Shown here one piece after another: positions 1 to 64,000 of a stretch of 64,000 bases of DNA. The notes beneath the pieces are model-generated. The model was given only the letters and a program-made list of their open reading frames with translations, did no database searches and was not told where the DNA came from. The DNA lies in contig JBHLQH010000015.1 in assembly GCA_048884965.1 (NCBI GenBank), positions 1 to 64,000 on the forward strand. Direction: 5' to 3'. The position numbers were made by a program, and so were the translations under genes. Position 1 is the stretch's first letter. The number at the start of each line of letters is the position of its first letter. Origin of the DNA: Candidatus Thorarchaeota archaeon (GTDB lineage Archaea; Asgardarchaeota; Thorarchaeia; Thorarchaeales; Thorarchaeaceae).

Positions 1-203
1 GTTTCATCTCTATCAATTCTAAGTTCAGCAGTAGATGCGAAGAGGCTACCTTCGGGTTTTTGCTTTAGTTCAATATTCGAATCAGGACTGCTTTTCCGAC
101 CCAATTCTACAGCTGAACTAGAGGTGTCGATAGACGGGGGGGAACCTTCCTTGGTCTTATCCAATTCCCGACTTTTCCGGCGAAACCTTCTGAATATCGA
201 CAA
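1..203 (-). CDS. Hypothetical protein, N-terminal part (runs off window edge)
   Basis: TTG at 203 preceded by GGAGAGAGG; frame MSIFRRFRRKSRELDKTKEG... stays open to position 1. Confidence 0.55.
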   Translation of the reverse strand, partial: MSIFRRFRRKSRELDKTKEGSPPSIDTSSSAVELGRKSSPDSNIELKQKPEGSLFASTAELRIDRDE

Positions 204-301
204 GCCTCTCTCCGAAGTTTACCAGTAGCTAGCTTGACTTAAACTTTAGGGGAATGTAATGAGTGACCTTTATCAATCAATAGACCCATCATTCGAGTGT
301 T

Positions 302-1426
302 ATGACATCAAAAATTGACCCTGAATTTATCGCTCAGCACTTCCCATCACTCAAAGAGATGGCATACCTGAACAATGCTGCAACCGGCATTCCACCGATT
401 GAAGCGATAAATGCAATGAAAGGATATCTTGACAATCGGGTCGAGGCTTTGGGTAGTTTTGAGGAAACGCTTGAAACCTTCAGTAACATTCGCTCAAAAT
501 TAACCAAGCTGCTTGGTGGAAATCCTTCTGAATATGGATTCGCACCGAGTACATCAGCGGGATTGAACGTATTAGCTCATGGAATTGATTATCCTGAGAA
601 TTCGAACATTATCATCTGCGATCTCGAATTTCCATCAAACTATATTCCTTGGCAAAATGCAGCCAAAATCTATGGTGCAGAATTGCGAGTAATGGAGTCC
701 AAGAATGGAGCCATTCAACTTTCCAACCTAATCGACAAGATTGATGAGAACACAAGGGTTGTAGCAATCAGCATGACACAATTCAGCTCTGGATACCGAG
801 CGAATATTCCAGAAATGGCTAAAATCGTACATGAGCAAGACGCATACTTGGTTGCTGATATCATACAAGCAGCAGGATGGCAGAACATCGATTTATCAGA
901 AATGGGTGTAGACTTTGCTGCAGCTCAGGCTGCAAAATGGTTGCTAGGTCCTATTGGTGCGGGCTTCATCTTTGTAAACAAGAAAATCCTGAATGATGTC
1001 AAACCTCGCTATATGGGTTGGTGGGGAGTGGAGAATATGCATGAATTCGCATATTCGGATCGAATTCCAACAAGGGATGCTACGAAATTCGAAGTTGGAT
1101 CTCCTGCTATGATAGCATATGTTGGTTTCAACAAATCGCTGGATCTCCTCCTATCGATACCAGCAGCAGACCGTGAATCAGTTGCCTTGGAAAATGCCGA
1201 GTACCTCAAGCAGAAACTAGATGATCTAAATGTAGGATATTACGAATTCGAGGAGGAGAACAAATCACCTATAGTTTCATGTACACCAGATAATGTTGAA
1301 GATCTCCAAAAGGAACTTCATAAGAATAACATCCATTGTTCTGTTAGAAATGGGCGTCTTCGTGTTTCACCTCATTTCTATAATTCCAAAGAAGAGATTG
1401 ATCAACTCGTTGCAAAGATGAGGTGA
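302..1426 (+). CDS. Class V PLP aminotransferase (cysteine desulfurase/selenocysteine lyase-like)
   Basis: YLNNAATG, DIIQAAG, AAKWLLGPIGAG (PLP lysine), LRVSPHFYN. Confidence 0.85.
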   Translation: MTSKIDPEFIAQHFPSLKEMAYLNNAATGIPPIEAINAMKGYLDNRVEALGSFEETLETFSNIRSKLTKLLGGNPSEYGFAPSTSAGLNVLAHGIDYPENSNIIICDLEFPSNYIPWQNAAKIYGAELRVMESKNGAIQLSNLIDKIDENTRVVAISMTQFSSGYRANIPEMAKIVHEQDAYLVADIIQAAGWQNIDLSEMGVDFAAAQAAKWLLGPIGAGFIFVNKKILNDVKPRYMGWWGVENMHEFAYSDRIPTRDATKFEVGSPAMIAYVGFNKSLDLLLSIPAADRESVALENAEYLKQKLDDLNVGYYEFEEENKSPIVSCTPDNVEDLQKELHKNNIHCSVRNGRLRVSPHFYNSKEEIDQLVAKMR

Positions 1427-1430
1427 TTAT

Positions 1431-2117
1431 GTGTTCGAAGTCGTTTCCAGTGGAGTGTATATTCTAGTAAGTAGAAGTTTCGATTCGAATATTGGCCTAA
1501 TAGCTAGTGGGGAAAGGAAAGCATTGGTTGATACAGGTACTGGTGTTTACCATTCATATCTGGAAAGCGCTCTTTCAAAATTGGGCATTGATATCAGTTC
1601 TATTACGGACATCCTTCTCACACACTCTCACGTAGACCATATTGGAGGTGTGTCTAATATCATTCGACATGCATCTCCGACGATTCATCTTCATAAAGCA
1701 GAAGCAGATCCAATAAATTCTGGAGACATGCGTTTCACACTCGCAGATACGTTTGGTGCCGAGGTCCCACGAATAAAGATAGAAGGCGTTCTTGAGGAAG
1801 GAATGATCATAGAAATAGGAGATATTCAAGTAAAGGTCTTACATACTCCAGGCCATTCAGGAGGTAGCGTCTGCTTCCACTTGGAAAATGAAGAATTGGT
1901 ATTCACTGGAGATACGATGTTCTCTGGAGGGAGTTTTGGAAGAGTAGATTTCCCAACAGGAGACCCTCGAAAGATAGTAGCTTCATTAAAACGACTCACT
2001 GAGCTGTCTTCCTTCAACATAGCGCTTCCGGGACACATGGGACCTGTTCGTAATAATGCACTTCGTTCTGCATTATCCTCGTACAGCATGGCGAAGGACT
2101 GGTTCAATGTTGAGTAA
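1431..2117 (+). CDS. Metallo-beta-lactamase fold hydrolase (glyoxalase II-like)
   Basis: THSHVDHIGG, HTPGHS, FTGD, LPGH. Confidence 0.9.
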   Translation: MFEVVSSGVYILVSRSFDSNIGLIASGERKALVDTGTGVYHSYLESALSKLGIDISSITDILLTHSHVDHIGGVSNIIRHASPTIHLHKAEADPINSGDMRFTLADTFGAEVPRIKIEGVLEEGMIIEIGDIQVKVLHTPGHSGGSVCFHLENEELVFTGDTMFSGGSFGRVDFPTGDPRKIVASLKRLTELSSFNIALPGHMGPVRNNALRSALSSYSMAKDWFNVE

Positions 2118-3093
2118 TCGTACTCAGCAATTCATCAACTGCCATTGTTATAGCTTCGTCAGGTAATGTGCCATCACCCAAGTACTTTGATTCAATAGCC
2201 TTTATCAGCGCATAAACAGACTCGCTAATAGGGGTTTCAATCCCAAGCTCTCGAGCCATCTGTATGATTGCTCCTGTGATGGCATCGATTTCTGTACGTT
2301 TCCTCAGACGAAGGTCCTGAAGCATTGAGTTAATGTTTGCAGCAGTGGCTTTTGCAGTACCCAATGTATACCTCACAGGATCGTCTGTCGTCAGTTCGAT
2401 TCCTAGAGCATTTGCGACTGCTACAGTCTCTTCCACCAATCTAATGACAAGGTCCCTTAGAATGAGATTGCTATGGACCTCTCCATTTGTCATTCCAGTG
2501 AGAGCTCCAATTGGATTTATGCCACAATTCACTATGGTCTTCGTCCAGACAACTCCCTCAATGTTCTTTGAGGTTCGCACATCAAAGCCTGCATCTTGTA
2601 GCATATCTGCGAGTTCGTATACCATTTCCATGTTATCTGAATATCGGGAGCCGATCTCAGTAATTCCCTTGCCAGTGACATAAACCTTGCCGGGTGCTTT
2701 CATGAATGCCCCCATACATGTTGTTGCACGTATAACGCGCGTGGTTTTCATTGTCTCTGCAAGGGCTATCTCGGTCCCAATCCCATTCTGGAGAACGACA
2801 ACATATGCGCCATTGTCAATAAGATGCTTGACTGAGCGTGCAGCTGAGAGGGTATCATAGGTCTTGGTGGTTATCATGACTATATCTGCTGATTCGATAG
2901 TAGCGGGATCATCAGTTACTTGTACACTCACTTGATGGTCACCCATTACTCCTTCAACGAATAAGCCTCGTTCTTGTACAGATTCCACTAGTGGATCCCG
3001 TCCAACCAGTGTTACTGAACCTGGATACCTTAATGCGAGAAAGCCACCATATAGGTTTCCAATTGAGCCTGCGCCCATTACTACAATTCTCAT
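2104..3093 (-). CDS. panE: Ketopantoate (2-dehydropantoate) reductase
   Basis: GAGSIG, LQNGIG, WTKTIVNCGINP, NSMLQD, TEIDAITG; in CoA cluster. Confidence 0.92.
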   Translation of the reverse strand: MRIVVMGAGSIGNLYGGFLALRYPGSVTLVGRDPLVESVQERGLFVEGVMGDHQVSVQVTDDPATIESADIVMITTKTYDTLSAARSVKHLIDNGAYVVVLQNGIGTEIALAETMKTTRVIRATTCMGAFMKAPGKVYVTGKGITEIGSRYSDNMEMVYELADMLQDAGFDVRTSKNIEGVVWTKTIVNCGINPIGALTGMTNGEVHSNLILRDLVIRLVEETVAVANALGIELTTDDPVRYTLGTAKATAANINSMLQDLRLRKRTEIDAITGAIIQMARELGIETPISESVYALIKAIESKYLGDGTLPDEAITMAVDELLSTITQH

Positions 3094-3887
3094 CTCTTTC
3101 CCTCTTGGAGTTCTCTAATAGTCTTCTTGCTTTGAATGGTGAGATAGTCAATCATAAGCTGCAATGAATCTCTAAGATTCTGTTCGTTATTAAACTCGGA
3201 AACAATGCTTGAAAGTTGTTCATGTGGGAGGTTTTTCATCTCTTTTGCGTATTCAATCATTATGGGGAGTGCTCGAATAACATTGTCAACAATCGTGACG
3301 TTCGAATAGACAGAAGTTCTACTCATGGGATTCAAATCGATAGTAATCACGAATTTACCAGTCTTCCGAAGTGCTTCTGTTCGATCACCATCCTCCAGGG
3401 GTACGAGAACGATATCCGCTCTCCCTATCCCGTCGGGATCGACTTTACGTCTATTGCTGCTGAGTTCAGGAATCGTTTCGGATGGACGGTCATGTGTTCC
3501 TAGTACCAGATCAGCACCTGCATCCTTCAATGCCTTGAGAATTGCTTCCTCACGCTCTTTACGATAATAGAAGAGATTGATCTCTAGTGGTGCATTTGTA
3601 AGTTCAGAGAGTTCTACCAACTCCTCTGGAACGAGCGAGCAAACATTGCCGTTGACACTTATCACAGGATGCTTCGCGGCTAGCATTGCAGCGACTGCAG
3701 CCTTTGCAGCCGTCCTCGCCAAGTCCGGAGTTTCCTCACCTATGAAATAGTCAAAAGCTTCTCCTCTACCATGTGCCAATAATCCTGCGGTTGCAACAAT
3801 ATGTAGCTCATGCCCCTCTATGACCTTTTCACGAGTTTCCAAGGATATCTTCCGAGGATGATCATCTGGAATTGCGATTTTGGTCAT
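3090..3887 (-). CDS. pps: 4-phosphopantoate--beta-alanine ligase (archaeal phosphopantothenate synthetase)
   Basis: HPR..SL, AHGRGEAFDY, SVNGN, VPLEDGDRTEAL, IDLNP.SRT. Confidence 0.95.
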   Translation of the reverse strand: MTKIAIPDDHPRKISLETREKVIEGHELHIVATAGLLAHGRGEAFDYFIGEETPDLARTAAKAAVAAMLAAKHPVISVNGNVCSLVPEELVELSELTNAPLEINLFYYRKEREEAILKALKDAGADLVLGTHDRPSETIPELSSNRRKVDPDGIGRADIVLVPLEDGDRTEALRKTGKFVITIDLNPMSRTSVYSNVTIVDNVIRALPIMIEYAKEMKNLPHEQLSSIVSEFNNEQNLRDSLQLMIDYLTIQSKKTIRELQEGKR

Positions 3888-4837
3888 TACAGAATTGCAC
3901 CTCCAGATGGTGAAAGATTTGTTGTGCTGATTTCTTCAGGTTTCCAGTGGTGTCCCAGTATAGATGAAACATGGTCGATTTGGCTCTCATCGCAGAAGCA
4001 GAATACAGAATCACCCAGCATAACCATACTCGATAGACTATATCCGTGCGTGTCTAGTTCTTCTAGTGCATCCTCAATCCTTGGAGTCATCAATCCAATT
4101 GCATTCGCGAATTTTCTTGAGGCATTAACAATCCGCTCCAGAGAAGCATCTTGAATCAGATCGTCAATCAATGAATCACCATGCCGATTTATTCGCTTCT
4201 GGGCTTCCGGGTTCGTCAGTACTTTCTTTGTTTCTAGACTCGTAGATCCAGCCAACACTACAGATTGTCCATCCGGAAAGGGCACATTCATTACACTGCC
4301 AATACCAGGAGCTCCTGGCTTAGTCCTAACTTCCAGACCACCTGCTGTCTGAGCAATGACATCCCCCAGACCTGTGTGGTTCACGACTTCTGCGGAATGT
4401 GCATACTGAGCAGCTTTTATGTAATCAAAATCCATATCCAAGAGGGAAGAGAGAGCAAGTGCTGTACCAAGAGCACCCGCACCTGATGCGCCATACCCAA
4501 CACCAATGGGAAGCTCTGATTGGTGTGTAACTTCCACATTCAGTATTGCATCGTAGGCCTTCATCAATTGTTCAACCACCGTCTTAGTTACCGCTGCATC
4601 AATTCTTGCATTGTTATACTCTATTGTAATCGAGGGTTCAGTTTGTTCTCTGATAGTTACAGTTGTGAGAGTCCCGGCGGAAATGGAGAAACCCGCTCCC
4701 TTTGAGCCTCTATACAACGGATCTTCATGTTCCCCAAAGATACGGAAAAGACCCGTTATATGTCCTGGGACAAACGCCTGAGCAGTTCTCGCTTTCGGAC
4801 TCAATGTTCTCTTCGTGTATTCACGGGGAAAAGGCAT
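3887..4837 (-). CDS. pok: Pantoate kinase (GHMP family)
   Basis: AFVPGHITG, GSKGAG, PIGVGYGASGAG, TGLGDV, PGAPG; adjacent to pps. Confidence 0.92.
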   Translation of the reverse strand: MPFPREYTKRTLSPKARTAQAFVPGHITGLFRIFGEHEDPLYRGSKGAGFSISAGTLTTVTIREQTEPSITIEYNNARIDAAVTKTVVEQLMKAYDAILNVEVTHQSELPIGVGYGASGAGALGTALALSSLLDMDFDYIKAAQYAHSAEVVNHTGLGDVIAQTAGGLEVRTKPGAPGIGSVMNVPFPDGQSVVLAGSTSLETKKVLTNPEAQKRINRHGDSLIDDLIQDASLERIVNASRKFANAIGLMTPRIEDALEELDTHGYSLSSMVMLGDSVFCFCDESQIDHVSSILGHHWKPEEISTTNLSPSGGAIL

Positions 4838-4938
4838 CTATAAAGATAACCATATATCTCTTTGAAATATATATATCACTATATAAAATATATAATTATA
4901 TTCGATGGCACTCGTTTTAAGCAGCACCAAAATGTAAC

Positions 4939-5736
4939 CTACTTATCCAGAGGAACTAGACTTGTGTACTGCTTCACACGGGGATCATCTGATGGTGGTG
5001 CGGGATATGCCCAACGAGCATCGATATCTCTCCCACTAAGGTCATAGATATTGAAACTTCCTGATGACCAAGTAAGAGGACTAAATCCGAGAAGTAGAGT
5101 CTGTGTTCTCCAGCTTGTGACAACCATATGTCGATTCATGCCAACAGTTGGAACTACAAGAAATACATTAGACAGTTCCATCAAAAGTGATGTGCTAATA
5201 CGATAGAAGAAGCTGTAGGTCTTTCGATGCTCTTCAGATCCCTGTACTCGTAGATCATTTAGATATCTGTGAATTGTCTCATCATGGACTGCCGGGTCCA
5301 TAATGTCAGAGAGCTCTTCAACATCGACAGTTATCGCTGTTTCGAAGTAGTATGCTAAGGGAAACTCAGTGATGTGGATTACAAGCCATTTATCCTTGGA
5401 GATTGTACTATAGAGGTGTTGAAAGATAGACTGTTTTGAGGATAGCATTGACTGATCCAACTTTGCAGGTTCGAAATTCTTAGCTTCATCCGATACTGCG
5501 AGTCTGAAGATATCATCAAGCATATCGCCATCATACCCTATCCTGACAAGATGGTAGGGTAGTTCTCGCGAGTGTTCTTCCATGCGCCCCGTTTTAACGA
5601 GAAATTGATTCAGGTCACGTTGGAATGTATCAACCTCATTGTCATTATCGGTTACAAATAGCGACTGAGTCGGAGTTCCGAATGAAGAGAGCACCTTTTC
5701 GTAGGCTCTGAACCGGGCATCCTTCTCAGCATCCAC
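4939..5736 (-). CDS. Hypothetical protein inside CoA cluster
   Basis: 265-aa ORF with GGAGG upstream; no recognised motif. Confidence 0.7.
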   Translation of the reverse strand: MDAEKDARFRAYEKVLSSFGTPTQSLFVTDNDNEVDTFQRDLNQFLVKTGRMEEHSRELPYHLVRIGYDGDMLDDIFRLAVSDEAKNFEPAKLDQSMLSSKQSIFQHLYSTISKDKWLVIHITEFPLAYYFETAITVDVEELSDIMDPAVHDETIHRYLNDLRVQGSEEHRKTYSFFYRISTSLLMELSNVFLVVPTVGMNRHMVVTSWRTQTLLLGFSPLTWSSGSFNIYDLSGRDIDARWAYPAPPSDDPRVKQYTSLVPLDK

Positions 5737-5989
5737 TTGTTTTTCTCGCCTCCATGATCAAAGAAGTTAATGCCACGTTGCTAACACCTGCCAAAGTCAC
5801 ATCTGCTCTCTATCTTCGTTGCGATGCCGAATGGGTATTCCTCCAAACCCAGTGACGGCACATCCACTGGACTACCTCGCTAAAGGCACCCACTGAGAAG
5901 GTAACATCTCATATATTCTTTGCTCAAATGTTCTAACGACGAATAGATTTAGAAGCAATTGATTCTGAGTAGAGATTAGTGAGCTACCC

Positions 5990-7225
5990 ATGAAACATAC
6001 CTCGAAACTGATTATTGGCAGCGCCAGTAATCTCCTACAAGGTAAGAAGATCACCCTCTGTGTGACAGGAAGCGTTGCTGCGGTAGAGTCTGTTCATATC
6101 GCACGGTCGCTTATGAGGCATGGAGCAGAGGTCTATTGCGTCATGAGTCGAGCAGGTCAGAAGATCATTCATCCCGACCTAATGGAATGGGGTACTGGAA
6201 ATCCAGTTGTGACTGAGCTCACTGGACAGATCGAGCATATCACACTAGCTGGGAAACATGAGGAACATGTCGACTTAGTTCTGATAGCCCCGTCCACTGC
6301 AAACACAATTGGTAAGATTGCAAATGGTATAGACGATACGCCTGTCACAACGACTGCATCATCAGCGATGGGTGCAAAGATACCCGTGATGATTGTGCCC
6401 GCGATGCACGCATCAATGTACGATCATCCTGCAGTCATTGAAAATATAGAGAAACTGAAGAGAATGGGCGTAGATTTCGTTGAACCACGTAGAGAAGAAG
6501 CCAAAGCAAAGATTCCCGAAGTTGACACGATAGTAGAGAGTGTTATTGCAAAGCTCGGACCTAGGGACCTTGAAGGAAAGCATTTCCTTATCACTGCAGG
6601 CCCAACAAGAGGGTGGCTTGATCGAGTACGTTTCATTACGAATCCTTCTACAGGGAAGATGGGGATATCAGTCGCTACTGAGATCCTGCATAGAGGAGGA
6701 ATGGTCACACTCATTCTAGGACCGACTACAGAAACTCCTCCTTCAAGAGCAAACACGATTCGTGTTGACACGTCAAATGAGATGCTAGAAAAAGTACTAT
6801 CGGAGATCAAATCTTCGAAACCAGATGTCTTCATTTCCTCTGCCGCTGTTCTGGACTATGTGCCAACAGAGAAGGAGGAGAGAAAAAGACCCTCGGGAGA
6901 ATCATATTCGATCAAGCTTGAGCCAACTGTCAAGATAATAGACATGGTTCGAAAAGAGCACCCCGATCTCTTTATTGTTGGATTCAAGGTAGAGTCTGGT
7001 GTAACTGATCCTGAGCTTGAAGAACGAGCTCGGGTCAAGGTTACTTCGGGTATTTGTAACTTGGTTGTTGCTAACGATGCCTACCGCAAAGGTGTCGCGT
7101 TTGGTACTGATACAAACGAAGTCATAATTGTGGGTACTGATGACTATTCATTGAAGATCCCACTCTCACCCAAGAGGGACATTGCTAGAGGCATTGTAGA
7201 TACGATTCTTCTGCGCATGAGATAG
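5990..7225 (+). CDS. coaBC: Bifunctional phosphopantothenoylcysteine decarboxylase/synthetase
   Basis: TGSVAA, APSTANTIGKIANGIDD, PAMH, ITAGPT, RFITNPSTGKMG, GFK.E, VAND. Confidence 0.96.
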   Translation: MKHTSKLIIGSASNLLQGKKITLCVTGSVAAVESVHIARSLMRHGAEVYCVMSRAGQKIIHPDLMEWGTGNPVVTELTGQIEHITLAGKHEEHVDLVLIAPSTANTIGKIANGIDDTPVTTTASSAMGAKIPVMIVPAMHASMYDHPAVIENIEKLKRMGVDFVEPRREEAKAKIPEVDTIVESVIAKLGPRDLEGKHFLITAGPTRGWLDRVRFITNPSTGKMGISVATEILHRGGMVTLILGPTTETPPSRANTIRVDTSNEMLEKVLSEIKSSKPDVFISSAAVLDYVPTEKEERKRPSGESYSIKLEPTVKIIDMVRKEHPDLFIVGFKVESGVTDPELEERARVKVTSGICNLVVANDAYRKGVAFGTDTNEVIIVGTDDYSLKIPLSPKRDIARGIVDTILLRMR

Positions 7226-7232
7226 GGGAGAA

Positions 7233-7595
7233 TCACAGAATCTCAAGGAGACTTTCTGCCATTCGTTTCATATCCATGAAAATCAAACCAAGCTGAGCAT
7301 CTACTTTAGCAAGGACTAATAGGAGGGCACTGTCGCCCACTGAGGTCATCAGAGTATAGCCTTTATCGCCTTTCACATAAATCTCAAGGAGATTCCCACG
7401 ATCAAGCTCGCCGGTTGCCTTCTCACCCAATGATAACATTGCTGCACTGATAGCAGCGACCCGTTCCTGTTCGCTTTCTGGCAGAGCTGAAGAAATCATG
7501 AGTCCATCTAGAGAAACTAACGCAGCGCCTTCTACGCCCGGCACTGTTTCAAAATCACGTATCGCTGTGTTAATTCTATCAACTCGACTGGACAT
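7233..7595 (-). CDS. Roadblock/LC7 (MglB-like) protein
   Basis: GVEGAALVSLDGLMISSAL...RVAAISAAMLSLG...LGLIF; ATG 7595 with GAGGT upstream. Confidence 0.92.
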   Translation of the reverse strand: MSSRVDRINTAIRDFETVPGVEGAALVSLDGLMISSALPESEQERVAAISAAMLSLGEKATGELDRGNLLEIYVKGDKGYTLMTSVGDSALLLVLAKVDAQLGLIFMDMKRMAESLLEIL

Positions 7596-7693
7596 ATGTG
7601 AAACCTCGGATGTCTTACGAGAGAGCATTCAATTAGAATTCTCTATAAAGTCTTGTTGTATAAAGTGAGGAAATTTGCGCGAATTTGCGCAAA

Positions 7694-10600
7694 TCATTCT
7701 ACTCCAAAGTATTCCTTTGCATCAAATTTCTTCTCTTCTTCTTCCCTCTTTCGCTTTCGTTCCATTTCAGCCATCTCGCGCCGTCGCTTCTCCTCTTTTG
7801 TTTCACCCTTTGGAGGTTTATAGCTCTTTGACTTGGGTAATGTATCTCTTTGCTGATATTTACGATATTGCCAAGCAATAGCCACAGTGGCTATGATACC
7901 ACCACCTATCAGAATCAAGAGAATTGGAGATGTGCGGATAAGGAGAAAATCAACGAGAAGTGTTGTCAATGTGTCATACCCCGACTTTTGGGCTCTGATT
8001 CCTAGGGAATGATAACCAGCGTTGACTGAAGTCCATGCTTCATCAAGAAGAATATCATACTTGCCTGTAGTTGATTCCGTAGCTACTACTTCCGTTTCAT
8101 TGAGATGGATAAGAACTGATACATCTTCGACTGGCTCCCCAACTAAATTGGTCACCTCAACCGTGACTATTACTCGATCACCCTCCCAGATTATTTCTTG
8201 ACTTAGAGATATATCCCATAGAACAAGAGACTCCTGAGCACCCCAGACTATAGCATTTTCAAGGAATCCGTTCCTGTCAACGCCTTGAGGTACGATTGTG
8301 GTGAGCGCTACCTTGCCAATCCCATAGACCCCTCCAGCGATGGCAATTCCATTCGCGTTTGTTGCTATAATGGTTAGATTCTCAGAGATACTTGTGAAGT
8401 ACCCCTCCGAAGGAATATTGCTACTAATTGCGTTCGGGAGTGAAACCAAGGGATGGTTCGTATCAATCAAAGTAATAGATGTGGATGAGCTTGCTCCAAA
8501 TTCAGCCGTCCAAGGCAACCATGGAACATCTTCATCGATGCCCATAATGACAAGAACGCCGCCATTGTGCACAAATTCTGCAAGAACTGCTGAGTCGCCT
8601 GACAATGAGGAGGCAAGGGATGAAAGAGTCAATGGTTCGATTATGACAGTGGTTCTCAAATCGAGAAGGGTTATGAATTCGGAATAGTTTGAGAGTTCAT
8701 AGTAGTCAAATTCGGCACCGACAGCATCCAGACCAATTGGCAGATAATCCGTCGTGCCCAGAGCTGATACTCCCTTTACTCCATTACTCGGTGTATGGCC
8801 ATCAATTGAGATGATGATAGGATCAACCGAGGCGATTCTAGGATCATTTGTAGGATTATATAGACAAATATCAGGATCTCCAAAGAGCACCTGTTGGTTT
8901 GCATAATCATTTGGTTCAGCTGGTAATGGATCCGTATAATCATACGAAAGGGTTCTAAGTGCTTGAGCAAGGGCGTCACCCGTAGTATTTCCGGCGCACA
9001 GTGCCTCTGTGATAAGGATAGATAGAAGACCTGCTGCCCTGAAATATACCGTTCTTGGAGCAGCTGTAACTGCAACAGCCCCATGTTCCATGAGCATCAA
9101 AGGCAGTTCTGAGCCGCCAAGAAGACACGCCGTAAGAATGACGATTGGAGAACCAATATTACCTATTGATGCCTCAAGATCGTTTGTTGTTCTCAGAATG
9201 TGATTATTGGATTCAGGAGAGTATATCACTGGATTGACAATTCCATCCCCACCATAATCACGTTGTGTGTCGGTTTCCTGACCATATGGAATGTCCTCAT
9301 TTCGGAGTGAAAAGACACCAAGACCATTTGGTCGCTGTGGAGGGTCAGTTGGATATTCTGTAAGAGTCCCATGTGTACTGAATGACCACAATGCGACTTG
9401 AGAAGCCACACCTGCGAACACCTCATTTGCACCTACATGAGACTGGATTGTGAAGCCGGCTGCAGTCAAAGCAGTTTCAGAGGCCTCAATTTGGTTGATG
9501 TTATGGGTCGTCCCAAAATTATCAGGATATGGAGATGAGCTGATGGTATATGCATAGAATGAGAGTAGAGCCTCGTCAGCGTTCTCTGCAACCATGTAGA
9601 TGAATCTGTGCAATGCAGCCCGATTGATCATGATAGCAGCATCCGCTGCACCCTCACCAGGAATTCTTCCACATGCGAAGTGGCTCTGAATTGATCGGTC
9701 GAAACTGATCTTTATCAGATCCGTAGGCGAAACAACAATGGCTGTTTGCTCCTCTGATTCATTGTAGGCACCTCTAGATTCTAGGAAATTCTCGAAGGAT
9801 GTCGCACTATATTCCATAGAGTATACATTTGGTATCCTCTCATCATACCAGCCATTCTCAGTTCTTGTTGAAAATTGATTTTGAACAAAGACTCTGATAT
9901 CTGGACCAATCAGATATGGAGCCCATGTTTCTTCAGCTCGAGTGGGGATTAGATTATCCTCACCACATAATGAGAATACCACTGCCCCATGCGAAGCTGC
10001 AGAATATGCCGCAGGAGCAAAGAACTCCTCGTTGTTCCCTATGGGGGTTGTAAGAACAACATCATACTCACCAGAGAGAGTATGAATCCAATTGGACACT
10101 GAAGCGTAGCTACTTAGTGCACTCACAAACATCGAATTGTCTAATTCATCTACAAGAGATGGAGAATGCAGGTTAGCGGGGTCTACTAAGAAACAAGTTG
10201 ATGCGTCAAGGTATTCAAGTGCCCATGCTGTCATGGATGGGACCGAATCAGCATCAACATATAGCAATGGAGCGTTCAATAGAGAGGCGAGTACAGCTCC
10301 ATTTGAAGCAGATTCGAAATATGGCTGCAAATCATCTGGTAGCGTTTCGATTTCCCATTCCATGTTGACATTGTTTGTTTCTGAAGTTGGGTCCACCCAA
10401 GCTCCAACTAGAGACCAATCACCGGGAGCGGGGTACGGCATTTGCATTGACTTGCTACCAGCTCCGCCCAGAAGGCTTTCAGCAGGTGCCCACATAACCA
10501 GTCGACCACTTGGGTCGATGAGAGCCAGATTGATTGTAGTTCCTGCATTATCCCACATTGTGGAAATATTCAGCCATTTTGCGCTATTCGGTATTGTGAT

Positions 10601-11578
10601 TGTTTGTGAGAACCCTGGGTAATAGGTAACGGAGCAATCGATAGGAACATTTCGATTGATTTGTGTTTGAGGTTCAAGAATCATGTTCCATTCTCCAGAG
10701 ATTGTGAGGGGAATCCAGAAGTAAAGAGGAAGGGGAGAATCCACGTGGGCAGTATTTCGTTCATAGAGAACCTGCCTGTACACCGAGTAATCGACAGTCC
10801 TTCCAAGAGAGTCTTTCAAGATATGAGTGAAAAGCTCATCTCCTGTCCAATTGAACGAACCTTGCATCCAACCCACACCACTTGGAGGAGTAAAGGGAAT
10901 CTCGGTGTCGACTGTCGAGCTAATCGTCACGGTCGTGTCGTAAGAGCCAATGCTGACCCCACTAAAGGAGTGAGAAGCAGACCCGGAGGTTATAGAAGGG
11001 CTTGAGAAAGTATCCTTCGAAAGGGCTAGAACAACTGTATCTGCGTACCTCCAATCCTTCACTGCAAGCTTTGCTGCAATCTCCGCAGATGAATCGCCAA
11101 GAATCTGAGGAAATACTTTGGTGCCTGTGACTTGTTGAATCTCTTTGATATTGGATATTGACATATCACCAATTGTGATGGCCTCGTTTAGACCACCATC
11201 AGGAAGTAAGTAGGTGGTCCAATCCTCTAGGATTCGACTTTCGACTTCACTTCCGTCGGAATATAGTAGTGGGGAGATGTATTTTGTCCCACCGGAATAG
11301 AAGAGTGATGTAGGAATCGCAGCTATATAGGAGAAGTCGTCGGTATAGGAGGACGGGTCATTGGCAACAAGTGTAACTCTACTTAATGGAAGAGGGTCAT
11401 CTGGAATATCACCAGGCATGTAGGTGGTTTCCAGAAAAGGATCATATGATTCGACTTGGACACTCTGAGGGTATGAAAGTGTTAGGATGGAAGGGAATAG
11501 TAGCGTGATAATAAGTAAAAATGCAATGATGGAAGTAGATGGCCTCTTCAATAAATGTCTCTCCTTTTGCGGTCTCAC
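7694..11578 (-). CDS. Large secreted, C-terminally anchored surface protein with CWB2-like motifs and a C25 (gingipain)/clan CD-like protease domain
   Basis: N-terminal hydrophobic signal; GAVLASLLNAPLLYV; GRIP, STHGT, LTACLLG, LFGDP; C-terminal TM helix and charged tail. Confidence 0.65.
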   Translation of the reverse strand: MRPQKERHLLKRPSTSIIAFLLIITLLFPSILTLSYPQSVQVESYDPFLETTYMPGDIPDDPLPLSRVTLVANDPSSYTDDFSYIAAIPTSLFYSGGTKYISPLLYSDGSEVESRILEDWTTYLLPDGGLNEAITIGDMSISNIKEIQQVTGTKVFPQILGDSSAEIAAKLAVKDWRYADTVVLALSKDTFSSPSITSGSASHSFSGVSIGSYDTTVTISSTVDTEIPFTPPSGVGWMQGSFNWTGDELFTHILKDSLGRTVDYSVYRQVLYERNTAHVDSPLPLYFWIPLTISGEWNMILEPQTQINRNVPIDCSVTYYPGFSQTITIPNSAKWLNISTMWDNAGTTINLALIDPSGRLVMWAPAESLLGGAGSKSMQMPYPAPGDWSLVGAWVDPTSETNNVNMEWEIETLPDDLQPYFESASNGAVLASLLNAPLLYVDADSVPSMTAWALEYLDASTCFLVDPANLHSPSLVDELDNSMFVSALSSYASVSNWIHTLSGEYDVVLTTPIGNNEEFFAPAAYSAASHGAVVFSLCGEDNLIPTRAEETWAPYLIGPDIRVFVQNQFSTRTENGWYDERIPNVYSMEYSATSFENFLESRGAYNESEEQTAIVVSPTDLIKISFDRSIQSHFACGRIPGEGAADAAIMINRAALHRFIYMVAENADEALLSFYAYTISSSPYPDNFGTTHNINQIEASETALTAAGFTIQSHVGANEVFAGVASQVALWSFSTHGTLTEYPTDPPQRPNGLGVFSLRNEDIPYGQETDTQRDYGGDGIVNPVIYSPESNNHILRTTNDLEASIGNIGSPIVILTACLLGGSELPLMLMEHGAVAVTAAPRTVYFRAAGLLSILITEALCAGNTTGDALAQALRTLSYDYTDPLPAEPNDYANQQVLFGDPDICLYNPTNDPRIASVDPIIISIDGHTPSNGVKGVSALGTTDYLPIGLDAVGAEFDYYELSNYSEFITLLDLRTTVIIEPLTLSSLASSLSGDSAVLAEFVHNGGVLVIMGIDEDVPWLPWTAEFGASSSTSITLIDTNHPLVSLPNAISSNIPSEGYFTSISENLTIIATNANGIAIAGGVYGIGKVALTTIVPQGVDRNGFLENAIVWGAQESLVLWDISLSQEIIWEGDRVIVTVEVTNLVGEPVEDVSVLIHLNETEVVATESTTGKYDILLDEAWTSVNAGYHSLGIRAQKSGYDTLTTLLVDFLLIRTSPILLILIGGGIIATVAIAWQYRKYQQRDTLPKSKSYKPPKGETKEEKRRREMAEMERKRKREEEEKKFDAKEYFGVE

Positions 11579-11622
11579 CTCTTTTCAATGAGAACGCAAA
11601 AAGAGTTTTCCTGCATGGTATA

Positions 11623-12498
11623 TCAGTCAAAGTCAGTGAACTCTAATAGATCCTCGTCAATATCCTCATCATCGTCAGAATCATCAATATCCTCTGGTAA
11701 TGCATCCCGAACATCATCAATGTCCTTGCGAAGTCGTCTACGGGTAGACTTAGGGATATCCCACATCTTCTGTTCTGCACGATCTACGACTTCACGTGCA
11801 ATATCATAGATTTCAGATTCCAAATAACATTGGGCTGCTTCAACAAAGCATTCTGCAGCTTTCTTCTGATTCCCTTTCATTTCAGCGATGTCGCCAATTA
11901 ATGAAAGTGCATCTGCAATCCCTGCTTTGTCGTCCATTTCCCTGTACAGCGCGAGTGCTTTCTTGAAGATCTTATCAGCGGTTTCATAATCCTCTTTATC
12001 CGCGTAGGCACTACCTTCATCCATAAGTGTACTTGCAACGCCCTGGTCGTTTTCTGCCTTCTTGTATGCTTTCTGAGCGTCTTTGAACAAAGCAACCCCA
12101 CCTTCGAAATCTCCTTTGCCAAGCGTAGCTAGGGCAAGGCCATAGGTTGCATCAGCAACACCATCCTGGTTCTTCATTTTCTCAAAGAGTGCCATTGCTT
12201 TCTTACAGGTAGCGACCGCATCATCCCATTTCTCGAGATTAATCTGGGCAACGCCAAGGTTGTACATCGTATCGCTGATGCCATTCTCATCTTTCAAGTT
12301 CTTGTAGATGTCCAATGATTTCTCGAAACATGGCAAAGCTTCTTCATATTCAGCCACTGACATGTAGACATTTCCCGCAGCATTGTATATCTTTGCTGCA
12401 ATATCCATCTCACCAGCTGTTTCTGCCTCCTGAGCTTGCTCTAGAAGTTCTGCTGGGTCCATATCGTCAAGTGGATTCTCTTCAGTCAAGACTTGCAC
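11623..12498 (-). CDS. TPR repeat protein with acidic tail
   Basis: ~40-aa TPR-like repeats (NAAGNVY...YEEA...FEKSL; YNLGVAQ; YGLALA). Confidence 0.9.
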   Translation of the reverse strand: MQVLTEENPLDDMDPAELLEQAQEAETAGEMDIAAKIYNAAGNVYMSVAEYEEALPCFEKSLDIYKNLKDENGISDTMYNLGVAQINLEKWDDAVATCKKAMALFEKMKNQDGVADATYGLALATLGKGDFEGGVALFKDAQKAYKKAENDQGVASTLMDEGSAYADKEDYETADKIFKKALALYREMDDKAGIADALSLIGDIAEMKGNQKKAAECFVEAAQCYLESEIYDIAREVVDRAEQKMWDIPKSTRRRLRKDIDDVRDALPEDIDDSDDDEDIDEDLLEFTDFD

Positions 12499-12552
12499 CT
12501 CTATATTACTAGACGAAAAATATCATACTGCTTTTGAATCCTTCTGCTCATG

Positions 12553-13263
12553 CTATTTCCGCATGATTAATAGAGGGTTCTCAAGTAAGTGTTTAATGGG
12601 TTCGTTCACTGTGAACTGCTCATCTCCAACTTGTACGGTAAGAAGCTTTCTCAACTCAAATCGTCGGAGATATCCAACAGCCTGCTCTCGTGGCAGATTC
12701 AAATCGTTCATCAGCTTTGTGAGACCATTCGCTTGACCACTATACATTGCGAACTTGGAGAACACAGAGCTCCATTGCATCATGGATAGATAGAGCAATG
12801 TTCTGAGCATACTGTCAACATTTTCTCCGGTCTTCGCAGAAACTGGAATAACAGGCAGACCAGCCAAGAATCGCATGTTATTGCGCAGTTGATCAACTGG
12901 GCGGCAATCCTCGATATCTTGCTTGTTTGCGGCTACAACACAAGGAACCCCTGGTAGAAAGAATGCAATCTCTCTGAAGAATAGTTTAGCTCGAGCATCT
13001 GATTCGGAATCAACAGAATCAACAACAAAGACAATTCCATCAGCTCCAGAGCTGAGAATTTTTCTCATAGTTCTGAATCGTAGCAGACCAGGCGTTCCGA
13101 ATAGAAAGACATTCATCCCATCGATGTTTGCGAGCCCGTGATCCATTGCGATGGTAGTACCTCGACGCTCCACATTAATGCAAGCGCCATTAGTAATGTG
13201 ATTGATCATCAAGCTCTTTCCAGATTCATATGGGCCCGTAACCACAATTTTCATGCGAACCAT
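12553..13263 (-). CDS. Small GTPase, MglA-like, with C-terminal helical/wHTH-like extension
   Basis: GPYESGKS, TTIAMDHG, LFGTPG, NKQD, VSA; start 13263 or 13254. Confidence 0.88.
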   Translation of the reverse strand: MVRMKIVVTGPYESGKSLMINHITNGACINVERRGTTIAMDHGLANIDGMNVFLFGTPGLLRFRTMRKILSSGADGIVFVVDSVDSESDARAKLFFREIAFFLPGVPCVVAANKQDIEDCRPVDQLRNNMRFLAGLPVIPVSAKTGENVDSMLRTLLYLSMMQWSSVFSKFAMYSGQANGLTKLMNDLNLPREQAVGYLRRFELRKLLTVQVGDEQFTVNEPIKHLLENPLLIMRK

Positions 13264-13525
13264 AACCTCTCTGTTGCTTATTCTCTTGCTAGACACACAA
13301 TACAAGATGTATTTCTTTCGTGTGTCAATCTCGAGCGACGCGCTATGAGTTTTGTGCCGTTGGGCGTTAAATGGTTTGCCGTACTCAACCCCTTTTGGAT
13401 GTAAATGCTTTGTGCACCATTAGCGAAGTTATTTATGAAAATCGGCGAACGACGTAATAATCAGAAACTTTAATATCGACAATTGACGTTATATTCAGTG
13501 TTCATTAAATTGGAGTGAAGTCAAA

Positions 13526-13690
13526 TTGTCTGAATCGAAGAAAGAAATTCTGGATGATTTTTGGTTGTTCCATGATGTAGAAGAAGCTGAGATCATAGAA
13601 CTCAGAAAGTTCATCGATCCAGATCTTGATCTCAAACCACTTGAGGGATTTGATAAAATCCTAGATCGACTGAATCATCTTATACAATAA
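13526..13690 (+). CDS. Small acidic hypothetical protein (54 aa), absent from ORF track
   Basis: TTG start, GGAGTGA at 13512-13518, upstream AAACTTTAATA; MSESKKEILDDFWLFHDVEEAEIIELRKFIDPDLDLKPLEGFDKILDRLNHLIQ. Confidence 0.6.
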   Translation: MSESKKEILDDFWLFHDVEEAEIIELRKFIDPDLDLKPLEGFDKILDRLNHLIQ

Positions 13691-13720
13691 AGAGAGTAGA
13701 GACTGGCTGCTTGCGGCAGC

Positions 13721-13770
13721 AATCCTCAGTCCTCTACCCCCGAGGGGTTTGGAAGAGCTTCATGGGAATT
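13721..13770 (-). promoter_or_regulatory. Candidate eukaryote-like SECIS element of selD
   Basis: Minus strand AUGA-agcucuucc-AA-acccc(ucg)ggggu-agaggacu-GA; AUGA overlaps the selD stop codon. Confidence 0.6.
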
Positions 13771-14803
13771 CAGTCTCAATGAACTCGATATCATCGGAGA
13801 ACCTTGCTATTGGCTCGCCTTCCTGTTTGGTTACTTTTCCAATAGGCCAACAAGGTAGACCATCTTTAGCGAGTGCTTCAACAAATCGGTCTGCTTTCTG
13901 CGGGTCCAAGAACACCAACATTCCACCTGCAGTTTCGGCACCATACCCTTGAGATAGTTTGTGACCAAAGAAATCAGCGAGTTCTAAGGTTCCACGAATC
14001 ACTGGTACAGTGTCAATACTTATGTCAACACAGCTTAGGGCGGCTACATTTCCCGCATGACCAAGTATACCAAATCCCGTAACATCGGTAGCAGCATGCA
14101 CAGAAATCTCCTGCATAGCAGCAGCAACTTCTTGATTGCTCTGCGTCATCAGCTTTACAGCGATGTTCTGCATTCTGACAAGCTCAGGTTCGGTGAACCT
14201 CTCCAGAAGTGCATCCCGTTTATCATCCTGGAGATCCCGATAGGATCTCATTGCAGGTTGAATCCCCAAGGGTTTTGTGAGTAGAATTGTGTCGCCAGGT
14301 TTGGCTCCGGAAGAGTAGATAACTCTGTCAGGAGTCGTAATGCCTAGAGCAATTCCCCCAAAGACAGGGACGGGATTCTTGATTGTCTGGCCACCAGTGA
14401 GATTTCCTCCAAGACGTTTCATGAATGCACTCATACCCTTCAAGACGCCTACAGGGATATCCTCAGGCAAATCAGAAGGGTATGCAAGGAATGCCTGCAA
14501 TGAAACGACATTGGTCGCACCCATTGCAAAGACATCATTCGTAGCGTTACACGCCACAATTTCCCCTTGGATGTGGGGATCGTCATGGATTGGCGTGAAG
14601 ATGTCTACATTCTCAATCAGTGCGATATCACCATCCACAATGTGGACAACGGCATCATCACCGACGAGATCATGACAGCTTGCGTTTTGTGGAAGGATCC
14701 CAGCGGCTTGCAGCAGATGTGTCAAGTCATCCTGTTTGACCTTGCATGATCAGCCATGTGTAGTAACCAATGCTGTAAGTCGCACATCAGGCACTTGTGG
14801 CAT
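13760..14803 (-). CDS. selD: Selenophosphate synthetase, selenoprotein (Sec18), 347 aa
   Basis: ATG 14803 with GGAGGT RBS; RLTALVTTHG-UGA(14750-14752)-SCKV; DDA, DIFTP, NDVFAMG, LTKPLG, TDVTGFGILGH, ETAGG. Confidence 0.95.
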
Positions 14804-14941
14804 CAGACCTCCTTTTGCATGGGATTATACCCGCATAGTAAAGACTATCACATCCATATAACACTCTTGCCTACGACACTTCACAATGCTTATAGGAAAT
14901 TAAACCTGAGGCGAGAATATTCTAACCCAAGGTGATTCTAC

Positions 14942-16387
14942 TTGCAATTGAAGAAAATAGCAGAAAACATCTTTGAGATTGAAAAAAGCACCAGACCATG
15001 GATGAGAGTACCAAGTCGTATCTATGCATCTGATGATCTAGTCGAGAAGATGAAACAGGATAAGACATTCGAGCAGGCAGTAAACACAACAGCACTTCCG
15101 GGAATTTACAATTACAGTATTGTACTCCCAGATGGGCATCAAGGATATGGATTTCCTATTGGAGGAGTTGCCGCAACTGATTATGACGCGGGAGTGATCT
15201 CTCCAGGTGGCGTTGGCTATGACATCAATTGTGGAGTTCGAGTTCTTAGGACTAATCTTGACATTAAGGATGTCCAAGAGAAAATGAGGGACCTCATCAA
15301 TCAACTATGGGATGATGTGCCTACAGGAGTTGGAAAGAAGGGAAGCATACATCTCAGTGGTCAAAGGGGTGTTGATGATGTTCTCGAAGGAGGAGCTGAA
15401 TGGGCAGTTGAGAAGGGATTGGGTTGGAAGAAAGACCTTGAGCATCAGGAAGCGAATGGTAGAATAGAACTAGCAGATGCAAGTAAGGTATCACCTGAGG
15501 CAAAGAAAAGGGGATTCTCCCAAGTAGGAACACTAGGATCTGGAAACCACTTCTTGGAAATCCAAGTTGTGGATCAGATATATGATGAAACAGCAGCTAG
15601 GGCAATGGGGATTACGGGTCAAGGTCAGGTAATGGTTATGATACATAGCGGCTCTCGAGGACTTGGACATCAGGTCTGTGGAGACTATATCAAAACCATG
15701 ACGACCGCTATGAGGAAATACAATCTCGACCTTCCAGATAGAGAACTATGCAGTGCTCCAACCACTTCACCAGAAGGACAAGCGTATCTGGGAGCGATGA
15801 GTGCAGCTGCAAACTATGCCTTCGCAAATCGACAGTCAATGATGCATTGGGCTAGAGAATCCTTCTCGAAGGTGATGAAAACCTCAGCTGAGGATCTGGA
15901 TATGAACCTAATCTATGATGTTGCTCACAATATGGGAAAAGTGGAAGAACATGATATCGAGGGTAGGAAACGGAAAGTTGTCGTACATCGCAAAGGAGCG
16001 ACTCGTGCTTTTCCACCAGGTCATCCTGAAACACCTACAGCATACAAAGACATCGGACAACCGGTCATAATTCCAGGAACCATGGGTACCGCGTCCTACA
16101 TACTGATTGGAAATCAAAAATCAATGGAGCTATCATTTGGATCAACAGCGCATGGAGCTGGTCGGTTCATGAGTCGTTCTAAGGCTAAGAAGACCTACTT
16201 CGGTAAGGATGTGCAAAATGATCTTGCAGGTCAAGGGATTATTGTAAAGGCGACCTCTGGAATGGTCATTGCTGAAGAAGCGCCAGGAGCGTACAAGGAC
16301 GTTGATGAGGTTGTACGAGTGTCAGATGCAGTGGGTATAGCAACCAAGGCCGTACGCCTCCGACCTCTAGGTGTCATCAAGGGCTAA
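14942..16387 (+). CDS. rtcB: tRNA-splicing ligase RtcB
   Basis: PDGHQGYGFPIGGV, GYDINCG, GTLGSGNHF, HSGSRG, HRKGATRA, HGAGR, EEAPGAYK. Confidence 0.97.
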   Translation: MQLKKIAENIFEIEKSTRPWMRVPSRIYASDDLVEKMKQDKTFEQAVNTTALPGIYNYSIVLPDGHQGYGFPIGGVAATDYDAGVISPGGVGYDINCGVRVLRTNLDIKDVQEKMRDLINQLWDDVPTGVGKKGSIHLSGQRGVDDVLEGGAEWAVEKGLGWKKDLEHQEANGRIELADASKVSPEAKKRGFSQVGTLGSGNHFLEIQVVDQIYDETAARAMGITGQGQVMVMIHSGSRGLGHQVCGDYIKTMTTAMRKYNLDLPDRELCSAPTTSPEGQAYLGAMSAAANYAFANRQSMMHWARESFSKVMKTSAEDLDMNLIYDVAHNMGKVEEHDIEGRKRKVVVHRKGATRAFPPGHPETPTAYKDIGQPVIIPGTMGTASYILIGNQKSMELSFGSTAHGAGRFMSRSKAKKTYFGKDVQNDLAGQGIIVKATSGMVIAEEAPGAYKDVDEVVRVSDAVGIATKAVRLRPLGVIKG

Positions 16388-17308
16388 TCGCCCCCGAGCC
16401 CGTTCAGTTCTAGCGATGTCAGCTAAGACCAGAACTATTCCAAAAAGGATGATGCCAAATCCAACGATTGTTAGTGGCGGAGGGATTTCTCCCAAGAACA
16501 CTACAGCAAGGAGTGTTGCACCTATTGGTTCGCCTAACACCGCGGATGAAACGACATAGGCAGGAACAAGTGTAAGTAGATAGTTATTGACTGAATGTCC
16601 CAATGCTGTAGGGAAGATTGCTAATGCAATGAATATCACAATCTCAGTCGGTTCCAGAACGATTACGTTGATTCCTAACAGAATACATTGAACGAGTGTT
16701 ACAATAGCGGCTGTAATGTAGACGACGGATGTGTATACAGTTATTGGCAATCCCTTTGCATATCGTCTACCCCCAATGAAGTACACAGCAAGCAGAAATC
16801 CACTCAATAATGCAAGCAAGTCACCTGTAAGTGCTCCCGTCCCTACAGACTCAAGATCACTCCACGCCAAGAGCACGGCACCTGAAACTGCAATAATAAC
16901 TCCAGCCCACGATCGTCTTCGTAGAGCTTCGCCAAGGATGACAGTTGATAGGATTGCTGTAAAAATGGGAGAGGTATTGACAAGGACGACGCTTGCAGCT
17001 ACAGTTGTCAAGAATAACGAAGTGAACCAAGTGGAGAAATGAAAAGCCAAAACAACACCGATCCCAAGCAACCAATACCAGTTCTTCTTCATTAGTGGTC
17101 CTCGATATGCATGAACATCATTTCTTGCAACACCGATGGAAGCCATCAAGATAGCACCATATAGGGTACGCCAGAAGACGATGACTAGAGGATCTGATTG
17201 ACTAAAGCGAATGAGAATGCTAGCTGATGAAACCATAGAGACGGATAGTACCAACAGGAGAATAATATGTGAACGACTTGATTCTATACTCTCAGGAACT
17301 CTCTCCAA
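16367..17308 (-). CDS. DMT/EamA family transporter
   Basis: About 10 TM helices, two EamA repeats, EPIGA; likely TTG start 17308 after AGGAG (track start 17377). Confidence 0.88.
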   Translation of the reverse strand: MERVPESIESSRSHIILLLVLSVSMVSSASILIRFSQSDPLVIVFWRTLYGAILMASIGVARNDVHAYRGPLMKKNWYWLLGIGVVLAFHFSTWFTSLFLTTVAASVVLVNTSPIFTAILSTVILGEALRRRSWAGVIIAVSGAVLLAWSDLESVGTGALTGDLLALLSGFLLAVYFIGGRRYAKGLPITVYTSVVYITAAIVTLVQCILLGINVIVLEPTEIVIFIALAIFPTALGHSVNNYLLTLVPAYVVSSAVLGEPIGATLLAVVFLGEIPPPLTIVGFGIILFGIVLVLADIARTERARGRLALDDT

Positions 17309-17321
17309 ATCCGTTGCACTC

Positions 17322-17828
17322 CTATCTGTATTCCGTACCGCATTGAACACAGCGGAATTTTTTATTGGCCACTTCACCTTCGGAATATTCTGCTATACTT
17401 GACTTGCATTCTGGGCAATCAGGAAATATACTAATCATTCCGAGATTCAGTTGTTCGAGAATACGAATGACTTCATCAACTGAAGAGTATTCGAAGAGTA
17501 CTTTGCAATCAAGACCAGAGACCATCTTGGAGAGAGGAGAGGAATTGAGATGTCTGAAGAGCAGTATTGGAGTTTCAGTCATTCTTGCCAACATCAGTTC
17601 CATCCCGACACCGAGGGACGGATTAGATACCTCAGCAATCAGGAGGTCACACTCTCGAACTTGTTCGACGTCCCTTCTGTAGATTTCAGCGGGTTCAGCA
17701 GGACCAAGAAACTGAGGAGCAAATACTGAGATTCCTCTCGACTCCAAGTGATTTACGACCGCCTTATAGAAATCATCTTTTCGTAATTCAGAATGGATGA
17801 TTGGACCTGATAGATAGACATGTACCAC
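17322..17828 (-). CDS. Nucleoside 2-deoxyribosyltransferase/RCL-like protein with C-terminal Zn ribbon
   Basis: VYLSGPI, IYRRD, CDLLIAEVSNPSLGVGMEL; CPEC...CVQC. Confidence 0.82.
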   Translation of the reverse strand: MVHVYLSGPIIHSELRKDDFYKAVVNHLESRGISVFAPQFLGPAEPAEIYRRDVEQVRECDLLIAEVSNPSLGVGMELMLARMTETPILLFRHLNSSPLSKMVSGLDCKVLFEYSSVDEVIRILEQLNLGMISIFPDCPECKSSIAEYSEGEVANKKFRCVQCGTEYR

Positions 17829-17861
17829 CGTGGTTCACCGATTAGGCAGTTGAAAGACAAA

Positions 17862-18212
17862 TCAATGTGATTCATCAGGAGTGTTAAGTAGATCCTTTGT
17901 TGGAGGCAAGGAACCGTCATCAGGGATCTCCTCTATCTTTCCAGCTCTACCCAAAGATAGTTGCATCTTCCCTTGCCACTCCTTGGCCCAGCCATCTGTG
18001 ATTTTGACAACCTTTCCTGCAGACATGCCAGTTCCCTCTCGGAACCCCCATAATGATAGGACAGCTGTACCAGTTTCATCTGCCACTAGAACCTCAGTTA
18101 GCTGTGTCTTCCGTCCACTACGAGTGGATACTATTCTAGCCGGAGCGACAGATAGAATTCTTACGATAAGCTCAGGAACGTTCTTCCCGATTTCGACTTC
18201 ATTCAGCTTCAA
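17862..18212 (-). CDS. ssb: Single OB-fold ssDNA-binding protein (SSB/RPA-like)
   Basis: VLVADETG...LSLWG...GKVVKI..G..KEWQG.MQL.LG. Confidence 0.85.
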   Translation of the reverse strand: MKLNEVEIGKNVPELIVRILSVAPARIVSTRSGRKTQLTEVLVADETGTAVLSLWGFREGTGMSAGKVVKITDGWAKEWQGKMQLSLGRAGKIEEIPDDGSLPPTKDLLNTPDESH

Positions 18213-18277
18213 TTATTGAAACCTCTCCTTTGAAGAAGAATGAATTACCAAATCAGTCTTACGCACTGACACTTTTC

Positions 18278-20026
18278 TTATTCGGGCTCAGAGGAATCCT
18301 CTTCTTTGTCTGACATTAAGGCAAATAACTCATCAAGGGCATCAAACTCATCATCATACTCTTCAGAAGCAGGGTCCTTTGGAATTGAAACGGGTTCATC
18401 AGGAGAACCGAGTATGTTCTCTAGTTCCTTGAGCGTTTCATCAGCGATTTTAGCATCTTCATCAAGCTCACCTTCAGATGATATGACCTCTTCACTTGAG
18501 AAAGCTTCTAACGCAACATCTAGCTCATCCTTGGAAACACGATCAATCTCTGCAGAAATTATATCGTCAGCATCTAGGGCTTCTGAAATCAAATCCTTGG
18601 CCATTCTATGTGAATCATCTGCTTCGGTTTCCACAGGTGATGGAAAGAACTCATCGATAAAGACAGTCATATCATCAGGATCTGCAAGGGATGTGCCCTC
18701 TGGGGGCCTCACTTCGACAATCTCTGAAGAAGTAGGGAGATCTTCCTCCTCCAGAGTCGCATCCATAATCGGAAGCTCATCCACATCTTCGATTTCGAGA
18801 GGCACCTCGCCCTCTTCAGAATCTTCTGCCTCAAGAGGGATCTCTTCCTCGAATTCGTCTATTGATTCTACGGTAGTATCGTCTGAGCCAACTTCCTCAA
18901 TCACGGAGGTTTCAGCAACATCAGGTTCTTCTTCGACTAGTGATGGCATATCTGTAGATTCTTCTTCGACCTCGACGATTTCCTCTACAATCTCATACTC
19001 ATAATCGTCACCCATTTCCTCTGCACTAATGATGTGTCCTTCTTCATCAACAAATACCTCTTCATACTCCTCCTCATCCTCAACTATTTCTTCAAAGTCT
19101 TTGTCAAGGTGCTGTTCACTCAAAGCAGCGGTGGCCTCATCAGTGAACCTGAGCAATTCTGAGGCAGGTAAATCGGGTAGCACGACTCCTACAAACTGAG
19201 CTGCGGCGGTCATAAGAATCCGTAGCATCTCGTCACGTCTTGATTTGTCAATAGCTACCATAGGATATGTTGGTATACCTAGGATTTTCTGCACTACCTC
19301 TGGACGCATCGCGTTAGGTTTGTCCTGCTTATTTGCCAGAGAAAAGACTGGAACTTTTGGCGCATCACGTTTGATGAGCTTGAGAATATCCTTGCTGATG
19401 ATTACGTTTCTGAGGGATGAGTCGCATACCAAGAAGATAACATCGGCTCCATGGAAATAGAACTTCCACAGATTTCGAAAACGTTCCTGTCCAGCAAAGT
19501 CCCATAGGACGAGAGAATAGTTACCAAACCGAATATTCTCTACAGTTTCCAGATTCAATGCGATTGTGGGCACGTACTGTAGCGGAGGTGTATCACCCAT
19601 TAGGAGATGAAGTGTCGTTGTCTTTCCAACACCACCTTCTCCAACCAATGCAATCTTCAATCGGGTAATGACCGATGGTTCGATAATCTGCTCATATTGC
19701 TGAGCGATATTGAGTATGTCTGATTTCACCAGTTTAGATCTTAGGCCTTTGATTGCAGCATCAAGGCGATCCGCAATTGCAGATTCATCTTCCCCTTTAT
19801 CAGTGACAAAAACCACAACCACATCTTGAGAGAGGTCCCGACCATGAAACTTGTCATCACCAACAATTAGAGGGAAATTAGCCAGAGAAACGTCTTCTGT
19901 TCTTAGCTCTTCCCTCGTTGTGATGAATTCCTCTATGTCTTTCTTCACAACTTCAACTGGCCAGTATTGTGTATGTGCTAGAATCTCAAGATTGGAGATT
20001 CGAACAAGATATGTATTATGAATCAC
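18278..20026 (-). CDS. Ras-superfamily GTPase with N-terminal longin-like domain and long acidic C-terminal tail
   Basis: GEGGVGKT, YVPTI, LWDFAGQERFR, NKQD; about 290 aa of D/E-rich low complexity. Confidence 0.88.
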   Translation of the reverse strand: MIHNTYLVRISNLEILAHTQYWPVEVVKKDIEEFITTREELRTEDVSLANFPLIVGDDKFHGRDLSQDVVVVFVTDKGEDESAIADRLDAAIKGLRSKLVKSDILNIAQQYEQIIEPSVITRLKIALVGEGGVGKTTTLHLLMGDTPPLQYVPTIALNLETVENIRFGNYSLVLWDFAGQERFRNLWKFYFHGADVIFLVCDSSLRNVIISKDILKLIKRDAPKVPVFSLANKQDKPNAMRPEVVQKILGIPTYPMVAIDKSRRDEMLRILMTAAAQFVGVVLPDLPASELLRFTDEATAALSEQHLDKDFEEIVEDEEEYEEVFVDEEGHIISAEEMGDDYEYEIVEEIVEVEEESTDMPSLVEEEPDVAETSVIEEVGSDDTTVESIDEFEEEIPLEAEDSEEGEVPLEIEDVDELPIMDATLEEEDLPTSSEIVEVRPPEGTSLADPDDMTVFIDEFFPSPVETEADDSHRMAKDLISEALDADDIISAEIDRVSKDELDVALEAFSSEEVISSEGELDEDAKIADETLKELENILGSPDEPVSIPKDPASEEYDDEFDALDELFALMSDKEEDSSEPE

Positions 20027-20150
20027 GGTTTGTCACCAGTTTCCTTCATACGAAGTTGCTTGTCCCCGGTCACTCTAAGGAAGTGAAGAAACTCCTTATG
20101 AGATAATCTTGTGTATTATATAGGAAAGAGAGAAGTTCGATTCTATAAAA

Positions 20151-20347
20151 GAGATGTTGGGAAACGGAACCACCTAAGTGGCCCCGCATCCGTGGATTGC
20201 CTTCGTCTTGAGCGCATGGAAGAAATCAATTATGCGCAAGTTGGGAATTACTTCCCGGGGACCAATGCGTAGAAACTCTTTAGGGACCGTAAACCGTGTG
20301 TGTTGCGAATGCGAGTTCCTATGACGGGGGATCCATGTACTCAACAC
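20151..20347. ncRNA. Candidate structured RNA (unknown family)
   Basis: Terminal helix 20155-61/20340-46 enclosing at least four nested helices; no credible CDS. Confidence 0.45.
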
Positions 20348-20462
20348 AGTCGGCAAGAATGAAGGAGTTTTTCCACATATGAACCTTCCTAGTTTGCAAA
20401 ATAACGAAAGGAACCACTATAAACTGGAATAAGTTCGACAAGACCAATGCGATCTGATGCAA

Positions 20463-21623
20463 TTATCTTGGAAAATTGTCGCGTAGTAAACGTAGGTGTT
20501 GATGAACCATTTCCATGAGTCGAGAATCATCAGGAGTCTTTTCTAACTCGGTCACAAGTGTGCTGAGAAAATACTCAGGGAAGAATAGCCGTACTCGAAT
20601 ATCATTAAGAAGGAATAACCACTTGTCATACTCACCAGAGGCACCCTTCCGTCGTTTCTCTGAAACGATTCGGAATTTCTTCAAAAGTTGAATTGCTTGC
20701 TTGAGTTCTTTTGGCGGGATACCAAGTGTAGCTTCGAGCTCAGAGATGTTTGTTGGTTGGCGTCGAAGCACACTAAGAGTGTCATACGCATCCGGATCGG
20801 CAAGGATTTCTGCAACCGCAACCGTATCTTCAGGTGTCTTTTGCCATTCGGTTAGAAACTCAAGGACTTCGGTCTTGTACTCTGCAGTAAGCTCAGGATC
20901 AAGAACAGATGCCGCGGATTCCATAGAAACCAATGGGGGTGCTCTGAATATCTCAAGATCCTTGATCATAAAAACACAGGTCCTTCCGATTTCATCAACC
21001 CATTCTGTCTTAACTAGACCCAGCTCTTCAAAAGGAGCAAGAATTGAATCGACACTAACACTTGGGAGTCCTGTTACCATCTTCAGCCATTCTTCAAGGT
21101 CCTCCTTCGTGATGCCACCTTTCCAGAGTTTTGGAAAGACTGCTCTAGACACCTCATCAGAGAATAGACGAGCAAGTCGAGACTCATCTGTCATTCCAGC
21201 AAGGCGGATGATTCTCCGATAGGTATTGTCAAGTTCTGTTTGCAACTCAGCATCAGTCATTGAAACTACTGCATTCGTAATCGGAGATACGACAGAGGTG
21301 ATCGCAGCTTCGTAAGTCTTGGCATCCTCAGATGGAGTGAGAAGAAGAGAGATACAATATTGCTCTTCCTCACGAACGATCCCTGTGTAGTAGGAGGCGA
21401 CATTATACTCCTCCCCACCAATCCTAACACTCAAGGACGAGAATCCGGCTGTCGCATCACCCATTGCGTGTGATGTGAATATTCTCATTATTTCCGTGTT
21501 CAAGTCCTCACGGTAATAATCTGCAAAATCATTAGGTACCTTTGCTTTTAGAACGGCACCAATTTTTGAGTCCCAGTCGATTAGTAGCATTGCGACAGGC
21601 ATTTTCCATTTCTCCGGTCCCAT
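20463..21623 (-). CDS. uDENN/longin-like domain protein with C-terminal winged-helix domains
   Basis: LLIDWDSKIGAVLKAKVP resembles the uDENN F(D/H)xxxGP start; NISELEATLGIPPKELKQAIQLLKKFRIV is wHTH-like. Confidence 0.6.
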   Translation of the reverse strand: MGPEKWKMPVAMLLIDWDSKIGAVLKAKVPNDFADYYREDLNTEIMRIFTSHAMGDATAGFSSLSVRIGGEEYNVASYYTGIVREEEQYCISLLLTPSEDAKTYEAAITSVVSPITNAVVSMTDAELQTELDNTYRRIIRLAGMTDESRLARLFSDEVSRAVFPKLWKGGITKEDLEEWLKMVTGLPSVSVDSILAPFEELGLVKTEWVDEIGRTCVFMIKDLEIFRAPPLVSMESAASVLDPELTAEYKTEVLEFLTEWQKTPEDTVAVAEILADPDAYDTLSVLRRQPTNISELEATLGIPPKELKQAIQLLKKFRIVSEKRRKGASGEYDKWLFLLNDIRVRLFFPEYFLSTLVTELEKTPDDSRLMEMVHQHLRLLRDNFPR

Positions 21624-21737
21624 CTAATTGGCTTGCGAGGAGCTATTCAATGATACGGTTCTATTAGTGCGCCTAAAAAAGCTTGTCACTAGCCAATTCG
21701 CTTTTCAGTGGATGAGTACTGAAAATCGTTACCACGG

Positions 21738-22397
21738 TTACTTTTCCGTTTCTTGCTTTTCTAGTATATATGTGTGTATGGTTTTGTACACAAATTCCAC
21801 TACTTGTTCCAGGTCCTGCTTGGCATCAACAACCACATAATTCCCAAGGTCCTGCTCAGACATTTCAAGATAAGCAGCTCGAACCAGGACCAATCGCTCA
21901 TATTGCTCAAATTGCTCATTCTTCTCTGCCCTGCTTCCGAATACTCTTGAGAGACCTTCATCTGCAGAGATGTCTAGAATGAAAATGATATCAGGTTCCG
22001 GGGCATCGATATCTTCTCGATTCTTGCGAAGTATTTCTTGCCAAGGAAGTCCAGTGCTTGTACATTGATAGGCACCTGTAGCGAAGAAGTATCGATCCAT
22101 AAGAACCACTTTTCCGGATTCTAGGGCAGGCAGGATACGATTTTGAATGTGCCAATGACGGTCCTTGATGAACAGATCCAGCTCCTCAGCTGGAGAAAGC
22201 TCACCTCGCGGAGATCTTTCTCTAATCTCTCGCCCCCAAGGACTTTCACTAGTTGGCTCTCGCAATCTGACAACATCAAAGGATTGCTGCATCAAGAGAA
22301 CTTCTACGAGGTCACATACTGTGGTCTTCCCAGCACCATCGATTCCCTCAAGAACGAAAAGATACCCTGGATGTAGCCTTGTGCCTTCTATGTTCAA
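21738..22397 (-). CDS. tmk: Thymidylate kinase
   Basis: EGIDGAGKTT, REP, DR..H, MDRY, PD..FILD. Confidence 0.95.
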   Translation of the reverse strand: MNIEGTRLHPGYLFVLEGIDGAGKTTVCDLVEVLLMQQSFDVVRLREPTSESPWGREIRERSPRGELSPAEELDLFIKDRHWHIQNRILPALESGKVVLMDRYFFATGAYQCTSTGLPWQEILRKNREDIDAPEPDIIFILDISADEGLSRVFGSRAEKNEQFEQYERLVLVRAAYLEMSEQDLGNYVVVDAKQDLEQVVEFVYKTIHTYILEKQETEK

Positions 22398-22540
22398 TTA
22401 GATAGGTCTCCTCAAAGATAGGATAGATGAATCTCAAGTGACTATGTTTTAGATGCTTCGGTGCTCTTGGATGCATTTGAAGCGTGAGAATAAGACTCGG
22501 ATAAACCTCTTATACTCTTACACATCCGTAAGAAATGCGT

Positions 22541-22738
22541 CAGGGGAACTTTGGACGTGGGACAAGAATGGGAGATGGAATCAATTCGATTCTAGGGTGA
22601 ATATTCGACCGGATACATCCCATGTTTGAAAAGACTGCGAAAGCGATAAAAAGATCGCATTTCGTCATACCCGTTTTTGGGTCTAAGGTCCCCTTGCAGA
22701 GTTCTCGTATCCGGTCGATTCACAAATCACCTTCTTTT
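22541..22738 (+). ncRNA. Candidate riboswitch-like or pseudoknotted structured RNA
   Basis: P1 22541-56/22681-96; P2 22553-62/22618-27; hairpins 22638-64 and 22669-82; perfect 12-bp crossing helix 22605-16/22707-18; G-U pairs favour + strand. Confidence 0.55.
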
Positions 22739-22773
22739 ACAGCGGCGGGAAGAGTTATATTCCCATTTGATTC

Positions 22774-22813
22774 GTAGGACAACATATCCTAGAGTAGGAT
22801 AACATATCCTAGA
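22774..22813. promoter_or_regulatory. Two tandem 17-bp palindromic operators (TAGGAYAACATATCCTA, 20-bp period)
   Basis: gtaggacaacatatcctaga-gtaggataacatatcctaga, between a TATA-like TTATAT (22755-60) and the RBS GAGGTGA. Confidence 0.75.
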
Positions 22814-22828
22814 AGAGAGGTGAATTAG

Positions 22829-23365
22829 ATGCGTTGGAAGATTTCGATTCTTGTAATCCTTCTAGTCATTTCAAGCATCCCAATCAGTAGCGGGATAGAG
22901 GAAGGTACACATGAACGAGCGTACTTCAACCTCTCTGATACAGTGAATCTTGAAATCGATTTTGGAAATGGGACTGTTACTCAATTCACTGACGCGAACG
23001 GAACGAATGTGCTAGAAGCCACTGAATCAAAGGTGAATGTTGTCGTAGAATGGTATGGCAACCTTGCATACGTTGTGGAGATAGCTGGTGTCCATAATGA
23101 TGGTATAGCAGGACTCTATTGGCAATACTGGATCAATGGGGATAGAGCACCGTTTGCGGCAAATCAAATGGATGTTAAATCCAATGATTCAATAGAATGG
23201 AAACGAGTCCCTTCTACATTTACCGACACAGACACCACTGTTACAACACAAATCGATACTGATTTGATTCTGGGGTCTCTCATTACAGTAGTTTTGGGTC
23301 CAGGATTTCTAGGATTTCTATACGTAATTAAGATTAGGAGATCGATTGATGAAGAACATAGTTAG
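22829..23365 (+). CDS. DUF4430-like (transcobalamin C-terminal-like) membrane-anchored solute-binding protein
   Basis: Signal peptide, IDFGNG, YVVEIAGV, YWQYWING...A, D.IEW, C-terminal TM. Confidence 0.8.
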   Translation: MRWKISILVILLVISSIPISSGIEEGTHERAYFNLSDTVNLEIDFGNGTVTQFTDANGTNVLEATESKVNVVVEWYGNLAYVVEIAGVHNDGIAGLYWQYWINGDRAPFAANQMDVKSNDSIEWKRVPSTFTDTDTTVTTQIDTDLILGSLITVVLGPGFLGFLYVIKIRRSIDEEHS

Positions 23366-24092
23366 GATTTTACCAATTTTGATACTGCTAATTCTGGTTA
23401 TACCAGCTAATGCCGCAGGGAATTATAGTAGCATACTTGACCCGACACCGTTTGGAAATACAACAATCAGCTGGCGTATTGTTGATGCTCCTGATGTGCC
23501 ATTCAGTTTCTACTGGGCAGGAACGGAGATCTGGTTAGCTGAGCCAGAAAGCTTGATGTCATTCACAATTCAAGAGGTGAGTAATGACATTCTTGGCGAA
23601 CTAATTCTCGGGAATGCCACTCTGATAGGAAATGATACAGATATTGCTAAAGACCTGACTTTAGGAATATGGGGGATTACTGAGTTCCATCCAGGATTGA
23701 TTATCGAGATTTCAGATTCAAAAATAAATGAGCTTAATCAGACAGCTTTTGCTTCAGCAGAACGAGTTTCAGGAAACTACCTTAATGGTACCATTGATTC
23801 CTCATATGAAGAGATTACTATCTTTGGGTTGCCATACAGTTGCATCACGTTCACCTATGTACAAGACGATTCGGGATTTGGGAGTCCTCAGAGAACATAT
23901 CTAGCTTATGATGTAAACACAGGAGTCCTTGTCCAGGCAAATACGACCTACACATTTACAACTCCATATTCATTGGTACTGGAACTGAATGATGTTGTTA
24001 CACCTTTAGCCATCGGACCAATGATATTGGTTGGCTCTGGATTTGCTGTCATAGCTGTGATCCTAGTACTTCGGTCAAAGATGAATCGGTGA
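23346..24092 (+). CDS. Secreted, C-terminally anchored hypothetical protein
   Basis: Signal peptide, several NxS/T sequons, YDVNTGVL, C-terminal TM followed by basic residues. Confidence 0.75.
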   Translation: MMKNIVRILPILILLILVIPANAAGNYSSILDPTPFGNTTISWRIVDAPDVPFSFYWAGTEIWLAEPESLMSFTIQEVSNDILGELILGNATLIGNDTDIAKDLTLGIWGITEFHPGLIIEISDSKINELNQTAFASAERVSGNYLNGTIDSSYEEITIFGLPYSCITFTYVQDDSGFGSPQRTYLAYDVNTGVLVQANTTYTFTTPYSLVLELNDVVTPLAIGPMILVGSGFAVIAVILVLRSKMNR

Positions 24093-24093
24093 G

Positions 24094-24696
24094 GTGCATC
24101 GTATGCCAACGCGCCTAGCTAATATTGGAATGGACCGAACACGTTGGGTTTCCATAACGTCCATAATGACTGCATTGACGTTAGTAGGCAACTATATCGT
24201 CGTTTCTATTCCTAGTGTTGAACTCGGCACCACAGTCCTTTTCGTTACGGCATACGTTTTCGGATACATGATGGCATTATGGGTGACTCTCATAATGTCA
24301 ATCATCTATGGCACAATAAATCCATGGGGAGGATTCATTCCTCAAATATGGCTGTCACAAGTTATCGGATGGTTGTATGTAGTTGCAGCGGGAGCAATAG
24401 CAGGAAATGGAGAGGATAAAAGAACTGCATTTGGGTCGAAGGAGCTAGGTATAATCGGAATCGCAGTGACCATCTTCTTTGATGTGGTGACAACAATCGG
24501 TTACTCAATCACCTTTGCAGTCCCATTCATCTTGGGATTGATAGGATTGATCCCTTTCATGGTCGTCCATGTCATTTCCAATGCGATACTGTTTGCAACG
24601 GTGGCACCAAGACTCCAGAAGACGATAAGAGAAGTATTCTCCTCAATAATCGCTTCCAAGAAGGATGAGGTATTACTGTTAGAGGGAGAAGGATAA
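24094..24696 (+). CDS. ECF transporter S-component (CbrT-like)
   Basis: About 6 TM helices, IPSVEL..VLF...VFG, HVISNAILF; next to DUF4430-like gene. Confidence 0.75.
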   Translation: MHRMPTRLANIGMDRTRWVSITSIMTALTLVGNYIVVSIPSVELGTTVLFVTAYVFGYMMALWVTLIMSIIYGTINPWGGFIPQIWLSQVIGWLYVVAAGAIAGNGEDKRTAFGSKELGIIGIAVTIFFDVVTTIGYSITFAVPFILGLIGLIPFMVVHVISNAILFATVAPRLQKTIREVFSSIIASKKDEVLLLEGEG

Positions 24697-24715
24697 AAGA
24701 GAACAAAGAATACTC

Positions 24716-25372
24716 ATGGAAGGAGCTTGTGATAGTTTGTCGTGGCAAAAAGAGATTCGTCATATCGCTCAGCCTGCAGATGGAAGAGTTGCGCCAACAT
24801 TCGGTCCACACCATGTAGCAGTTGCGATCACCATGATAGGAAGGGAACAACCCCTTGGCCGATATGAACTCTGTGAGAGGATGTCTATGGGGGAAGGTAG
24901 TGCTCGAACCCTTCTCAAACGACTCAGAGAATCCAATTACATCATGGCGGAAGGCAAGCAAGGTCAGAAGCTCACTGAGAAGGGGTTGTCTCTTTTCAAT
25001 AGGATTACCGCAGACGTGCCAATTGGTTTGTCCTTGATATTGGGCGATTTAGTGGTTCATGAGTTTTCGTTTGCTCACTTGGTACGGAGAAAGGCAGCAA
25101 GGGTGACTGATGGAATTCGACAGCGGGATGAGGCTATCATTCAAGGAGGATCGGGAAGAGCTGGAGCGACTACATTGATACAGAAGAACGGATTACTTCT
25201 TATGCCGCCAGATGGATTCAATATTCTTCTCGAATATGAAGATGAAGCCCTACTTATTGCAGAGAGCTTGAGAGTAGAAGATGATGATGTTGTAGTCATA
25301 GGATCAGCTGATGATGCGAACCTAGCTAGAGAGGTCTCAATGGCTGCAGTTATGACTTTATTCGAGGACTGA
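24716..25372 (+). CDS. wHTH protein with DUF4443-like C-terminal domain (putative regulator)
   Basis: PLGRYELCERMSMGEGSARTLLKRL; GIRQRDEAI..G..GATTL. Confidence 0.8.
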   Translation: MEGACDSLSWQKEIRHIAQPADGRVAPTFGPHHVAVAITMIGREQPLGRYELCERMSMGEGSARTLLKRLRESNYIMAEGKQGQKLTEKGLSLFNRITADVPIGLSLILGDLVVHEFSFAHLVRRKAARVTDGIRQRDEAIIQGGSGRAGATTLIQKNGLLLMPPDGFNILLEYEDEALLIAESLRVEDDDVVVIGSADDANLAREVSMAAVMTLFED

Positions 25373-25374
25373 GA

Positions 25375-26193
25375 ATGCAGAGTGACTTATTCGGAAATGT
25401 TCCACAGATAGTCATCGATGTTCATGAAACAGGTGGAAAGGGGATGAATGCTGTCAAGCATTTGATGAGTATGCTTGACAAGGAAGGAGTGCAATACACG
25501 GTTCAGAAGATCCCCATTGGAGACATACTAGGACCAGAGGGAGTCGCAATAGAACGAAAGACAGTCAATGATTTTGTGAACACTCTCAAAGGAAGCGCGT
25601 CTGGTGTTCCCCGGTTGACAAAGCAATTGGAAGCACTTGAGGAATACGAGCGACCCTATATCTTGATAGAGAACATTCTTTCGATCAGGAGAGATCCAAT
25701 GAAGGGGTGTATCTATATCCCATTTTCGACCAAGAAGACAAAGAACAAGCCATACTTTGTTACTATGGAACGTGTTAGCTTTATACATCCTAGTTCTCTG
25801 GATGCATTGATTGAGAGTATCAAGGATAGGGGTATAGAAGTTCTAGAAGGGTATAACGCCCTGCATTCTGCAGGTCTCATCTATGGAGTTCTAGCCGGTG
25901 GCGAGTCCATCAAGAAATCTGGTCAGAGGCTCCCAGTGATCAGGACAAGAAAGGGATTAGATACGCAGAATGATGAACAGGAATTCTTCATCGCAGGATT
26001 TCCTCAGGTCAACGTTGTGAGAGCTAGAGTTTTGCTTGAGAAATATGGCTCTCCAATCGAGGCTATTAGGAATGTTGATGAATGGGGAGATGTCCCAGGC
26101 ATAGGTCCAAAGACAGTAGCGTCTGCCAAGAAACTCCTCTTTTCAGACTATCACCTTGAAGAGAAGGGGAATGAGGAACAAAATGAAGAATAA
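25375..26193 (+). CDS. xpf: ERCC4/XPF-family nuclease with (HhH)2, short form
   Basis: IDVHE, GD, IERKTVNDF, RL..Q, VPGIGPK. Confidence 0.85.
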   Translation: MQSDLFGNVPQIVIDVHETGGKGMNAVKHLMSMLDKEGVQYTVQKIPIGDILGPEGVAIERKTVNDFVNTLKGSASGVPRLTKQLEALEEYERPYILIENILSIRRDPMKGCIYIPFSTKKTKNKPYFVTMERVSFIHPSSLDALIESIKDRGIEVLEGYNALHSAGLIYGVLAGGESIKKSGQRLPVIRTRKGLDTQNDEQEFFIAGFPQVNVVRARVLLEKYGSPIEAIRNVDEWGDVPGIGPKTVASAKKLLFSDYHLEEKGNEEQNEE

Positions 26194-26264
26194 AGCACTA
26201 CCGCGATATTTTTAAAAGCTCAAGTATTCTCTGGTCATATAATAGTTGAAAAGGTGACTAAAGT

Positions 26265-27353
26265 ATGGGAGACGTACGCATAGCAATAGCAGGTCTCGGA
26301 AACTGCGCATCTGCATTGATCCAAGGCACTCATTATTATCGAGATGCCAAGGCAGAGGATGAAGTTCCAGGCCTCATGCATGTTGATTTTGGTGGTTATT
26401 ATCCAAAGGACCTCAAATTCGTTGCAGCTTTTGAGGTGAATAAGAAGAAAATTGGTCTAGATATCGCAGACGCCATGTGGGTCGAACCGAACTGCTGTGT
26501 GAAATTCGCCCCAGATGTTCCAAAGACCGGAGTGAAAGTCCTCCCAGGCCCTATATCCGATGGTGTTGCCCCTCATATGCGAGAGTCATTCTTCACATAT
26601 GATGAGAACGAGATTGAACCTGTTGACATTGCGGAGGAACTCAAGAAGTCAAAAGCAGATATGCTCGTATCATATCTTCCAGTTGGTAGCGCGGAAGCAT
26701 CACGAATATACGCGGATGCAGCCATTGAAGCTGAAGTCGGATTCATCAATGCATTTCCAGAGTTCATTGTTTCAGATCCGAACAGTCCTCATGCACAAGC
26801 TTTCGAGAAGAAAGGCATCCCTGCAGCTGGAGACGATATCAAGAGTCAGCTAGGCGCAACCATTTTGCATCGCGTTCTTGCGCAGCTTTTTGACAAACGC
26901 GGATTGATTCTACAGAACACCTATCAGTTGAACATCGGCGGAAATACAGACTTTGAGAACATGCAAGTCGAGAATCGTCTTGCCTCAAAAAGAATTAGCA
27001 AGACAGAAGCAGTAACCAGCTGCGTTTCCTACGAGCTGCCTACAAAGATTGGTCCTAGTGATTATGTTCCATTCCTTGAAGACAATAAAGTATGCTACAT
27101 CACTATGAGATCAAAGGCATTTGGGGATCTACCGATTGACCTTGACCTAAAACTATCTGTGCAAGATTCCCCCAACAGCGGTGGAGTCATCATTGACGTT
27201 GCCCGAGCAGTAAAAATTGCACTGGACCGTGGTGTAGGCGGTGAATTATCCAGTATCAGCTCATACAGCTTCAAACATCCACGTTACCAAATTGATGATT
27301 TCGAAGCCCGAAAGAGGGTCGACGAGTTCATCGAAGGCAAGCGTGAAAGATAA
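26265..27353 (+). CDS. ino1: Myo-inositol-1-phosphate synthase
   Basis: GLGNCASALIQG, YLPVGS, GDDIKSQLGAT, QLNIGGNTDF, DSPNS. Confidence 0.96.
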   Translation: MGDVRIAIAGLGNCASALIQGTHYYRDAKAEDEVPGLMHVDFGGYYPKDLKFVAAFEVNKKKIGLDIADAMWVEPNCCVKFAPDVPKTGVKVLPGPISDGVAPHMRESFFTYDENEIEPVDIAEELKKSKADMLVSYLPVGSAEASRIYADAAIEAEVGFINAFPEFIVSDPNSPHAQAFEKKGIPAAGDDIKSQLGATILHRVLAQLFDKRGLILQNTYQLNIGGNTDFENMQVENRLASKRISKTEAVTSCVSYELPTKIGPSDYVPFLEDNKVCYITMRSKAFGDLPIDLDLKLSVQDSPNSGGVIIDVARAVKIALDRGVGGELSSISSYSFKHPRYQIDDFEARKRVDEFIEGKRER

Positions 27354-27471
27354 ACAAGAGAGAACGAGTCAAATTGCCATTGGCTGTGACTCGTTTTACT
27401 TTTAGTTCAAAAAGAGAAGCAACACGCCAATACAATGACTTGATTGGCGTGCATATCTATAGAATGCAGCT

Positions 27472-28608
27472 CTATAGTCTTGTAAAACTATCAACGGTTT
27501 CTTGGTCTAGACGTTTTATTAGTTCGACTAGAAGTTGGACCGCACTCTCAACATCTCCCAAATCAAGCATTCCGTTATGGGAATGAATGTAACGTGTGGG
27601 GATGCCAAGGAACAATGATGGAGCACCCATTCCTGCAAGGTGAATCTGACCTGCATCAGTACCTCCTGCGGGTAGAAAAGCTGCCTGATGTTTAATCTTC
27701 ATCTCCTCAGCTATCTCTAGAGCGAACTTGCGAAGCTTTGGATTTGGAATCATCGAGCCATCACCTGCAGATATCGCTACGCCGGATCCCATCTTCTGGA
27801 CGAGTCCTTTGGAACCAGGCGAATCGCCAGAGATGTCAACATCCAATGCAAAGCCGATATCAGGTTGAATCATTTGGGCTGAGGTCTTGGCTCCTCTCAG
27901 ACCAACTTCCTCTTGAACAGTAGATACTGCATAAACCGTATTTGGATGCTTGATGTTGCCTTCTGAGAGCCTTCGAAGTGCCTCGAGGACGATAAACACC
28001 CCAATTCGGTCATCGAATGCCTTTGCGACAGCTAGATGAACATCGACTGTTTTCTCCTCAGCATCTTCATCATCTTCATCCTTCTCTTGGCGAGTTCGTT
28101 TCAACGTGCGGAATACGGATCTAGGTACAGCAGGGTCTCCTACTCTAATACCTAGCTCTTCGACTTCCTTCTTGGAAGAGCAACCAATATCGATGTACAT
28201 TTGGTCCTTGGTGACGACCTTTGTACGTTGCTCAGGTGTGAGAACGTGTGGCGGAGGTGCGCCAATTACGCCAATGATCTTCTCCCCACCCTTGAATGGA
28301 CGTACAATCACCTCTTGCGTCAATAGTGTCTGATCCCACCAACCGCCTAGTTGATGGAACTTAAGATAGCCTTCCTTCGTGATCTCAGTGATCACAAACC
28401 CAATTTCATCCATGTGCCCTGCAAGCATGATCTTCGGTCCAGAATTACCTCTCTTGAAGATCACACTTCCAAGTCGGTCAAACAGAACCTCATCAGCAAA
28501 TGCCTTACCATATTCATGAGCAATCTTTTGAGATTCTGTTTCATGTCCACTTGGACCAAAAGAATTGCACATATCTTCCAGAAACTTAAGATTTAGTTTG
28601 TCAGTCAT
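27472..28608 (-). CDS. M42 family aminopeptidase (TET)
   Basis: AGHMDEIG, KAFDDRIG, QEEVGLRGA, GGTDAG, RYIHS. Confidence 0.95.
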   Translation of the reverse strand: MTDKLNLKFLEDMCNSFGPSGHETESQKIAHEYGKAFADEVLFDRLGSVIFKRGNSGPKIMLAGHMDEIGFVITEITKEGYLKFHQLGGWWDQTLLTQEVIVRPFKGGEKIIGVIGAPPPHVLTPEQRTKVVTKDQMYIDIGCSSKKEVEELGIRVGDPAVPRSVFRTLKRTRQEKDEDDEDAEEKTVDVHLAVAKAFDDRIGVFIVLEALRRLSEGNIKHPNTVYAVSTVQEEVGLRGAKTSAQMIQPDIGFALDVDISGDSPGSKGLVQKMGSGVAISAGDGSMIPNPKLRKFALEIAEEMKIKHQAAFLPAGGTDAGQIHLAGMGAPSLFLGIPTRYIHSHNGMLDLGDVESAVQLLVELIKRLDQETVDSFTRL

Positions 28609-28700
28609 ATCTGATTACTTCCAGAATTCATTATCTGATTGGTCTTCATCCAAAAAGAATCCGTTATAGTGTGTTTTGGTTGAAGATGTTTTTCATTGAA

Positions 28701-29234
28701 TTAGACGATGGTCGCTTGAGCGAGAATCTCGAACGCTGTATCAATATTCTCACCAGTAAGGGCACTGGTTTCAAGATAGCCATTTAGATTGTTCTCCTCA
28801 ACAAATTCAAGTGCCATCTCTCGGGTAATCACACGCTCATCCACCAAATCGACCTTATTTGCTAGCAGGACAATTGGAATCCTTGTACCCAAGGCAGATT
28901 CCGTTTCGGCTATCCATTTTGGAAGCTCTTTCCAAGTGTTCTTTCGAGTGACATCAAACACAAGGAGTGCTCCTTTGGAACCTTTGTAATAGCTTGTGCG
29001 GATGAAGTCAAAACGTTCCTGGCCAGCTAGATCCCACACCAGTAATTTGACTCGAACGTCGGTCCCACTATGAGATTTCACAGCTACTGTTTTCACAGCG
29101 AATTGGGAACCAATAGTGACGATATACTGTTCGGAGAATTTCTGGGTCAGAAAGCGGTTGACAATAGCTGTCTTCCCACTACCTCCAGCTCCTATCATGC
29201 ATACCTTTCTCATGTAATCAAATGATTCGCTCAT
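28701..29234 (-). CDS. Rab-like small GTPase
   Basis: GAGGSGKT, TIG, WDLAGQERF, YYKG, NKVD, ETSA; no C-terminal prenylation Cys. Confidence 0.93.
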   Translation of the reverse strand: MSESFDYMRKVCMIGAGGSGKTAIVNRFLTQKFSEQYIVTIGSQFAVKTVAVKSHSGTDVRVKLLVWDLAGQERFDFIRTSYYKGSKGALLVFDVTRKNTWKELPKWIAETESALGTRIPIVLLANKVDLVDERVITREMALEFVEENNLNGYLETSALTGENIDTAFEILAQATIV

Positions 29235-29441
29235 CAGTAGATGTCCTCATAATTGGTAGAGTATTGACTCACATCGCTTGTTTTGACTTCAATTACCCTG
29301 TGAACGGGATTGTCCGCCATATTTAGCCTTTTTCGGAATGGATACCTTATCCATAACGCGCGACTTCGCTAAATGAAAGCTTCTAGTACGAAGGGATTAT
29401 ATCAATTCTGAAGAGTTGATTGGGGTGCCGGGAGGATACCA

Positions 29442-29630
29442 ATGGAACTGATCACAGTAAAAATGAGCGACATCTATGTGAAGGGACTGGATAGACTAGT
29501 AGAATTAGGCATGTATCCATCAAGAAGTGAAGCAATCCGAGTTGCTATCAGAGACCTACTAATGAAAGAACTGTGGCCACGCGAAGGACTTCCTGGAAGA
29601 TTGGAGAATAAGGCTGAAGAAGAAGGATAG
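29442..29630 (+). CDS. Ribbon-helix-helix regulator, CdrS-like
   Basis: LITVKM...LDRLVELGMYPSRSEAIRVAIRDLL; GGAGG RBS. Confidence 0.88.
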   Translation: MELITVKMSDIYVKGLDRLVELGMYPSRSEAIRVAIRDLLMKELWPREGLPGRLENKAEEEG

Positions 29631-29714
29631 AGAGCACCTTTTTTAGCACCCGAAAGAATGATTAGGCAAGATTATTGCAGAACTATTGACACGCTACATG
29701 GAGGAAATTCGGGA

Positions 29715-30224
29715 TTGAATCTTAGAATTCTGTTTAAAAGTTTCAAATTTGCATTTCGTGCCCGTAAACGAGTCTTATCGTTCATCGTCGTTTATGCGAT
29801 GCTGTACATATTTGTTGCAAAAGGAGAACCCCTCTTAGGGGTGCCATCATATATCATGGCATTTGTTGTCGCCACCGTATATGCAATTCTGATTGCACAG
29901 TTTAGACGTCGGGACATCGCGATTTTGAAATGTGTTTCTTGGAGTAATTCGGAAATCATGTTGCTTCTGGTAGGGGAAGTCATCCTCGTTTCTGTGACCG
30001 CATTCTTAGTCGTGTTCCAATTGAGTGTTGAGATATTGGGTCTGATGGAGTATGTCGTTGGCATTGGCCCAGCATTGCAACCAATCAGGGATGCTATAGT
30101 GATTGGACTTGAACCAATGGCTGCTACATTGTTCACGATAATTGTGCTTCAGATTCCAGGTCTTATTCTAGCTCAACTAAGAGCAATGAGCATTCCGCCA
30201 ATGAAGGCGCTAAGGGAGGAATGA
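29715..30224 (+). CDS. Minimal FtsX/MacB-type ABC permease
   Basis: RRRDIAILKC, PMKALRE; TTG 29715 after GGAGG (track start 29658). Confidence 0.8.
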   Translation: MNLRILFKSFKFAFRARKRVLSFIVVYAMLYIFVAKGEPLLGVPSYIMAFVVATVYAILIAQFRRRDIAILKCVSWSNSEIMLLLVGEVILVSVTAFLVVFQLSVEILGLMEYVVGIGPALQPIRDAIVIGLEPMAATLFTIIVLQIPGLILAQLRAMSIPPMKALREE

Positions 30225-30228
30225 TACC

Positions 30229-30915
30229 ATGACTAATCCTATTATTCGAGTTGAAGGTGTTGACAAGGAATATGGTAGAGGAAGGAACACAGTTGCGGCA
30301 CTCAAGAACATCAACCTTGAGGTACAAGCTGGTGAGTTCATCGCGGTTGTTGGACCTAGTGGTTGTGGCAAGTCAACTTTGCTGCATGTCATGGCAGGTC
30401 TGGAACAGCCATCTGATGGGAGAATACTATTAGACGGTGTTGATGTCACGCTAATCAGTGAAAGAGACCTCCCAAAGGTTAGAGCTCAGAAGATTGGTTT
30501 CGTCTTCCAGTCATTCCTCTTAATTGATGACCTTACCTCATATGAGAACATCGAAGCTGTTCTTTGGACTATTCAGGAGTACACCAAGGAGAAACAAGAG
30601 TCGATGACACTTGATGTGCTTCGTGAGGTGGACATGCTTGAGCGGCGGGATCATCGTCCTATGCAATTGAGTGGTGGCGAGCAACAACGAGTAGCAATAG
30701 CAAGAGCACTTGTGAACAACCCACCAATTCTCTTCTGTGATGAGCCAACAGGTAATCTCGATACGAATACTGGGGAAACCATCATGAAGCTCATATCACG
30801 TCTAAATCGTGATAGAAAGATGACAGTCGTCTTGGTTACCCACAACGAAGAATTGACCAAGTACGCTAAGCGAACGATTCGCATGCGTGATGGTGCAATC
30901 ACATCAATCAAGTAA
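30229..30915 (+). CDS. ABC ATPase, LolD/FtsE/MacB type
   Basis: GPSGCGKST, LSGGEQQRVAIARAL, DEPTGNLD, VTH. Confidence 0.95.
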   Translation: MTNPIIRVEGVDKEYGRGRNTVAALKNINLEVQAGEFIAVVGPSGCGKSTLLHVMAGLEQPSDGRILLDGVDVTLISERDLPKVRAQKIGFVFQSFLLIDDLTSYENIEAVLWTIQEYTKEKQESMTLDVLREVDMLERRDHRPMQLSGGEQQRVAIARALVNNPPILFCDEPTGNLDTNTGETIMKLISRLNRDRKMTVVLVTHNEELTKYAKRTIRMRDGAITSIK

Positions 30916-30917
30916 GT

Positions 30918-30949
30918 GCCGCCTTCTGGCGGCCCCACTTTTTGTTTTT
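30918..30949 (+). terminator. Hairpin plus T-tract terminator
   Basis: gccgcc-ttct-ggcggc followed by tttttgttttt just after the ATPase stop. Confidence 0.65.
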
Positions 30950-31007
30950 AGCCAAAGCTTTAGATGCCAATCAATGTACGTTTGAGCAATCTGGAGAGCA
31001 TCGTGAG

Positions 31008-31838
31008 ATGGAAAAGGCTGATTGTAGTCGTTTGTTACACAAGGCTGAAAATGAAGCCAAGGAAGGTAACAATGAAACATCTGCCGAGCTATTCTTCTCA
31101 GCAGCTCAGTGTTGGGCGAGATGGGAATTCTTCACTAAAGCAGCACAGGCATATGAGAGAGCGTATGAGCATGCAATGCTTGCACACAGATACTCCGATG
31201 CTGCAGATTCAATGAAACTGGCAGGTCATTGCTGGATACGACAGAGTGAACATGAAAAGTTCGAGATTGACTATCAAATCGCTGCTGAAGCCTATATCTA
31301 TGCTGCTGAGGAGGAGAGAGATCCAACACGATTTGTCGATGGAGCATTCTGTGCCATAGTAGGAGGAGACCTTGAGCTAGCCCGTCAATTGATTCATGCT
31401 GCCGCAGAAACAACAAAAGGCAAAGTAAAGGAACTCATCAATTTGTGTCTGATGATGAATGAATATCACTTTGGCGATGCTGAGATGTATATCGAAGCAG
31501 CGCTAACTCGAGTCCTCGATAAGGAAGGGGTCACTAGGATTAGAGAGATTTTCTATCTTGCCTTTGCGGGCTTTGCAAGGTCGCTACTTGAGTCAGAGGT
31601 GGCAGTGTCTATCAAAAGTATCGCCGAGAGTACGGGACTCACAGTTCAGAAAACGAGAAGGATATTGGAACGTGGTATTGAGCAGGGGCATATACCTGCA
31701 TATCTTGACCCCGAGTCTGAAGAGATAGTAGTGGACAGCGATAGACTCGATACTGAGGATTTACAGAGGAGAAAACGACCTATTCTCAGCAGGGATATAA
31801 GAGATCCTGGTGCATGGGATATAGACTTGGATGATTGA
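31008..31838 (+). CDS. Alpha-helical repeat (SNAP/TPR-like) protein with C-terminal PCI-like winged helix
   Basis: AA.LF..AA..W / AA.AY repeats; SIKSIAESTGL...I..G.IPAYLD....IVV; ATG 31008 (track start 30942 lies in the terminator). Confidence 0.65.
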   Translation: MEKADCSRLLHKAENEAKEGNNETSAELFFSAAQCWARWEFFTKAAQAYERAYEHAMLAHRYSDAADSMKLAGHCWIRQSEHEKFEIDYQIAAEAYIYAAEEERDPTRFVDGAFCAIVGGDLELARQLIHAAAETTKGKVKELINLCLMMNEYHFGDAEMYIEAALTRVLDKEGVTRIREIFYLAFAGFARSLLESEVAVSIKSIAESTGLTVQKTRRILERGIEQGHIPAYLDPESEEIVVDSDRLDTEDLQRRKRPILSRDIRDPGAWDIDLDD

Positions 31839-32013
31839 CCTCGAATACTTGAGGAACACTCAAAGGAGTCCACGCATGCAACATTAAAATTGGGATAAAA
31901 CACCTAATCTGATAACCTCAGTTATGGTTTAAGCGAAGAGGCAGTAGAAAGCATTTTTAGTACGATTGCTTTCACTGACTACTTGCCTTAACCTAAAAGG
32001 TACGGTGTGACTG

Positions 32014-32229
32014 ATGAACGAAGGGCTGAAATGGCTGCAATGTCCTGTCTGTAAGGAAACGATTTCATGGCAGGTTCCAGCAGACGCTTTAAAGGATGTG
32101 AAGCGATTTCCAGCAGGGATTGTGATAAAGCATAGGGACCACTACGTCATTTGCTACATTGATAGTCATTATCAGCTAGCCGATACTGAAGCTGCAACTG
32201 CTTGTGTTGAAGGCACCTCAAAACAGTGA
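32014..32229 (+). CDS. Small putative Zn-binding protein
   Basis: CPVC...FP...HRDH...YID. Confidence 0.7.
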   Translation: MNEGLKWLQCPVCKETISWQVPADALKDVKRFPAGIVIKHRDHYVICYIDSHYQLADTEAATACVEGTSKQ

Positions 32230-32237
32230 GTTGACAT

Positions 32238-32789
32238 CTACTCTTTCTTGAATTCGAGATTATTATCAAGGGCCCATTCTAGCACTTGAGCAGCTTGTGT
32301 ACTTGATATGCCCCAGACCTGTAATTTGTTGATCAATTCGCGAATTCCCAAAACCCAATCCCGCAACAAGTCTCTGATTCGAAAGACAACATTTGTATCT
32401 TCAGATTCTCGAAGAATCGGAAGGAGCTTTGTCACAAGACTCTGTGAAAGAACAAGGATAGTTTCAAGTCTTGCTATCCATTCTTCTCGGGGAAGCCCTG
32501 TAAGTGTTTGAGCGACAGATAGATGATAGTCATATTGAGTGGCGAAGTACCGCAATCGCCAGCTCAAGAACTCTATTATTAAGGTTCTATGGGCATCGCT
32601 TGGAGCGGTCTTCATGAGAAGTAATAGAAAACGCTCTGTCATTTCATCCGCGGATACACTGGCATCGTAGAATTGAGCCATTGCTTGTTGATACTTCTCA
32701 TTCAGCAAACTCTCTTCTGCTTCTCGTGCTGCGTTTTTGAATCTCTGAATAATGGCTCTTGTGGAGTTGAGATCGTGGTTATTCTTCAT
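32238..32789 (-). CDS. Hypothetical helical protein
   Basis: 183-aa ORF, GGAGG upstream. Confidence 0.7.
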   Translation of the reverse strand: MKNNHDLNSTRAIIQRFKNAAREAEESLLNEKYQQAMAQFYDASVSADEMTERFLLLLMKTAPSDAHRTLIIEFLSWRLRYFATQYDYHLSVAQTLTGLPREEWIARLETILVLSQSLVTKLLPILRESEDTNVVFRIRDLLRDWVLGIRELINKLQVWGISSTQAAQVLEWALDNNLEFKKE

Positions 32790-32818
32790 GTCGCCATTAT
32801 TCCTCCACCAACTATTCT

Positions 32819-33229
32819 CTATTCATTCTTCGTCAGGTAGATGAGCTCTACAGCTAGGACCACATCCATTGCGCGGAGCCACTCAACGAACTCTTCAATA
32901 TTGTCCTTCTTCGAGATATTGAAATACCCTTCCCATATGCAAGAGTCCTCCATTGGGCAAAATCCTGTGGAGTGTAATAGCTTGATTTCTGATTTTCGGA
33001 TTTTCTCATAGACCAATCGTGATGCCTGTGTAAAGGCATTCAAATCCAATGAAACTCGAACTTGGGTAGTGAACTCACTTTCGAGGGGAATGACACGAAG
33101 AAATCCACTCCGTGATCTGATAATGAGCACATCTGATCCATTTGAGATTCCAGCAGATTTCATATGTGGCTCAATCAAGATTCGTCCATCTTTTACTTCT
33201 GATATCGATCCATCTGTAAGTTCCTTCAT
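32819..33229 (-). CDS. Hypothetical protein (AbrB-like N-terminus, ACT-like C-terminus)
   Basis: DGRILI....GI..GS.V resembles AbrB; overlaps upstream stop by 4 nt. Confidence 0.6.
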   Translation of the reverse strand: MKELTDGSISEVKDGRILIEPHMKSAGISNGSDVLIIRSRSGFLRVIPLESEFTTQVRVSLDLNAFTQASRLVYEKIRKSEIKLLHSTGFCPMEDSCIWEGYFNISKKDNIEEFVEWLRAMDVVLAVELIYLTKNE

Positions 33230-33615
33230 TTCTTCCAGCCTGTAAGTTCTAGTAAGATATCGTTACCAAGTTCTGTTATGAAATAGATACCATTTTCTAT
33301 CTTTATCAAACCGAGTGTTTCCAATAGTGGCACCTTAACATCCAAACATGACTTCGTTACAGTGCTCAATCGGATTATTTCTTCATCATTCATACATCCT
33401 TGGGCAATTAGTCCAAGTGTTTCAATCCCTAATTCACCCAAGAGGTACTTGATAGTGGTTGGGTCTAGGTCGATCTTCATTGCAGTGGTTTCCATTTCAT
33501 GTCTGTCTAGAGAATATAGACGGAAAAAGAAAGCTATGATGTCCTCCAAGAGGAATCCTATCCCAAGCAGGGCGGAGGGTGTTTGAACTTGTATTCGTCT
33601 GTCGAGCAAAGCCAT
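33226..33615 (-). CDS. Winged-helix protein (start uncertain)
   Basis: LETLGLIK.ENG.Y.ITELG. Confidence 0.65.
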   Translation of the reverse strand: MALLDRRIQVQTPSALLGIGFLLEDIIAFFFRLYSLDRHEMETTAMKIDLDPTTIKYLLGELGIETLGLIAQGCMNDEEIIRLSTVTKSCLDVKVPLLETLGLIKIENGIYFITELGNDILLELTGWKK

Positions 33616-34535
33616 TCCATGAATCTGGCGGAAGGAGGATATTCCTCATAGAGGCGACTCCTATGAGCTTCTAACAATACAGGTTCTATTCCAGAGAAAC
33701 CTGCCATAGATGTCACTTGGTTGCCAGATGCTTCAGATATCGATATGACAGGACTAATCCAAGATTCCCATTCAGTCGTTCTTAGTAGATGATGGTCAAC
33801 CACAAGATATCTTATGGACTTGGCAAGCTGCGTAAGTGAGTCATGCGATTGCTTATTCTCTGAAGGTGAATAGCTCTTTAGGTAGATTGGTGGTCCGCCA
33901 AGAATAGCAGTATCAGCATTTCTGGATGCCAGATATTCAAATGATGATTTACTGCTTGGACCTTGAACATCGGGTGCAAAAACCACTGTAACATCTTCAT
34001 AATAGACAGTTGTCGCAAGAACATAGCCTAAGGGACTATTGTCAGGACCATGGGGTAATGGATGAGAGAATTCGAGTCTGGTGTTGCCGATTTGAAAGGT
34101 CTTCCCATCTGCGACCTCAATGGATGCGACATTGCGCAAATCCCGCTCGAAATAGTATGATCGTCGTCTTTGTGAGGGATTGATGTTCATACGTCCATCT
34201 TTCGCAAGTATTCTCTTTCCAGCATAGGTTCGAACACGATCCTGAGGTGTACTCAGATTATACCTTTGATTAGTTGCCCCAGGTCGTACATGATCAAAGT
34301 GATAATGTGAGATTGTCAGAATGTCGCAATCTTTGGCTGCTTCTTCTATCCTGATGAGCGCCTCTTGAAGAGCAAGATACTCTTTTGGGTGTGGCTCATG
34401 TGGAGGACGGAAAGCAAGAGCTGCTGATGGATCTAAAAGAATCGAAAGATCAGGTGTTTTGATTTTGGTGCATAGAGATCTAACACCCAAACTTTCAGCA
34501 GCTAGTGGAATGACATCGATATCTCCGATTTTCAA
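33558..34535 (-). CDS. UPF0282 MBL-fold hydrolase
   Basis: AESLGVRS, ISHYHFDH, INPSQ, HG...LG, DVQGP, GGPP.Y, DHHLLR. Confidence 0.88.
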   Translation of the reverse strand: MKIGDIDVIPLAAESLGVRSLCTKIKTPDLSILLDPSAALAFRPPHEPHPKEYLALQEALIRIEEAAKDCDILTISHYHFDHVRPGATNQRYNLSTPQDRVRTYAGKRILAKDGRMNINPSQRRRSYYFERDLRNVASIEVADGKTFQIGNTRLEFSHPLPHGPDNSPLGYVLATTVYYEDVTVVFAPDVQGPSSKSSFEYLASRNADTAILGGPPIYLKSYSPSENKQSHDSLTQLAKSIRYLVVDHHLLRTTEWESWISPVISISEASGNQVTSMAGFSGIEPVLLEAHRSRLYEEYPPSARFMEWLCSTDEYKFKHPPPCLG

Positions 34536-35029
34536 ACGTAGCCCTCACGATAGTAACTTAGACGGTAATCCTTTCCATCCTGTATAAGCTCAGCCTCATG
34601 ATATTCAACATGCTCGGTTGATTTTTCATGAAAACGTGTGAACATCTGAAAATCAGATGGAACGACTTTGGCTTGCATTCCAAGAATTTCTTCAAGCTCG
34701 AACAGGGCTAGTTGGCCCTCCCGATGGTCCTCGCAAAACGAGTCGATTTTGGCATCTCCAACGAAGATTAGGAAATGGGATTTCAATTCACCGTCTATTG
34801 AAACCAGACGTTCTGAAACAATCCCCTTTAGAGCATAGCTGTTCGGTAGAGATGAACCGGTTTCTTCCATGACCTCACGTATTGCAGCAGAAGGTATATG
34901 CTCCCCCACATTCACCTTCCCACCTACTAAGCCCCATAGATTCTCGTAGGGAGGATTTCGCCTTTTCAAGAGGAGGAACTTGCCATTCAATCGTAGAATG
35001 GTTATTGCGATCGGGACTGTCTTCGTCAA
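34532..35029 (-). CDS. NUDIX hydrolase
   Basis: GGKVNVGE....AAIREVMEETG. Confidence 0.92.
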   Translation of the reverse strand: MTKTVPIAITILRLNGKFLLLKRRNPPYENLWGLVGGKVNVGEHIPSAAIREVMEETGSSLPNSYALKGIVSERLVSIDGELKSHFLIFVGDAKIDSFCEDHREGQLALFELEEILGMQAKVVPSDFQMFTRFHEKSTEHVEYHEAELIQDGKDYRLSYYREGYV

Positions 35030-35149
35030 TTCGCCTCACTACTCCTTGAATTGATAGCCATACGTATGCCCCTCTCTATAAACATACGGAACACACGAAC
35101 AAGCTAAGATTCTTAGCATCGATAGTGATTAGTTTCCCTGTGGATAAAA

Positions 35150-36595
35150 TTGAAGGACTTGTTGACGCAATCATTGCGAGAGGATATCCTTGAAAGGATA
35201 ACACCAACACAAGAAGAGGTTGACCGTCAACATAAGATAATTTCTGACCTTACAGATGCAATCTCTTCACTCGCATTGAAAAAGGGATTTAGCTACTCCT
35301 TCATTCAACCTCAAGGTTCAACAGGGCAAAAGCAAACACAGCTAAGAGGAACAAGTGATATCGATCTATTTGTGGGGTTGAACCCTGAAGACTATATCGA
35401 CATACTTGACCTTCCTACGAAGTTGAGAAATGAAGAGCTGGATAGGATATTCGACAACTTTGTAGATAGCTGGTTCACTCCGGCCTTAGATGGCCTGAAA
35501 GCTGCATCATTGCAGAAGACATATTCACAGCACCCATATCTATCAGCAGATTATTTGGGGAACGATGTTGATATCCTTCTATGTTTCGATCTGACTGCAG
35601 AATGGATAGCAAAAGAAGGTCCGATAACAGCAGTGGATAGGACCGTTCACCATTCGGAATATGTCGCATCACGATTGACCTCAGAATTGCGTGATGATAT
35701 TAGAATCTTGAAGTCCTTCATCCGGTCCTGTCATGCATATGGTGACACATGTGCTGTAGGACGTATGGGATTCACGGGTGTGGCACTTGAACTGCTTGCT
35801 ATTTGGGAAGGTGGGTTTCAAAATGCGGTCAAGGCGTTGATCGATCTCAAGAGCAAATCCTTAGACCCACTCAAAAGGACCTTTGATGAACTAGTAAAAA
35901 TCCCATCTTTTAAGGACGACCATATCTTCATTATAGATCCAACAGATACAAATCGGAACATAGCATCTAGCTTCTCAAAGAGAGCGTATAGATGGATTAC
36001 GAGTAGAGCGAAGGATTTACTTCAAGATGATATCTCTAATGATAGGATTCTAGACCTCATAATAGAAAGCCCAATCTCTATAGTTAGACCTCCTGAATTG
36101 ATCGAGAAACATCTTTTCATCCATGAGGTTCAATCTAAGAAGGAATCGCACTATACTGTTGTGCGAGACAAATTGTACAGATTTGCCAGTAGGATTTGTA
36201 GGGAGGTTTCTCTAGAACGAACAGGCGAACCTAGATTTGGAAAGGTCACCTTTGAGATAATATTCGATGCCTCGAGATTCGCATTGGGATTTGTTGTAGA
36301 AGAACCAGAAATCTCGAAAACATTTACTCGTCGTGGACCGCCTTCTAACATCCCTGCAGCCTCTAATTTTCAAGCTACCCATCCAGACGCCTATTTGCGA
36401 GATGATTATCTCTGGGTAGATCGAAAACGAAAATGGACTAGTGCTGGTAGAATGATAGAACATTTGCTTTCCGCCAATCTTCCGAAAAATCTTGAGTTGC
36501 TTCAGGATAGGTCAGATATAGGAAGGCGTCTGGCGACCATACTGCATGAAATCATCATCCCCCTTGAGAGTTTTCCAATCAAGGCAAGAGTTTAA
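35150..36595 (+). CDS. cca: CCA-adding enzyme, class I
   Basis: GS...T.L.G.SDIDLF, HPY, TAVDRT..H, IIDPTD..RN.A, GPP. Confidence 0.9.
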   Translation: MKDLLTQSLREDILERITPTQEEVDRQHKIISDLTDAISSLALKKGFSYSFIQPQGSTGQKQTQLRGTSDIDLFVGLNPEDYIDILDLPTKLRNEELDRIFDNFVDSWFTPALDGLKAASLQKTYSQHPYLSADYLGNDVDILLCFDLTAEWIAKEGPITAVDRTVHHSEYVASRLTSELRDDIRILKSFIRSCHAYGDTCAVGRMGFTGVALELLAIWEGGFQNAVKALIDLKSKSLDPLKRTFDELVKIPSFKDDHIFIIDPTDTNRNIASSFSKRAYRWITSRAKDLLQDDISNDRILDLIIESPISIVRPPELIEKHLFIHEVQSKKESHYTVVRDKLYRFASRICREVSLERTGEPRFGKVTFEIIFDASRFALGFVVEEPEISKTFTRRGPPSNIPAASNFQATHPDAYLRDDYLWVDRKRKWTSAGRMIEHLLSANLPKNLELLQDRSDIGRRLATILHEIIIPLESFPIKARV

Positions 36596-36616
36596 TCCTC
36601 TGCACTGCAAGGAAAC

Positions 36617-37702
36617 GTGGGAATATGCATGACAATAACGAAGGCCACTCTGATAACGCATCCAAAGTCGCATCAACATGTAGCTCCATTTCCGAGGCCA
36701 AATCTTGAAGCTTTTGAGGCACCGCTCAGACTCCAGATGGCTGATAGATATCTATCTATGCATGCTCAAACAAAGAACATGGAGAGAATCAAGGCCCCAC
36801 GAGCTTCTCAAGAGGACATCATGCGAGTTCACACGCCCTATCTTTATGAATCGGTCAGACTAATGGCGAATCTGGGAGGGGGAAATCTGGGAGAATCTGC
36901 ACAAGCAAGTCCAGATCTGTTTAGGAATGCTTTGGTATCTGCAGGAGGTGCAATTCATGCTGCAGAATACAGTTTGGAACATCAGGACACACATCCATTC
37001 TCACTCATGAGGCCACCGGGACATCACGCCACACGTTCCAATCCAGGTGGCTTATGCTTCTTCAATAATATCGCCATTGCTACTGCAAAGGTTAAGGAAG
37101 AGAGAGCAATTGAGAGAATAAGTATTGTAGACTTTGATGATCACTACGGAAATGGGACTGCAGAAATCTTCTATGCGGATCCCTCTGTGCAATACATTAG
37201 TATCCATGAATATGACTATGAGAATTATGGGACAGGGCATTATGAAGAGCTAGGATTTGGGGATGCTCTTGGAACGAATATCAATATTCCACTTCTAGAT
37301 GGCGCATCAGATACGGTATACAAGGCAGCATTTGAAAATATCATAATTCCCGCATTGAAGAAGTACAAGCCAGAGATGATTGCGGTATCTGCAGGATTTG
37401 ATCCCCATTATGCAGACCCCGTAGGAAACATGAATATCGATAGCTCCACATTTTGGGATATTGGTAAGAAGATACGTGTGATTGCCAAGGAACTCGATGT
37501 AAAAGGATCATTCACCATATTAGAAGGAGGATACAATCCACTGGCAACAGGACCATCAATTGTTGCATATCTCCTAGGATTGTTGGGAGAAGAGCAACCT
37601 ATCCTAGAGGACCAAGTCGCTCGCGAAGCAATCGAACCACTAGATAAAGCGAATCTGGACATTATCGATCAGGTTGTTTCTATCATTAGTAGATTCTGGT
37701 GA
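36617..37702 (+). CDS. Histone deacetylase family protein
   Basis: RPPGHHA, G.CFFNN, DFDDHYGNGT, SAGFD.H..DP, LEGGY. Confidence 0.93.
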   Translation: MGICMTITKATLITHPKSHQHVAPFPRPNLEAFEAPLRLQMADRYLSMHAQTKNMERIKAPRASQEDIMRVHTPYLYESVRLMANLGGGNLGESAQASPDLFRNALVSAGGAIHAAEYSLEHQDTHPFSLMRPPGHHATRSNPGGLCFFNNIAIATAKVKEERAIERISIVDFDDHYGNGTAEIFYADPSVQYISIHEYDYENYGTGHYEELGFGDALGTNINIPLLDGASDTVYKAAFENIIIPALKKYKPEMIAVSAGFDPHYADPVGNMNIDSSTFWDIGKKIRVIAKELDVKGSFTILEGGYNPLATGPSIVAYLLGLLGEEQPILEDQVAREAIEPLDKANLDIIDQVVSIISRFW

Positions 37703-37780
37703 TTTTTTCCAGTGATATGAACAAGATTTTAAGTGCACCTTTGAAGGCTACCTTGAATCACAACCTGTGGAAGTGTATAG

Positions 37781-38068
37781 TTGGCTAAAAAACGAAAGTC
37801 TGGAGGCCGTTCAAAGGGTGCCTCTGGAAAATCAAAGAACGTTCAATGTTCAAAGTGTGGAAGAATTGTTCCATCAGACAAGGCAAAACGAAGAACCAAG
37901 AGGGTCGCACAAGTAGATCCTCAGCTTGCGCGTGAGCTAAGACAGCAAGGTAGCTTTGTTCCTTCAAAGATAGTAACTCAAACATTCTGTGTTAGCTGTG
38001 CGGTTCACACTGGCAAGGTGCATATTCGTCAGGCAACTGAACGAAAGTCACACCTTGGCAATCGCTAA
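37781..38068 (+). CDS. rps26e: Ribosomal protein eS26
   Basis: KKRKSGGRSK, VQC.KCGR.VP.DKA, CVSCAVH. Confidence 0.95.
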   Translation: MAKKRKSGGRSKGASGKSKNVQCSKCGRIVPSDKAKRRTKRVAQVDPQLARELRQQGSFVPSKIVTQTFCVSCAVHTGKVHIRQATERKSHLGNR

Positions 38069-38147
38069 TTGAAACATACAATGAACGGATCTCAGAGATT
38101 CTCAAGCATTTCTGGTCTATGAACCATCGCATTAGCTGGTACTCCAA

Positions 38148-38735
38148 ATGGCCAACTCGACAGGTCTTAGATTCATAATGGTGCTCCCAGAGATCCAATC
38201 AGATGGTAATTTCCTGCTAAAGGATCTGCCAGGTTCTGGTAAGCGAATAGACATTCTCTGCAGATCACTTGCTGCTTGTTTTGATTGGGCGGCACCTGTT
38301 GGAAGTACAAGATGTTTAGAACTAGTAGCAATCCTCTCTGATAATGTCATCTTGCATTTTACTGCACCAGATAGATGTGAGGAGAAAGGCGAAACTTGGT
38401 GGGCGAGTGCCATCCAATTGGCTCTGAGGGAGAAAGAGCCTCCAGATTTTATTACCATAACAAGGATTAGTCTCGAAGAGTATCTTTTGAAGATTCTAGA
38501 TGACGATAATCGTGTCATTGTACTTGAAGAGGATGGAGAACATCTGGATACGCACTTACTAGAGCGCGCATCACAATACAGTTTTATGCTTGGAAATCAT
38601 GAGGGCTTCGACGAGAATACAACAGAGGTAATAAGAAAACTTCGATTGCCATCTGTTTCGCTGGGGGCTTATAGCTACCTAGGAAGTCATTGCATTGCAA
38701 TAGTAGTATCCGCGTTTGAGAGGCTTGAAAGATGA
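38148..38735 (+). CDS. trmY: tRNA (pseudouridine54-N1)-methyltransferase, SPOUT
   Basis: LKDLPG..KRIDILCR, L.EDG, F.LG.H.G, VSLG..SY..SHCI. Confidence 0.85.
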   Translation: MANSTGLRFIMVLPEIQSDGNFLLKDLPGSGKRIDILCRSLAACFDWAAPVGSTRCLELVAILSDNVILHFTAPDRCEEKGETWWASAIQLALREKEPPDFITITRISLEEYLLKILDDDNRVIVLEEDGEHLDTHLLERASQYSFMLGNHEGFDENTTEVIRKLRLPSVSLGAYSYLGSHCIAIVVSAFERLER

Positions 38736-39082
38736 GTGAAGAAAAAAAGAGCGAGATTCGTCCAAGGGCAATGAATCGATTAGTCAATAAACTGACGAAG
38801 GAAATGCTCTGGATATACATTCTACGGCTCTTACAGGAACGGCCTCATTATGGATATGAAATCAAACAACTTGTTACTGATAGATTCGGATTCTCTCCAG
38901 CCACAGTCAGTGGTTATGCTATCATCTATCGCCTCATAAAGGACGGTCTCATCAATGAACAAAGGAAAAATGATTCTCCCCGGAAATACTATGAGATCAC
39001 TCCCAAAGGCAGAATAGCGATGAAGGAGGCAAAGGATTTCCTCTCAGCCACAATGGATTTGGTATTCGATATAACCGAGTAG
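38732..39082 (+). CDS. PadR-family transcriptional regulator
   Basis: IL.LL.ERP.YGYEI, RKYYEIT.KG. Confidence 0.9.
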   Translation: MSEEKKSEIRPRAMNRLVNKLTKEMLWIYILRLLQERPHYGYEIKQLVTDRFGFSPATVSGYAIIYRLIKDGLINEQRKNDSPRKYYEITPKGRIAMKEAKDFLSATMDLVFDITE

Positions 39083-40024
39083 TTACTTCACAACAATTCG
39101 GTCGGATATTTTCTGCTGGCGTCGATTAAGCTCTTCAGGAGATAGTACGAATTCAGCACAACTCGTTTCCATAACAATACTTGCAGCACTAGAAGCTAGA
39201 GCGGACCGTTCAGTCATGGATTTCTTTTGCAACATCCCTACCACGAAAGCGCCTAAGAAGGCATCAGAAGCTCCAAGAACGTTTCTACGGGTAGAGCGAT
39301 CAAGAGGTACAATATAGAACTCCTCTCCATCATATATTACAGCACCCATGGACGAAACCATAGCAATTCCAATCTCGGCTCCACTCTCCACGATGTATTC
39401 TGCTGCGAGTAGTGGATCGGTTTCGCCCGTTATCATCCGCCAGAGAGGTCGTTCCATCCTAATGATATTGGAATACCCCATAGCTTCGGTGATTTGACTT
39501 GCATTTGGAGTAATATGAACAACTCCAGATTCGTCTGCTCTAACACCCATTCCTTGGACATCTAGTATGATCGTAGCATCAGATGTATCAGAAATCCATT
39601 CGACCAATTCAGAATCTATCTCTCGATATCCTGGTGCTATCACAATGTATTCCGAGTTCAGGAACTCCTCAGGGATGTCACGGATTTTGAGAGCTCTTGC
39701 TGCTCCGATTAGCTCTATGGTTGGTGCTCCGCCATCATCACAGCTGATATGGAATCCACCAGTGCTTGGAGAGTCGATTGCATAGTATTCAGGTATGCCC
39801 AAGATGTCAATATCATTGGCAAATCTATCCCTGAAATCGACTCCAATTGCACCTATTGTCACTATTTCATGGACATTTAGTTTAGCGATAACTTGAGAGA
39901 TATTGATTGCGGGACCAGAAAGGATTCGTTCTTCAGTTTGAAATTCGACAGTTGAAACGGAATTGTAGAGTGGATTTCCAATAACAGCAATTTCATACAT
40001 CAGTGTCTTCATCCTAGCCCTCAC
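39083..40024 (-). CDS. PfkB-family kinase
   Basis: N-terminal GN, LDVQG, LGASDAFLGAF. Confidence 0.8.
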   Translation of the reverse strand: MRARMKTLMYEIAVIGNPLYNSVSTVEFQTEERILSGPAINISQVIAKLNVHEIVTIGAIGVDFRDRFANDIDILGIPEYYAIDSPSTGGFHISCDDGGAPTIELIGAARALKIRDIPEEFLNSEYIVIAPGYREIDSELVEWISDTSDATIILDVQGMGVRADESGVVHITPNASQITEAMGYSNIIRMERPLWRMITGETDPLLAAEYIVESGAEIGIAMVSSMGAVIYDGEEFYIVPLDRSTRRNVLGASDAFLGAFVVGMLQKKSMTERSALASSAASIVMETSCAEFVLSPEELNRRQQKISDRIVVK

Positions 40025-40733
40025 GGGGAATCATTTTGTTTGCATATGCGAGTCTTTGTACGACAGTAATATGTGAAAGAATTCCTGCGATAACAACACA
40101 TAGGGTTAGCACATTGGTGATTTGGATTAGTACGAAGAAGTCTAAGACAGCAGGAGGGAGTAGTAATAGGAAATCAACCCATAGATTGGAACTTGGAAGA
40201 GCCAAAAGTAAAATGCCAACAATTGTTAGGATTAGTTTCTCTTGACGCTCAGCAATACCTACAGAGCAATTCTCCATCCCACCAACAGATTCAGCTTTAG
40301 CGCGACTGAAACTTGCCATAATCATTCCGAACAGGGTGAAGAATCCCCAGAACCAAGGTATGAATGTATCTCCAGGCATGTAGGGCCACCAAGGAATTGA
40401 AACTAGTCCAATGGGACCCCACATAATTCCGAGCATGAAGAAGTACTCAGCATATCGATCAAGAGTGTGGTCAAAGGTGGCACCGAACTTCGAAGATAGA
40501 TTTGCAGCTCTCGCAACTGCGCCATCGAACATATCCATTACTACAGTCAATATCATAATCGCGAGTCCAAGCAAGAGATCACCGATTACAAAGAAGTAAC
40601 AGCTAATAACTGCAACAAGTAGAGTGAGTCCAGTGATCATGTTAGGAGTTATACCAGTCCTAGCAATGATTCGGCCCACTGGCATCATTACCTTTTGATA
40701 TCGTTCTCGTAGCTTGCCAAGCATGATAGTCAC
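40014..40733 (-). CDS. CDP-alcohol phosphatidyltransferase (archaetidylinositol phosphate synthase-like)
   Basis: TPN.IT, DMFDGAVAR...S.FGA.FD..LDR, S..RAKAE, GIAER. Confidence 0.9.
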   Translation of the reverse strand: MTIMLGKLRERYQKVMMPVGRIIARTGITPNMITGLTLLVAVISCYFFVIGDLLLGLAIMILTVVMDMFDGAVARAANLSSKFGATFDHTLDRYAEYFFMLGIMWGPIGLVSIPWWPYMPGDTFIPWFWGFFTLFGMIMASFSRAKAESVGGMENCSVGIAERQEKLILTIVGILLLALPSSNLWVDFLLLLPPAVLDFFVLIQITNVLTLCVVIAGILSHITVVQRLAYANKMIPREG

Positions 40734-40805
40734 TTACCCAGTTACAGCGCGAGCCCTTTGTTGTGCTAATAAAGGTGTTGAGAGAACCATTCTAGGGGAA
40801 GGGGT

Positions 40806-42473
40806 TTATAGTACACTCTCCAGTCTACTTGCAACCCACTCTCGACCCAATAGATTGATGAACGGACCTAGCCTTGGACCGAATTTCTGAGATATCAAGA
40901 TTCGGTAAAGAATCAGGAATGCCCTCTTCTCTTTGATGCCAACATCTCGTGCTTTCTCAAAGGCAGCAGCTTGGATATCATCGTCATCCATCTCACCTGA
41001 GCGAAGTACGTCTGCAAAGGCAACAATGAAGTTCCTATCAGCTTCGGCAAACGTTGACCTAATCTCCTGTGGTACTACATCAGGAATTCTCACCTTGTCA
41101 CGTTCTGAGCCAAACATCTCGACCCAGCCGCGAGCTTGATGAAGACGTTTCTCCATCAATTGCAAAGCTAAGTCAGACACATGATCCAGATTGTGCAGCT
41201 TCATCAAGACGTTCTTCGAACGTTCAATCATAGCCTCTTTGCCAATTGTGCCTTCAAGCTGAGCTGTAAGTGCTGCGAATTTGAATGGTAATTTTGGAAC
41301 ATATCCTTCATCTAACGATCGAGCGGTACTCAGTGGATAGAGTATCTTGGATAGTTCCTTTTGATCGTCAGCAACTTCTTCGAATCCAAAGAAAATTCGT
41401 TCGAATCTGTCAAATTCATCGACCATATCAGGTATCCGATCAGGTTGAATATTGATTGCTCTTGCAAGGTCCGTTTTTAACATTAGAAATCTGTAAAGCT
41501 CAGGAGGGGCAATATCGAGCCAAGTTTTTGGAATGAATACAATCCCTTCGGAAGTACTCATATCACGACCTCCGATTCGAACCCATTCATAGGGGACCTT
41601 TACAGGTCCACACCAACCAAAAACCTTGCGTGATATCTCCAATCCAGTGTCATACGAACCTCCTTTGACAGAGTGATCCTTTCCAGCAGGTTCGCATGAA
41701 ACTTTGTAGATATACCATTTAGCCGGCCAATCGATTCTCCATGATAGTTTCATACGAACTTCAGCGATAGGTAGGGTGTCAGACAAACCGCAAGCAGGAC
41801 ACTCGAAAGAGACAGTATCACGTTCTTGATCATAGATAGTTACCCTATTAGGTACAATCTCGCCCTTCACACCAGCCTGCAATCTACCACATTTTGGACA
41901 TACAACAGAAACAGGGGACCATGTCTTCATTGATTCTAGGTAAGTTTCGCGTTGCTCATCATTGAAATCCTTGGCAACGTACTCGATCATGATTTCTTTG
42001 ATAGTGTCGGTCTTCTGCAAGCAAGTGCGGATGACATCTCGCATCTCTTCTGTTTCATATATGTCGCTATTGTAGACTACTTCAGGATCCACGCCAAAAT
42101 CACTGAATGTGTTTGCTAGCTCATTTGCCCAATGAGCACCAAAGCTTTTGCAGCATCCAAATGGATCAGGAACATCAGAGTAAGGAATGCCAGCCCATTC
42201 TTCCAAATCAAGCGAAACAGAGCTTGGGAAGGACCTAACTGGATCAAAGTCATCTATGATCAGCATCGTACGTGCTTTCTCACCGCGCTTCAGAAGCTCC
42301 CGTTTAATCACATCGCAGATGATGAGTTCACGTAGAATGCCAACATGGATGCTTGCACTTGGACTCTTACCTGCATTCAAGAGGTATTGGTCCTCATTAC
42401 GTTGCAACACTTCTTCAACTACATCTTCTATCCAATGGATAGAGAATTCATCATTCGGAGCTTCCTCTGTCAT
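40806..42473 (-). CDS. lysS: Lysyl-tRNA synthetase, class I
   Basis: HW, SPS..IHVG, KL.WRIDWP.KW, EP.GKDH, MSTS.G, GPRLG. Confidence 0.96.
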   Translation of the reverse strand: MTEEAPNDEFSIHWIEDVVEEVLQRNEDQYLLNAGKSPSASIHVGILRELIICDVIKRELLKRGEKARTMLIIDDFDPVRSFPSSVSLDLEEWAGIPYSDVPDPFGCCKSFGAHWANELANTFSDFGVDPEVVYNSDIYETEEMRDVIRTCLQKTDTIKEIMIEYVAKDFNDEQRETYLESMKTWSPVSVVCPKCGRLQAGVKGEIVPNRVTIYDQERDTVSFECPACGLSDTLPIAEVRMKLSWRIDWPAKWYIYKVSCEPAGKDHSVKGGSYDTGLEISRKVFGWCGPVKVPYEWVRIGGRDMSTSEGIVFIPKTWLDIAPPELYRFLMLKTDLARAINIQPDRIPDMVDEFDRFERIFFGFEEVADDQKELSKILYPLSTARSLDEGYVPKLPFKFAALTAQLEGTIGKEAMIERSKNVLMKLHNLDHVSDLALQLMEKRLHQARGWVEMFGSERDKVRIPDVVPQEIRSTFAEADRNFIVAFADVLRSGEMDDDDIQAAAFEKARDVGIKEKRAFLILYRILISQKFGPRLGPFINLLGREWVASRLESVL

Positions 42474-42523
42474 GGGTCTTTCCTCATGGAATCCATCTAC
42501 TATGTTCTAAAGAATATTTCCAA

Positions 42524-44392
42524 CTAGACCGCGAACTCTGACACGCGAAGATCAGTCCTACTCTGGAATAGCAAGTAGACAGGAACTGCAGCAAGTCCTA
42601 TCACCAATAGGAGGGATGCTAGTATGATAATTGCTGTCAATGGCAAGTATACTAGAGAGGGAATAGCTGCTTCGGGGACCAGGAAGGAGATACTGAAGAC
42701 CATCGCAATTGCAATGGCAGGTATTCCTGCTTTCAATCCAATATCGATTCCTTCTGCCATCATTGTCTTGGCGATGAAGATTGGCTTCGCTCCTACGGAT
42801 CTCATTATAATGAAATCTCGGAATCTACCAAAGATGGATATGAGTAGATAATACATCAAACTGAGAAAGGCACTAAGCAATGCCATGAGTGGCAATGGCT
42901 GCATGAGTCCCCAGAATGATCCAATTATGCTGAGATTTGTTTCCAGAACCTCTTGTTGAAGGTATATACCTAGACCATGAGCATTCGCTGCTTCTTCTAG
43001 ATTTGAGATTACAGAGTTGGAATACCTGGAAAGTTGGACTAGAAGTATATTGCCGCCTGAAACTCCCCAAATGCCAATCATCTCGCTCAAGGGGAGTAAT
43101 GCCATCATGCCACCATTGGCGACATCAAACGCTATCGCCTTTATATCAAATGATACGCCTTTTACACCAAGCGACTGGACCAATGGATCGTCATACATGG
43201 TTGTTGCTACTTGACCTCCAAGCCATGCATCTCTATCCTCTGCAACGACTTCACCTTCAAAGTACCAGTCTGAGAAGGTATTATCCCAGTCAAGCCCCAC
43301 AACAAGAATTGAGCCAGCACGTTGACCACCGATCTGCTCATATTGCTCCAGGGTTGGATTCCAAATGACTGCTGATCCTTCCGAGAAGGTAGTATAATCC
43401 ACTAGACGTGTTTCAACAAGCCCAACACCGGAGATCTCTTGGACTTCATCGATCAAATCCTCAGGGATGATGTCACTAGCTTCAAGGTAGCTGAATGATT
43501 CATTCAAAGGAGATCCATCCAAAGAATAGGCTGAATAGTACTGCTCAAGTAAGTCAGGATTACCAATAGCTACCACATTCTGGCCCATTGATCGTATTAC
43601 ATACGCATCCATAGTTGTTTCAACAATTCCACCACCAATCCAAAGAACAGAGGCCAGTGAGAAACTTAGAAAGAGAGTAAGGATTGTTCTTCGAGTTCCT
43701 TTGATTCTACGTCCAGTCCCCTTTGTAGCAAGCCTAAAGGGAAGACCGAATGTGTCAAGATACCCTACTCGCCGCACTTTTGTGCCAATTTCTGGATTCA
43801 ATGCAACTATTGGAGATTGATGAACAGCATCGAAAATGGGCTGTTGCGCAGAGAAATATCCTGCAAAGAGAAGAATTGCTGCTAGAAATCCAATTTGAAG
43901 CCACGGAAAGATGAATGTGAATTCGACTCCAGCTACTGCAAAAGAAAGCCAGACAAGACCAAGGAAGTACAGGATAGTTCCAGCTGCAATCCCTAACACT
44001 ATTCCTACAAGGAGAAGTATCACTGCTTGAGCCATGAAATGATCGAAGATAGTATCCATTAGAGTGCCAATTGACTTCATTAGACCTATATCCTTCCGTC
44101 TGCTCTCAAGTTCTAATGAAATATTACTAGAAATAACAGCAATTCCTAAGATAAGCACAAGCAAGAGCGTTCCCCAGATGAATGTATCAAAGAATACGGA
44201 GAGAACAGATCCCAATGCATTAGATGTAAAAGCGGCTGTAACGTCCAACATCACATTCGCAAAGAGAAAGAGAAACGTAGTTGCCGCAACAGCGGTTATC
44301 AATGAAATTAGAACCAGAGTGGTTCTAAAAGGACGACGTTTCAAATCCTGCGAAGCGTAATCTTGCTCAGACATCCTCAAATAGCACCCCAT
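42524..44392 (-). CDS. FtsX/MacB-type ABC permease (two TM modules)
   Basis: R.KDIG.MKSIG and R.RDF.IMRSVGA. Confidence 0.88.
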   Translation of the reverse strand: MGCYLRMSEQDYASQDLKRRPFRTTLVLISLITAVAATTFLFLFANVMLDVTAAFTSNALGSVLSVFFDTFIWGTLLLVLILGIAVISSNISLELESRRKDIGLMKSIGTLMDTIFDHFMAQAVILLLVGIVLGIAAGTILYFLGLVWLSFAVAGVEFTFIFPWLQIGFLAAILLFAGYFSAQQPIFDAVHQSPIVALNPEIGTKVRRVGYLDTFGLPFRLATKGTGRRIKGTRRTILTLFLSFSLASVLWIGGGIVETTMDAYVIRSMGQNVVAIGNPDLLEQYYSAYSLDGSPLNESFSYLEASDIIPEDLIDEVQEISGVGLVETRLVDYTTFSEGSAVIWNPTLEQYEQIGGQRAGSILVVGLDWDNTFSDWYFEGEVVAEDRDAWLGGQVATTMYDDPLVQSLGVKGVSFDIKAIAFDVANGGMMALLPLSEMIGIWGVSGGNILLVQLSRYSNSVISNLEEAANAHGLGIYLQQEVLETNLSIIGSFWGLMQPLPLMALLSAFLSLMYYLLISIFGRFRDFIIMRSVGAKPIFIAKTMMAEGIDIGLKAGIPAIAIAMVFSISFLVPEAAIPSLVYLPLTAIIILASLLLVIGLAAVPVYLLFQSRTDLRVSEFAV

Positions 44393-45137
44393 TACTCATC
44401 TTTAGATGACGTACTCCAGGTAGGGCCATGATACGTTCATCGTGTGTCATAACAACAATTGTCTTTTCAGCACGATGAAGCTCCACCAACATGTCGCGAA
44501 TCATTTCTCCTGATTCCAAGTCCAAATTCGCTGTAGGTTCGTCAGCCAGTATTATTGGCGGGTCATTCGCTGTGGCTCTTGCGATTGCCACACGCTGTTG
44601 TTCACCTGAACTAAGTTGCCAAGGAAGGTGATCCAGGCGGTCTTTCAGTTTGACTTTCTCAAGCAGGTTGGTTGCATTTTCCTCTAATTCGGAGCGGGTT
44701 CTCTCAGTGAGTTGCATGGGAAACATTACATTCTCTAATGCTGTGAGAGTAGAAATCAAGTTATAGCTCTGGAAGATGAAACCAGTGTTGCCTAACCGAA
44801 AAGTTGCACGGAATGATTCGTCATAGTCTCCGATTGGTACATCCATAACCAATACACGACCACTTGACGCATAGTCAATACCACCTATTAGATTCAGAAG
44901 TGTTGTCTTACCAGAACCTGAAGGACCACTCACCACGATGAACTCACCGGGTTTCACTTCGAGATTCACAGCCTCCAAAGCAGTTATCGTACGGGGTCCC
45001 AAATTGTATTCTCTAGTCACATCGATGAGCTTGATCGCGAAGTTCACATCATGCGAGAGATCTAGATCCATCTCATCATCGAAATCATACATACCCTCAT
45101 TGGGGCGATGTATTGAATCATCATTCATTTTCTTCAC
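44367..45137 (-). CDS. ABC ATPase, LolD/MacB type
   Basis: GPSGSGKTT, LSSGEQQR, DEPTANLD. Confidence 0.95.
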   Translation of the reverse strand: MKKMNDDSIHRPNEGMYDFDDEMDLDLSHDVNFAIKLIDVTREYNLGPRTITALEAVNLEVKPGEFIVVSGPSGSGKTTLLNLIGGIDYASSGRVLVMDVPIGDYDESFRATFRLGNTGFIFQSYNLISTLTALENVMFPMQLTERTRSELEENATNLLEKVKLKDRLDHLPWQLSSGEQQRVAIARATANDPPIILADEPTANLDLESGEMIRDMLVELHRAEKTIVVMTHDERIMALPGVRHLKMSNGVLFEDV

Positions 45138-45247
45138 ACTCTTTCAAATCGCAAGTGCTCTGGTAAGGACAAAGAATCCTACACTTCATGACCTTCTGTT
45201 TGTCATTCAAGTGCAAAAGATAAAGCTAGGGGTACGACCCCCTAAGC

Positions 45248-45994
45248 CTATACCAGAGCCAAATTCTGTATCGTTGTATGCGCCCATTCAGATAGTATGA
45301 GTGGACGCTCACGTCCAAATACTCGTACTGTATTCAGAATCTCTGCATCAAGCAGTGTTCCTGTGTAGTACGAAATTAGGCTCTTATCCAATGACATGGT
45401 TCGGCTGAGCTCAGCCTGTGTCACGCGACCCTTCTCAAAGACCTCACTAAGGATGGTCCTTATTGTAGGGTTGCGGGAAAGTGCACTCAGTTTCAGAACC
45501 TGATCATCTGGAGAGTAATCTGAGGCAAAGAAGTGCTTAGAATTACCAACCTTGACCGACATTATGTCGTTACACTGTTCCAAGTTTCGCAAGTGGTATT
45601 GCAGCGCACCCATGGCACAACCGACATTTCGCTGGAGCTCTCGGAGATGGATACCTGGATTCTCATATATCTCAAGGACTATCACATCTCGAAGCTTGGG
45701 GGCTTTCTCCTCCGTCTTACGATCTATTACAACCGTCGCTAGTGACAGGGCGAATATCGTAGAGGGTGAGAACGCCTTTGTCAGAATGCCAGGAAAAAGG
45801 ACTGAAGTTCCACTACTGATAGGAGCTGCCAAGGTCTGAAGATTCAGTGACAGGATTCCTCCATTCGAAGAAGGAGACATGTCTTGTACAGCAAAATCAA
45901 TAGTCTGGTTTATTGAGCTGAAATAGAAGAAACTAAAGACACCTGAAGTCACTAATGAGAAGACTAGTATCAAGCATAGTTTCTTAGTCATCAA
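45248..45994 (-). CDS. Membrane-anchored double winged-helix regulator
   Basis: N-terminal TM; ENPGIHLRELQR...GALQYHL..LE; TQAELSR...KSLISYY...L. Confidence 0.8.
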   Translation of the reverse strand: MMTKKLCLILVFSLVTSGVFSFFYFSSINQTIDFAVQDMSPSSNGGILSLNLQTLAAPISSGTSVLFPGILTKAFSPSTIFALSLATVVIDRKTEEKAPKLRDVIVLEIYENPGIHLRELQRNVGCAMGALQYHLRNLEQCNDIMSVKVGNSKHFFASDYSPDDQVLKLSALSRNPTIRTILSEVFEKGRVTQAELSRTMSLDKSLISYYTGTLLDAEILNTVRVFGRERPLILSEWAHTTIQNLALV

Positions 45995-46073
45995 TTACTT
46001 TCAACTCCTGTTCTTGAAGGTATACATTTGCTTATAGGCACTTTGAATGTAGTAAACTCGTACTAATATCACA

Positions 46074-46622
46074 TTAGCCTTTTGGCGGATAGCTTAGCTT
46101 GATATGAAATGAGCAAGCATCAGATCCTGCAGAAACACATGTTTCTTCAATAACAGTAAGGGTCTGAAATTCAATCCTGTTGTAATCTGTAAGATATTCT
46201 AGAACTGATTCGATGAATCCCTTAAGGAAGAAGCAAGAAGGCTCTTTGCTATCATACCCTTCTGCATATGGATTGTCTTTTATCTCAATGATAGCTTCCT
46301 CATCAAGCCAGAGTTTGTAGAGTTTGGCAATCTTGATATCACCAAATGGTACTATGAGGGTTTCCAAAGCCATCTTGATGAACTCGATGATGCCTTTGAA
46401 ATCACCAGGAGGTTTTTGTTTACCAATCTTGAAGTATTCTCTTTGCGCTTCTAGACCCGCTAGTCTGCCAGCACTATAATACAGATCTCGTACACGGTCT
46501 GGAAACATTACTGCTATTCTGCTCCCAATCTTGTTCCACGTCTTGGAGAAGAATGCACGCATTAGATCTCGTTCCTTTAGCTTACCTTGCCACCATGGAA
46601 TGACTTCATCCTGCTTAGACAT
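46074..46622 (-). CDS. V4R-domain protein
   Basis: Y.AG...G, PSCFFLKGFIE, EETC...G...C.F. Confidence 0.8.
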   Translation of the reverse strand: MSKQDEVIPWWQGKLKERDLMRAFFSKTWNKIGSRIAVMFPDRVRDLYYSAGRLAGLEAQREYFKIGKQKPPGDFKGIIEFIKMALETLIVPFGDIKIAKLYKLWLDEEAIIEIKDNPYAEGYDSKEPSCFFLKGFIESVLEYLTDYNRIEFQTLTVIEETCVSAGSDACSFHIKLSYPPKG

Positions 46623-46698
46623 AATCCTGTCACCTTGTGATTCTAGCTGACATTGTCAGCGCTGAATAAGTGCTTTGTGTCGATGAATACTTCTTTCT

Positions 46699-47172
46699 CT
46701 AAGAAAGTCGCACGTTCCAAACGCACTCATCAGAGCCAGTGGCGCGACTCATTTCTTGGAAGACCTTCGATTTGACACCTTTGAACTCTAGTATTGCTTC
46801 CATAATCCCACTAAATACCTCACAATAACCAAAGCCTCTCATTCCCTCAAGAGAGATTTCCTGACACCATACACAATCTCTGTCAGACACTCGAATTGAA
46901 CCTCGAGCCGAATCCATATCGACATCCTGTGGCCTTCGGTCGTAGAGTATCTTATACACAGTATCAATGAGCTTGGATACATCCTCTCTAGTCGTTATTG
47001 TGTCCTTAGTCTTTTCAGCAATCTCTGTATTGAGATATAGCTGAGAGCCAATATCGCGACCGATTTGACGAAGCGCTTCATTTGCTTCTTCAATATTACT
47101 GGTTTCACTCAGCACTTTGTCAACAGTATGTGCATACATCACGTGGAGTAAGGGATTCTCTAGCTTTGCCAT
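46699..47172 (-). CDS. V4R/TRAPP Bet3-like protein
   Basis: L..IG.DIG.QL, CVWC, YCEVFSGIMEA.L, C.W.V. Confidence 0.75.
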   Translation of the reverse strand: MAKLENPLLHVMYAHTVDKVLSETSNIEEANEALRQIGRDIGSQLYLNTEIAEKTKDTITTREDVSKLIDTVYKILYDRRPQDVDMDSARGSIRVSDRDCVWCQEISLEGMRGFGYCEVFSGIMEAILEFKGVKSKVFQEMSRATGSDECVWNVRLS

Positions 47173-47197
47173 AATCTACGACCTCTTGATTTTCGCC

Positions 47198-48175
47198 CTA
47201 CAAGGTCTTACCAATCATCTTGACGACTTTTCGATGCTTTGCAAGGATCTTAATGACCTCTGAATTGGGTACACCTGCAGCCTCTGCAACTTCCTCTGTG
47301 GTCCGGGATCCGTTGCATAGATTAAGGATATCAAGGTCCTCAGAGGGGATTTTCGTGTCATCGCCACTGAACTTGGGACACTTGACAAATTTGCCCATGG
47401 TTGATGGAGCTTTCGTGGTGCTACTCGTTACCTCAGATACAGGTACATCAACGATACCTTTGGCAGCAGCCCATCTCAAGCATTCACTGATCCTCTCGGT
47501 TGGTTGGAACATTGAGTCAGCGATCTGTGTAACATTCATGCTTCCGTCTACCAACATGAGTACATCAAAACCAAAGTTTCGATATTTTGTTTTCATCTCA
47601 CTATACAGATCTGAATCGAGTGAGAGTGCATTCGAGTAGGTAGGACCTCTTTTTGGAACAGTATTCGGTTGGACAATAAAATCATCGGGAGAGCGTTCTA
47701 CTTCAGCGGGAGGCTCCGGTACAATCACTGGAGTGACGGATGTCGTACCCATTGTGAGTTCCTCAGTTGTAGTGGAGGCAGCTTTTATCGCGATGGTTTC
47801 TAGGACTTGCAGGTTGTCCTCGGCAGCATCCTCGAACTCCTCCGGAGGCGGAGGAAGCTCTATGCCTTCAAGCAGTCGCAGGACGTTCTTTGTCTTTGCA
47901 ATAGCTAGTCCTAATTGAAGTTCTGGAACATATAGTACAGTTAGAATCCAATTTTCATCAACAGGCGATAGTACGACAAGACCCTTTTCTGTATCGATGG
48001 TCATGAGTCGTAAATCAGACTTGTATAGATTGATTGAGTCTTTTACCCGAGGAAAAAGATCATCGGGAAAAGCGAAGCTAACAAAGGGCCTTCCACCTTT
48101 TGTCATTAAAGAATATCCAAGTACTTGATCATCAAATCGTAACTTGGACAGGGCTCGTTCCAGATCACTTGACAT
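47198..48175 (-). CDS. Roadblock/profilin-like N-terminus, Pro-rich linker and two wHTH-like domains
   Basis: Paralog of 50016-50939; VDG..NV.QIA and CNG.RT..EVA. Confidence 0.65.
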   Translation of the reverse strand: MSSDLERALSKLRFDDQVLGYSLMTKGGRPFVSFAFPDDLFPRVKDSINLYKSDLRLMTIDTEKGLVVLSPVDENWILTVLYVPELQLGLAIAKTKNVLRLLEGIELPPPPEEFEDAAEDNLQVLETIAIKAASTTTEELTMGTTSVTPVIVPEPPAEVERSPDDFIVQPNTVPKRGPTYSNALSLDSDLYSEMKTKYRNFGFDVLMLVDGSMNVTQIADSMFQPTERISECLRWAAAKGIVDVPVSEVTSSTTKAPSTMGKFVKCPKFSGDDTKIPSEDLDILNLCNGSRTTEEVAEAAGVPNSEVIKILAKHRKVVKMIGKTL

Positions 48176-48368
48176 TATACCCTACCTCACGGTCTCTGCG
48201 GTCACATGGACTTGCACTTACAACATTTATTTCGAAGGCACTCTGAAAAGCATTGTGGTGGTGTAGCTATACCAAAATGCTGCTCATTTGTCCATACAAT
48301 ACCATATTTCAGAAACCATTAAGAGCTCTTGTAGTACGAACCAGTACTAGAAACGAGGCTTAGATAGC

Positions 48369-48956
48369 ATGAGAAACCTATTAGGAGGTATCATCGGCAG
48401 CATAGTAGGTGCGAGCTATATCTCGTATACCCTCATGCTACCACAACTACTATGGCCAGAATCAGTTTCGTCGATTACTTTCATTCTAGAAGGATCCTTT
48501 TGCCTTATGCTGTATGTTGTGCAAACCCCTTACGATTATATCATCAGTTGGCTGGCGGCTTGGATGCTAGTTGGCGTAATTATTTCTGTGTTCTCAAAAT
48601 CAAAATATAACTCAGTAAGAACAGCAATGTGGACTGGTGTCAGTTTCTTCATTCTGCTTCTTGCAGGAGTATTCATCCAAGACCCGACGTTTTGGCAGAG
48701 TACTGAAAGGAATTTCTTTCTCTTGGTGTGGTTCATAAGAAGCACTCTTACCTCAATGCTTTCACTTGTTTCAGCGATTCCACTGCTGGTGCTGAAAGAA
48801 AAGATGGTAAGTGAAAAGGAGAAAGTACCTCCTGAGAAGATTGAAACAATTTGTACTTGTGGTGCCACATACAAGTCTAACCCTTTAATCTGTGCTGAGT
48901 GTGGAAAATCCTTGCGACCAGTGTCAGCGCTCCCTAGTGACTCCGCCACCAAGTAA
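48369..48956 (+). CDS. Membrane protein with C-terminal Zn ribbon
   Basis: 4-5 TM helices; CTCG...CAECG. Confidence 0.75.
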   Translation: MRNLLGGIIGSIVGASYISYTLMLPQLLWPESVSSITFILEGSFCLMLYVVQTPYDYIISWLAAWMLVGVIISVFSKSKYNSVRTAMWTGVSFFILLLAGVFIQDPTFWQSTERNFFLLVWFIRSTLTSMLSLVSAIPLLVLKEKMVSEKEKVPPEKIETICTCGATYKSNPLICAECGKSLRPVSALPSDSATK

Positions 48957-49439
48957 GCCACCAATCACTGCAGCAATTGCAGGGAAAATGGAGCTGCTAA
49001 GAACGACTTCAAGGATAATCATGGATACATCGCTTATCAGAGCTAGAGGGTCTGAGGTAGCAATGAAGAATACGAGCAACCAAGTTAGGAATGCGGCGAG
49101 GAACACAGAGAATATCGCAGAGAGAATTCCCTGCACGATATCTCGAGTGAGAAGACCAGCCACCAATCCACCGGTCCCCCAGGCAAGGTATGTTAGGACA
49201 GTACCACCCTGTGCTCCATAGCCAACATAAGTTCCCAAATTAACGGATGTCAGACTTGTCGGGAAGAGGATAGTTGAAACAATAGTAAGTTTGAGCTCAA
49301 GGTCTGTACGAGACAGAAAATCGTTCACGATTACAGGATCTATGATCTGAGCAGGAACGAATTGTCCAAGTGTTAGCATTATGAATGTCATAACGAATGC
49401 AGCTATCAATCCAGCCAAGATACCAACAATCTGACCCAT
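48924..49439 (-). CDS. Membrane protein (about 4 TM)
   Basis: Hydrophobic Gly-rich helices; GAGG upstream. Confidence 0.75.
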   Translation of the reverse strand: MGQIVGILAGLIAAFVMTFIMLTLGQFVPAQIIDPVIVNDFLSRTDLELKLTIVSTILFPTSLTSVNLGTYVGYGAQGGTVLTYLAWGTGGLVAGLLTRDIVQGILSAIFSVFLAAFLTWLLVFFIATSDPLALISDVSMIILEVVLSSSIFPAIAAVIGGLLGGGVTRER

Positions 49440-49499
49440 TCAAATCATCCTCAAATTGATTTTAGAACTGACACCTTTTATGATTATGCCATATGGAAA

Positions 49500-50015
49500 C
49501 TAATCTCTGAGCTTCAATGTCCATGTGCAAGCGCTATCACCAAGAGCTTTGCATGACTCTTGATACGAGTCTGCATTGAAACCTCTAAGTTCCATCACTG
49601 CATCGAAAACACCGCTAATCAAGTTACAGTACTGAAGTCCGGGCATATCATTAATGACAACTCCTGCACAGATAACACAGTTCTCATCTGTAAACTTGAT
49701 CACTCGATGATCGTCGCTCATCTCGATACGAGTGAATTCTTGCCCAGAGTTGACTTTGTATGCTAATTGCAAAGTATTGGAAAACTCAGCAAATGAAACA
49801 GCATGCTGTCTGATTCTGTCAGCATAATCCATGAGAAGAGTCTCACCAACTTTGAAACCTATGTCCTTCACTTTTTGGTTGATATCATCAACACTTGTGC
49901 TACCTGACATAAGCAGATTCATCATCTCTCGATATGTTGCTTGATAGAGAGTTTTCGATACCTTATCGATCTTTAGTGTCCATGCAAGTTTACCTTTTAC
50001 GCCCATTACATTCAC
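49500..50015 (-). CDS. V4R/TRAPP Bet3-like protein
   Basis: IG.KVGE.L, CVIC, YCNLISGVFDA, ESC...GD..C.W. Confidence 0.75.
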   Translation of the reverse strand: MNVMGVKGKLAWTLKIDKVSKTLYQATYREMMNLLMSGSTSVDDINQKVKDIGFKVGETLLMDYADRIRQHAVSFAEFSNTLQLAYKVNSGQEFTRIEMSDDHRVIKFTDENCVICAGVVINDMPGLQYCNLISGVFDAVMELRGFNADSYQESCKALGDSACTWTLKLRD

Positions 50016-50939
50016 CTACTTCGACTTTCGTATGAATTGCACTGATTTGCCCCGATAGGGTACAAGACATTGCAGCGCCTGAAAGTAGAGTATTCCCAAC
50101 TGGTCTGCGATTTCATGGAGAGTTCTATTTCCATCACATAGTTCAATGACTGCACGATGCTCTTTCTTGACCTTCTTCAAGTCCCCGTCAAATATTGGAA
50201 GTTCTACAATCTCCTTCTCTCCCAGAGATTGTTCCTCTGGGCATTCGACCTTGACGATGTGTCGAGAAACGCACCACTTTACAATGGTAATTGCGCTTTC
50301 AACGGTTCGATCAAGACTTTGAGCTATTTTGAAAACAGTTCGTTTCTCATCCACCATCATGAGAAGATCCATGGCACGATTCGCAAAGTTATCCTTAATC
50401 TCTTGATATAACGTAGAGTCAATACGCATTGCCTCTGGATATCTAGTGCCTTTATGTACGATGCAACCATGTCTTACCTCAATGGTTTCGAGAGGAATTA
50501 GTTCTTCAGGGACGGTAGATTTGGTTGCTGAAACCTCCACAGAATCTGGGATTGGGGGGGCTACAGTTGCTGTTTCCTCAGGAGGTGGGGAGGGTATTGG
50601 CTCTATCACTTTGGGGGGAGGAGGTAAATCTACATCTTCCATAAGTTCCAAAACATTCTGGGTCTTCTGAAGGGCACTTCCCAATGACTCATCACTAAGG
50701 AAGAGGACTCCCAAAACCCAATTCTTGTCGACTCGAGCAAGAATTACAATGCCCTCTCCTGTCATCACGTTCATGAGTTTCATTGAACTTGAATGAATCC
50801 TCATGGTTCCCCGAATAACTGGAATTATCTCATCTGGCAATGAAAAGGAAAGGAAAGGTGCTCCATCGTTCGTAAATAGAGCATATCCTCTGACAGACTC
50901 ATCGTATCTGAGTTTTGTGAGGACTCGCTCCAGTTCCAT
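50016..50939 (-). CDS. Roadblock/profilin-like N-terminus, Pro-rich linker and two wHTH-like domains
   Basis: LER.L.KLR.D..V.GY.L.T..G.PF shared with 47198-48175. Confidence 0.65.
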   Translation of the reverse strand: MELERVLTKLRYDESVRGYALFTNDGAPFLSFSLPDEIIPVIRGTMRIHSSSMKLMNVMTGEGIVILARVDKNWVLGVLFLSDESLGSALQKTQNVLELMEDVDLPPPPKVIEPIPSPPPEETATVAPPIPDSVEVSATKSTVPEELIPLETIEVRHGCIVHKGTRYPEAMRIDSTLYQEIKDNFANRAMDLLMMVDEKRTVFKIAQSLDRTVESAITIVKWCVSRHIVKVECPEEQSLGEKEIVELPIFDGDLKKVKKEHRAVIELCDGNRTLHEIADQLGILYFQALQCLVPYRGKSVQFIRKSK

Positions 50940-50984
50940 TTTCTGCAGACATCCCTATTGTTGCGAATACAACGCACAGTAATC

Positions 50985-52088
50985 TCATCTAAGCTTAAGT
51001 AATTTTGTGCCATTTGCGGATAGAGAGGGGTATGTTTCAAGAAAAGAGATAACTTGATGCAAGGTAGGATGCTCTGCGGTACCAAATGAAACATAGAGAG
51101 CGGCAACTGCATTTGCCAGGACCAAGCGCTCATCGTGGGGCAGATTTGATAGAAGACCATAGATTGAACCTGCATTCCATGCATCTCCAGCACCACAAAG
51201 AATCTTTGATTCCATCTCAAAAGAGGGTTGCATCGCGATCTGATCAGCTTTGATGCTTGCGGAATAATAGGGTGTATGCAAATCCGATCTGACACCCGTC
51301 TCATTTGAAATCAACTCAGCAGCCAAGATCCACTTGTCAGGGTGCTTTACATTCCCCCGCCATGCCTCATTATTCCCACTTAATGCCCATGCAAACCATC
51401 CTGCTTCATTTTCATTCATCCCAAGAACGTCAACTAGTCCATCAGCAATGACATGCTTTATGATAGGGCTTAGCTTCTCAGGCTTTCCGGAGGGGTCACC
51501 GATGTCCAAGAAGGTAATGGCATTGCTACTCTCTCGGACATATTTAAACAGGTTTTGTGCTAATTCAAGTGCCTTTGAGTTGTGATTAAGATTGAGCAGG
51601 CATACCAACCCACTGTCAGAAATTGCATTCAAATCATCTTCTGTCAAATCATCGAAGCTGAAGCTTGATGCGGAGCCGCTATCACTAACCATTAGATTGA
51701 CTCTACGATGGTCATACTCGAGTTCTATAGAAACCGTCGCGGATAATCGTCCATCAGTGTGGACATGATCTAGATTCAGATCAGGATGAACTAAGGATTC
51801 CAACAGCTTCTTCCCCTGCTCATCGGTCGTTACGATTAGTGTAGGATCTGCGCCTAATGCATGCAGTGCTGCAGCAGTATTAGCAGAATTTCCGCCCCTT
51901 CGTACAAGATGCTTTGAGCCAAGGAGATTTCCGCCACCTTGCCTTGCAATTGACTCAATACCCTCGATGAATTTCTCAAAGGTGTCGGTGATTACAAAAT
52001 GATCCAGAAAGAAGTCTGGCAGGATTACGGGCTGATTGAATGGAACAGGATTTGATAGTCTATCAATGAGGGCTTTGTAAGTCTTCAT
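50985..52088 (-). CDS. PfkB-family carbohydrate kinase
   Basis: GGNSANTA, NENE, GAGDAWNAG. Confidence 0.88.
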   Translation of the reverse strand: MKTYKALIDRLSNPVPFNQPVILPDFFLDHFVITDTFEKFIEGIESIARQGGGNLLGSKHLVRRGGNSANTAAALHALGADPTLIVTTDEQGKKLLESLVHPDLNLDHVHTDGRLSATVSIELEYDHRRVNLMVSDSGSASSFSFDDLTEDDLNAISDSGLVCLLNLNHNSKALELAQNLFKYVRESSNAITFLDIGDPSGKPEKLSPIIKHVIADGLVDVLGMNENEAGWFAWALSGNNEAWRGNVKHPDKWILAAELISNETGVRSDLHTPYYSASIKADQIAMQPSFEMESKILCGAGDAWNAGSIYGLLSNLPHDERLVLANAVAALYVSFGTAEHPTLHQVISFLETYPSLSANGTKLLKLR

Positions 52089-52116
52089 AGTGCCCTCATT
52101 GGAACCGTTTGCACTC

Positions 52117-52563
52117 TTAGACTTTGTTAAGGGCTGCCTTAACCATTGCCATCAATCGGTCCTCATCGATTCCAGATTTCTTGGCAACTTTGTCAATCTC
52201 ACAATATGCAAGATCCTCAAGACTGGATATTCCTGCGGCAGCTAAAGCTTCAGCGTCAGCCTTCTTGATAATCTTCAACGAGGAGAGTTCAGTGATTGCA
52301 TCAGAAATGCTCGGTTTGGTTTCTTCCTCAGCAATAAGTGCCTCAACAAGCTCTTCCATTTCCTTGATGTAGGTCTTCAGAATCTCAACATTTTCAGGAT
52401 GTAGTGTCTTTCTTCGAACGTCCACCAATAGTCCCATATCACGGGCTTCCTTTATTGTGAGCCCAGATTCCTTTAGCTCTCCGCTAGTAAAACCTCGTCC
52501 TCTACGGGGCTTGGCATCATTGGGGGATTTCACAAAGGGTTCTGCAGTAACGTCGAAGCTCAT
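52117..52563 (-). CDS. rpl13e: Ribosomal protein eL13 with C-terminal HhH-like extension
   Basis: R.GRGF...ELK..GL...AR..G..VD.RRKT...NV. Confidence 0.9.
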   Translation of the reverse strand: MSFDVTAEPFVKSPNDAKPRRGRGFTSGELKESGLTIKEARDMGLLVDVRRKTLHPENVEILKTYIKEMEELVEALIAEEETKPSISDAITELSSLKIIKKADAEALAAAGISSLEDLAYCEIDKVAKKSGIDEDRLMAMVKAALNKV

Positions 52564-52700
52564 ACGATAACCACCTGACTCGGCTCAACCTTCAGGGTTG
52601 CCTTATTAGCCTTTCGAGATGGACATGTTCTGATGGCTCATTGTAACTAGGGGTAAAATGCATAATCTATGTCATTCTAGCTAGTAGGGTATGTCTGAAC

Positions 52701-52735
52701 AAAAAAAGGGAGGATGGTAGGAGAAGTCCTACCAT
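52701..52735 (-). terminator. Hairpin plus poly-U terminator
   Basis: 9-bp stem atggtagga/tcctaccat with 4-nt loop, then T7 on the minus strand, just past stop 52747. Confidence 0.7.
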
Positions 52736-52746
52736 TTGATCAAGAA

Positions 52747-53862
52747 TCAATCCTGCCAATCCATAGACTCGAAGTCTCTATACTTTTGCCACTGAATCGC
52801 ACCTGCAATTCCCGCAACACCTAACAGTGAAGCTATGAAAACAGCTATATTCTGGTAGACATCGAAAGCATCTGCAAAGAACCAGAACCATAGTGCAAGG
52901 GTTATCACCCAAGCAAAGGTGAGACCTATAGAGAACCAACTCTCGGGCCCCTCGTCTCTTGTTCTAGCCCATGAGTACCATATTGCGATGACTAGACCGC
53001 TGAATATGGCTAGCGATATGAGAACTGCTGAAGCATTCTGGTAACCGGAGTATGAGTCTGCGATAAACCACATCCAAAGGACCAGTGAAAGTATCCAAAC
53101 ATACAACAAGCCAACAGTAGCTTTAGGCCTCTTTCCTGTCGTGACTTCTCCATCTATGGCAATCTGCATATCGCCCCACCAGGGAGATATCACGACAATT
53201 AGCATCAACAGAATAGATGCAACAACAATCGCAATTGACTGGTAGTAGGTAATACTGTAAATAGTCTCAGAGAAATTGTTCGCAAATGGAAGCCAGAGTA
53301 CAATGAAAATCAACCAGATTATTGCAGCAGAACCGCTTATCCTAGCATCTCCTTCATCTCCGTGTTTCGGTACCCAGAGTAGCATGTTCAATAGACCAAC
53401 AAATAGTAGGGATGCTATGGCAATTCCAACGTTCTCATAGAATCCAAAACCTGTGGCAAAGAAGATAATCCACACTATCAGGAAGATGATCCATCCAAAT
53501 CCGCTAATAGCGCTTGCCTGAGGTCGCCTTCCCTCTATGGAAGGTATCCAGATCAAGGTGATTATTGCACCTATTACTAATAGGGCAATGAACACAACAG
53601 CTATATTCTCAAGGATATTGTAATTGACTGCAAAGAAGAACAACCAGATTATCGTGAATATTACCCAAGCAATAAATCCGGTCGTTGTAGCGTATTCCTT
53701 GCCCTTAGATTGTCGTCTGCGTGTCCTACGTCGCCGTCTGATCACTTTTTCTTCATCATTATCGTTATTCGCTAAACCAGATGCGTCTTCAGTAGCATCT
53801 TCATCAATTGGTTTCATCTTGCTAAACCTCTTTTCAACTAAGCAGCCAATGGCCAATTCCAC
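52747..53862 (-). CDS. Polytopic membrane protein with five helical-hairpin repeats
   Basis: Five copies of W..F...W..FFA....Y(E/Q)NIA....SLL; start may be 53817. Confidence 0.8.
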   Translation of the reverse strand: MELAIGCLVEKRFSKMKPIDEDATEDASGLANNDNDEEKVIRRRRRTRRRQSKGKEYATTTGFIAWVIFTIIWLFFFAVNYNILENIAVVFIALLVIGAIITLIWIPSIEGRRPQASAISGFGWIIFLIVWIIFFATGFGFYENVGIAIASLLFVGLLNMLLWVPKHGDEGDARISGSAAIIWLIFIVLWLPFANNFSETIYSITYYQSIAIVVASILLMLIVVISPWWGDMQIAIDGEVTTGKRPKATVGLLYVWILSLVLWMWFIADSYSGYQNASAVLISLAIFSGLVIAIWYSWARTRDEGPESWFSIGLTFAWVITLALWFWFFADAFDVYQNIAVFIASLLGVAGIAGAIQWQKYRDFESMDWQD

Positions 53863-54101
53863 TGACTACTCGCCGTAACAACTGCATCATACCTCTACAT
53901 TTCGCTATATAAAACAGGGGCACAACTTGAGGACACAACAAGTGACTATTGTGGAACTCCAAGCGGGGTACATCATGCCATTTTGCGATCAACCGATCTA
54001 CAACAAGAGAGAACAGAATGCACAGAAATTCTGAGTACAGTGTCACCGTAGGCATGCTTGGAAACAATAATAGCAAGCAGCAATTCCCTTTGGGTTGCGA
54101 T

Positions 54102-54926
54102 TCAGAAATTATCCAAGGTCGTTTGCTGACGTGACAGCATCTTCTTCATTCGCTGAAGCTTCTGGTCTTGTTGTGGAGTACTCATCTCCAAGAGCTGGAG
54201 CATCTGTAATGCATTGAATGGAGCATATCCAAAGAAATGATTGTTGAAATATCCTACAACTGCATCAGTTTGCTCCAGAATGTGACCAATATGAGGTTTC
54301 CATGATTCCAGCTCCTCCAGTGAGTATCGATATTTGTACCAAATATCCTCTCCATGACCATGCCAGCGAATATAGGAAAAATCTGTAGTAACACGTGTGT
54401 CTATTGGCAACCTAGGCTCATCGACAATGCAGTGTGCTATATTATACGTTTCAAGAAGGCTCCAAGTGTTCGAGGTCAACCAGCTTTCATGGCGGAATTC
54501 GATAGCATATCGATATGTGGGCTCTAGTGTAGATAGGAACGTTTCCAAATCCCCCATTGAACTGATCTCCCACGGCGGTAGTTGGATGAGCAGTGCCTCA
54601 ATACGAGATTGCAATGGTTTCATGCGTTCGAAGAATTCGTTTAGGATTGATTCGCCCTCACCAATCAATTGCAGCCTATTCTCGTGAGTCACTGATTTCG
54701 GTATTTTGGCAGTGAAGAACTTGTCCGGGGCAATATGAGTACTCAGTGATTCTACCACTTTCTGGCTTGGAATTGCGTAGAATGACGAGTTAATCTCAGC
54801 TGTGTCGAAATAGGAAAAGTATTGCTGCATCATTGAGGTAGCAGAATGATAGAATACTCCCTTCCAGTCTTCTTTGTAAGACCAACCACTCGTACCTATA
54901 TGCAGTCCTTTCCTCATCGTACTCAA
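54102..54926 (-). CDS. DUF72 family protein
   Basis: IGTSGWSY, EINSSFY, QLPP, EFRH.SW, YIR.HG, YFNNH. Confidence 0.93.
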   Translation of the reverse strand: MSTMRKGLHIGTSGWSYKEDWKGVFYHSATSMMQQYFSYFDTAEINSSFYAIPSQKVVESLSTHIAPDKFFTAKIPKSVTHENRLQLIGEGESILNEFFERMKPLQSRIEALLIQLPPWEISSMGDLETFLSTLEPTYRYAIEFRHESWLTSNTWSLLETYNIAHCIVDEPRLPIDTRVTTDFSYIRWHGHGEDIWYKYRYSLEELESWKPHIGHILEQTDAVVGYFNNHFFGYAPFNALQMLQLLEMSTPQQDQKLQRMKKMLSRQQTTLDNF

Positions 54927-55019
54927 TCATCCTAATGCATCATCATGGTTTGTGTCTTGCGCATGAGCTATCCTTCGTTGAACATGAAGTTCAAAAGGGT
55001 TTAGACTTCGTGTCATATC

Positions 55020-55340
55020 GTGCAGACAATGAAGGCAGAAGAAGTTAAGGTAGAATTCGAAAACCTAGAGATCCATATGGGCGAATTCAATGAGAAGAAA
55101 TTCAAGATGAAGTGCAGCATAGAGTACGAAGACCTCATGCTTATTATGGACGGAGGAAAAAGGACAGCCAGACTTCATGCACGCAATATCGGAAATGTCC
55201 ATCTTGAGAAGAAAGGAATCAGGATAGCCGCGATGAATTTTGAAATCAAGGACGGCGAAGATGTTAGTGTCGCAACCGGTTCGATTCGGCTAGAACTTGA
55301 TGATGACGCAGAGGCATGGTACAAGGAGCTCTGGGGATAG
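55020..55340 (+). CDS. Hypothetical beta-rich protein (possibly PH-like)
   Basis: 106-aa ORF, beta-strand pattern ending in an A..W helix. Confidence 0.7.
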   Translation: MQTMKAEEVKVEFENLEIHMGEFNEKKFKMKCSIEYEDLMLIMDGGKRTARLHARNIGNVHLEKKGIRIAAMNFEIKDGEDVSVATGSIRLELDDDAEAWYKELWG

Positions 55341-55413
55341 ATTAGCTCACAGAGCAGGTTTTTAATAGCTGTTCGTAGGGGTGTTTTTGCCTGCGGCGCA
55401 GGGGCTTGATGAC

Positions 55414-56715
55414 ATGTCGGAAAAAATTAGATACGTGGAATTCAGGATAATAGACATTCTGGGCAGACTAAAAGCGATGATTGTACCTTGCAATCCAGTG
55501 GATACTATTGAAGAGCTTCGAAAGGATCCCATACTAGTTGATGGAACAAGTATTGATGGAAGCTCTATCATAGGATTATCAAGGGTGGAGGCCTCAGATC
55601 TCAGACTAGATCCCGATATGTCTTCATTGATTGAATTGCCTTATACATTCAATAGAACAGCAGCAATCATGTGCTTTGTGAGAGAGAAGGGGGTTGAAGA
55701 TGGCGACTTCCTTCCGACTGATACCAGAGGGGTTCTTCACAAGGTATGTAGGAACCTTCTTTCAGAGGACATGTCATTAAAGACCAAAGTCGAACCTGAA
55801 TTTCATTTTGTTACTCCTGATGGACACAAGTTCGATAAAGCACAATATGCAGATACATTCCCGGGCAATCCAGGAGCTGAGGTGCTCCTAGAAATCGCCA
55901 ATCTCATTCAAGATATTGGTGTTGAAGTGAGAGTCGTACATCATGAGGTGGGTGAGTCTCAGCAGGAGATCGAACTCGCATTTGCGGACATCAGAAAGAT
56001 GGCTGACGATCTAGTGGCATTCAAGAACATAGCTAGAGCTGCGGCTCAGGACGCTGGCATTGAGATTAACTTCATGCCCAAACCTTTTGCAGGGGCGGCT
56101 GGAAGTGGATTACATTGTCATCTTCAGCTATGGAAAGGCAATAAGAATCTGTTCGGTGTTGAAGGAACAGCTGAACTTTCTGAAACAGCCAAGAGCTTTG
56201 TGGCAGGCCTCTTAGAACATGCACCTGCCATTACTGCAATCGCAAATCCAACTGTAAACTCATACAAACGATTAGTACCACATCATGAAGCCCCAGTCTA
56301 TATTTCATGGGGATTGATGAATCGGACTGTATTGGTCAGGGTTCCTCTCTTCACTTCAAGCAAGAAAGCTGCTATCGAATTCAGGTCTCCAGATCCACTG
56401 GCAAATCCATACCTTCTATTCGCTGCACTCTTAGCCGCTGGAATGGACGGAGTGAATCGAAAACTCACACCTCCCGAACCTCGAAGCGAAGATATCTTCA
56501 CATTCTCTGCCAAAGAGATGGACGCCCATGGAATAACAGCTTTACCAGAGAATCTTGGAGAATCCCTAAGAGCCTTGAAGCAAGATGAAGTGATTAGAGC
56601 CGCACTTGGTGAGGAGATTGTGCAGAGATTCATTGATCTCAAGATGCGAGAATGGGAGGATTATACTGGAGAGGTCGTGACAAACTGGGAATGGGAAACT
56701 TATTCGGACCTATAG
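55414..56715 (+). CDS. glnA: Glutamine synthetase type I family
   Basis: DGSSI.G, E.EF, HHEV...Q.E, FMPKP...GSG.H.H, NSYKRLVP..EAP, E.RSPD..ANPY. Confidence 0.92.
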   Translation: MSEKIRYVEFRIIDILGRLKAMIVPCNPVDTIEELRKDPILVDGTSIDGSSIIGLSRVEASDLRLDPDMSSLIELPYTFNRTAAIMCFVREKGVEDGDFLPTDTRGVLHKVCRNLLSEDMSLKTKVEPEFHFVTPDGHKFDKAQYADTFPGNPGAEVLLEIANLIQDIGVEVRVVHHEVGESQQEIELAFADIRKMADDLVAFKNIARAAAQDAGIEINFMPKPFAGAAGSGLHCHLQLWKGNKNLFGVEGTAELSETAKSFVAGLLEHAPAITAIANPTVNSYKRLVPHHEAPVYISWGLMNRTVLVRVPLFTSSKKAAIEFRSPDPLANPYLLFAALLAAGMDGVNRKLTPPEPRSEDIFTFSAKEMDAHGITALPENLGESLRALKQDEVIRAALGEEIVQRFIDLKMREWEDYTGEVVTNWEWETYSDL

Positions 56716-57875
56716 GTTTCAAAGAACCCAGCGAGTCTATTGAAAGCTTCATCGACTGCATCTGCTGTCAGAGGACCAATAGAGATTCGGATATGTCCCT
56801 CACCAGACTCACCGAATACACTTCCTGGCAATACCAATGTTTCAGTGGATTGCAGGATATCTAATACTAGCTCACGGGAATCCATGCATCCAGTCACTTT
56901 TGGAAAGAGATAGAATGTGCCCTTGGTTTCAGTAACATCCAATGCATCTATTTCCCTTGCACGAAGGTATGCGAATTCTCTCAATAGAGAAAGACGACGT
57001 AGCTCTTCCTCTACCCAGTTCATATCAGACTTTAGGGCTTCTAATGCAATCATCTGGCTTGCAGTCGGAGCGCAGATAGAAATTGTGTCTTGGACCTTGA
57101 GAAATTCATCCATGAACTCACTGTTACCAAGTACATACCCAACTCGCCAACCACTAATTCCGAAGTCCTTTGAAAAGCTACCAACAGTAATGATGTTCTC
57201 CCTAGCATCCCGCCGTTTTTTAGGACTGTAATGCTCTGCGTCACAAAATACAAGTCTTGAGTAGGCCTCGTCAGAGATTAAGATAATATCGCGCTCCAGA
57301 CAAATATCTACTATCCTGTCGACGGTGCTCGAGCTGTAGACAGCACCTGTAGGATTATTTGGACTGACCAAAAGAATCGCCTTAGTGCGATCAGATATTG
57401 CTGCTTCAATATCGGTAGGATCAGGAATGTATTGGTTTCCAACAGGCACCTCAGTAACAGACCCACCGGCTAGCTTGATAGCCATGACCGAGTTGAAGTA
57501 ATATGGTGAAGGCATGACAACATTATCGCCAGACTCTATCAGAGTAAAGATAGTCCCTGCAAATGCCTGATTCCCACCAGCAGTGATAGTCATCTCATTC
57601 TGGGGGTCGATAGCAATTCCAGAATATTGGCGTAGATAGAGTGCAAGTTCCTCTCGTAGCTCAAGATGACCCTGATCAGAAGTGTAACGATGCGTGAGTG
57701 GGTGAGATATCTTTTCAGCTAGTGCATTCATCACACTCTTGGGAGGCACGTGGCCGGGTAATCCTTGGCCCATATCAATGAAATTTGAAGACCCCATGAA
57801 TCTCTTAGCGGCCTCAGCTAACTTCACAATAGGAGGGGGACGAATATCACTTGTTCTATACTTCATGGCACCCAC
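56700..57875 (-). CDS. Class I/II PLP aminotransferase
   Basis: SPNNPTG, DEAY, SFSK.FG..GWRVG. Confidence 0.93.
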   Translation of the reverse strand: MGAMKYRTSDIRPPPIVKLAEAAKRFMGSSNFIDMGQGLPGHVPPKSVMNALAEKISHPLTHRYTSDQGHLELREELALYLRQYSGIAIDPQNEMTITAGGNQAFAGTIFTLIESGDNVVMPSPYYFNSVMAIKLAGGSVTEVPVGNQYIPDPTDIEAAISDRTKAILLVSPNNPTGAVYSSSTVDRIVDICLERDIILISDEAYSRLVFCDAEHYSPKKRRDARENIITVGSFSKDFGISGWRVGYVLGNSEFMDEFLKVQDTISICAPTASQMIALEALKSDMNWVEEELRRLSLLREFAYLRAREIDALDVTETKGTFYLFPKVTGCMDSRELVLDILQSTETLVLPGSVFGESGEGHIRISIGPLTADAVDEAFNRLAGFFETYRSE

Positions 57876-58019
57876 GCAACTTTGTCAGTACCTCATTCTC
57901 TGTCATAAACATTCTAAAAAGGCATTGGCACGATGATGTGAGTATAAAGAGCATGAATATAGGTGCTTGCTTAAACTTAATAATGACCCTAAATCCTAAC
58001 ATATCAAGAGGCGGAATAA

Positions 58020-58796
58020 TTGAAAGATGAAGTGTGTGGAATTAAGATTCTAGGTGCTCCAGAAGCACAAGTAGTTCAGACAAAAGAGGTTACCATGGAG
58101 AAACCACTACTAGTCTGCGGATTCCCTTCAGCAGGTGTTGTAGGTACAATCGCAGCCAATGCGATAATCGACCAATTCAAAATGGTAGAGATTGCACACA
58201 TCCGATCCAAATACATGCCATCGGCAGCAGTCTTCATTGATGGGAGGTTAAGACACCCATTCCGCATCTATGCAAGTGAGAAGAACAACCTTCTAGTGGT
58301 GACCACTGAATTGATGGTCGCTGAGGAGGGTATGTACCATGTTAGCTCTATTCTCTTAGACTGGGCAGCAAGCCTAGGTGTCAGAGAATGTGTAGTGCTT
58401 GACGGCATTCCTGTCCAAGGAATCCCTAGTGAACGGAAAGTATTCTACGCGGCAGAAGAAGAGAAACTAGCAGAACTCGAAGATGACAAAGAGATGGAGA
58501 TTTTCCAAAAAGGAATTATCTCAGGTATCTCTGGATCAATTCTTTCAGAAACTCTTTGCCGCGATATGATCGGTTTCGCACTATTGACTCCTGCAATAAC
58601 GATGATACCAGACCCAGAAGGTGCCGTCAAACTTCTACAGGCACTGAATAGACTCTACAATGTTGGAGCAGAGGTTGAAGAACTCCAAAAGAGTGGAGAT
58701 ATCATCAAGCAGAAGATGCACGAGGTTGCTGAGCATAACGAAGGACAGCGAAGTCGTGATGCCGCTCGAAAAGGGTACGAACGCATGTTTGCGTAG
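58020..58796 (+). CDS. PAC2-family proteasome assembly chaperone
   Basis: GFP..G.VG.IA, P.RIY, G.I.G..G..L, PDP..A. Confidence 0.9.
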   Translation: MKDEVCGIKILGAPEAQVVQTKEVTMEKPLLVCGFPSAGVVGTIAANAIIDQFKMVEIAHIRSKYMPSAAVFIDGRLRHPFRIYASEKNNLLVVTTELMVAEEGMYHVSSILLDWAASLGVRECVVLDGIPVQGIPSERKVFYAAEEEKLAELEDDKEMEIFQKGIISGISGSILSETLCRDMIGFALLTPAITMIPDPEGAVKLLQALNRLYNVGAEVEELQKSGDIIKQKMHEVAEHNEGQRSRDAARKGYERMFA

Positions 58797-58853
58797 AAAC
58801 GAATTCTATCTCAAGGCTAGCCGTTATCACTGGCTACCTTTCGTTTGCAGTGG

Positions 58854-59414
58854 CTACTTGTCAGTGCAGGTATCATAGGCTTCCTTAGCGCCTTCGGCGT
58901 TGCGTTCACCAACTTTGCCAGACCATTTCTCCTTGATGACATTCTGGACTGTTTCAAGCTTGACTAAGCCAGTTGCCTTGGCGAATGCTCCAAGCATTGT
59001 GGTATTGACCACGGGCAGTCCAGCAACAAGCAGGTTGTGCTTCAATGCGATACCAGTACCATCATATGTGAACACCTTGGCAGTACCATAGTGAAAAACT
59101 GTAGGCGCTTTTGGCGTATTGATAATGATGATTCCATTCTCCTTGAGACCTTCCATGGGATCAATCAAATCAACAATTCCAGGATCCAGAATAGCTACGA
59201 TATCAGGTGTATAGATCTGGCTCCTGACATTGATTGGTTCATCGGATATTCTCGTGAATGCCTTAACTGGAGCCCCTCTTCGTTCAGCTCCAAAATAGGG
59301 GAATGCTTGGACACCCTTGTATCCATCAATGAATGCAGCTTTTGCTAGTAGTTCAGCGCTGGTTACGCCTCCCTGTCCACCTCGACCGTGCCATCTGATC
59401 TCAATCATGGGCAT
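58854..59414 (-). CDS. porG: 2-oxoacid:ferredoxin oxidoreductase gamma subunit
   Basis: EIRWHGRGGQG, QAFP.FGAERRGAPV, NT.MLGA. Confidence 0.93.
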   Translation of the reverse strand: MPMIEIRWHGRGGQGGVTSAELLAKAAFIDGYKGVQAFPYFGAERRGAPVKAFTRISDEPINVRSQIYTPDIVAILDPGIVDLIDPMEGLKENGIIIINTPKAPTVFHYGTAKVFTYDGTGIALKHNLLVAGLPVVNTTMLGAFAKATGLVKLETVQNVIKEKWSGKVGERNAEGAKEAYDTCTDK

Positions 59415-59516
59415 TTTTGAATGACTCCTCAACAAAGGTACTCTTGGTACACCCTCAGCGCAACAGAAGCCAAACAAAACTGTTTCGCTATCAACAACAT
59501 AGAGCTTTTCTGGATT

Positions 59517-59897
59517 CTACATGAAGAAAAGGAATACTGCGGATGTGATCAGTAGTGGGAAGATCGGAACGAGTGTGCATTGAAAGCAAGATCGGTCTAT
59601 ATCATCAGCCCATATCACTCCAGCCTTGAATCCTAGAGAAGAACCCAGGAATGAACCTCCGAATATCGCCGCATCGGGACCTAGAAAAATAGCTCCTGAA
59701 GGCCAATCAAATATCACGACAAAGGGGGTTAGGTTCCACAATAAGATGGTAGGTAGAAGGGGGACCACGAATCCTGATATAGCTAACACAATAAGAAGAT
59801 TGATTGATTTCCTCACTCCATAGGTGCCTATGAAGACTGAGAATAGCATCCCCACTAGCGCCAAACTAATTCCTATAGTTGTCCATGCGAATGCCAT
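59517..59897 (-). CDS. Small membrane protein with CxxC (paralog of 60845-61222)
   Basis: About 4 TM; IWADDIDRSCFQC. Confidence 0.7.
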   Translation of the reverse strand: MAFAWTTIGISLALVGMLFSVFIGTYGVRKSINLLIVLAISGFVVPLLPTILLWNLTPFVVIFDWPSGAIFLGPDAAIFGGSFLGSSLGFKAGVIWADDIDRSCFQCTLVPIFPLLITSAVFLFFM

Positions 59898-60018
59898 GGT
59901 CTATCATTGGTCTGAAAGAGTATATGGATTCTCAACTCAATTCATCAGGTGTTGCCAGTTCAGATACTTTAGCGATACCTCTTTGTAGGACTGGACCTCA
60001 ATCTTAGTTGTTGGAGCT

Positions 60019-60837
60019 TTGGATATAATGGATGAATTCTTTGATGCGAACAGAGACCTTTGGGACGCAAAGGTAGACATTCACAAAGACTCTGAGTTCT
60101 ATAACGTTAGAGGCTTTCTGGAGGGAGAAGATGCACTCGACCCAATGGAGATAGAAGAAGTTGGTGATGTGAAAGGAAAGTCCTTGCTTCATCTTCAGTG
60201 CCATTTTGGTTTGGATACGATGTCATGGGAACGAAGAGGTGCCAAGGCAGTTGGTGTCGATTTCTCAGGGGAAGCGATTAAGCTAGCACGCACTTTGGCA
60301 ACAAAGACTGGACTGAATACTAAGTTCGTTGAATCAAATATCTTTGACTTACCTAAGCATCTGAGTGGAGAATTCGATATCGTATACACCTCAGGGGGAG
60401 CTATCATGTGGTTGAATGATCTACAGAGATGGGCTGAAATAATTGACCTTTTTCTCAAACCTAGTGGATTCTTCTATATCAGGGAGTTCCATCCCTTTGG
60501 CTATATCTTTGATGATGAATGTGAAGAGCCAGTCCTTAAAGTAAGATATCCATATTTCCAGGGTAAGGAACCAATTAGCTATATTGCTGATTCTACCTAT
60601 TCCAACCCGGAAAAGAAGTTGGAGCCAAAGAAGGCGTACGAATGGAACCATAGCATATCACGGATAATCAATGTACTCACAGGAGTTGGCTTACGAATAG
60701 AATTCTTCAACGAGTTTCCCTTCACCACATACCAAGCTTTGCCCTTTATGACTAAGAATAGCGAAGGGAGATATATCCTACCTGAAGGTATGGTTGCTAT
60801 TCCATGGTTATTCTCTCTCAAGGCATCCAAACCCTAA
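60019..60837 (+). CDS. Class I SAM-dependent methyltransferase
   Basis: LLHLQCHFG.DT, GVDFS, FDIVY, LKP.G, HP. Confidence 0.9.
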   Translation: MDIMDEFFDANRDLWDAKVDIHKDSEFYNVRGFLEGEDALDPMEIEEVGDVKGKSLLHLQCHFGLDTMSWERRGAKAVGVDFSGEAIKLARTLATKTGLNTKFVESNIFDLPKHLSGEFDIVYTSGGAIMWLNDLQRWAEIIDLFLKPSGFFYIREFHPFGYIFDDECEEPVLKVRYPYFQGKEPISYIADSTYSNPEKKLEPKKAYEWNHSISRIINVLTGVGLRIEFFNEFPFTTYQALPFMTKNSEGRYILPEGMVAIPWLFSLKASKP

Positions 60838-60844
60838 TCATATA

Positions 60845-61222
60845 TCAAAGAAAGAATAGAATCACGAGCGATGCCACAAGAACAAGGGAGATTGGAACTA
60901 ACAAGCATTGAATGCATGAACGATCATTATCATCGGTCCAAATCATACCAGCTTTTAGACCCAGAAAACCTCCAATGAAAGAACCAGCAAAGATTGCCAT
61001 TTGAGGTGTTGCGAACCACGATGATGGCCAATCAAATAATGTAATGATGGGAGTCAAGAATCCATACACAAATGAAAAGACGATGGGAATTATCAATACA
61101 AACAACAGGAGAGACGGAAGCAATGCACGTTCTTCCTTGCCACCCCAGGTACCAACGAATAACGATATGAAAAGGGATATCATTGCTAGAGTAATAGAAA
61201 GTGTTAGTTCAGTAAATGCCAT
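60845..61222 (-). CDS. Small membrane protein with CxxC (paralog of 59517-59897)
   Basis: About 4 TM; IWTDDNDRSCIQC. Confidence 0.7.
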   Translation of the reverse strand: MAFTELTLSITLAMISLFISLFVGTWGGKEERALLPSLLLFVLIIPIVFSFVYGFLTPIITLFDWPSSWFATPQMAIFAGSFIGGFLGLKAGMIWTDDNDRSCIQCLLVPISLVLVASLVILFFL

Positions 61223-61266
61223 ACAGAATGTAAGTTCTTCCTAGCTCAATAGTTTTGTGATTATCT

Positions 61267-62490
61267 TCAGACTTCTTTGAAGATGAATCTCACGAGAATC
61301 AGATTTACCATAAGTGTGAACAATTCCATCAATCCAGCTACAACAAATGCAATCACGAAATCTGAGAGGGTCAAGATTATACCAAGGACAATCGGTCCTA
61401 GTGTTATCCCGACATTTCCAAGGAAGTTGAAGAATCCCATTGCCATTGCTGAATCCTCTGAACCGATTGCATCTCCAACAAGGGCCATAGAGGGAGGAGC
61501 TGTGATACCAGAGAAAACTCCCAAGAGAACGAGCATAACAAGTAAAGATGAGAAACCTGTAGATCCGATTATTCCAAGGAAGATGAGTACTGTACCATAG
61601 CCTAGGCTTCCAATAATGAGCGGTTTGTAGCGACCATACCTATCCGACAGACGTCCCATAGGATATTGCAATATAATGAAGGGTAAAGCAAAGATCGCGA
61701 GAGAGTAACCTCTGAGAGACTCTGATAGACCAAGCACGATTGAGAGAAACAATGGGAGGACAGTCAGGATGAATCCAATATGTAACCGGTCTATGAAATT
61801 GAATAGTCCAGGGACAATCAACACGGGTTTCCTTAATACAATGCCAATACTATCCCGTAGTGTAGGTCGCTCTTTGGGCATTTTGGGATCTCTCAAAAAG
61901 ATAGCTGCAATAACAAAGACAATGACATTTAGGATGGCTGCTGAGTAATAGGGCATATAGATTCCGTAAGATGCTACCAGCCCACCAACTGCAGGACCCA
62001 TTCCCATAGCTAATGCTAAGAATGCACCGAAGACCCCCATATTCTTTCCTCGATTATGAGGTGTTGAGAAATCGAGAGCAAGGGTCATCAGTGTCTGCCA
62101 GACCATGACGGTGAAGACACCTTGAAGGAATCTGAATACCAGTAGAAGCGAGTATGATTCTGCAAGGGTCATTAGCCAATAGAAAGGGACCGAGCTGGCG
62201 GATCCAATGATTATGAACAAACGTCTTCGTTTCCACCTATCTGATAAAGCGCCTGTTGTCAAACCAAAGATGAGATATGAGAGATACAGGACCCCATCAA
62301 AGAGCGCGTACTCGAACTCGGAAACATTGACAAAGCGACCAAGAATGAACTCAGGTTGATTCACATGGAGCAATGCTGCTGCTGCGATAGTTAGGAGCGT
62401 TAGTAACCCTAATAGAGGGATTTTTCTTGAGATAGACGATGAGGACATTTCCTGAGATTCTTTTGTACTGACTTCATCCACCAAAGACAA
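61267..62490 (-). CDS. MFS transporter
   Basis: GALSDRWKRR and GRLSDRYGR motif A; about 12 TM. Confidence 0.93.
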   Translation of the reverse strand: MSLVDEVSTKESQEMSSSSISRKIPLLGLLTLLTIAAAALLHVNQPEFILGRFVNVSEFEYALFDGVLYLSYLIFGLTTGALSDRWKRRRLFIIIGSASSVPFYWLMTLAESYSLLLVFRFLQGVFTVMVWQTLMTLALDFSTPHNRGKNMGVFGAFLALAMGMGPAVGGLVASYGIYMPYYSAAILNVIVFVIAAIFLRDPKMPKERPTLRDSIGIVLRKPVLIVPGLFNFIDRLHIGFILTVLPLFLSIVLGLSESLRGYSLAIFALPFIILQYPMGRLSDRYGRYKPLIIGSLGYGTVLIFLGIIGSTGFSSLLVMLVLLGVFSGITAPPSMALVGDAIGSEDSAMAMGFFNFLGNVGITLGPIVLGIILTLSDFVIAFVVAGLMELFTLMVNLILVRFIFKEV

Positions 62491-62561
62491 CTCACTCCAT
62501 TTCTGATTAAACGAATGCTTAGCTTAGTCATAAAAAGGATTGAGCAAGGTGCACTTTGAGT

Positions 62562-63953
62562 TCAAATGACAGAATCATTCTTCATTGCCGCAAGAGCGCC
62601 CTCAGCTGAATTTGCAGCCTGCTGAAGCCCCACACCAGATCCTGCAGTATCTGTGCCGACAATGTACAGACCCTTGATTGGTGTAGTTGGTCCAGGCCGG
62701 TCCAGATCAGTCTGACCTGGAATCAACGCAGCTCGAGTAGCATACGACATTTGTACATGTTCCATCTCAATTTGTTTTAGGACATCAGGAAAATATTTCT
62801 CAAATCCATGGGATTTCATGATTGCGACCTGCTCCTCGACACTCTTGCCGGGAATCGCCATCATTGCCATCGCCAAGAGTTCCTTTCCATCAGGAGCACT
62901 TGATGGGTCAAAGCTTGATATTGATACGATCCATCTATTTGGGTTCGGATGTACAAGAACACGATTCTTCCTATCTCCTATCACGACCTTATCTAGACCA
63001 AGCCAAAGAGTGATTCCTCGTGTTGGCTGGAGAGAACTCCACCTTTCAAAGAAGGTCTTGATTTCGGACGACGATGAGTCAATGATTTTTGCCATATCCC
63101 ATAACGGGATGTTGCCAATGATGAGTGAATGGTCGATTCGCTTTCCAGCAATGGTAAGACCCGTCGCCTTTCCACCAGACTCATGTATCTTTTCAACAGG
63201 CGCATTAAGGACATAGCTTCCATTGATGGACTCAATCACTCGATTGAGCAATCCGTCCATACCACCTATGACATAACCCTCGTCGTAATCCTCAGTGCCA
63301 AACAGAAGTCTCTTAGCTTGCTCCAGCTTTCCTGACTCCTTGTCAGTATCCTTGAGGGTTCGAAGGGCCTCATATGCCGATGCCTGATCAATTCCAACTC
63401 CAGCAGCCATGTAGATTGCAGATTGCATCACATCAAGCATGACTTGATTCGTTGCCTTCTTTGATTGCATGAATTCCAGGAACGAAATATCCTTGTATGT
63501 CTTCATCTCCTCGAGCTTCATGGTCTTGATCTTCGCACCAATCTTAGCAAGTCCCAGCCTACCGCGCATATTTGTAAGAGGCCATCGAAGAGTTTCTCCA
63601 ACACTCGTGGGAATCGTTCCAACCTTATCGTGAACTCGAAAATACCACCCTTCATGGAGAACGAATTCAGGAGGTGGCGAAAGGTAATTACGCATGAACC
63701 TCGCAAATGCTCCACGCTTTACTCTAGTGATGACATGGAGCCCATTGTCGATCCGATAACCATCAATCCAGTAGCCAAACCAGACACCGCCCAATTTGTC
63801 ACCCTTCTCAATGACAAGCACCTTCTTGCCCTCAGCTGTCAATGCTAAGGCACTCAGGAGACCTCCGGCACCTCCGCCTGCGATCACTGCATCGTAATCA
63901 GATGGTTCAACAGTATCCAATGAGATAGGCTTCATGGTAATCGCATGCTCCAA
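62562..63953 (-). CDS. FAD-dependent oxidoreductase, phytoene desaturase-like
   Basis: GGGAGGL..A, E....GG, D.G.H, GG, TPI.GLY.VG. Confidence 0.85.
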   Translation of the reverse strand: MEHAITMKPISLDTVEPSDYDAVIAGGGAGGLLSALALTAEGKKVLVIEKGDKLGGVWFGYWIDGYRIDNGLHVITRVKRGAFARFMRNYLSPPPEFVLHEGWYFRVHDKVGTIPTSVGETLRWPLTNMRGRLGLAKIGAKIKTMKLEEMKTYKDISFLEFMQSKKATNQVMLDVMQSAIYMAAGVGIDQASAYEALRTLKDTDKESGKLEQAKRLLFGTEDYDEGYVIGGMDGLLNRVIESINGSYVLNAPVEKIHESGGKATGLTIAGKRIDHSLIIGNIPLWDMAKIIDSSSSEIKTFFERWSSLQPTRGITLWLGLDKVVIGDRKNRVLVHPNPNRWIVSISSFDPSSAPDGKELLAMAMMAIPGKSVEEQVAIMKSHGFEKYFPDVLKQIEMEHVQMSYATRAALIPGQTDLDRPGPTTPIKGLYIVGTDTAGSGVGLQQAANSAEGALAAMKNDSVI

Positions 63954-64000
63954 TGTTGTCTACTTAAGGATGGCGTCATAGCTATAGTAAGTCTACAGGT

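Follow-up and report, generated by a model that had tools for sequence, protein, structure and literature searches.

The locus described here raises the question of whether an intergenic element in the genome of an Asgard archaeon is a regulatory leader of the operon that follows it or the product of a gene of its own. The element lies in the window, i.e., the 64,000-nucleotide stretch that was analyzed (contig JBHLQH010000015.1 of a Candidatus Thorarchaeota archaeon), where a divergent intergenic spacer at 22398–22828 separates the genes for a thymidylate kinase and a DUF4430 protein. A first-pass annotation had described a pseudoknotted RNA of ~200 nt in this spacer and had read it as an aptamer plus expression platform, of an undescribed class, for the DUF4430/ECF operon downstream; a stand-alone Asgard ncRNA was the other option that it offered. 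In bacteria, DUF4430/ECF S-component genes are often controlled by riboswitches. The comparative analysis reported here disfavours the riboswitch reading for this operon and points, with somewhat better than even confidence, to a clade-specific structured ncRNA of a new family, transcribed independently from its own gene. The locus is made up of the following parts.

21738–22397, minus strand: thymidylate kinase gene (tmk; Pfam PF02223, E = 5.6e-39)
22503–22516, plus strand: promoter-like element of the RNA, the TATA-like box TTATAC (22510–15) preceded by an A-rich stretch
22537–22738, plus strand: the RNA itself, ~200 nt, with both ends presumed from sequence motifs
22724–22738, plus strand: 3′ tail with the pyrimidine/U-rich tract CUUCUUUU, the likely termination region
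22755–60, plus strand: TATA-like box TTATAT of the operon, outside the RNA and conserved in relatives
22775–91 and 22795–811, plus strand: palindromic operators TAGGATA-N-TATCCTA, outside the RNA and conserved in relatives
22829–23365, plus strand: DUF4430 gene (PF14478), with its ATG at 22829
24716–25372: wHTH-DUF4443 gene of the window

The TTATAC box lies ~25 nt 5′ of the first conserved nucleotides of the RNA. It had been pointed out in the first-pass annotation, and a TATA-like box is indeed kept in all homologues: by eye, an A-rich BRE-like stretch and a TATA-like octamer recur at a constant upstream distance, and the sequence around the octamer is unalignable between homologues. As judged by eye, this is a conserved, presumed promoter of the RNA's own, at the proper distance for an independent ncRNA gene. 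At the other end, the previously noted tract CTTCTTTT is located at 22731–38. In the window's genus (g1), the RNA is followed by pyrimidine-rich tails that contain short U runs, and no clear U-tract was found between the RNA and the operon's promoter in genus g3. The runs containing window positions 22300–23000 are seven sediment/soil DNA runs, with no RNA run listed.

Other conserved features occur nearby. On the tmk side of the spacer, a 17–18 nt motif (GTWTTAGATGCTTCGGT, 22445–22462), ~50–65 nt upstream of the tmk start, is kept in most genera of the family, those without the RNA included; it may serve as the promoter of tmk (read as BRE/TATA on the minus strand) or form a small UUCG hairpin. 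Beyond tmk, a gene for a 386-aa protein (20463–21623, minus strand) has no Pfam match. Its product is 84–97% identical across genera, whereas the thymidylate kinase of the same genera is only 58–70% identical, and judging from these identities the 386-aa protein is under exceptionally strong constraint. A second conserved intergenic element lies at 20027–20462 (candidate 20151–20347), between the gene for the 386-aa protein and a longin-GTPase gene. BLAST finds it conserved in g1, g3, g4, g8, g9, and g10, a distribution unlike that of the RNA studied here, and it is undetected by the covariance model of that RNA (R1, described below).

The RNA itself is built from the following segments, where numbers preceded by g denote genera of the family.

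22542–22547, plus strand: 5′ strand of the P1 core, AGGGGA, pairing with 22689–22694 and crossing P3 and P4
22553–22562, plus strand: 5′ strand of P2, pairing with 22618–22627 (10 bp in the window)
22577–22593, plus strand: small hairpin (GGAAUC, loop AAUUC, GAUUCU), found in g1 and g7 and absent in g3, g9, and g15
22597–22616, plus strand: 5′ strand of the long-range closing helix P3, interrupted by a 3-nt bulge at 22602–04
22617–22634, plus strand: conserved junction strand, a C-run UCCCAUGU and then A-rich, nearly invariant within each lineage and including the 3′ strand of P2
22635–22640, plus strand: 5′ strand of P4, CUGCGA, pairing with UUGCAG at 22694–22699 (predicted by RNAalifold)
22637–22665, plus strand: P5 hairpin, GCGA-AA-GCGAU / AUCGC-A-UUUCGU, with the GCGA/UCGU base kept
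22669–22682, plus strand: P6 hairpin, ACCCG / UGGGU, a helix kept with differing sequences
22687–22706, plus strand: most conserved segment GGUCCCCUUGCAGAGUUCU, containing the 3′ strands of both P1 and P4 as well as the junction AGAGUUCU
22707–22723, plus strand: 3′ strand of P3, which covaries with the 5′ strand

All helices described in the first-pass annotation were recovered in place, and comparison with relatives determines how far each of them extends. In the window, P3 comprises a perfect 12-nt complement (22605–16/22707–18) extended by gtgaa (22597–601) and ttcac (22719–23). This complementarity, which had been noticed without being assigned to one structure, is a real helix, with compensatory double changes at 13 of its 17 pairs. 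In g3, g7, and g9 it is continued outward across an internal loop by a further covarying helix, P0, in which the first 10–12 nt after the short loop pair with nucleotides just 5′ of P3. The pairings that make up P0 include ACUCG/CGAGU, ACGUG/CACGU, and ACGUA/UACGU, together with an AGGCGCC palindrome in g7, and covariation is seen within g3 by itself (CUCG/CGAG, CGUG/CACG, CGUA/UACG). In those lineages, the RNA therefore extends further at its 3′ end.

Inside the domain closed by P3, P4 is invariant save for two C-to-U changes that keep a G-U pair; because it is invariant, covariation neither supports nor contradicts it. The hairpins that had been proposed at 22638–64 and 22669–82, here P5 and P6, are both present as conserved helices of variable length and sequence. 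Most relatives carry an extra inner hairpin in P5, also of variable length and reaching ~40 nt in G008, and P6 occurs as ACCC/GGGU, AGCCC/GGGCU, GGUCCCC/GGGGGCC, or GAUCCCC/GGGGGAU and is absent in g7. The segment GGUCCCCUUGCAGAGUUCU is invariant or nearly so in all homologues, and the other main invariant blocks are UCCCAUGU, ACUGCGA-AGCGA, and CGUUCGUUC. In total, ~60 junction nucleotides are nearly invariant across genera with thymidylate kinases that are only ~60% identical.

P1, as originally drawn, joins 22541–56 of the 5′ leader to 22681–96 with 15 of 16 positions paired, including three G-U pairs. The pairing is present, and its core (AGGGGA/UCCCCU, 6–7 bp) can form in all 30 sequences, with 6–11 contiguous pairs possible in each between the leader G-run AGGGGA(Y) and GUCCCCU; the 9-bp outer extension, however, is specific to the window. 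These pairs were counted on anchored sequences because MAFFT misaligns the leader in some rows of alignment A4, where it is off by one column. Covariation in P1 is minimal because the 3′ strand of its core is invariant. The changes that do occur are one double change from C-G to U-A (L088) and several C-G pairs altered on one side to U-G, and an uncompensated internal mismatch is found in three species of the window's genus. In g1 and g9, P1 competes with a local hairpin (CGUCAG-GGGA-CUGACG) that has a compensatory change of its own (CUUCAG-GGGA-CUGAAG). If P1 forms, it is a true pseudoknot, since it crosses P3 and P4, and such a pseudoknot is plausible from the pairings available. The earlier description of a ~200-nt RNA with a pseudoknot is therefore upheld with regard to a conserved, pseudoknot-capable fold, but the P1 pseudoknot itself is plausible only. 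P2 likewise stands in part. Its 10 pairs exist in the window, and similar pairing is available in most species of g1, but a second G-run equivalent to that of P2 is absent in other genera, and the helix holds only within g1. Duplex energies between the leader and the C-run are no better for cognate than for non-cognate pairs.

Folding of the single sequence gave z = −2.04 on the plus strand, where seven of 200 shuffles folded as well, and z = −1.69 on the minus strand. Since these values are only marginally above chance, the structure is not settled by one sequence. Covariation was tested with a model-based alignment of 24 sequences and a nested structure of 30 pairs. Standard pairs are formed in 96.2% of cells as opposed to 33–44% with slid partners, 14 of the 30 pairs have changed on both sides, and the observed covariation, nearly all of which is held by P3, was reached by none of 500 shuffles. 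Covariation in related genomes, which the first-pass annotation had named as a check on its proposal, is thus borne out. The strand follows from the invariant G-U pairs in P4 and P5 and the many G-U pairs in P3, which place the RNA on the plus strand. On this comparative evidence, the element is confirmed as a real structured RNA of the plus strand.

The DUF4430 operon has control elements of its own. A palindromic operator is found just 3′ of a TATA-like box before every copy of the operon examined, whether or not the RNA is present; it is doubled in the window (TAGGAYAACATATCCTA, 22775–22811) and takes the form TAGGATAGGTTAACCTATCCTA in other genera (L047–L051, L071–L075). The same operon and operator occur without the RNA in 10 of 16 genera. 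In five RNA-less genera, tmk is followed by a ~200-nt spacer, which keeps the same conserved motif on the tmk side, and then by one TATA-like box, the same operator, and the DUF4430 gene; the operon is thus functional in the absence of the RNA, having a promoter and operator of its own. In G003, G006, and G004, the DUF4430-orf3-orf4 genes beside the RNA are gone, and the RNA, which still scores 131–157 bits, is followed by the operator and then by a homologue of the wHTH-DUF4443 gene. Complete operon copies elsewhere in these three genomes carry the operator and no RNA. Unrelated genes have also been inserted between the RNA and the operon, namely a PAS-domain gene in G014 and an SBP_bac_5 gene in the G080 lineage (metagenome contig L103), and in G013 the operon and operator are intact where the RNA is broken.

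Two observations concern the transporter genes themselves. The second DUF4430-orf3-orf4 locus of G004, G003, and G006 (L073–L075), which continues into a wHTH-DUF4443 gene in G003 and G006, has an operator with the centre GGTTAACC, as in other genera, which suggests that the native transporter genes were replaced by a transferred copy. Where the transporter genes are gone, the operator stands before the wHTH-DUF4443 gene alone, which suggests that the wHTH-DUF4443 protein is an autoregulating repressor.

Comparison with known RNAs was made with the 4227 models of Rfam 15. No match was found at gathering thresholds in the whole window, nor at E ≤ 10 in 22350–22850, and for six homologues, drawn from five genera, the sole match was a sub-threshold one to CRISPR-DR10 (24 bits against 39, E = 0.17), which lies on the opposite strand and was rejected as chance. 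ARAGORN found no tRNA or tmRNA gene in 21000–24000. The view that the RNA belongs to an undescribed class accordingly holds for the window and for the six homologues, as does the first-pass failure to match it to cobalamin, SRP, or RNase P consensus. RNase P and SRP RNAs are encoded elsewhere in the genome (on C16, with 157 bits, and on C50, with 84.5 bits, respectively), which disposes of either identity. The archaeal RNase P RNA (RF00373) and SRP RNA (RF01857) resemble the new RNA in being stand-alone, promoter-driven molecules a few hundred nucleotides long that contain long-range helices or pseudoknots; however, they are universal, whereas the new RNA occurs in only six of 16 genera of one family. 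The cobalamin riboswitch (RF00174) and other riboswitches of bacterial ECF/vitamin-uptake genes share its position upstream of, and co-oriented with, an operon of the DUF4430 + S-component-like kind, as well as a complex fold with long-range tertiary pairing. Unlike the bacterial ECF riboswitches, the new RNA is separated from the operon by a promoter and operator, and the operon is common without it. No model match to RF00174 or its AdoCbl variant was obtained at E ≤ 10, and no B12-box-like string was seen by eye in the RNA.

Orphan structured ncRNA motifs found by comparative genomics (e.g., Weinberg et al. 2010, PMC2864571) are similarly intergenic and clade-restricted, with covarying helices around conserved junctions; the new RNA differs in belonging to Asgard archaea (Thorarchaeota) and in having its own archaeal-type promoter. 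Double-pseudoknot ribozymes (HDV-like, twister) also have a 5′ strand that pairs into a later-closed domain and helices that cross. The new RNA is, however, larger than these ribozymes, with a different strand order, no Rfam match, and no evident cleavage site. A hammerhead was rejected, as the string CUGAUGA is present only in some species of the genus, being absent from the window, G004, G001, and all other genera, the strand order is incompatible, and there is no Rfam match. Local readings as a bulge-helix-bulge or K-turn were rejected by eye because the motif is unconserved or its geometry wrong. No Asgard-specific structured RNA family is described in the full-text literature searched, and the RNA family, found in Thorarchaeota, is new both to Rfam 15 and to that literature.

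A BLAST search of 40 relatives recovered the element from each of the six other species in the genus, with 74–77% identity over 22571–22732, and the core around 22670–22730 from five other genera of the family as well. Covariance model R1, which covers the 3′ two-thirds of the RNA (152 positions), matches 26 of 86 family genomes with E = 1e-11 to 1e-42. The RNA is present in 6/6 genomes of g1 in addition to the window's own, 12/17 of g3 (where the misses are 62–81% complete), 3/3 of g7, 2/2 of g9, the one genome of g15, and the one genome of g8, where the copy is 5′-truncated. The other ten genera have it in none of their genomes, including 0/28 in g6. In sum, six of 16 genera of one family, with records titled Thorarchaeota, carry the RNA, and a laxer search of the 40 relatives (E ≤ 1) gave the same distribution. 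There is one copy per genome, save for two fragments in one incomplete assembly, and no second copy is detectable in the window's own genome.

Outside the family, no true match was found in a 151-genome sample of the phylum (125 genomes of 26 other families). A match in G156, from another family (18.8 bits with R1), is a false positive lying antisense inside a small-GTPase ORF. At this locus (L052, G156:C306:2173-2319), the antisense strand of the small-GTPase gene mimics the invariant blocks AAAGACUGCGAUAGC and UUGCAGAGUUC, which serves as a warning on false positives of R1. An exact search of 596 Gb of genomes with the invariant 19-mer GGTCCCCTTGCAGAGTTCT recovered the same set, mostly from records titled Thorarchaeota or Promethearchaeota, and one chance match, in Parachlamydiaceae (11.6 bits). 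An 18-mer search added six further true copies from metagenomes, the other 15 of its 21 metagenome matches being chance. The RNA was not found in viral contigs, and no mobile-element genes were found near it.

A tree made from tmk and the N-terminal half of the 386-aa protein (382 columns) is poorly resolved between genera. Carriers lie on both sides of its deepest split, five state changes are required, and the AU test rejects (p = 0.009) a single gain, under which the carriers would form one clade. The RNA sequences group as the proteins do (g1 + g7 versus g3 + g9 + g15). The simplest reading is that the RNA was present early in the family and has since been lost repeatedly. G013, where an IS-like fragment takes the place of its 5′ half, is most simply read as a loss caught in the act. 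Just upstream of this truncated RNA (L044, G013:C1) is a 92-aa ORF fragment, ending in YGQRNLVETVFS, that by eye resembles an IS-family transposase. In some g3 genomes, both promoters flanking the RNA share CAATGTTTATTA; recombination between them would cleanly delete the RNA, although this is speculation.

How this RNA is to be explained depends on several kinds of evidence, which bear on more than one reading at a time. It is hardly conceivable that the element is a chance structure or a small protein-coding gene. Its modest single-sequence folding score (z only −2.0) and the short ORFs that overlap the region could be cited in favour, but the spacing between two invariant blocks takes all values modulo 3, even within a genus, and no open reading frame is common to all sequences, so that the element is not coding; such a reading is refuted by the covariation and the frame-shifting indels. 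The compensatory changes also weigh heavily on the idea of a decaying relic, e.g., of an old mobile or viral insertion that drifts to loss with no present cellular role. A relic would account for the patchy distribution, with its several gains or losses, for the rejection of one carrier clade on the tmk + orf386 tree, and for the copy broken by an IS-like fragment. Nonetheless, such changes persist, along with the ~60 invariant nucleotides, across genera that have diverged to ~60% identity in thymidylate kinase, and therefore continuing purifying selection is indicated; the single copy per genome, the lack of copies in viral contigs, and the lack of mobile-element genes nearby add to making a relic very improbable. 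The same invariant core could be that of a ribozyme, e.g., one that self-cleaves in the 5′ leader. In keeping with this are the self-crossing fold (P1 against P3 and P4), the many single invariant nucleotides, as in small ribozymes, and the CUGAUGA and GAAA strings of some species. A catalytic RNA is still quite improbable, as no Rfam ribozyme matches even at E = 10, CUGAUGA is missing from the window and from all other genera, the strand order is unlike that of the hammerhead, and nothing marks a cleavage site.

A leader acting in cis is rather unlikely, although it has more to commend it. Transcripts from the upstream promoter would extend past the end of the RNA, into the DUF4430/ECF-type operon or another downstream gene, and a ligand-dependent choice of leader pairings would gate their continuation, as a second control atop the operator. 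In every genome examined, the RNA and the next gene have the same orientation, and in most of them that gene is the DUF4430 gene; the RNA's invariant junctions held by variable helices resemble an aptamer, and its covarying helices are those expected of one; the G-run pairings (P1 or the local hairpin) are mutually exclusive; and in g3 no obvious U-tract precedes the operon's promoter. Read-through from the RNA into the operon is thus possible from the arrangement of the locus. However, a position in the 5′ UTR with an expression platform at a terminator or RBS was not found, as the operon's conserved promoter and operators intervene. In all genomes the RNA ends 90–130 nt before the start codon, with the promoter in between, and therefore could not mask the RBS or control translation, and a repressor bound at the operator would block read-through. 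Nor was a link to related genes found beyond synteny, and constant position within one family may be plain synteny, so that context says little either way. Against a leader stand, moreover, the 10 genera in which the same operon and operator function with no RNA, the relocated operon copies that lack it, its retention after adjacent transporter genes were lost or unrelated genes inserted, and the operon that survives intact beside a broken RNA. The first-pass annotation had stated in advance that conservation irrespective of the downstream operon would tell against a riboswitch and for a stand-alone ncRNA. Such conservation was found; therefore, by that annotation's own standard, its aptamer and expression platform for the DUF4430/ECF operon would count as refuted, and the stand-alone Asgard ncRNA, with its own TATA-like box, is the best fit.

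As a stand-alone gene, the RNA would be transcribed from a start ~25 nt downstream of its own TATA-like box TTATAC, and the transcript would end in the pyrimidine/U-rich tract near 22738. Comparison of homologues shows that the transcript folds as a domain closed by the covarying P3, which is extended by P0 in other genera, and that variable-sequence helices (P3, P5, and P6) hold the ~60 nearly invariant junction nucleotides in place. The G-rich 5′ leader would plausibly pair back into this domain with the invariant GUCCCCU as the P1 pseudoknot, and its alternative pairings (P1 or the local hairpin) would be compatible with a switch too. Most likely, the RNA functions as a free-standing folded molecule or as a ribonucleoprotein, independently of the DUF4430 operon, which would be controlled from its own promoter and palindromic operator, and it appears to be dispensable, having apparently been lost repeatedly within the family. 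Because the core is so invariant, we infer a binding pocket for a protein or small ligand, or a catalytic centre. Such a core seems atypical of a simple antisense seed, and when antisense targets of the RNA were sought within its own genome by short-word BLAST, only chance-level matches of 13–15 nt turned up. As a tentative possibility, and one well short of probable, the core may be a ligand-binding or catalytic centre of a first Asgard-specific riboswitch-like or ribozyme class, acting as a metabolite sensor in trans or as a read-through gate between its own promoter and the uptake operon, beside an operator-binding repressor.

With regard to the biology of the family, the DUF4430/ECF-like operon appears to be controlled by its operator, probably via the operon-encoded wHTH-DUF4443 protein, and not by the RNA. 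Strong covariation and a highly conserved core make the RNA family well supported, and it can now be searched for with a working covariance model. The broken copy in G013 amounts to a natural knock-out, and the RNA is small enough for in vitro probing. Should it prove to be part of a ribonucleoprotein, an unknown accessory machine would be implied for Thorarchaeota; metabolite binding or catalysis by the RNA would extend riboswitch or ribozyme biology to the archaeal relatives of eukaryotes.
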